From positions 1 to 32,000 of the forward strand of contig OZ257143.1 in NCBI GenBank assembly GCA_965279305.1: a stretch of DNA of 32,000 bases. Reading direction: 5' to 3'. The DNA comes from Gammaproteobacteria bacterium. Lineage in GTDB: Bacteria; Pseudomonadota; Gammaproteobacteria; JBIOEC01. Positions 1 to 32,000 of the stretch are shown piece by piece (position 1 is the first letter of the stretch; each line of letters starts with the position of its first letter). Under the pieces are notes generated by a model, which searched no databases, was not told the DNA's origin, and saw only the letters and a program-made list of their open reading frames with translations. Position numbers and translations under genes: made by a program.

Positions 1-625
1 GATCGATATCGCGCAATTCAAAATTAGTACCCATGTTTTCGTTATCCCAATAAATGGCTTTCATTAGGATTAAATCGATAACACCAGCAAATTTTTCTTC
101 AGCACCAATAGGTAACTGAATTGGCACAGGATTAGCGCCTAAACGTTCTTTAATTTGTTTTACTACGCGTAAAAAGTTCGCACCTGAGCGATCCATCTTG
201 TTTACAAATGCCAAACGTGGCACATGATATTTATTTGCTTGACGCCATACGGTTTCAGATTGTGGTTCTACACCACTTACCGCGTCAAAAACAGCTACTG
301 CGCCATCTAATACGCGCAATGAACGTTCTACTTCAATCGTAAAATCTACGTGTCCAGGTGTATCAATAATGTTGATACGATGTTCTGGATAATTTTTCGC
401 CATACCAGACCAGAAACAAGTAGTTGCAGCAGACGTAATAGTAATACCACGTTCTTGCTCTTGTTCCATCCAGTCCATAACAGCAGCACCTTCATGAACC
501 TCACCTATTTTGTGAGACACACCGGTATAAAACAGAATACGCTCTGTTGTTGTGGTTTTGCCCGCATCAATGTGGGCCATGATTCCAATATTTCTATATC
601 GTTCAATAGGTGTTTTACGTGCCAC
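1..625 (-). CDS. fusA: Elongation factor G, N-terminal ~208 codons (gene runs off the left edge)
   Basis: Absent from the ORF track because it is truncated by the window edge. My reverse-complement translation from GTG (625-623) reads [44 protein letters not shown]...[29 protein letters not shown]...FVNKMDR. GTPase G1/G3/G4 motifs are present. It lies 22 nt downstream of rpsG, as in the str operon. Confidence 0.92.
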
Positions 626-647
626 AATACATTTCCTTTAATTTGTT

Positions 648-1118
648 TTACCAGCGATAATGCGCAAATGCTTGGTTAGCCATCGCCATACGCTCAACAT
701 CTTCACGTTTTTTCAACGCGCCACCGCGGCCTTCTAAAATATCTAACATCTCTGCCGCTAAACTTTTAATCATACCTTTTTCATTGCGCTGTTTTGCAGC
801 AGCAATCAACCAACGCATCGCTAATGCCATCGCACGATCCGCTCTTACTTCAACGGGAACCTGATAAGTAGCTCCACCTACACGACGTGATTTCACTTCG
901 ATGGTTGGACGAAGTTTATCAATCACTTGTTCAAAAATTTCGAGAGCGCCGGCTTTGCGACGTTCAGCAATGACTTCGAACGCGCCATACACTACTTTTT
1001 CTGCGATAGCTTTTTTACCATGCAACATTACATGATTAATAAACTTGGTCACCAATCTACTTTGATAGTTAGGATCGGGAAGCAGTTTGTGTTTGACTGT
1101 AAATTTTTTTCTTGACAT
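648..1118 (-). CDS. rpsG: 30S ribosomal protein S7
   Basis: 156-aa ORF with the S7 pattern (...[27 protein letters not shown]...). Sits between rpsL and fusA. Confidence 0.97.
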
Positions 1119-1173
1119 ATCTCACATCCAAATTAACTTTACTAAATCGCCATTACTAGAATGGCGCTCATGT

Positions 1174-1554
1174 TTACTTCTTATCTTTCGGTTTCTTACT
1201 ACCGTATTTAGAACGACCTTTACGACGATTCGCCACGCCCGAGGTATCTAATGTACCGCGAACAATGTGATAACGTACGCCGGGTAAATCTTTTACGCGA
1301 CCACCACGGATTAGCACTACAGAGTGCTCTTGTAAATTGTGGCCTTCACCACCGATATAGGCAGATACTTCTGCACCATTCGTTAAGCGAACACGGGCTA
1401 CTTTACGTAGAGCCGAGTTAGGCTTTTTAGGGGTTGTTGTATATACCCGGGTACATACCCCACGTCTTTGTGGGCAATTATTCAATGCTGGTACGTCAGA
1501 CTTCGCTTTATTGCGAACACGCCCTTGGCGTACTAATTGTTGTGTTGTTGGCAT
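1174..1554 (-). CDS. rpsL: 30S ribosomal protein S12
   Basis: The ORF track gives 1174..1566. I prefer the ATG 12 nt downstream ([12 protein letters not shown]...), which aligns with the S12 N-terminus. Contains ...[19 protein letters not shown]... and ...[14 protein letters not shown].... The streptomycin-relevant lysines look wild-type. Confidence 0.97.
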
Positions 1555-1654
1555 TACGCACTCCAAAAAAATCCATTAGTCCAAAATGTCTACTTTGGCC
1601 TGTTAAAACTATCTATAAACCCACTTAGATACCTGATTTAGAATTAATGGCTCT

Positions 1655-1687
1655 TTTACAAAAACCCCGGTTATTAACCGGGGTTTT
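1655..1687 (-). terminator. Rho-independent terminator after rpoC (symmetric, potentially bidirectional)
   Basis: Perfect hairpin ccccggtt-att-aaccgggg (1665-1683) flanked by A4/T4. On the minus strand it is followed by TTTTTGT. About 125 nt downstream of the rpoC stop. Confidence 0.7.
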
Positions 1688-1810
1688 GAAAGCCAATAAA
1701 CTACTCTATCAAGAGCAGGAGGTGTATTGTACAGCAGTGGAAAATGAAAATCTAGAGGGATTTTGGGAGGTCCCTCCGTTTTTAAGTCCTTATCGCCATA
1801 AAAGTGGGAA

Positions 1811-4800
1811 TTATAAAACCTCCCCCATTCCAGCCGCTAGGCCAGCATCAGGATCTGGATGTCTCATCACTGCTGGGCGGTGTTTAGTCGCTTCAGCTTC
1901 TTTCTGTAAACGACGTTTTCTACGACGTTCTTCATGATAAGCCAGACCTGTACCCGCAGGTACTAAACGTCCTACAATTACGTTTTCTTTCAAGCCACGT
2001 AAGTCATCAACTTTGCCTGATACAGACGCTTCAGTCAATACTCGAGTGGTTTCTTGGAAAGAAGCCGCTGAGAAGAACGATTCAGTTCCTAGAGACGCTT
2101 TGGTAATACCCAATAATAAACGTTCCGTAATCGCTGGCTGCATATCTTTAGCCACAACACGGTCATTTTCTTCTAGGACTCTTACGCGCTCTACTTGATC
2201 CCCTACTAAGAAGCGGGTATCGCCTGATCTGAGGACCACTTCTTTACGTAACATTTGACGTAAAATAACCTCAATATGCTTATCATTGATTTTAACGCCT
2301 TGTAAGCGGTATACATCCTGCACTTCATTTACAATGAAGTTAGCCAATGCATCCACGCCTAATAAGCGTAAAATATCATGAGGATTTTCAGCACCATCGG
2401 CGATAACTTCCCCTTTTTCTACGTGTTCGCCTTCAAATACAGACACATGGCGCCATTTTGGAATGAGTTCCTCATGCACGTCGCCTGTTTGGCTGGTAAT
2501 TAATAAACGACGTTTACCTTTCGTTTCTTTACCGAAGCTGACCACACCTGAAATATTCGCCAAAATAGCAGAATCTTTAGGTTTACGTGCTTCAAATAAA
2601 TCGGCAACGCGAGGTAGACCACCGGTAATATCTCGAGTTTTTGATGTTTCTTGAGGAATACGGGCAATAACGTCACCCACTCCTACTTGAGCACCATCTT
2701 CTAAGGTAATCACGGCGTTAGCTGGCATAAAGTAATGTGCAGGTAAGCTTGTGCCGCCTAACATTAAATCGTTGCCATCAGCGTCTACTAATTTGATAAC
2801 AGGGCGTAATTCTTGACCGCTGCTACCACGTTGTTTGGTATCACTGACCACGATGCTGCTTAAACCGGTTAATTCATCGGTTTGTCTTGCCATGGTCACA
2901 CCATCAATCAAGTCTTCGAAGCGTACAAAACCGGTCGCTTCCGAAATGATAGGATGAGTATGCGGATCCCATTGCGCCACAATATCTCCCGCCGTAACAG
3001 GAGCACCATCAGCAACAGTGATTTCGGCACCATAAGGTATTTTGTAACGTTCATGCTCACGACCGCTTACGTCTAGAATAACCACTTCACCTGAACGTGA
3101 AGTAACAACGTAACGACCTGTGCTACCGCGTTGTACATATTTAACGTTAAACAATTTCAATAAACCATTGGTTTTAATTTGAATATTGTTTGCAGCGGTT
3201 GCACGTGTTGCAGCACCACCGATATGGAAGGTACGCATGGTTAACTGTGTACCGGGTTCACCGATAGACTGTGCAGCAATAACACCGACGGCTTCGCCGA
3301 TATTGACTAAATGTCCGCGTGCTAAATCACGACCGTAACATTTTGCACAAACACCATAACGTGATTCACAACTAATCGGTGAACGTACGTTCATTTCATA
3401 AAGACCTAGCTCTTCAATTTTTTCTGCCCAGTCTTCATTGATTAATGTGTCGATAGGAATAATCACTTCGCCAGTCGTAGGACTGCACACATCTAAAGAT
3501 GTGATACGACCTAATGCACGTTCATTTAAACGTTCAACAATGTCACCACCTTGAATTAACGGACGTAAAACGATACCTTTTTCAGTACCGCAATCTTCTT
3601 CGTTAATTACTAAGTCTTGTGCAACATCCACTAAACGACGAGTTAAATAACCTGAGTTAGCGGTTTTTAATGCCGTATCTGCCAAACCTTTACGAGCACC
3701 GTGAGTAGAGTTGAAGTACTGTAATACGTTCAAGCCTTCACGGAAGTTTGCAGTAATCGGTGTTTCAATAATGGAACCATCAGGACGCGCCATCAAACCA
3801 CGCATACCTGCTAGCTGTCTGATCTGAGCGGCAGAACCACGAGCACCAGAATCTGACATCATATAAATAGAATTGAAAGATTCTTGTGTAACGGTATTGC
3901 CTTCGCGATCCACTACCGGTTCAACTGCTAATGTTTCCATCATCGCTTTTGCAACAACGTCATTGGTTTTTGACCAAATATCAACAATCTTATTGTAACG
4001 TTCGCCGTTAGTTACTAAGCCTGAAGCAAATTGATTTTCAATTTCTTTTACTTCTTCTTCAGCGCCCGCCACAATTCCTGCTTTCGCATCTGGGATCACT
4101 AAGTCATCAATACCTAATGAAACACCTGAGCGAGTTGCATACTGGAATCCGGTATACATTAATTGATCAGCAAAAATAATCGTTTCTTTCAATCCTACAC
4201 GACGATAACAAGCGTTTAATACTTGTGATACCGCTTTTTTATTCATAGTACGATTGATTAAATCAAACGATAAACCTTCAGGTAATACATCAGCTAATAA
4301 TGCACGACCGACTGTTGTATCCACTAAGCGAACAGATTTAGTGGTAGATTCTTGTGATAATGTAGGTTGATATTCAGTAATACGCACTTTAACGCGCGCT
4401 TGTAAATCAACATTACCTGTTTCATATGCACGACGAACTTCCATTAAATCGGTGAAAGCCATGCCTTCGCCTTTTCCATTAACGCGTTCGCGTGTCATGT
4501 AATATAAGCCTAAAACTACGTCTTGTGATGGAACAATAATCGGCTCACCGTTTGCAGGTGATAAAATATTATTGGTAGACATCATCAATACGCGCGCTTC
4601 TAATTGCGCTTCTAAAGTTAAAGGAACGTGTACGGCCATTTGATCTCCGTCAAAATCCGCGTTGAATGCCGCGCAGACCAGAGGATGTAACTGAATAGCT
4701 TTACCTTCAATTAAAATAGGTTCGAATGCTTGAATACCTAAACGATGCAGTGTTGGTGCACGGTTTAGTAGCACGGGATGTTCGCGGATCACATCTTCTA

Positions 4801-6034
4801 AAATATCCCATACTTCTGGTTCTTCGCGCTCAACCATTTTCTTAGCTGCTTTAATAGTAGTTGCTAAGCCTAAGCGTTCTAATTTACCAAAAATAAACGG
4901 CTTGAATAATTCCAATGCCATTTTCTTAGGCAAACCACATTGATGTAAACGTAAGGTTGGTCCTACTACGATCACTGAACGACCAGAATAATCTACCCGT
5001 TTACCTAATAAGTTTTGACGGAAACGACCTTGTTTACCTTTGATCATATCAGCCAATGATTTCAACGGACGCTTGTTGCTTCCGGTAATAGCACGACCAC
5101 GACGACCGTTATCTAATAACGCATCTACTGATTCTTGTAACATGCGTTTTTCGTTCCGCACGATAATATCAGGTGCGTTTAATTCTAATAAACGTTTTAA
5201 ACGGTTGTTACGATTGATCACTCGACGATATAAATCGTTAAGATCGGAAGTCGCAAAACGACCACCATCTAGAGGAACTAGAGGGCGTAAGTCTGGAGGT
5301 AATACAGGAAGAACATCTAAAATCATCCAATCAGGACGGTTATTAGAATCACGGAAAGATTCCAACAATTTTAAACGCTTCGCGTATTTTTTAAGCTTGG
5401 TGTCAGAGTTAGTTTGACTGATCTCTTCACGTAACTTTAAAATTTCCGCATCTAAATCGATGGCTATCAATAATTTCTTGATAGCTTCTGCACCCATAGA
5501 CGCATCAAATTCATCACCGTATTGTTCTACGGCTTCTAAATAAGTTTCGTCTGTCATTAACTGTCCACGTTCTAGTGGAGTCATGCCAGGTTCAGTGACT
5601 ACAAATGCTTCGAAATATAAAATGCGTTCGATATCACGTAATGTCATGTCTAGTAATAAACCAATACGAGAAGGTAAAGATTTTAAATACCAGATGTGTG
5701 CAACAGGGCTTGCCAATTCAATATGACCCATACGTTCACGACGTACTTTAGACAATGTCACTTCTACACCGCATTTTTCGCAAATAATACCGCGATGTTT
5801 TAAACGCTTATATTTACCGCATAAGCACTCATAATCTTTGATAGGTCCAAAGATTTTAGCGCAAAATAAACCACCACGTTCTGGTTTAAATGTACGATAG
5901 TTAATCGTTTCAGGTTTTACTACTTCGCCATACGATTGAGCAATAATTTCATCGCGTGACGATAAGCTGATTTTGATACGATCAAAATCATCGCTGAATC
6001 GTTGTTGTCTAAATATATGCATAAAGTCTTTCAA
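1811..6034 (-). CDS. rpoC: DNA-directed RNA polymerase subunit beta'
   Basis: 1407 aa. TTG start (MKDF... aligns with E. coli MKDLL...) preceded by AGGAG. Zn-finger [23 protein letters not shown], catalytic NADFDGDQM, and trigger-loop/bridge-helix regions conserved. Confidence 0.98.
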
Positions 6035-6056
6035 GGTAAGCTCCTGTCTGTTACTT

Positions 6057-9000
6057 TTAGTCTGTTTCTAAATCTATTTGTATCGCCAAAGAACGAATTT
6101 CTTTCAACAATACGTTGAAAGATTCTGGCATACCGGCTTCCATAGAATAATCACCGTCCACAATATTTTTATACATACGTGTACGTCCAGTTACGTCATC
6201 CGATTTAACGGTTAACATTTCCTGCAAGGTGTAAGCAGCACCATATGCTTCTAGTGCCCACACTTCCATCTCACCGAAACGTTGTCCACCGAATTGTGCT
6301 TTACCGCCTAATGGTTGTTGTGTTACTAAGCTGTAAGAGCCGGTTGAACGAGCATGCATCTTGTCATCAACTAAGTGATGGAGTTTCAGAATATACATAT
6401 ATCCAACGGTAACAGAACGCTCAAATTGCATACCTGTTCTACCATCAAACAATGTAGTCTGACCTGTTTCATTCAATCCTGCTAACTTCAGCATGTATTT
6501 AATGTCTGCTTCTTTAGCACCATCAAATACTGGAGTTCCCATTGGAACGCCCGCTTTTAAGTTTTCAGCTACTACTTTAATTTCATCATCACTAAAGCTT
6601 TCGATATCTAATTTTTGGCCTGTTTGGTTATACACTTTATCCAAGAATGATCTCATTTCTTTGGTATCAGAGTGTGTTTGCAATAACTGACCAATTTTTT
6701 TACCTAATCCTTTCGCAGCCCAGCCCAAGTGAGTTTCCAACACCTGTCCTACGTTCATACGAGAAGGAACACCTAATGGATTTAAAGCGATATCAACGGG
6801 TGTACCATCTGCCATATAAGGCATATCTTCTACCGGTACAATCATTGAAATAACACCTTTGTTACCGTGACGTCCCGCCATTTTATCACCCGGCTGAACA
6901 CGACGTTTAACAGCCATGTAAACTTTAACAATCTTCAACACGCCAGGTGCTAAATCATCGCCTTGTGTTAACTTCGCACGAATATCATTTAATTGATCTT
7001 CGTATTCAGAGCGTAAACGTTCATATTGTGCATTCGCTGCTTCAATATGACCATTTGCTACTTCATCTTTTAAGCGAATACCAAACCATTTTTCTCTTGC
7101 AATGCTTTCTAATGATTCGGCATTGATAGATTTGGTTGCTTTAAAGCCTTTAGGACCGGTTATCGCTTCATGACCTAACAATAAGCCTTCCACTTGACGG
7201 AATAAAGAGTCTTCCAAAATGCGTTGGCGATCGTCTAAGCCTTTCTTCGCATGGTCTAAATGAGCGGCTTCAATCGCTTGAGCACGTGCATCTTTTGGCA
7301 CGCCTTCACGTGTAAAGATCTGTACGTCAATAACGGTTCCGTTGGTACCGGTTGGAACACGTAAAGAAGTATCTTTAACATCAGACGCTTTTTCACCAAA
7401 GATAGCGCGCAATAATTTTTCTTCAGGTGTTAATTGTGTTTCACCTTTAGGGGTTACTTTACCCACCAAAATATCGCCTGCCATTACTTCAGCACCAATA
7501 TAAACCACACCACATTCATCTAATTTAGATAATGCAGATTCGCTTACGTTAGGAATATCGCCTGAAATTTCTTCTGGCCCTAATTTGGTATCACGAGCAA
7601 TACAAGTTAATTCTTCAATATGAATAGAAGTAAAACGATCTTCTTCTACTACACGTTCAGAAATTAAAATAGAATCCTCGAAGTTATAACCATTCCAAGG
7701 CATAAACGCGACAAGTAAGTTTTGGCCTAATGCTAATTCACCTTTATCGGTAGAAGCACCATCAGCTAACACATCACCTTTTGCAATCACATCACCCGGA
7801 AATACTAATGGACGTTGATTGATACAAGTATTTTGGTTAGAACGTGTATATTTAATTAAAGGATAAATATCTACGCCCGCTTCACCCACTTGAATTTCAT
7901 CAGGATTTACTTTAACAACAATACGCGATGCATCAACAGCATCAACCGTACCACTGCGTTTTGCAACAACCGTTGCACCCGAATCCGCTGCTACAATACG
8001 TTCCATACCAGTACCTACTAAAGGCTTTTCAGCGCGTAGTGTAGGAACGGCTTGTCGTTGCATGTTTGAACCCATCAATGCACGGTTAGCATCGTCATGT
8101 TCTAAGAAAGGAATTAATGATGCAGCCACAGACACAATCTGTCTAGGTGACACATCCATATAATCTACTTTATCAGGAGTAGTGAATGTAGATTCATTTT
8201 TATGACGACAAGGAACTTGTTCGTCTAAAATGCGTTTATTTTTATCCATTGCAACAGTAGCCTGCGCAATATAAAAATCACCTTCTTCAATCGCTGATAA
8301 ATAATCTACTTGATTGGTTACTACGCCATCAACTACTTTACGGCAAGGTGTTTCAATAAAGCCATAAGAGTTGGTACGAGCATAAACAGCTAAAGAGTTA
8401 ATCAAACCAATGTTTGGACCTTCAGGCGTTTCAATCGGACATACGCGACCGTAATGAGTAGGATGTACGTCACGTACTTCGAAACCTGCACGTTCACGTG
8501 TTAAACCACCTGGCCCTAATGCAGATACACGACGTTTATGTGTCACTTCTGATAAAGGATTATTTTGATCCATAAATTGAGACAATTGGCTGGAACCAAA
8601 AAATTCTTTAATCGCAGCAGAAACCGGCTTAGCGTTCATTAAATCTTGTGGCATTAAACCTTCAGAATCGGCAAGGCTTAAACGTTCTTTTACAGCACGT
8701 TCAACGCGAACAAGACCTACACGGAATTGATTTTCTGCTAATTCACCTACGCTACGCACACGACGATTACCTAAATGATCGATATCATCTACATCACCGC
8801 GGCCATCACGAATATTAATTAATTCGCGAATAACAGCAATAACATCGTCGTTATTTAGTACGCCGGGACCTGTTTCGTCAGCACGACCAACACGACGATT
8901 AAACTTCATGCGGCCTACTGCTGATAGGTCATAACGTTCGTTAGTAAAAAATAAATTTTTGAATAAAGATTCTGCCGCTTCTTTTGTAGGCGGCTCACCC

Positions 9001-10145
9001 GGTCTCATCATTCGATAAATTTCGATTAATGATTCCATTTGAGTTTGAGTAGGATCGATACGTAATGTTTCAGAAATGTAAGGACCATGATCTAAATCAT
9101 TGGTAAACAATACTTCCATTTTAGATACATTATTTTCGTGTAACAACCCTAAAATTTCTGCAGTGATTTCAGTGTTTGCAGGAATAACCACTTCACCTGT
9201 GGCTTTGTTAACAACATCATGAGCGATTGCTTTTCCAATAACCCATTCAGTAGGAACTACAATTTCTTTAATACCAGCTTGTTCCATTAAACGAACATGT
9301 CTTGCGGTAATACGACGACCATTCTCTACAATTAATTCGCCTTTGTTATCAACGATATTGCAGAATGCGGTTTCACCACGAAGTCTTGAAGGAATTAAAT
9401 CCAATTTGATTTCACCACCTTCAAAATGCAAGGTGTGATTTTCATAGAACAAATCTAAAATTTGAGGAACAGAATAACCTAACGCACGTAAAATAATAGT
9501 AACGGGTAATTTACGACGACGGTCAATACGAGCAAATAAACAATCTTTAGGATCGAATTCAAAATCTAACCATGATCCACGATAAGGAATAATACGAGCA
9601 GAATATAAACGTTTACCAGAAGAGTGTGTTTTACCTTTATCATGCTCAAAGAAAACACCAGGTGAACGATGTAATTGTGACACTACAACACGCTCTGTAC
9701 CATTAATAACAAAAGAACCATTCTCTGTCATTAAAGGAATTTCGCCCATGTACACTTCTTGTTCTTTAATATCTTTAACGGTTTTAGAACCAGCAGGTGC
9801 ATCTTTATCATAAATAATTAAGCGTACTTTTACGCGTAAAGGTGCAGCAAAAGTTAAGCCGCGAATTTGGCATTCTTTTACATCAAATAATGGATAGCCT
9901 AAACGATATCCTACATATTCTAATATGGCATTACCTGAGTAACTCTCAATAGGAAAAATAGATAAAAAAGCGCCTTGTAGGCCTTTATTTTTACGCTGAT
10001 CTTCTGGCGTACCTAACTGCAAAAACTCGCGTTCATACGAATCTTTCTGAATGCTAAGCAAATAAGGAACAATAATACCTGCTTCTAAACTACCAAAATC
10101 TTTACGTGGACGTTGCTTTTCAGTAAAAGAGAGATTGTTTGACAT
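6057..10145 (-). CDS. rpoB: DNA-directed RNA polymerase subunit beta
   Basis: The ORF track gives 6057..10157 from TTG. The ATG at 10145 ([18 protein letters not shown]) is preceded by GAGGG about 5 nt upstream. Collinear with E. coli RpoB. Rifampicin cluster I reads [25 protein letters not shown] (wild-type-like). Confidence 0.98.
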
Positions 10146-10184
10146 GGATGCCCTCAAGATGATACTAGATTATTTCGCACAAAT

Positions 10185-10235
10185 AAAAAAATTCCGCCAT
10201 CGCAAGCCCCATACTTCTGAGGCTTGCAATAACGG
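10185..10235 (-). terminator. Candidate rplL-rpoB intergenic attenuator/terminator
   Basis: Stem gcaagcc (10202-10208) / ggcttgc (10221-10227), extendable with ccg...cgg. On the minus strand it is followed by an A-run on the + strand (10185-10191), i.e. a U-tract. It occupies the position of the known partial terminator between rplL and rpoB in E. coli. Confidence 0.5.
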
Positions 10236-10255
10236 TTACTACACAAACGCCGAAA

Positions 10256-10636
10256 TTATTTAATGTCGACTTTTGCGCCAGCTTCTTCAAGTTCTTTCTT
10301 GATCTTGTCAGCTTCTTCTTTGTTAACGCCTTCCTTCACTAATGAAGGAGCTGCTTCAACTAAGTCTTTAGCTTCTTTAAGACCTAAACCTGTGATAGTC
10401 CGAACTACTTTAATAACGCCAACTTTGTTTTCACCAAAAGATGTCATCATTACGTTAAATTCGGTCTGTGCTTCAACGGCTGCTGCACCGGCACCGGCTG
10501 CAGGGCCAGCCATCATTGCCATAGGAGCTGCTGCTGTCACACCAAACTTTTCTTCCATCGCTTCAATTAATTCCACGACTTCCATAACAGTTAAACTTGC
10601 AATTGTTTCTAGTAATTGCTCTTTATTTACCGCCAT
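10256..10636 (-). CDS. rplL: 50S ribosomal protein L7/L12
   Basis: 126 aa. Ala-rich hinge ([20 protein letters not shown]) and C-terminal domain ...[13 protein letters not shown]... typical of L7/L12. Confidence 0.97.
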
Positions 10637-10698
10637 GATTCTTACTCCTCAATAAAGTATTAAACATTCACCACTTTAAAAAAATAATTAAAGGGCGC

Positions 10699-11226
10699 CT
10701 ATGCTGATTGTTTTTGTTCACGAAGTGCTGCGAATGTACGCACCATTTTCGTGTGTGGTTCAGCAAAAGTACGTACCAATTTACCAACAGGAGCCAGCAT
10801 CACAGACATTAACTGAGACAACGCTTCATCGCGTGTCGGTAATGATGATACTTTTTCTAGTTGATTAGCCGCCAATAATTGACCGCCAATCGATAACGCT
10901 TTCACTTTTAAATTTTCGTGAGCTTTTGCGAAATCCTTCATTAAACGGGCAGCTGCACTAGGTTCTGTTAAAGAGAACGCTAGTAACAAAGGTCCACTCA
11001 ATATTTCTTGCAAGCAAGAAAAACTGGTGTTCTCTAATGCACGTTTAGCTAAAGTATTACGCACGACTTGTAAGTGCACACCTAATTTGCGACCAGAAGT
11101 ACGCAATTCGGTTAATTCACCTACGGTCAGTCCACGATAATCTACCACAACCGCTGAAATAGCTTGTTGAGCCACTCCTGCAACTTGTGCAACAATCTCT
11201 TGTTTTTTTTGTAGATTTAAAGCCAC
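10699..11226 (-). CDS. rplJ: 50S ribosomal protein L10
   Basis: 175 aa. GTG start. MALNLQKKQEIVAQV... matches the L10 N-terminus. Upstream of rplL. Confidence 0.95.
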   Translation of the reverse strand: MALNLQKKQEIVAQVAGVAQQAISAVVVDYRGLTVGELTELRTSGRKLGVHLQVVRNTLAKRALENTSFSCLQEILSGPLLLAFSLTEPSAAARLMKDFAKAHENLKVKALSIGGQLLAANQLEKVSSLPTRDEALSQLMSVMLAPVGKLVRTFAEPHTKMVRTFAALREQKQSA

Positions 11227-11430
11227 AAAGCCTCCTTTTCGAACATCGTTTTAGAGGATCCACGGTGAATATTCAGGAAAATTTCCAGGATATTTCTCAC
11301 CGTCTGCGTAGGAGGATTTTCATCCATTAAGCTTTCGCTCCTACGGTCTTTGACAGAGGCTGATTACCTTTCAGTAATCAACATCCCAAAGTACTGTAAA
11401 GAACACTCGTCATACGAGTGTTCTGATCTA
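11227..11430 (-). promoter_or_regulatory. rplA-rplJ spacer: expected rplJL promoter/L10 autoregulatory leader; contains a strong stem-loop at 11400-11424
   Basis: Only the hairpin is seen directly: a-gaacactcgt-cat-acgagtgttc-t (11-bp stem), 6 nt after the rplA stop, followed on the minus strand by TTTACAGTACTTT. The leader function is by analogy with the E. coli rplJ leader, not demonstrated. Confidence 0.4.
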
Positions 11431-12120
11431 TTAGATAGAACCCGCATCTATCAATAAGCCAGGGCCCATTGTGGTAGATAACGTGATCTTCTTTAAATAA
11501 ATACCTTTTGAAGTACTGGGTTTTAACTTTTTAACATCAGCTAAAACTGTCTTCAAATTGGCAACCAAATTAGGCGTATCAAAATTCACTTTACCGATAG
11601 TGCACTGCAAAATACCTGCTTTATCAGTACGATATTGAACTTGACCACCTTTTGCATTTTTCACGGCAACCGCCAAATCGTTGGTAACGGTTCCCACTTT
11701 AGGGTTAGGCATTAAACCACGAGGGCCTAATACTTGACCTAATTTACCAACAGCGCGCATTGCATCGGGTGTAGCAATCACTACATCAAAATTAATTTCG
11801 CCGCCTTTAACAATTTCTACTAAATCATCAAGACCCACAATATCAGCACCCGCTTGTAATGCTTCTTTTTGTCTGTCTGGTGATGCAAATACAGCAACAC
11901 GTCTGGTACGACCTGTTCCATGAGGCAACAATGTTGCGCCACGAACCGCTTGATCAGATTTCTTAGGATCAACACCTAAGTTAAAACTTACATCCACTGA
12001 TTCAACGAATTTTACTTTTGCTACTGTTTTTAAAAGTTCAATCGCTTGTTCAGCAGAATAAACAGTACCCGGAGTTACTTTTTCTCTGATGGCTTTTTCA
12101 CGTTTTGATATCTTTGCCAT
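11431..12120 (-). CDS. rplA: 50S ribosomal protein L1
   Basis: 229 aa, L1 family ([15 protein letters not shown]...[28 protein letters not shown]...). Start overlaps the rplK stop by 1 nt (TAATG). Confidence 0.97.
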
Positions 12121-12554
12121 TACACAACTCCTTCTACATCAATACCCATACTGCGCGCGCTTCCGGCGATAGTACGAATAGCTGCATCTAAATCAGCCGC
12201 TGTTAGATCGGGTTCTTTTGTTTTTGCAATTTCAGCCAGTTGATCACGTGTCACTTTGCCTACTTTATCTGTATTCGGTTTTCCGCTTCCAGAAGCAACG
12301 CCAGCCGCTTGTTTAATTAAGAAAGAAGCAGGAGGAGTTTTGATAATGAATGTAAAGCTTCTGTCGTTATACACTGTGATAATCACAGGCAACGGCATAC
12401 CTTTTTGCAAACTTTGTGTTTGCGCATTAAACGCTTTACAAAATTCCATAATGTTTACACCACGTTGACCTAACGCAGGACCGACTGGAGGGCTAGGATT
12501 AGCCTCGCCGGATTTGACTTGCAGCTTGATATAAGCTTCGATTTTCTTTGCCAT
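12120..12554 (-). CDS. rplK: 50S ribosomal protein L11
   Basis: 144 aa. ...[27 protein letters not shown]... is the L11 signature. Confidence 0.97.
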
Positions 12555-12628
12555 AATTACAGCCTTTTAGTTTGGGTCTATATAGCGCATGTTCACTATT
12601 ACTAGGTACTAATGCTCCCCGTATTTCA

Positions 12629-12728
12629 CCTCTCCCTTCGGGAGAGGTCGCTCGCAAAGCGAGCGGGTGAGGGATTTTTTATCCCCTCACCCGCCGTCTT
12701 CGACGGCGGCCTCCCCCTTAGGGGGAGG
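12629..12728. repeat. Array of five abutting GC-rich 7-8-bp hairpins (REP/MITE-like palindromic element) in the nusG-rplK spacer
   Basis: H1 cctctccc/gggagagg (12629-12647). H2 cgctcgc-aaa-gcgagcg (12649-12665). H3 ggtgaggg...ccctcacc (12666-12691). H4 ccgccgtc-ttc-gacggcgg (12691-12709). H5 cctccccc-tta-gggggagg (12710-12728). Strongly GC-rich in an AT-rich spacer. Starts 7 nt after the nusG stop. Confidence 0.8.
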
Positions 12729-12734
12729 CGAATT

Positions 12735-20852: not shown

Positions 20853-20895
20853 GAAAAAGCCTTTTAATTTATGTTATTTAACGGAAACAAAAAAC

Positions 20896-23004
20896 ATGAC
20901 CAAAACTTGGCAAAATTTAATCGACGAATCAACGCCTAGTGATTTGGAAGCAAACTGGGAAAGTGTAAAAAGAAAACATCAAGCAGAGCTAAGGGATAAA
21001 GCCAAAACTCAATCTAAGAAAAATTTTGATTGTTTAACAGGCTTAGTCTGCGACAATAAAATGATGACCAGCCTTTTAGCCCCTCTCTCAACATTGGCTG
21101 GACAAACCAACGGAACCATTATCCTTAATTGCATATTAGCTATACTGGCAAAATCAAGCTCATTAGCATTAAAAATTGTTGCACTTTATGAATTACAACA
21201 AATTATTACTTTTCCTTCGGAAGGAGGAGATTTAAGTAAATTAAATAATATATTAATTATATTTTTAGCGGTATGGGGATCCTCACGTATTGCCAATGAC
21301 GTTGGCGATTCTTGTTTAACGCTTGCTCAAAGAAGAAACAATTTAAATTTAACCGGAACACAATTATTGTTTGCTAATTTAATGCCTTATGATGTTTTCT
21401 ATAAAAATTTTATGTATATGGATATAGACGGTAGTAAGGGAACTGAGTTAAGAGATGCTGCATTTGTTTCCTGGCGAATTGTACAACTTTACTACCAAGC
21501 ACCAGATTTTCTAAAAAACGTTTTTAGTGTATTTTTTTCTACCGCAGAAGTCATTACCCTTCCTCTTCTTTTTGTGAATACAACTCCTACCACCATTGGG
21601 ATTACACTTGGGGTGGCTGCTATAACTAATTTAGCTGGCGCTGTGATTAGCTCATATCATTCACGCTTAAAATCAGCTCAAGAAGGCGAGCAAGCTAATT
21701 TGCATGTGCAATCCATGAGAAATATTTCCCAGATGCTGAATATAAAAACCTATAACACTTCTTCTGTGGAATTCGGTTATTATGAAAATATTCAAGATGC
21801 ACTAATAAGTACTGGAAGGAAAGTAGAAGGGATTAAATGGACTATGAAAGCAGTCCAGTCTATTATTTTAGCCGTGGTATTTGGCCTAGTATTATCGGAT
21901 TTCGCAAAACGCGCATTAGATCCGGAAGATCTCGAAGTAGAGCTTGGAGATGTTGTTTTCTTGGTTAATTTTTTTCTATTAGTCGTTGCTCCTTTAACAG
22001 CTATTACAGATAGCTGGTTAAATATTGTTTATGAAACATCTACGCTTAATAGAGCACGCTTATTTTTAATAGATGTACGAAAAGCTTTCTCTGATCACTT
22101 AGCTCAAGCATTACCAGAAGACGCAGGCACTTTTCAACAATCCGCACTTTATCAAGGTCAGGCTCCCCTGCCTTTACTTCACCCAAATTTAAAAAACGTT
22201 ATTGTACGATTTAATCATGTCAATTTTGGTTATGGTAGCACTGAAACATTCCAAGATATTAACTTTGAAATTCAAAAAGATGAAGTAGTTGCTCTCTTAG
22301 GACCCAGTGGTATTGGGAAAAGTACCCTGCTCAATCTATTACTGGGAAATTTTAAACCTACTCATGGTGAAGTTCAATATTTTAATGCCGATGGTTACGA
22401 AATCACTTACACAGATGCAGCAAATACGATTGCTACAGTTCCTCAAGATACGTTATATTTTAGCTCCGCTAATTTTTTATATAATATAAAATATGGGCAC
22501 GGACACCCCGATAATTATGCTCGCCCCACTCAAACAGCTATAGATGCAAGAGCCGTTTCTGCAATAGAAAAAAGTTTATTAAAAGATGTTTACGATAGAA
22601 CTGGAAACGGAACATCTGAGGCAAAAGGGCTTTCCGGTGGAGAAAAAAAACGCGTAGGTATTGCTAGAGCCTTGTTACGAACGCCCCGCCTACTTATTTT
22701 AGATGAACCTACAGAAGGACTAGATCCTCCCAATGCTGCCGTAATTATTAATACTTTTAATAATTTGAATGATGGGGGATCACTCGTTATTATTACTCAT
22801 GATATTCCCACTATTAAGAAAGTAAATAAAATTCTATTCGTATATAAAACTGCAGACGGTAAAGTCCATTTAAAACAAGATACTTATGATAATTTAAGTC
22901 ATCCTCAAAAAGGTTTACGTGAATTTAAAGAGTTTATTGCATTGCAAACGGTAGTTTTTCATCCTAAAAAACCCACAGGATCGTTTCAAAATACCCCGAA
23001 ATAG
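20896..23004 (+). CDS. ABC half-transporter (N-terminal TMD + C-terminal ATPase), probable exporter
   Basis: The ORF track gives 20824..23004. I prefer the ATG at 20896 (MTKTWQNL). Multiple hydrophobic helices in residues ~80-420. Walker A GPSGIGKST, Q-loop TVPQD, signature LSGGEKKRVGIARAL, Walker B LLILDEPTEGLD, H-loop IIITHD. Confidence 0.9.
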   Translation: MTKTWQNLIDESTPSDLEANWESVKRKHQAELRDKAKTQSKKNFDCLTGLVCDNKMMTSLLAPLSTLAGQTNGTIILNCILAILAKSSSLALKIVALYELQQIITFPSEGGDLSKLNNILIIFLAVWGSSRIANDVGDSCLTLAQRRNNLNLTGTQLLFANLMPYDVFYKNFMYMDIDGSKGTELRDAAFVSWRIVQLYYQAPDFLKNVFSVFFSTAEVITLPLLFVNTTPTTIGITLGVAAITNLAGAVISSYHSRLKSAQEGEQANLHVQSMRNISQMLNIKTYNTSSVEFGYYENIQDALISTGRKVEGIKWTMKAVQSIILAVVFGLVLSDFAKRALDPEDLEVELGDVVFLVNFFLLVVAPLTAITDSWLNIVYETSTLNRARLFLIDVRKAFSDHLAQALPEDAGTFQQSALYQGQAPLPLLHPNLKNVIVRFNHVNFGYGSTETFQDINFEIQKDEVVALLGPSGIGKSTLLNLLLGNFKPTHGEVQYFNADGYEITYTDAANTIATVPQDTLYFSSANFLYNIKYGHGHPDNYARPTQTAIDARAVSAIEKSLLKDVYDRTGNGTSEAKGLSGGEKKRVGIARALLRTPRLLILDEPTEGLDPPNAAVIINTFNNLNDGGSLVIITHDIPTIKKVNKILFVYKTADGKVHLKQDTYDNLSHPQKGLREFKEFIALQTVVFHPKKPTGSFQNTPK

Positions 23005-23013
23005 CATGAAAGA

Positions 23014-23352
23014 CTAGCACTCTTCAAATGAAAGACCTAGTCTATTTAAAAGAGGCTGTGAATAATTTCCTTCAATGATGGCATCAACATCAAAGGTAAA
23101 ACGTAAAGTAGCAGGATAGCCAATTAATTTTGCGGCATGATTAGGCGGAAGTGGCTGACTCATAAAATCAGATGCCTCCCACAACATCAGTGCGCCCCAA
23201 AGATTATTATCAGGATCAGAAATCCATATTTTTAAACGTAATCCATCAACACTTTCCCAAGGAGAAGTCCATTCATCTTTTAAATGCTGGCGAAGGGATC
23301 CGATGGTTTGATCTGATTTATCTAAATTCCACCAGGCAATAGTTGCTTTCAT
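23014..23352 (-). CDS. Small (112 aa) hypothetical protein, last gene of the phenazine operon; possibly ferredoxin-like/ABM fold
   Basis: Start overlaps the upstream GATase gene stop by 4 nt (translational coupling). The alternating beta/alpha propensity (ATIAWWNL / TIGSLRQHLKDEW / LRLKIWIS..GALMLWE / ATLRFTFDV) is only suggestive. Confidence 0.5.
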   Translation of the reverse strand: MKATIAWWNLDKSDQTIGSLRQHLKDEWTSPWESVDGLRLKIWISDPDNNLWGALMLWEASDFMSQPLPPNHAAKLIGYPATLRFTFDVDAIIEGNYSQPLLNRLGLSFEEC

Positions 23353-24041
23353 AAACTTAAAATCTTTTTTAAATTAGACGACATGATATCGATACCATTA
23401 CGCGAAAGTAATGACTCTGCATGAAATTGTATGGAAAAAAAACGTTTACTACGAAGTGCATGAACTTCATTCAACTCATGATCTCGACAAACTTCAATAA
23501 TTTCACCGCTAGGTGTTGTAATAAAATTTTCTTCACATTGAGCAACATAGGTATTATAAAAACCTAATAACTCACGATTTCCAAAAAGATCCACTTCTCG
23601 CTGAACACCTTGATTAGGAACTGCTCTACGAATTAACTCTAGCCCTAACTCTATACTTAATAGTTGATGGCTTAAACAAACCGCTAGAAAACGATACTGC
23701 TCTTCTAGTAAGCGACGAATCGTAGCACGCATATTAAGAATTCTCGGATCACTAAGGCTTCGAGGATCGCCAGGGCCAGGTCCCATTACTATTAAATCGT
23801 ACTTTTCATTTAATAATAAAAGTTCATGCCATTTGATAAGACTCACTTGCCACCCCAGTGCTTTTAACTGTTGCGCAATCATAGCTGTAAAAGTATCTTC
23901 TGCATCAACCATAATTGCTTTGCGTCCATTAAATTCAGGTTGTATTTTCATACGCAAACTCGGTTCAGAAAGCCAAAAGTTAGCAATACGCTCATTTCTA
24001 TTATTTAATGCGGCTTGTACTATTGCTTGATCTTTAAACAC
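23349..24041 (-). CDS. phzE: PhzE C-terminal part: linker + class-I glutamine amidotransferase domain (separate ORF because of a frame change)
   Basis: 230 aa from GTG. GATase triad context FLAVCLSHQLL (Cys) and IQFHAES (His/Glu). The first ~40 aa look like the inter-domain linker. Overlaps the preceding ORF by 8 nt in a different frame. Confidence 0.85.
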   Translation of the reverse strand: MFKDQAIVQAALNNRNERIANFWLSEPSLRMKIQPEFNGRKAIMVDAEDTFTAMIAQQLKALGWQVSLIKWHELLLLNEKYDLIVMGPGPGDPRSLSDPRILNMRATIRRLLEEQYRFLAVCLSHQLLSIELGLELIRRAVPNQGVQREVDLFGNRELLGFYNTYVAQCEENFITTPSGEIIEVCRDHELNEVHALRSKRFFSIQFHAESLLSRNGIDIMSSNLKKILSL

Positions 24042-25227
24042 AAGAGGTTTCCCTTTTTACATTCATGGCAGCTAACAAAGCCATTGCTTTGGCGTGCGTT
24101 TCTGCTGCTTCAGCTAATGGATCAGAATGACGTACAATAGTTGATCCCACTCCAATACACACTTTTCCCTGGTTACTAATATCGGCTGTTCTAATCAAGA
24201 TAGCAGAATCTAAATGAGAATTTCCAGATTCATCGTAACCCATCACAGCAGCCACACCTGCATAGTAAGCCCGACCTTTAGGTTCATACTTTACAATAAC
24301 CCTACACGCATTTTCTATTGGACTCCCGGTTACTGTAGGAGCAAACATGGTTTCAGTTAATACCATGCGTGGATCACACGTCGTTTCACCCTGAATAAAA
24401 TATTCAGTGTGTGCAAGTCTAGACATTTCTTTTAGAAAAGGGCCCACAACCTTTCCTCCTTCGGGACAAAACCGAGATATCATTTTAAGCTCTTCTTCAA
24501 CCACCATGTAAAGCTCATCTATCTCTTTAGAAGTAGAAAGAAAATTCATTAATCCTTCAATAGTAGGCCCACTTGCTGGATATCGATATGTGCCACTAAT
24601 AGGATTCATCATAGCTATATTATTTTTTAATGAGACATGCATTTCAGGGCTTGCGCCAATAAAAGTACGATCGCCAGTGTGGATTAAAAAAGTCCAATAA
24701 GCTCCTGTTTCATTTTGCAAAAGCGATCTAAATATGGAAAGTGATGTATAAACAGTATAATCCGTAATCTCAGCCATAAACTGTCTTTTAATAACAAAAT
24801 TAGAACCTTCTCCAGCACCAATTTCTTCTTCTATCACTCGACGTGCTATTGCGGCGTAAGCCTGATCATCAATATCAAAATGACCGTTAATAAGATCAAC
24901 CGGTAAATGAGAGATCATTTTTAATAGATCCTGTACAGAAGTAATATCATAACTCTCAATATCCATTACTATCAGAGGGGAATTATCGTTGATGTGTGCA
25001 AATCCACGTTCTCTCAGCTGCCTATAAGGGATCAGAATCAGTGAAGAGAGGGCTTGCCCTAATGGTTTTTTAATTAAAGGAATACCGTTAATAGAATCTG
25101 TTGGGTTAATTTTCCCAGTAATAATTTCCATATTTTCAGCGCCTATCGCGTGAGGACGATGAAGCAAAGCAAAAGGCTTTTTGTTTGCAACACATTGCAA
25201 TACATTATTTAAGCCGGCTTCTATCAC
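24034..25227 (-). CDS. phzE: PhzE N-terminal part: chorismate-utilising (MST/anthranilate-synthase-like) domain, 2-amino-2-deoxyisochorismate synthase
   Basis: 397 aa. [10 protein letters not shown] near the N-terminus as in Pseudomonas PhzE (PFALLYRP). C-terminal chorismate-binding motifs ...[15 protein letters not shown]...DSAILIRTA...[23 protein letters not shown]. Start overlaps the phzD stop (ATGA). Confidence 0.85.
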
Positions 25228-25850
25228 GTTAATACCTCATGCGTAGGAATTACGACAGCACAACATTTAGCCGCATATTTCAATGCCATCAGATGATCGG
25301 CTTGCGTAAAGTCGGCAATAGCATCTGCCACCAGAAAAGTTTCAATATCATTACTAAATGCATCAACCGCCGTCATTAATACACCAATATGAGCATATAC
25401 TCCACAGATAATTAACTGATCACGTCCGGCCTCGCGCATTCGTGATAACAAATTTGATTTATAAAAAGCGCTATAGCGCCATTTAGAAAATATCCAATCT
25501 TCTGGTCGTGGTGTTAATCCTTCAACCACACGCTTATCAATTTCTTCTGCTTTCATTCCCGATCCCCAAAAATCTCTCAAAAGACCTCGTTGTTCGTTTG
25601 TCATATTGCCTGTTTGAGTGGTGTAAGCGATGGGGATCCCTGAATGAATACAACGTTCTCTAATTAACATCGTATTTTTTAATAAATCCTCTCTGGGATT
25701 TTCAAGAGGAATTCTCCTGACAAAATAATCTTGCATATCATGTATCAGTAAGACAGCACGATTGGGATCAACAATCCAAGGCGCTACATTGGTAAATATT
25801 TGAGAAGATACGGGCATAGAATAAGATTCAATTTCTGGAATTCCTGACAT
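25224..25850 (-). CDS. phzD: Isochorismatase PhzD (2-amino-2-deoxyisochorismate hydrolase)
   Basis: 208 aa. Collinear by eye with Pseudomonas PhzD: MSGIPEI..., [73 protein letters not shown]. Confidence 0.93.
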
Positions 25851-25887
25851 AATTCAATATATCCTTATTAATTTTCAAGATGAAAAT

Positions 25888-26994
25888 CTATCCAACATTT
25901 ACTTTTTCAGCTCTCTCCATATTATTAGCCGCACTTCCTAAACTTCTACGTGCTGTCACTGCATTAGCTAACATTTCAAGCAAGATAACGCTATCACTCC
26001 AGCCAATACAAGCGTCTGTTATACTTTGTCCATAGGTTAAAGAAGTGGCAGAATTCAGTTTTTGGTTTCCTTCTACTAAATTGCTTTCTATCATAACTCC
26101 TAATAGTCGTTTCTCACCATTTTTTAATTGTTCAGAAATATCTCGTCCTACGTTCATCTGGTAACGATAGTCATTACTGCAATTGCCATGACTAAAATCA
26201 ACCATTATTTTTTCACGCAAACCTACTTCATTCAATTTTTCGCACGCTTCAATTACGCATTCATTTGAGAAATTAGGCTTTTTGCCACCGCGCAATATAA
26301 GATGACAATCTGAGTTTCCCATACTTTCTATTACCGCACTGCAGCCTTCATCCGTAATAGAGAGAAAATGATGAGAAGATTTAGCCGTTAAAATTGCCTT
26401 AATAGCAGGAGACAAATTACCATCAATATTATTTTTAAATCCAACAGGACAAGGAAGACCTGAGGCAAACTCTCTATGTATTTGTGATTCTGCCGTACGA
26501 GCACCTATTCCACCCCACGACACGAGATCGGATAAATAGTTGATGCTAATAGGATTTAAAAACTCAGTAGCGGCTGGCATTCCCATATTGTTTAAGGAGA
26601 GTAACAAGCTTCTAGCCATACTAAAACCCAAATCAATCTCATAGGTTCCATTGAGATTAGGATCATTAATAAGACCTTTCCAACCTAAACTAGTGCGAGG
26701 TTTTTCAAGATACACTCGCATGACTATTAAAAGTTCTTTATTAAGTTTTGTTTTTAGAGTAAGTAGAGACTGCGCATATTGCTCTGCAACCTTAACATCG
26801 TGAATTGAGCAAGGGCCAATAATCACTAATAAGCGATCATCTTCATTATTAAGGATGGCAGAAATTTCAGCACGAGTGCGCGATACTAAACCCGCAGCCG
26901 ATTCAGTAATCGGGTGTTCCTTAAATTTGTCAGAGGGAGATAGCAATTTCTTGATGCAGCGGATTCTTGTGCTTGCTAGTTGAGCCTGCCGCAT
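25888..26994 (-). CDS. DAHP synthase, class I-alpha (AroG/F/H-type), playing the PhzC role in the cluster
   Basis: The ORF track gives 25888..27021. The ATG at 26994 (MRQAQLAS...) has AGGGGA 6 nt upstream and avoids overlap with phzF. Collinear with E. coli AroG: DDRLLVIIGPCSIHD, EKPRTSLGWKGLINDP, WGGIGARTAESQIHRE, CPVGFKN, ILRGGKKPN, SITDACIGW. Confidence 0.93.
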   Translation of the reverse strand: MRQAQLASTRIRCIKKLLSPSDKFKEHPITESAAGLVSRTRAEISAILNNEDDRLLVIIGPCSIHDVKVAEQYAQSLLTLKTKLNKELLIVMRVYLEKPRTSLGWKGLINDPNLNGTYEIDLGFSMARSLLLSLNNMGMPAATEFLNPISINYLSDLVSWGGIGARTAESQIHREFASGLPCPVGFKNNIDGNLSPAIKAILTAKSSHHFLSITDEGCSAVIESMGNSDCHLILRGGKKPNFSNECVIEACEKLNEVGLREKIMVDFSHGNCSNDYRYQMNVGRDISEQLKNGEKRLLGVMIESNLVEGNQKLNSATSLTYGQSITDACIGWSDSVILLEMLANAVTARRSLGSAANNMERAEKVNVG

Positions 26995-27004
26995 AATATA
27001 TCCC

Positions 27005-27901
27005 CTATGCTTCGTAAACATTATTATTTACAGAATTCTCTAATATATTGTTAGCTTTCCATTGTAAAAGCTCTGCTCTAACAACTATTATCGCGGATCC
27101 TGCCACTATCACCGAATGAATTTTCTCTGGAGTTCCAATCGCTTTGGCACGCATGATAGAACGTCTTCCCATTTCCACTCCCTGCCATATTTCTATCCAT
27201 TCATTGAAATGAGCATGACCATGACGGGCAAGATGCAACGCTAGTGGACCTGCAGCCGATCCTGTTGCTGCATCTTCTGCTACTCCATAAGCAGGAGAAA
27301 ACATACGCATTCTCCAATGATCGTTATTATTTGCAAAACAATTAATGGCCACATCAGGGAGTTCTGCTAGAATTTTCAGATCGGGTTTTAGTGCTGAAAG
27401 CGCTGATACACTCGGAAGTCCAACAAAAACATGTCTAGGTCCATTTCTATATATTTCAATAGGAAGAGTAGAAGATTCTATGCCTAAACTTTTTAATACA
27501 CGATCCGCATATTCATAGTTTTCCCATGTAGGTATGGGTTGCTCCATTTGAGCTGAAACAGTTTGACCATCTAAGCCACGTACCAATGTAAATGGAATAA
27601 TACCCATAGCAGTCTCTAGCATTATGCGATTTCCAGAAAAAATTTCTCCTAAAACAATAGCAGTCCCCAGTGTAGGATGACCAGCAAAAGGTAATTCATT
27701 GACGGGTGTAAAAATTCGAACTCTTACATCACCACCTGCTTCAGGAGGAAGAACAAAAGTGGTTTCAGACAAATTTAATTCTTTAGCAATACGCTGCATA
27801 TCACGAGCATCGAGTGAAGAAGCATCAATAAATACAGCAACGGGATTTCCTTCTAAAGGACTATCGGTGAAAACATCCGCAACTACATATTTTAATTTCA
27901 T
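27005..27901 (-). CDS. phzF: Phenazine biosynthesis isomerase PhzF
   Basis: 298 aa. Strong by-eye match to Pseudomonas PhzF: LEGNPVAVF, NLSETTFV (catalytic Glu), RIFTPVNELPFAGHPTLGTA, GPRHVFVGLPSVSALSAL, RMFSPAYGVAEDAATGSAAGPLALHLARHG. Confidence 0.93.
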   Translation of the reverse strand: MKLKYVVADVFTDSPLEGNPVAVFIDASSLDARDMQRIAKELNLSETTFVLPPEAGGDVRVRIFTPVNELPFAGHPTLGTAIVLGEIFSGNRIMLETAMGIIPFTLVRGLDGQTVSAQMEQPIPTWENYEYADRVLKSLGIESSTLPIEIYRNGPRHVFVGLPSVSALSALKPDLKILAELPDVAINCFANNNDHWRMRMFSPAYGVAEDAATGSAAGPLALHLARHGHAHFNEWIEIWQGVEMGRRSIMRAKAIGTPEKIHSVIVAGSAIIVVRAELLQWKANNILENSVNNNVYEA

Positions 27902-27925
27902 ATTTATTGTCCTAATAAAAAATCT

Positions 27926-28285
27926 TCATGCAGGGCTACCCATACCCGGGTGTTCTGCTGGTGGTAAAGCATTACCAGGAGCAGGTGAATGTGATTTATT
28001 ACATTGTTTATATACAACACTCAAGATAAACATAAATCCTACTACTACTCCAGCAATTCCAATTTTTTGATTAACGGGATCATCACTTTGGATGGCTACA
28101 ATACCTAAAAAAACTCCCAGGAGACCAAAAGCCATGCCAACGATTTTCATACGAATATCAAAAGTAGTTTCAGTATTCGCCGTTATTGTATTTTGTAGCT
28201 CTATGCTAGTTCTGGGAGCAGGATCGCCAGGCACTTCTGTGCTATTTCGAGCTGCGTGGTCTGCGAAGGTTGGATAATAATACAT
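27926..28285 (-). CDS. Small membrane protein (119 aa) with two closely spaced TM helices and Pro-rich termini
   Basis: TM1 IVGMAFGLLGVFLGIVAI, short loop QSDDPVNQK, TM2 IGIAGVVVGFMFILSVVY. AAGGAG about 10 nt upstream of the ATG. Preceded by the only large (145-nt) gap in the operon. Confidence 0.55.
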   Translation of the reverse strand: MYYYPTFADHAARNSTEVPGDPAPRTSIELQNTITANTETTFDIRMKIVGMAFGLLGVFLGIVAIQSDDPVNQKIGIAGVVVGFMFILSVVYKQCNKSHSPAPGNALPPAEHPGMGSPA

Positions 28286-28430
28286 AAATCTTTAACTCCT
28301 TTACCTTAAGTTTATCTGTTAAAACATGAATGTCAACAAACATTAAGCAAGGATCCATGACTATTCTATTTTGAAGAATAATGTCTCCTATATTGGTTGA
28401 ATCAAATAGTGAAACCATAATTAAATTTTT

Positions 28431-28919
28431 CTACGAAGGAAGGCCTTCTCTTTTTATTTTCGGAATGGAGATACCCAACGCTAGCATTTGATTATAAGGA
28501 TTCATAAACTCTCTATTTTGTTTAATTTTACCATTACACATTAAAAATGAATGTATAAAATGATTGCTGTAATAGCCAGGAGGATATCCTGGAAAAAGAA
28601 TTTTTCCCTCTCCATCGCATTCCACCCAAAATCTGTTCGGATCTTGAGTATCAAATACTTGAACATTTTTCCATTCCCAATCAGGAAAACATTTCAAAGA
28701 CCATTCACCATGCTTTCTTAAACCCTCATGCCCATGAGTAACAAGCGGTTGCATAGTGTCATTCGTCCATAAACCACCACTTCCATCTTCAGTAAATAAT
28801 TGATAACGAGTTAAACGGCCTTCCCCTTTTCGACTCATATAATCTTGAACCACGAGTCTGTTTCGATACCGAAGATCATTATCGGTATCAATACTTTTAT
28901 CCAACGTTTCTGTATCCAT
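28431..28919 (-). CDS. phzB: Phenazine biosynthesis protein PhzA/B (single copy)
   Basis: 162 aa. Collinear with Pseudomonas PhzB as I remember it: LRYRNRLVVQDYM, CFPDWEWKNVQVFDTQDPNRFWVECDGEGK, GYPPGYYSNHFIHSF, GKIKQNREFMNP, IPKIKREGLPS. Confidence 0.92.
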   Translation of the reverse strand: MDTETLDKSIDTDNDLRYRNRLVVQDYMSRKGEGRLTRYQLFTEDGSGGLWTNDTMQPLVTHGHEGLRKHGEWSLKCFPDWEWKNVQVFDTQDPNRFWVECDGEGKILFPGYPPGYYSNHFIHSFLMCNGKIKQNREFMNPYNQMLALGISIPKIKREGLPS

Positions 28920-28946
28920 GATGAGCTCCTTGATTTATGATTAATA

Positions 28947-30239
28947 TTACCTTGTATGTTCCGTTGTTTTCAACCATTTATTTTCCATTCTAACTCCACG
29001 ATTACACATTAAAAAATCTGCTAGATAGCCATCATGCGGCACTCGAAAATCCATCCATGATGTAGGAATATTGCCTATATAAACATTAGCAATAGAAGCA
29101 TCGGCTAATACCTTATTTATCAGATCTTTCTGACGAGATAACACGGTCACAACCAGTGAATGAGATAATGCTTTATAACATCTTTCTTGTTGATTAAAAG
29201 GCGCAATGGTGACACAAGGGAAAGGAAGTTCACGTTGAACCATAGGATCTGAAACGTTATCCACTAAAGTAATCTCCGCTCTTTGTGAAGAAAGCGCTAT
29301 TTGTTGCTTCAATTTGATAGCAAATGCTTCGTGATTATCCTCAACCAAAATGGCACTCGTTGAAACGCAAGCCGCACCACCCAATGATAAAACAGATTGT
29401 GCGGCAACCATAACAGCCTCTTCATGTGAAATATCTTTTCCAACAACTATTTTCGATCGACCGGGCCCTTGAACAAGCACTTGGGGATCATGGCTATATC
29501 GCGCAGCCACATCTGCGCCACCATACACAATGGCTAGATCACTTTGCGAAATTAATGTTTCTGCACCTTTATGATCGGTTGGGATCAGTGCAATATATTC
29601 TGCTAACCCTGCCAGCTCAAGTGCGTACACAAGACGTTGTGCGGTAAAAGGTTCTCGAGAAGAAGGTTTAACCAGCGTTCGATATCCCATGGCAATGGCT
29701 TGAGGCCAAAGTGCATGAACACCCGGGCCATTACCTGCTGCAATAATAGAAACAACATCACCTCGTCTGGAAAAAAAACTGCAGCCTGCATTTACTGCAG
29801 CGTCGGTATAATCCCATACAGCATTCGTGGGTGTTGCAGCTTGCAAAATATCACTCATATGAAACAGAGCATAAGAAATAGTCGCTATTGATTCTGTTAT
29901 GATCGATTCTTGCAAACCAGTAATGCTAGAAACCAATGCTGCATACTCTTTTGCATTCAAGCCTGCTAGTGTTTCTTCTTGATAAATATGAGCTGCTTTT
30001 TTTAATCTCGCATATCGTTCTGACAAATTGAGTGAGGGTTCCTCTCGCATCTGTGCTATTTTATCCTGAATATAAACGGTGGGCATGATTGAACTTTCGC
30101 AAATACGTTGTCCAGAAACATCAAAAATTTCTTGTCTCTGTCGAGTTCGATGAGATACACCGAGGCAGCGCGCTTCTATTATATTAATAGCAGAGTTCTC
30201 AGCACAAACTGCGTTCTCACTTTTATAAGACGCCTCCAT
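28947..30239 (-). CDS. Aldehyde-dehydrogenase-superfamily reductase (LuxC/acyl-CoA-reductase-like; EhpG-like candidate)
   Basis: The ORF track starts at TTG 30242. The ATG at 30239 overlaps the upstream stop as TGATG. Rossmann-like IIAAGNGPGVHALWPQAIAMGYRTLVKPSSREP. Candidate catalytic Cys in SLGGAACVSTSAILV. The family assignment is by eye only. Confidence 0.65.
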   Translation of the reverse strand: MEASYKSENAVCAENSAINIIEARCLGVSHRTRQRQEIFDVSGQRICESSIMPTVYIQDKIAQMREEPSLNLSERYARLKKAAHIYQEETLAGLNAKEYAALVSSITGLQESIITESIATISYALFHMSDILQAATPTNAVWDYTDAAVNAGCSFFSRRGDVVSIIAAGNGPGVHALWPQAIAMGYRTLVKPSSREPFTAQRLVYALELAGLAEYIALIPTDHKGAETLISQSDLAIVYGGADVAARYSHDPQVLVQGPGRSKIVVGKDISHEEAVMVAAQSVLSLGGAACVSTSAILVEDNHEAFAIKLKQQIALSSQRAEITLVDNVSDPMVQRELPFPCVTIAPFNQQERCYKALSHSLVVTVLSRQKDLINKVLADASIANVYIGNIPTSWMDFRVPHDGYLADFLMCNRGVRMENKWLKTTEHTR

Positions 30240-31297
30240 CAATACACTCCTTCAATCACAACCTGACCTGATATTTCCATAACAGGTCTTACTTCACAAA
30301 CAGCAGCGCCAGGATAATCCCCTAATGGTGGAAGTCGCGTGGCAGTATCACGCTCTAGAATATTGGGAAATAAAGCAAATTTACTTAAGTAGTTCATCAC
30401 TACTTGTCCTCGTTCATGATAGGGAACGGGTGTTTTCGTTTTCGGATCCACCACTTCAAGCAACACATAAGGGGCATAACTATCGAAAATAGGCGAACCG
30501 TTATTATCTTGATCCATTCTTGCTTTAGTATCAGATAAGATCATAGTACTTCCATAACTGGCCGTAATAGCCACATTAGGGAACACAGAAGATTTTAAAT
30601 AATCGAGAGTATCTACGTCCATTTGAGTTCCTCCCCATGTAATCATCTCCAGCGTCTGATTAAGATATTCAGCTAAAGGACGACGACGGGCGATGGCTTC
30701 TAATAAGGGAGGTGTTGCAATAAGATAAGCAAGTGATTGAGTCGCAATAATAGGTTCTGCTTGATCGATCAAATGATCTAAATAAGCTTTGGCACCCTTG
30801 GTATCACCAGCATGAATCAGTTTTTTTACCCAGCGTGGATCCAAATCAACGGTAAAGCATTGTCCTCCACGTGCTTTTGCACGACGAAGATTAATGGCTC
30901 CCACTAAATGCGGTCCTCCTGGAATAATCGCCAAGGTATTTTTTGGATGATTTCCAGTAAATTTATTAATTCCTTCCAAACGCCAATCCACTAATTTCGT
31001 CAGCCACTCTTCATAAACCACTACCCGCTTTGCCTTTCCTGTTGTTCCACCACTTTCAAATATACCTGCTAGATCAGATTTGTTGAGTCCTTTAGGTTGT
31101 AGATCTTCAACTGCAATCTCACGAAGAAGAAGGCTAACATCAGGAAACAAAGAAAGATCAGCAAAAGAACGTATATCTTTAATAGGATCGAAGCTGAGTT
31201 GATTGCGCATTTCTAACCAAAATGGAGAACCTGTCTCTGGCGAAAAATGCCAATTCATAACTTCGTTTAAATGTTGCTGAAAATTAATCGTAGCCAT
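30239..31297 (-). CDS. Truncated ANL-superfamily adenylating enzyme (LuxE/PaaK/F390-synthetase-like; EhpF-like candidate)
   Basis: The ORF track gives 30239..31612, but its first 105 codons overlap phzG in another frame. The ATG at 31297 (MATINFQQHL...) has GAGG 5 nt upstream and lies 28 nt after the phzG stop. P-loop FESGGTTGKAKRV. About 352 aa, so it lacks the usual C-terminal subdomain. Confidence 0.75.
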   Translation of the reverse strand: MATINFQQHLNEVMNWHFSPETGSPFWLEMRNQLSFDPIKDIRSFADLSLFPDVSLLLREIAVEDLQPKGLNKSDLAGIFESGGTTGKAKRVVVYEEWLTKLVDWRLEGINKFTGNHPKNTLAIIPGGPHLVGAINLRRAKARGGQCFTVDLDPRWVKKLIHAGDTKGAKAYLDHLIDQAEPIIATQSLAYLIATPPLLEAIARRRPLAEYLNQTLEMITWGGTQMDVDTLDYLKSSVFPNVAITASYGSTMILSDTKARMDQDNNGSPIFDSYAPYVLLEVVDPKTKTPVPYHERGQVVMNYLSKFALFPNILERDTATRLPPLGDYPGAAVCEVRPVMEISGQVVIEGVY

Positions 31298-31325
31298 GAA
31301 TACCTCGGAGCAAAAAATAAATTGA

Positions 31326-31958
31326 TTAGGGCTGAAGTTTAGTGCTCTTCCATCCTGTTGCTGTATATTCAAAACGCAAACGTTTATGTAAGCGGTTAGA
31401 ACTTGATGACCAAAATTCCATTGCTTGAGGTTCAAGAACATAGATTGCAAATCTGTCTGGACAAGGCAATGCGCCCATAGGTTCAAGCTGTCGTGCATCC
31501 ACAAGAAGTTGTTCGTAAGAGTGTAAAGGTTCACTTTGATGAGAAACGGTAGACATAGAATGTAATGGTATGGGTCGCTTGTTCCATTCATATATAGCGC
31601 GTTCGCGATCAAGTGGCTTTATTTTTCCACTGACTGAAAGTTGACGGCCAAGCTCTTTCCAATAAAAATGTCCGCATGCAAAAGGAACTTCTTCTGCGTC
31701 TTTTATTTTGCGACTACTGGTATGTGTAGCAAAAATAATTCCGCTATTAGCAAATTCTAAAATAGCCATAACACGAGATGACATTACTCTAGAAATATTG
31801 GTGGTCATCAGCACCATTGCTTTAGGTTCACGGACTTTCTCATCAATGGCTTCTTGAAGCCATTTTTGTCCTAATTCAATGGGATTATTGAAAGAAGTAT
31901 CATACTCAGGAAAATTAAGATCCACTTTACCGGTGGTACTTTCAAAAACACTACTCAT
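31326..31958 (-). CDS. phzG: FMN-dependent oxidase PhzG (pyridoxamine-5'-phosphate-oxidase family)
   Basis: 210 aa. FPEYDT..., REPKAMVLMT, GHFYWKELGRQLSVSGK, C-terminal FWSSSSNRLHKRLRFEY..TGWKSTKLQP, as in Pseudomonas PhzG (...RLHERLRY...GW..RRLQP). Only 42 nt of upstream sequence lie inside the window. Confidence 0.9.
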   Translation of the reverse strand: MSSVFESTTGKVDLNFPEYDTSFNNPIELGQKWLQEAIDEKVREPKAMVLMTTNISRVMSSRVMAILEFANSGIIFATHTSSRKIKDAEEVPFACGHFYWKELGRQLSVSGKIKPLDRERAIYEWNKRPIPLHSMSTVSHQSEPLHSYEQLLVDARQLEPMGALPCPDRFAIYVLEPQAMEFWSSSSNRLHKRLRFEYTATGWKSTKLQP

Positions 31959-32000
31959 AATCCTGCCCTACTTTTGCGTGATTATTATTAGAACATTCTG

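Follow-up and report, generated by a model that had tools for sequence, protein, structure and literature searches.

The window, the whole stretch of 32,000 nucleotides analysed here, carries eleven tightly packed minus-strand ORFs across 23014–31958, and the ORF listing of the window confirms their coordinates and spacings as the initial annotation had described them. The phzE gene enters this count as two genes. The features of the region, with predicted functions and in the direction of transcription of the cluster, are as follows.

31988..32000, minus strand: 3' end of an upstream co-directional gene (..R-M-F-stop) that runs off the window
31326..31958, minus strand: phzG, FMN-dependent oxidase predicted to oxidise the tricyclic intermediate (PNPOx_N and PNP_phzG_C domains)
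30239..31297, minus strand: ehpF-like gene, ANL adenylating enzyme without the C-terminal domain, 352 aa (PDB EhpF match)
28947..30239, minus strand: ehpG-like gene, aldehyde-dehydrogenase/LuxC-type reductase, predicted partner of EhpF (Aldedh 53 bits, LuxC 31 bits)
28431..28919, minus strand: phzA/B, single copy, predicted to join two aminoketone molecules into the tricycle (PF03284, PHZA_PHZB, 251 bits)
28309..28336, minus strand: best sigma-70-like site of the region, TTGACA-16-TAAACT in the 145-nt gap, 10/12 matches
27926..28285, minus strand: ORF x, small orphan protein (119 aa; two hydrophobic helices)
27005..27901, minus strand: phzF, predicted DHHA isomerase (PF02567, PhzC-PhzF, 253 bits)
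25888..27021, minus strand: type-I (AroG/AroH-like) DAHP synthase, predicted to feed the shikimate pathway; alternative start 26994 (DAHP_synth_1 273 bits)
25224..25850, minus strand: phzD, predicted ADIC hydrolase of the isochorismatase family, making DHHA (Isochorismatase 129 bits)
24034..25227, minus strand: phzE1, chorismate-binding (MST) subunit of ADIC synthase (Chorismate_bind 132 bits)
23349..24041, minus strand: phzE2, glutamine amidotransferase subunit (GATase 100 bits)
23014..23352, minus strand: ORF y, small NosA-like protein, conserved phenazine-cluster accessory gene (PDB NosA 4ZA1, E 2e-15)
20824..23004, plus strand: ABC half-transporter, convergent, ending 9 nt from ORF y (ABC_tran 107 bits; exporter-type models, CydD/MsbA-like)

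The ehpF-like gene begins 28 nt after phzG (counted from its ATG at 31297) and overlaps the ehpG-like gene by 1–4 nt; 27 nt then lead to phzA/B, 145 nt to ORF x and 24 nt to phzF, which overlaps the DAHP synthase gene or, if the second Met is the start, is separated from it by 10 nt. After a further 37 nt comes phzD, and from there on each gene overlaps the next, by 4 nt for phzD/phzE1, 8 nt for phzE1/phzE2 and 4 nt for phzE2/ORF y. The operon start and its promoter are not visible within the window. At the right edge, frame 1 reads RMF followed by a stop codon; ACAD-like genes in related loci end in QMF-stop (L023), RMF-stop (L026, Endozoicomonas) or KMF-stop (L027), and in L023 such a gene lies directly upstream of phzG. 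From these three codons and synteny, the edge gene is probably ehpL-like (Acyl-CoA_dh_2 family), and the earlier proposal that the cluster continues past the right edge is therefore probable.

All the core phenazine enzymes are encoded (PhzE, PhzD, PhzF, one PhzA/B and PhzG) with their known catalytic residues kept, and family profiles and PDB matches back the identities that had been assigned by eye. PhzA/B matches PDB PhzB2 at 231 bits and Burkholderia PhzA/B at 214 bits, and the equivalents of R41, H73, S77, E140 and R160 are all present, as R38, H70, S74, E137 and R157. PhzF, which matches PDB PhzF 1T6K at 347 bits, keeps the equivalents of E45, H74 and D208 (SETTF, FAGHP, EDAATGS); PhzD, matching PDB PhzD 1NF9 over its full length at 282 bits, keeps those of D38 and K122 (HDMQ, KWRYSAF). 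In the profile search, the best NCBIfam model for PhzG was phena_PhzG at 226 bits, under its 270-bit cut-off, and the protein matches PDB 4HMW (188 bits) and PhzG 1TY9 (152 bits) over its full length. Every motif cited in the initial annotation (SETTF, AGHP, EDAATGSA, HDMQ, KWRYSAF, NREFMNP) was found in the alignments, and its view that the catalytic motifs are intact holds, the residues being conserved against the PDB matches. The DAHP synthase noted in the operon is likewise borne out by its DAHP_synth_1 match; it scores 475 bits against the aroFGH model and is 49–50% identical to the type-I enzymes in the phenazine clusters of L027 and the E. coli plasmid. A type II PhzC as in Pseudomonas was rejected for this gene, which is type I (AroG/H-like); a passage in PMC8772962 describes Pseudomonas PhzC as a type-II DAHP synthase.

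Judged by sequence, the genes first listed only as "ANL" and "ALDH" are homologues of Pantoea agglomerans EhpF and EhpG. The EhpF-like protein aligns end to end with PDB EhpF (3L2K/3HGU; 326 bits, E 2.4e-96), and its homologues of 352–353 aa are named "phenazine antibiotic biosynthesis protein". A longer ANL ORF (30239–31612) was rejected: it overlaps phzG, and the start consistent with the homologues is 31297. In alignment with four EhpG homologues, the EhpG-like protein has an in-frame deletion of about 36–40 aa (columns 322–372 missing). The absent residues occur in all four homologues, and the deletion sits in a segment whose length varies among homologues; the GGAACVS cysteine motif and RELPFPCV are kept. 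EhpG could be impaired by this loss. Since the two genes correspond to the known EhpF/EhpG tailoring pair, the cluster is a variant of the ehp type, and its named relatives are found in Endozoicomonas, Microbulbifer, Photorhabdus, Pantoea and on E. coli plasmids. The adjacency of G, EhpF and EhpG also occurs in Pantoea (ehpE-F-G), the E. coli plasmid, Endozoicomonas and L023. In 2010, Bera et al. reportedly proposed that EhpF/EhpG turn phenazine-1,6-dicarboxylate (PDC) into 6-formyl-phenazine-1-carboxylate. In Pantoea, EhpA-E make PDC and EhpF-O convert PDC to AGA (PMC3175449).

PhzD, PhzE and PhzF have homologues in pathways that do not make phenazines, as described in a passage of PMC5958127, and the pathway here might end at DHHA or divert to another product, for example one derived from 3-hydroxyanthranilate, as happens in pyrrolobenzodiazepine clusters, where PhzE/D homologues are reused. 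We see next to no chance of this, because the operon that encodes EhpF, a phenazine-specific tailoring enzyme, also encodes PhzG and a bona fide PhzA/B in which every catalytic residue is present. The same three genes support the initial argument for a true tricycle-forming cluster rather than a DHHA-only one.

A search of 1.84 billion representative proteins gave no homologue of ORF x, which is also absent from all related loci compared. The GC content of ORF x falls from the first to the third codon position (GC1>GC2>GC3, 0.54/0.45/0.24), like that of the real genes of the window, and AAGGAG stands 10 nt ahead of its ATG. The site at 28309..28336 may be an internal promoter for x-phzF-aroG-phzD-phzE-y; it is a weak candidate, as the total of promoter-like sites in the region is not above shuffled expectation. 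Among the first 20 related loci, 13 have a homologue of ORF y, 45–62% identical, immediately downstream of phzE; the E. coli plasmid has a 32% match, and the Proteus paper reports the same conserved hypothetical gene. Beyond ORF y, the ABC half-transporter shows only generic 24–31% nucleotide-binding-domain similarity to ABC genes beside other phz clusters; it is a possible exporter whose membership of the cluster is uncertain. No VOC/EhpR-type resistance gene and no dedicated exporter could be identified in the window.

PhzE1 matches PDB PhzE 3R74 at 414 bits (residues 23–396) and is colinear with fused PhzE proteins as far as the interdomain linker. phzE2 starts at a GTG that overlaps the phzE1 stop (GTGTTTAA), and PhzE2 has the triad, with Cys in AVCLSHQ and His/Glu in FHAES. 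The initial annotation had supposed that phzE needs repair. However, two other low-GC metagenomic clusters, L023 (JGI 3300071510, a 603-kb contig) and L016 (MAG GCA_964494305.1), split phzE at the same NTGTTTAA junction. The phzE1/phzE2 junction ATGTTTAA is identical in both, and the PhzE2 halves of the three split clusters are only 46–51% identical, yet intact. This points to a conserved two-subunit PhzE from translationally coupled genes, with no repair needed. The two phzE ORFs could otherwise be taken, with the short ehpG, an ORF x that lacks homologues and the gap of 145 nt, as pseudogenisation in a decaying remnant that makes no phenazine, all the more as the contig is just 1.87 Mb and the genome may therefore be reduced. 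Such decay is quite unlikely: the shared junction and kept triad have outlasted about 50% divergence and both phzE halves are intact, the remaining genes keep their full length and their catalytic residues, the overlapping start and stop codons are retained, and the EhpG deletion is in frame within a length-variable segment. We take the locus to be a real, apparently intact phenazine pigment/antibiotic cluster of the Pantoea "ehp" (griseoluteic-acid) type.

In the ehp cluster of Pantoea (Erwinia/Enterobacter) agglomerans Eh1087 (ehpR, ehpA-O; D-alanylgriseoluteic acid), as in the window, a single PhzA/B, PhzD, PhzE, PhzF and PhzG are accompanied by EhpF (domain-less ANL) and EhpG (ALDH/LuxC-like), and PDC is the expected intermediate in both. 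The proteins are only 38–57% identical, however, and in the window phzG-ehpF-ehpG lie ahead of A/B, and phzF ahead of phzD-phzE. Unlike Eh1087, the window has a split phzE, a type-I DAHP synthase, the NosA-like y and the orphan x; no ehpR (VOC) is seen and ehpH-O are not visible in it. Pseudomonas phzABCDEFG would share the same five core enzyme activities (PDB matches of 150–350 bits to PhzB2, PhzD, PhzF and PhzG), but has two A/B paralogues, a type-II DAHP synthase, fused PhzE, another gene order and no EhpF/EhpG.

The closest colinear relative is L023, a 37%-GC metagenome contig with the order G-EhpF-EhpG...A/B-F-D-E1-E2 and identities of 46–77% (PhzG 77%, EhpF 75%); in rough neighbour-joining trees the window groups with it at 100% bootstrap for A/B+F+D, for G and for EhpF+EhpG. 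The order described earlier as scrambled does differ from phzABCDEFG, but L023 shares it, which makes it a lineage trait rather than a peculiarity of this genome. L016 (40% GC) continues from its phzE split into y and then A/B (81%). Unlike the window, both have a type-II DAHP synthase and hemerythrin and ABC genes within the cluster, and both lack x; L023 also lacks y. Among named relatives, the closest to PhzG, EhpF and EhpG belong to ehp-like clusters of Endozoicomonas sp. SM1973 (72/77/63% identity), Microbulbifer, Photorhabdus, E. coli plasmid NZ_CP076707 (62/60/48%) and the Proteus mirabilis BL95 ICE; among such clusters, those of E. coli, Proteus and L027 also have a type-I DAHP synthase and a small gene after phzE. 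In the core genes (A/B, D, E, F), these ehp-like clusters share only 35–58% identity with the window, and they have fused PhzE and the canonical A/B-D-E-y-F-G-EhpF-EhpG order. For the core, the nearest named relatives are instead the clusters of Dyella japonica and Dyella marensis (Xanthomonadales; PhzA/B 72–77%, PhzF 67–68%, PhzD 53–57%, y 60–62%), the former an experimentally validated phenazine producer (PMC7591250); these lack EhpF/EhpG and have a PhzG only about 33% identical, fused PhzE and 65% GC. The cluster is a mosaic of a phzG-ehpF-ehpG module akin to marine/enteric ehp-type clusters, nearest Endozoicomonas and Microbulbifer, and an A/B-F-D-E-y core akin to Dyella-type clusters.

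The phz region might be foreign to the genome, either a misassembled contaminant or a very recent island from a classical producer: its closest named homologues belong to unrelated taxa (Dyella, Endozoicomonas, Streptomyces), and in tetranucleotide profile it correlates only 0.44 with the ribosomal/rpoBC region. We consider this very unlikely. Against the adjacent accessory region the profile correlation reaches 0.74, every phz gene resembles rpoB/rpoC in GC and GC3 (GC3 0.21–0.29 versus 0.24–0.29) while Dyella and actinomycete relatives have 60–75% GC, identity to known homologues does not exceed 81% for any of the proteins, and the sequence is contiguous on the 1.87-Mb contig. The matching GC3 argues against contamination, which the initial annotation had discounted on the grounds of contiguity with the ribosomal supercluster, and the cluster has long been part of a low-GC lineage. 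We consider it highly probable that the locus is functional and resident on the chromosome, a phenazine biosynthetic gene cluster of the ehp (griseoluteic-acid) branch.

We propose the following pathway. The type-I DAHP synthase would raise shikimate-pathway flux, and PhzE1 (chorismate-binding) and PhzE2 (glutamine amidotransferase) would together convert chorismate to ADIC, which PhzD would hydrolyse to DHHA. PhzF would isomerise DHHA to a reactive aminoketone, two molecules of which the single PhzA/B would condense to a tricycle that PhzG would oxidise to PDC, with or without PCA. EhpF may then adenylate one PDC carboxylate, and the LuxC/ALDH-like EhpG may reduce it to 6-formyl-phenazine-1-carboxylate. 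By analogy with the colinear L023, more tailoring is probably encoded upstream, past 32000, by ehpL-, SDR-, MFS- and methyltransferase-like genes.

RpoB of the host falls in a clade of metagenomic sequences; it is at most 84% identical to two metagenome sequences and about 74–75% to anything named, the named matches being spread over Ca. Berkiella aquae, Thiohalomonadaceae and a Solemya symbiont; the Legionellales-like placement suggested earlier is thus unproven. The evidence for describing the genome as effector-bearing consists of one ankyrin protein whose F-box is sub-threshold and of a single F-box-like N-terminus that is weaker. In the literature searched, no phenazine cluster was found in Legionella or Legionellales, in line with the initial statement that none is known from Legionella/Coxiella-type intracellular bacteria. 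The host is an uncultured gammaproteobacterium with low GC, a small genome and eukaryote-like F-box/ankyrin genes, and the kind of system is not itself new: this is a well-known pathway in a new host.

The region at 23014-31958 on the minus strand appears from its sequence to be a real, apparently functional phenazine cluster of the ehp type, the type of Pantoea agglomerans Eh1087. Our ORF listing agrees exactly with the initial annotation of eleven tightly packed minus-strand ORFs: all junctions but one overlap or have gaps of 37 nt or less, and the single wider intergenic gap is 145 nt. The gene order is G-EhpF-EhpG-A/B-x-F-DAHPS-D-E1-E2-y, where EhpF and EhpG stand for the ANL/ALDH gene pair, E1 and E2 for the two parts of PhzE, and x and y for two small ORFs. 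The features of the cluster and of its end that need separate comment are the following.

31326-31958, minus strand: phzG, PhzG-type PNP oxidase (Pfam/NCBIfam)
28947-30239, minus strand: EhpG-like gene, with an in-frame deletion after residue ~321 (~36-40 residues absent relative to four homologues)
28242-28418, minus strand: 58-aa ORF just after phzA/B, within the region of the 145-nt gap
27926-28285, minus strand: ORF x, an orphan inside the phenazine operon, with two hydrophobic helices
23014-23352, minus strand: ORF y, NosA-like (PDB 4ZA1, E 2e-15)
20824-23004, plus strand: ABC half-transporter converging on the cluster end, with 9 nt between the stop codons

The core phenazine set of PhzE, PhzD, PhzF, PhzA/B and PhzG is complete, as had been claimed, with full-length structure matches and kept catalytic residues; the residue lists for PhzA/B, PhzF, PhzD and the PhzE amidotransferase, against which the alignments were read, are those that we take to be established in the structural literature. 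PhzA/B matches PF03284 at 251 bits and, over its full length, PhzB2 (231 bits) and Burkholderia PhzA/B (214 bits) in the PDB, and the equivalents of R41, H73, S77, E140 and R160 are all kept in the structure-search alignment. PhzF matches PF02567 at 253 bits and the Pseudomonas PhzF structure at 347 bits over its full length, whereas non-phenazine paralogues of the YddE/PA4716 type reach only 88-102 bits in the same PDB search; its catalytic E45 and the equivalents of H74 and D208 are present. PhzD scores 129 bits against the isochorismatase family and 282 bits against PDB PhzD over the full length, keeping the equivalents of D38 and K122 (HDMQ, KWRYSAF). PhzE matches the Burkholderia PhzE structure 3R74 at 414 bits, with a GATase domain recognized by Pfam and the Cys-His-Glu triad of the amidotransferase present. 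The best matches of PhzG are PhzG structures (PDB, 188 and 152 bits) and the NCBIfam PhzG model; since its 226 bits lie below the 270-bit cut-off of that model, it is a divergent member. The DAHP synthase is of type I (DAHP_synth_1, 273 bits; aroFGH, 475 bits), and ORFs x and y matched no Pfam or NCBIfam family above threshold. The condensing enzyme PhzA/B is the trait that sets phenazine synthesis apart from DHHA-only pathways. Because PhzA/B and PhzG both lie beside intact PhzF, PhzD and PhzE, a DHHA-only or pyrrolobenzodiazepine-type use of these genes is excluded, and the earlier argument for a true phenazine holds. The cluster is not a Pseudomonas-type phzABCDEFG operon: Pseudomonas has two PhzA/PhzB paralogues, a type-II DAHP synthase (PhzC), a fused PhzE and the A-G gene order, whereas the window has a single A/B, the type-I enzyme, a split phzE and a rearranged order.

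A repaired phzE had been proposed alongside the native one; our comparison speaks against reading the split as a lesion. phzE1 (24034-25227) encodes the chorismate-binding half and ends in GTT TAA, and phzE2, for the class-I glutamine amidotransferase half, starts at a GTG within GTGTTTAA with an 8-nt overlap. At the homologous point of the interdomain linker, ATGTTTAA is found in two other loci with the same two-gene phzE: L016 (MAG GCA_964494305.1, 40% GC) and L023, our closest colinear relative (a 603-kb JGI metagenome contig, 37% GC). The stop/start overlap NTGTTTAA is identical in these three low-GC clusters (window 24034-24041, L016 1356-1363, L023 13465-13472). Concatenated E1 and E2 align colinearly with the fused PhzE of Pantoea, of an E. 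coli plasmid and of a high-GC metagenome. All three split versions have an intact E2 half, although these halves share only 46-51% identity; the split is thus old and maintained. The simplest reading of the split phzE is a predicted two-subunit ADIC synthase resembling TrpE/TrpG, and the shared NTGTTTAA overlap would mark a distinct clade of clusters with such an enzyme.

The gene pair next to phzG is identified as EhpF/EhpG. The EhpF-like protein, of the AMP-binding (ANL) family, aligns along its length with the EhpF crystal structure, which belongs to the D-alanylgriseoluteic acid (AGA) pathway of P. agglomerans (326 bits, E 2.4e-96), its residues 10-352 of 352 aligning with EhpF 24-366, as an adenylating enzyme lacking the C-terminal domain. 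As listed from 31612 (30239-31612), its ORF overlaps phzG; its close homologues have 352-353 aa, and the ATG at 31297 therefore fits as the start. The source-genome annotation of this gene (P0245) is 377 aa long, 25 aa beyond the close homologues, and that start, overlapping phzG, is probably mis-called. The EhpG-like (ALDH/LuxC-like) gene lies directly downstream; its product keeps the catalytic Cys motif and is 38-67% identical to EhpG homologues in the alignment. The four homologues against which its deletion was seen (L023, Endozoicomonas, E. coli plasmid and Pantoea) vary in the length of the deleted segment, and the deletion is a caveat for the EhpF/EhpG step. According to Bera et al. 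2010, EhpF and EhpG reportedly were proposed to reduce one carboxylate of phenazine-1,6-dicarboxylate (PDC) to the aldehyde via an acyl-adenylate. In the ehp pathway, EhpA-E yield PDC and EhpF-O turn it into AGA (PMC3175449). On Pantoea plasmids, phzA/B-D-E-F-G is followed by an ANL protein and an aldehyde dehydrogenase, and further instances of the G-EhpF-EhpG block are known from an E. coli IncFIB plasmid, from Endozoicomonas sp. SM1973, from a Proteus mirabilis ICE (PMC11278526) and from L023.

Inside the window, whose edge is at 32000, there are no genes for later tailoring, export or resistance (ehpH-O and ehpR). On the minus strand, its final 13 bases read R-M-F-stop, the start codon of phzG following 29 nt further on, and EhpL-like genes of the acyl-CoA-dehydrogenase family end in QMF in L023, RMF in Endozoicomonas and KMF in the comparison locus L027. 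In L023, such a gene directly precedes phzG, preceded in turn by SDR, MFS and methyltransferase genes, and this methyltransferase-MFS-SDR-ACAD block is colinear with Pantoea ehpI-L. Three codons and synteny, a thin basis, suggest that the cluster may continue upstream with griseoluteic-acid-type tailoring genes.

Among the accessory ORFs, y has homologues of 45-62% identity that immediately follow phzE in 13 out of the 20 loci fetched first (Dyella, actinomycetes and metagenomes), and a weak relative in the E. coli plasmid phenazine cluster. Pseudomonas-type operons lack this NosA-like gene, whereas the window carries it after phzE2. Over the comparison loci, a NosA-like gene right after phzE was seen in L001-L012, L016, L017 and L024, from Proteobacteria and Actinobacteria. 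A y-type conserved hypothetical gene has been remarked on independently in the Proteus study (PMC11278526). The single-sequence AlphaFold model of y had a pLDDT of 50, too low for a fold search; a beta-alpha-beta pattern and a weak ydhR match agree with the NosA match. A search of 1.84 billion representative proteins gave no homologue of ORF x, and none of the related clusters carries it. The ORF does have a Shine-Dalgarno sequence and a gene-like GC1>GC2>GC3 pattern, and upstream of it lies the site that most resembles a promoter in this region. The promoter and terminator scan gave counts not above those of shuffled controls, and the Rfam scan found tRNA-Trp only. The first ~22 residues of the 58-aa ORF (LFDSTNIGDIILQNRIVMDP) resemble Old Yellow Enzyme by eye; with no Pfam match for this ORF, we dropped an Old Yellow Enzyme remnant as evidence. 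Kinship of the ABC half-transporter with phz-linked ABC genes was likewise rejected, the likeness being merely generic and confined to the nucleotide-binding domain; no Pfam ABC_membrane model matched its N-terminal membrane region of ~440 aa.

As to the origin of the cluster, identities between window proteins and database proteins do not exceed 81%, entries of the source genome aside. In rough neighbour-joining (NJ) trees, the window pairs with L023 at 100% bootstrap for PhzA/B+F+D, PhzG and EhpF+EhpG. By identity and the same kind of trees, the A/B-F-D(-E-y) core next joins Dyella-type clusters (90%), whereas PhzG, EhpF and EhpG group with clusters of the E. coli-plasmid and Pantoea types (95-100%); the nearest named relatives of these three by percent identity are Endozoicomonas (72-77%) and Microbulbifer. 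The gene order had been called scrambled; it does differ from phzABCDEFG, but is not unique, G-EhpF-EhpG-A/B-F-D-E1-E2 being common to L023. The cluster is thus a putative mosaic, recombined from a Dyella-type core and ehp-type tailoring genes, and the differing affinities together with the L023 pairing place the mosaic before the divergence of the window and L023.

Contamination had been argued against, and base composition agrees: the phz genes have a third-position GC (GC3) of 0.21-0.29, the same as rpoB/rpoC (0.24-0.29), which points to long residence in a low-GC lineage. Most related phz clusters have 60-75% GC, L016 and L023 being the only other low-GC ones. The tetranucleotide profile of the phz region correlates with that of the adjacent accessory region at r 0.74, both regions being short and the comparison with the ribosomal block uninformative. 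The 100%-identical database entries for PhzA/B, RpoB and EhpF all lie on a 1,869,759-bp contig.

The host is an uncultured, low-GC bacterium with a small genome, possibly eukaryote-associated. Its RpoB is 83-84% identical to two metagenome sequences and at most 75% to everything else, and in the NJ tree it falls, at 100% bootstrap, into a clade of 10 metagenome sequences for which no sister with a name is resolved. Ca. Berkiella aquae is an intranuclear bacterium of amoebae. Its RpoB (order Ca. Berkiellales) is ~74-75% identical, and those of Thiohalomonadaceae, a Solemya symbiont and Sulfurivermis, free-living sulfur oxidisers included, score equally, the named matches at this level thus belonging to several orders. 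Neither Legionella nor Coxiella appears among the top 120 RpoB matches, and no Dot/Icm type IVB secretion system is encoded within the 32-kb window. Two proteins bear on the lifestyle.

15231-16451, minus strand: ankyrin/F-box protein of 406 aa; the ankyrin repeats are strong, the F-box is sub-threshold
19694-20752, minus strand: 352-aa protein with weak F-box-like and "Tox-ODYAM1 (Odyssella/Amoebophilus toxin)" matches (E 0.11)

The F-box of the 406-aa protein scores 18-19 bits against cut-offs of 20.5-24.3, its N-terminus being F-box-like by eye, and the match to NCBIfam Ank effector models covers the ankyrin repeats only; a plasmid tblastn of this protein was uninformative for host taxonomy. 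The 352-aa protein has no Pfam family beyond its two weak matches. Both hint at candidate eukaryote-interacting proteins, short of Legionellales identity or effector function. Between tuf and the phenazine cluster, at 16496-19586 on the minus strand, a protein of 643 aa, in which an ATP-grasp domain is weakly recognized, lies beside a 383-aa adenine methyltransferase of the D12/Dam class, as accessory or island-like content. In L021, the locus of the closest RpoB relative (84%), rpsL-rpsG-fusA and tuf are followed directly by secE-nusG (14056-16449); this junction looks like an assembly collapse across two tuf copies.

It is a tentative reading, and one we think rather doubtful as a whole, that a protist- or animal-associated, possibly intracellular gammaproteobacterial lineage, deep and as yet undescribed, near Berkiellales/Legionellales carries, in a genome of ~1.9 Mb, a vertically inherited, fully ameliorated cluster with an undescribed two-subunit PhzE. 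Full-text literature searches gave no phenazine cluster reported in Legionella or Legionellales, and among the 181 producer genomes, from 15 orders, that a 2020 census lists in its text and supplements (PMC7591250) none is of the Legionellales, in keeping with the earlier remark of knowing none described there. This could be the first phenazine of a Legionellales-like bacterium that lives inside host cells.

What is new here is the host lineage, the conserved two-gene PhzE and the mosaic architecture; the pathway chemistry is already well understood. On the biochemical side, the cluster raises the naturally split PhzE, the NosA-like accessory gene and the combination of a Dyella-type core with ehp-type tailoring. 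Phenazines, which serve as redox-cycling antibiotics and as electron shuttles, influence competition, the acquisition of iron and damage to the host. With this cluster, the hosts known for the pathway would come to include a gammaproteobacterial lineage that is uncultured, has a small, low-GC genome and carries eukaryote-like F-box/ankyrin genes. If the deep-lineage reading of the host were true, this would be the first redox-active phenazine for that lifestyle group, perhaps a defensive or host-manipulating metabolite, and the two-subunit PhzE would define a low-GC clade of phenazine clusters.
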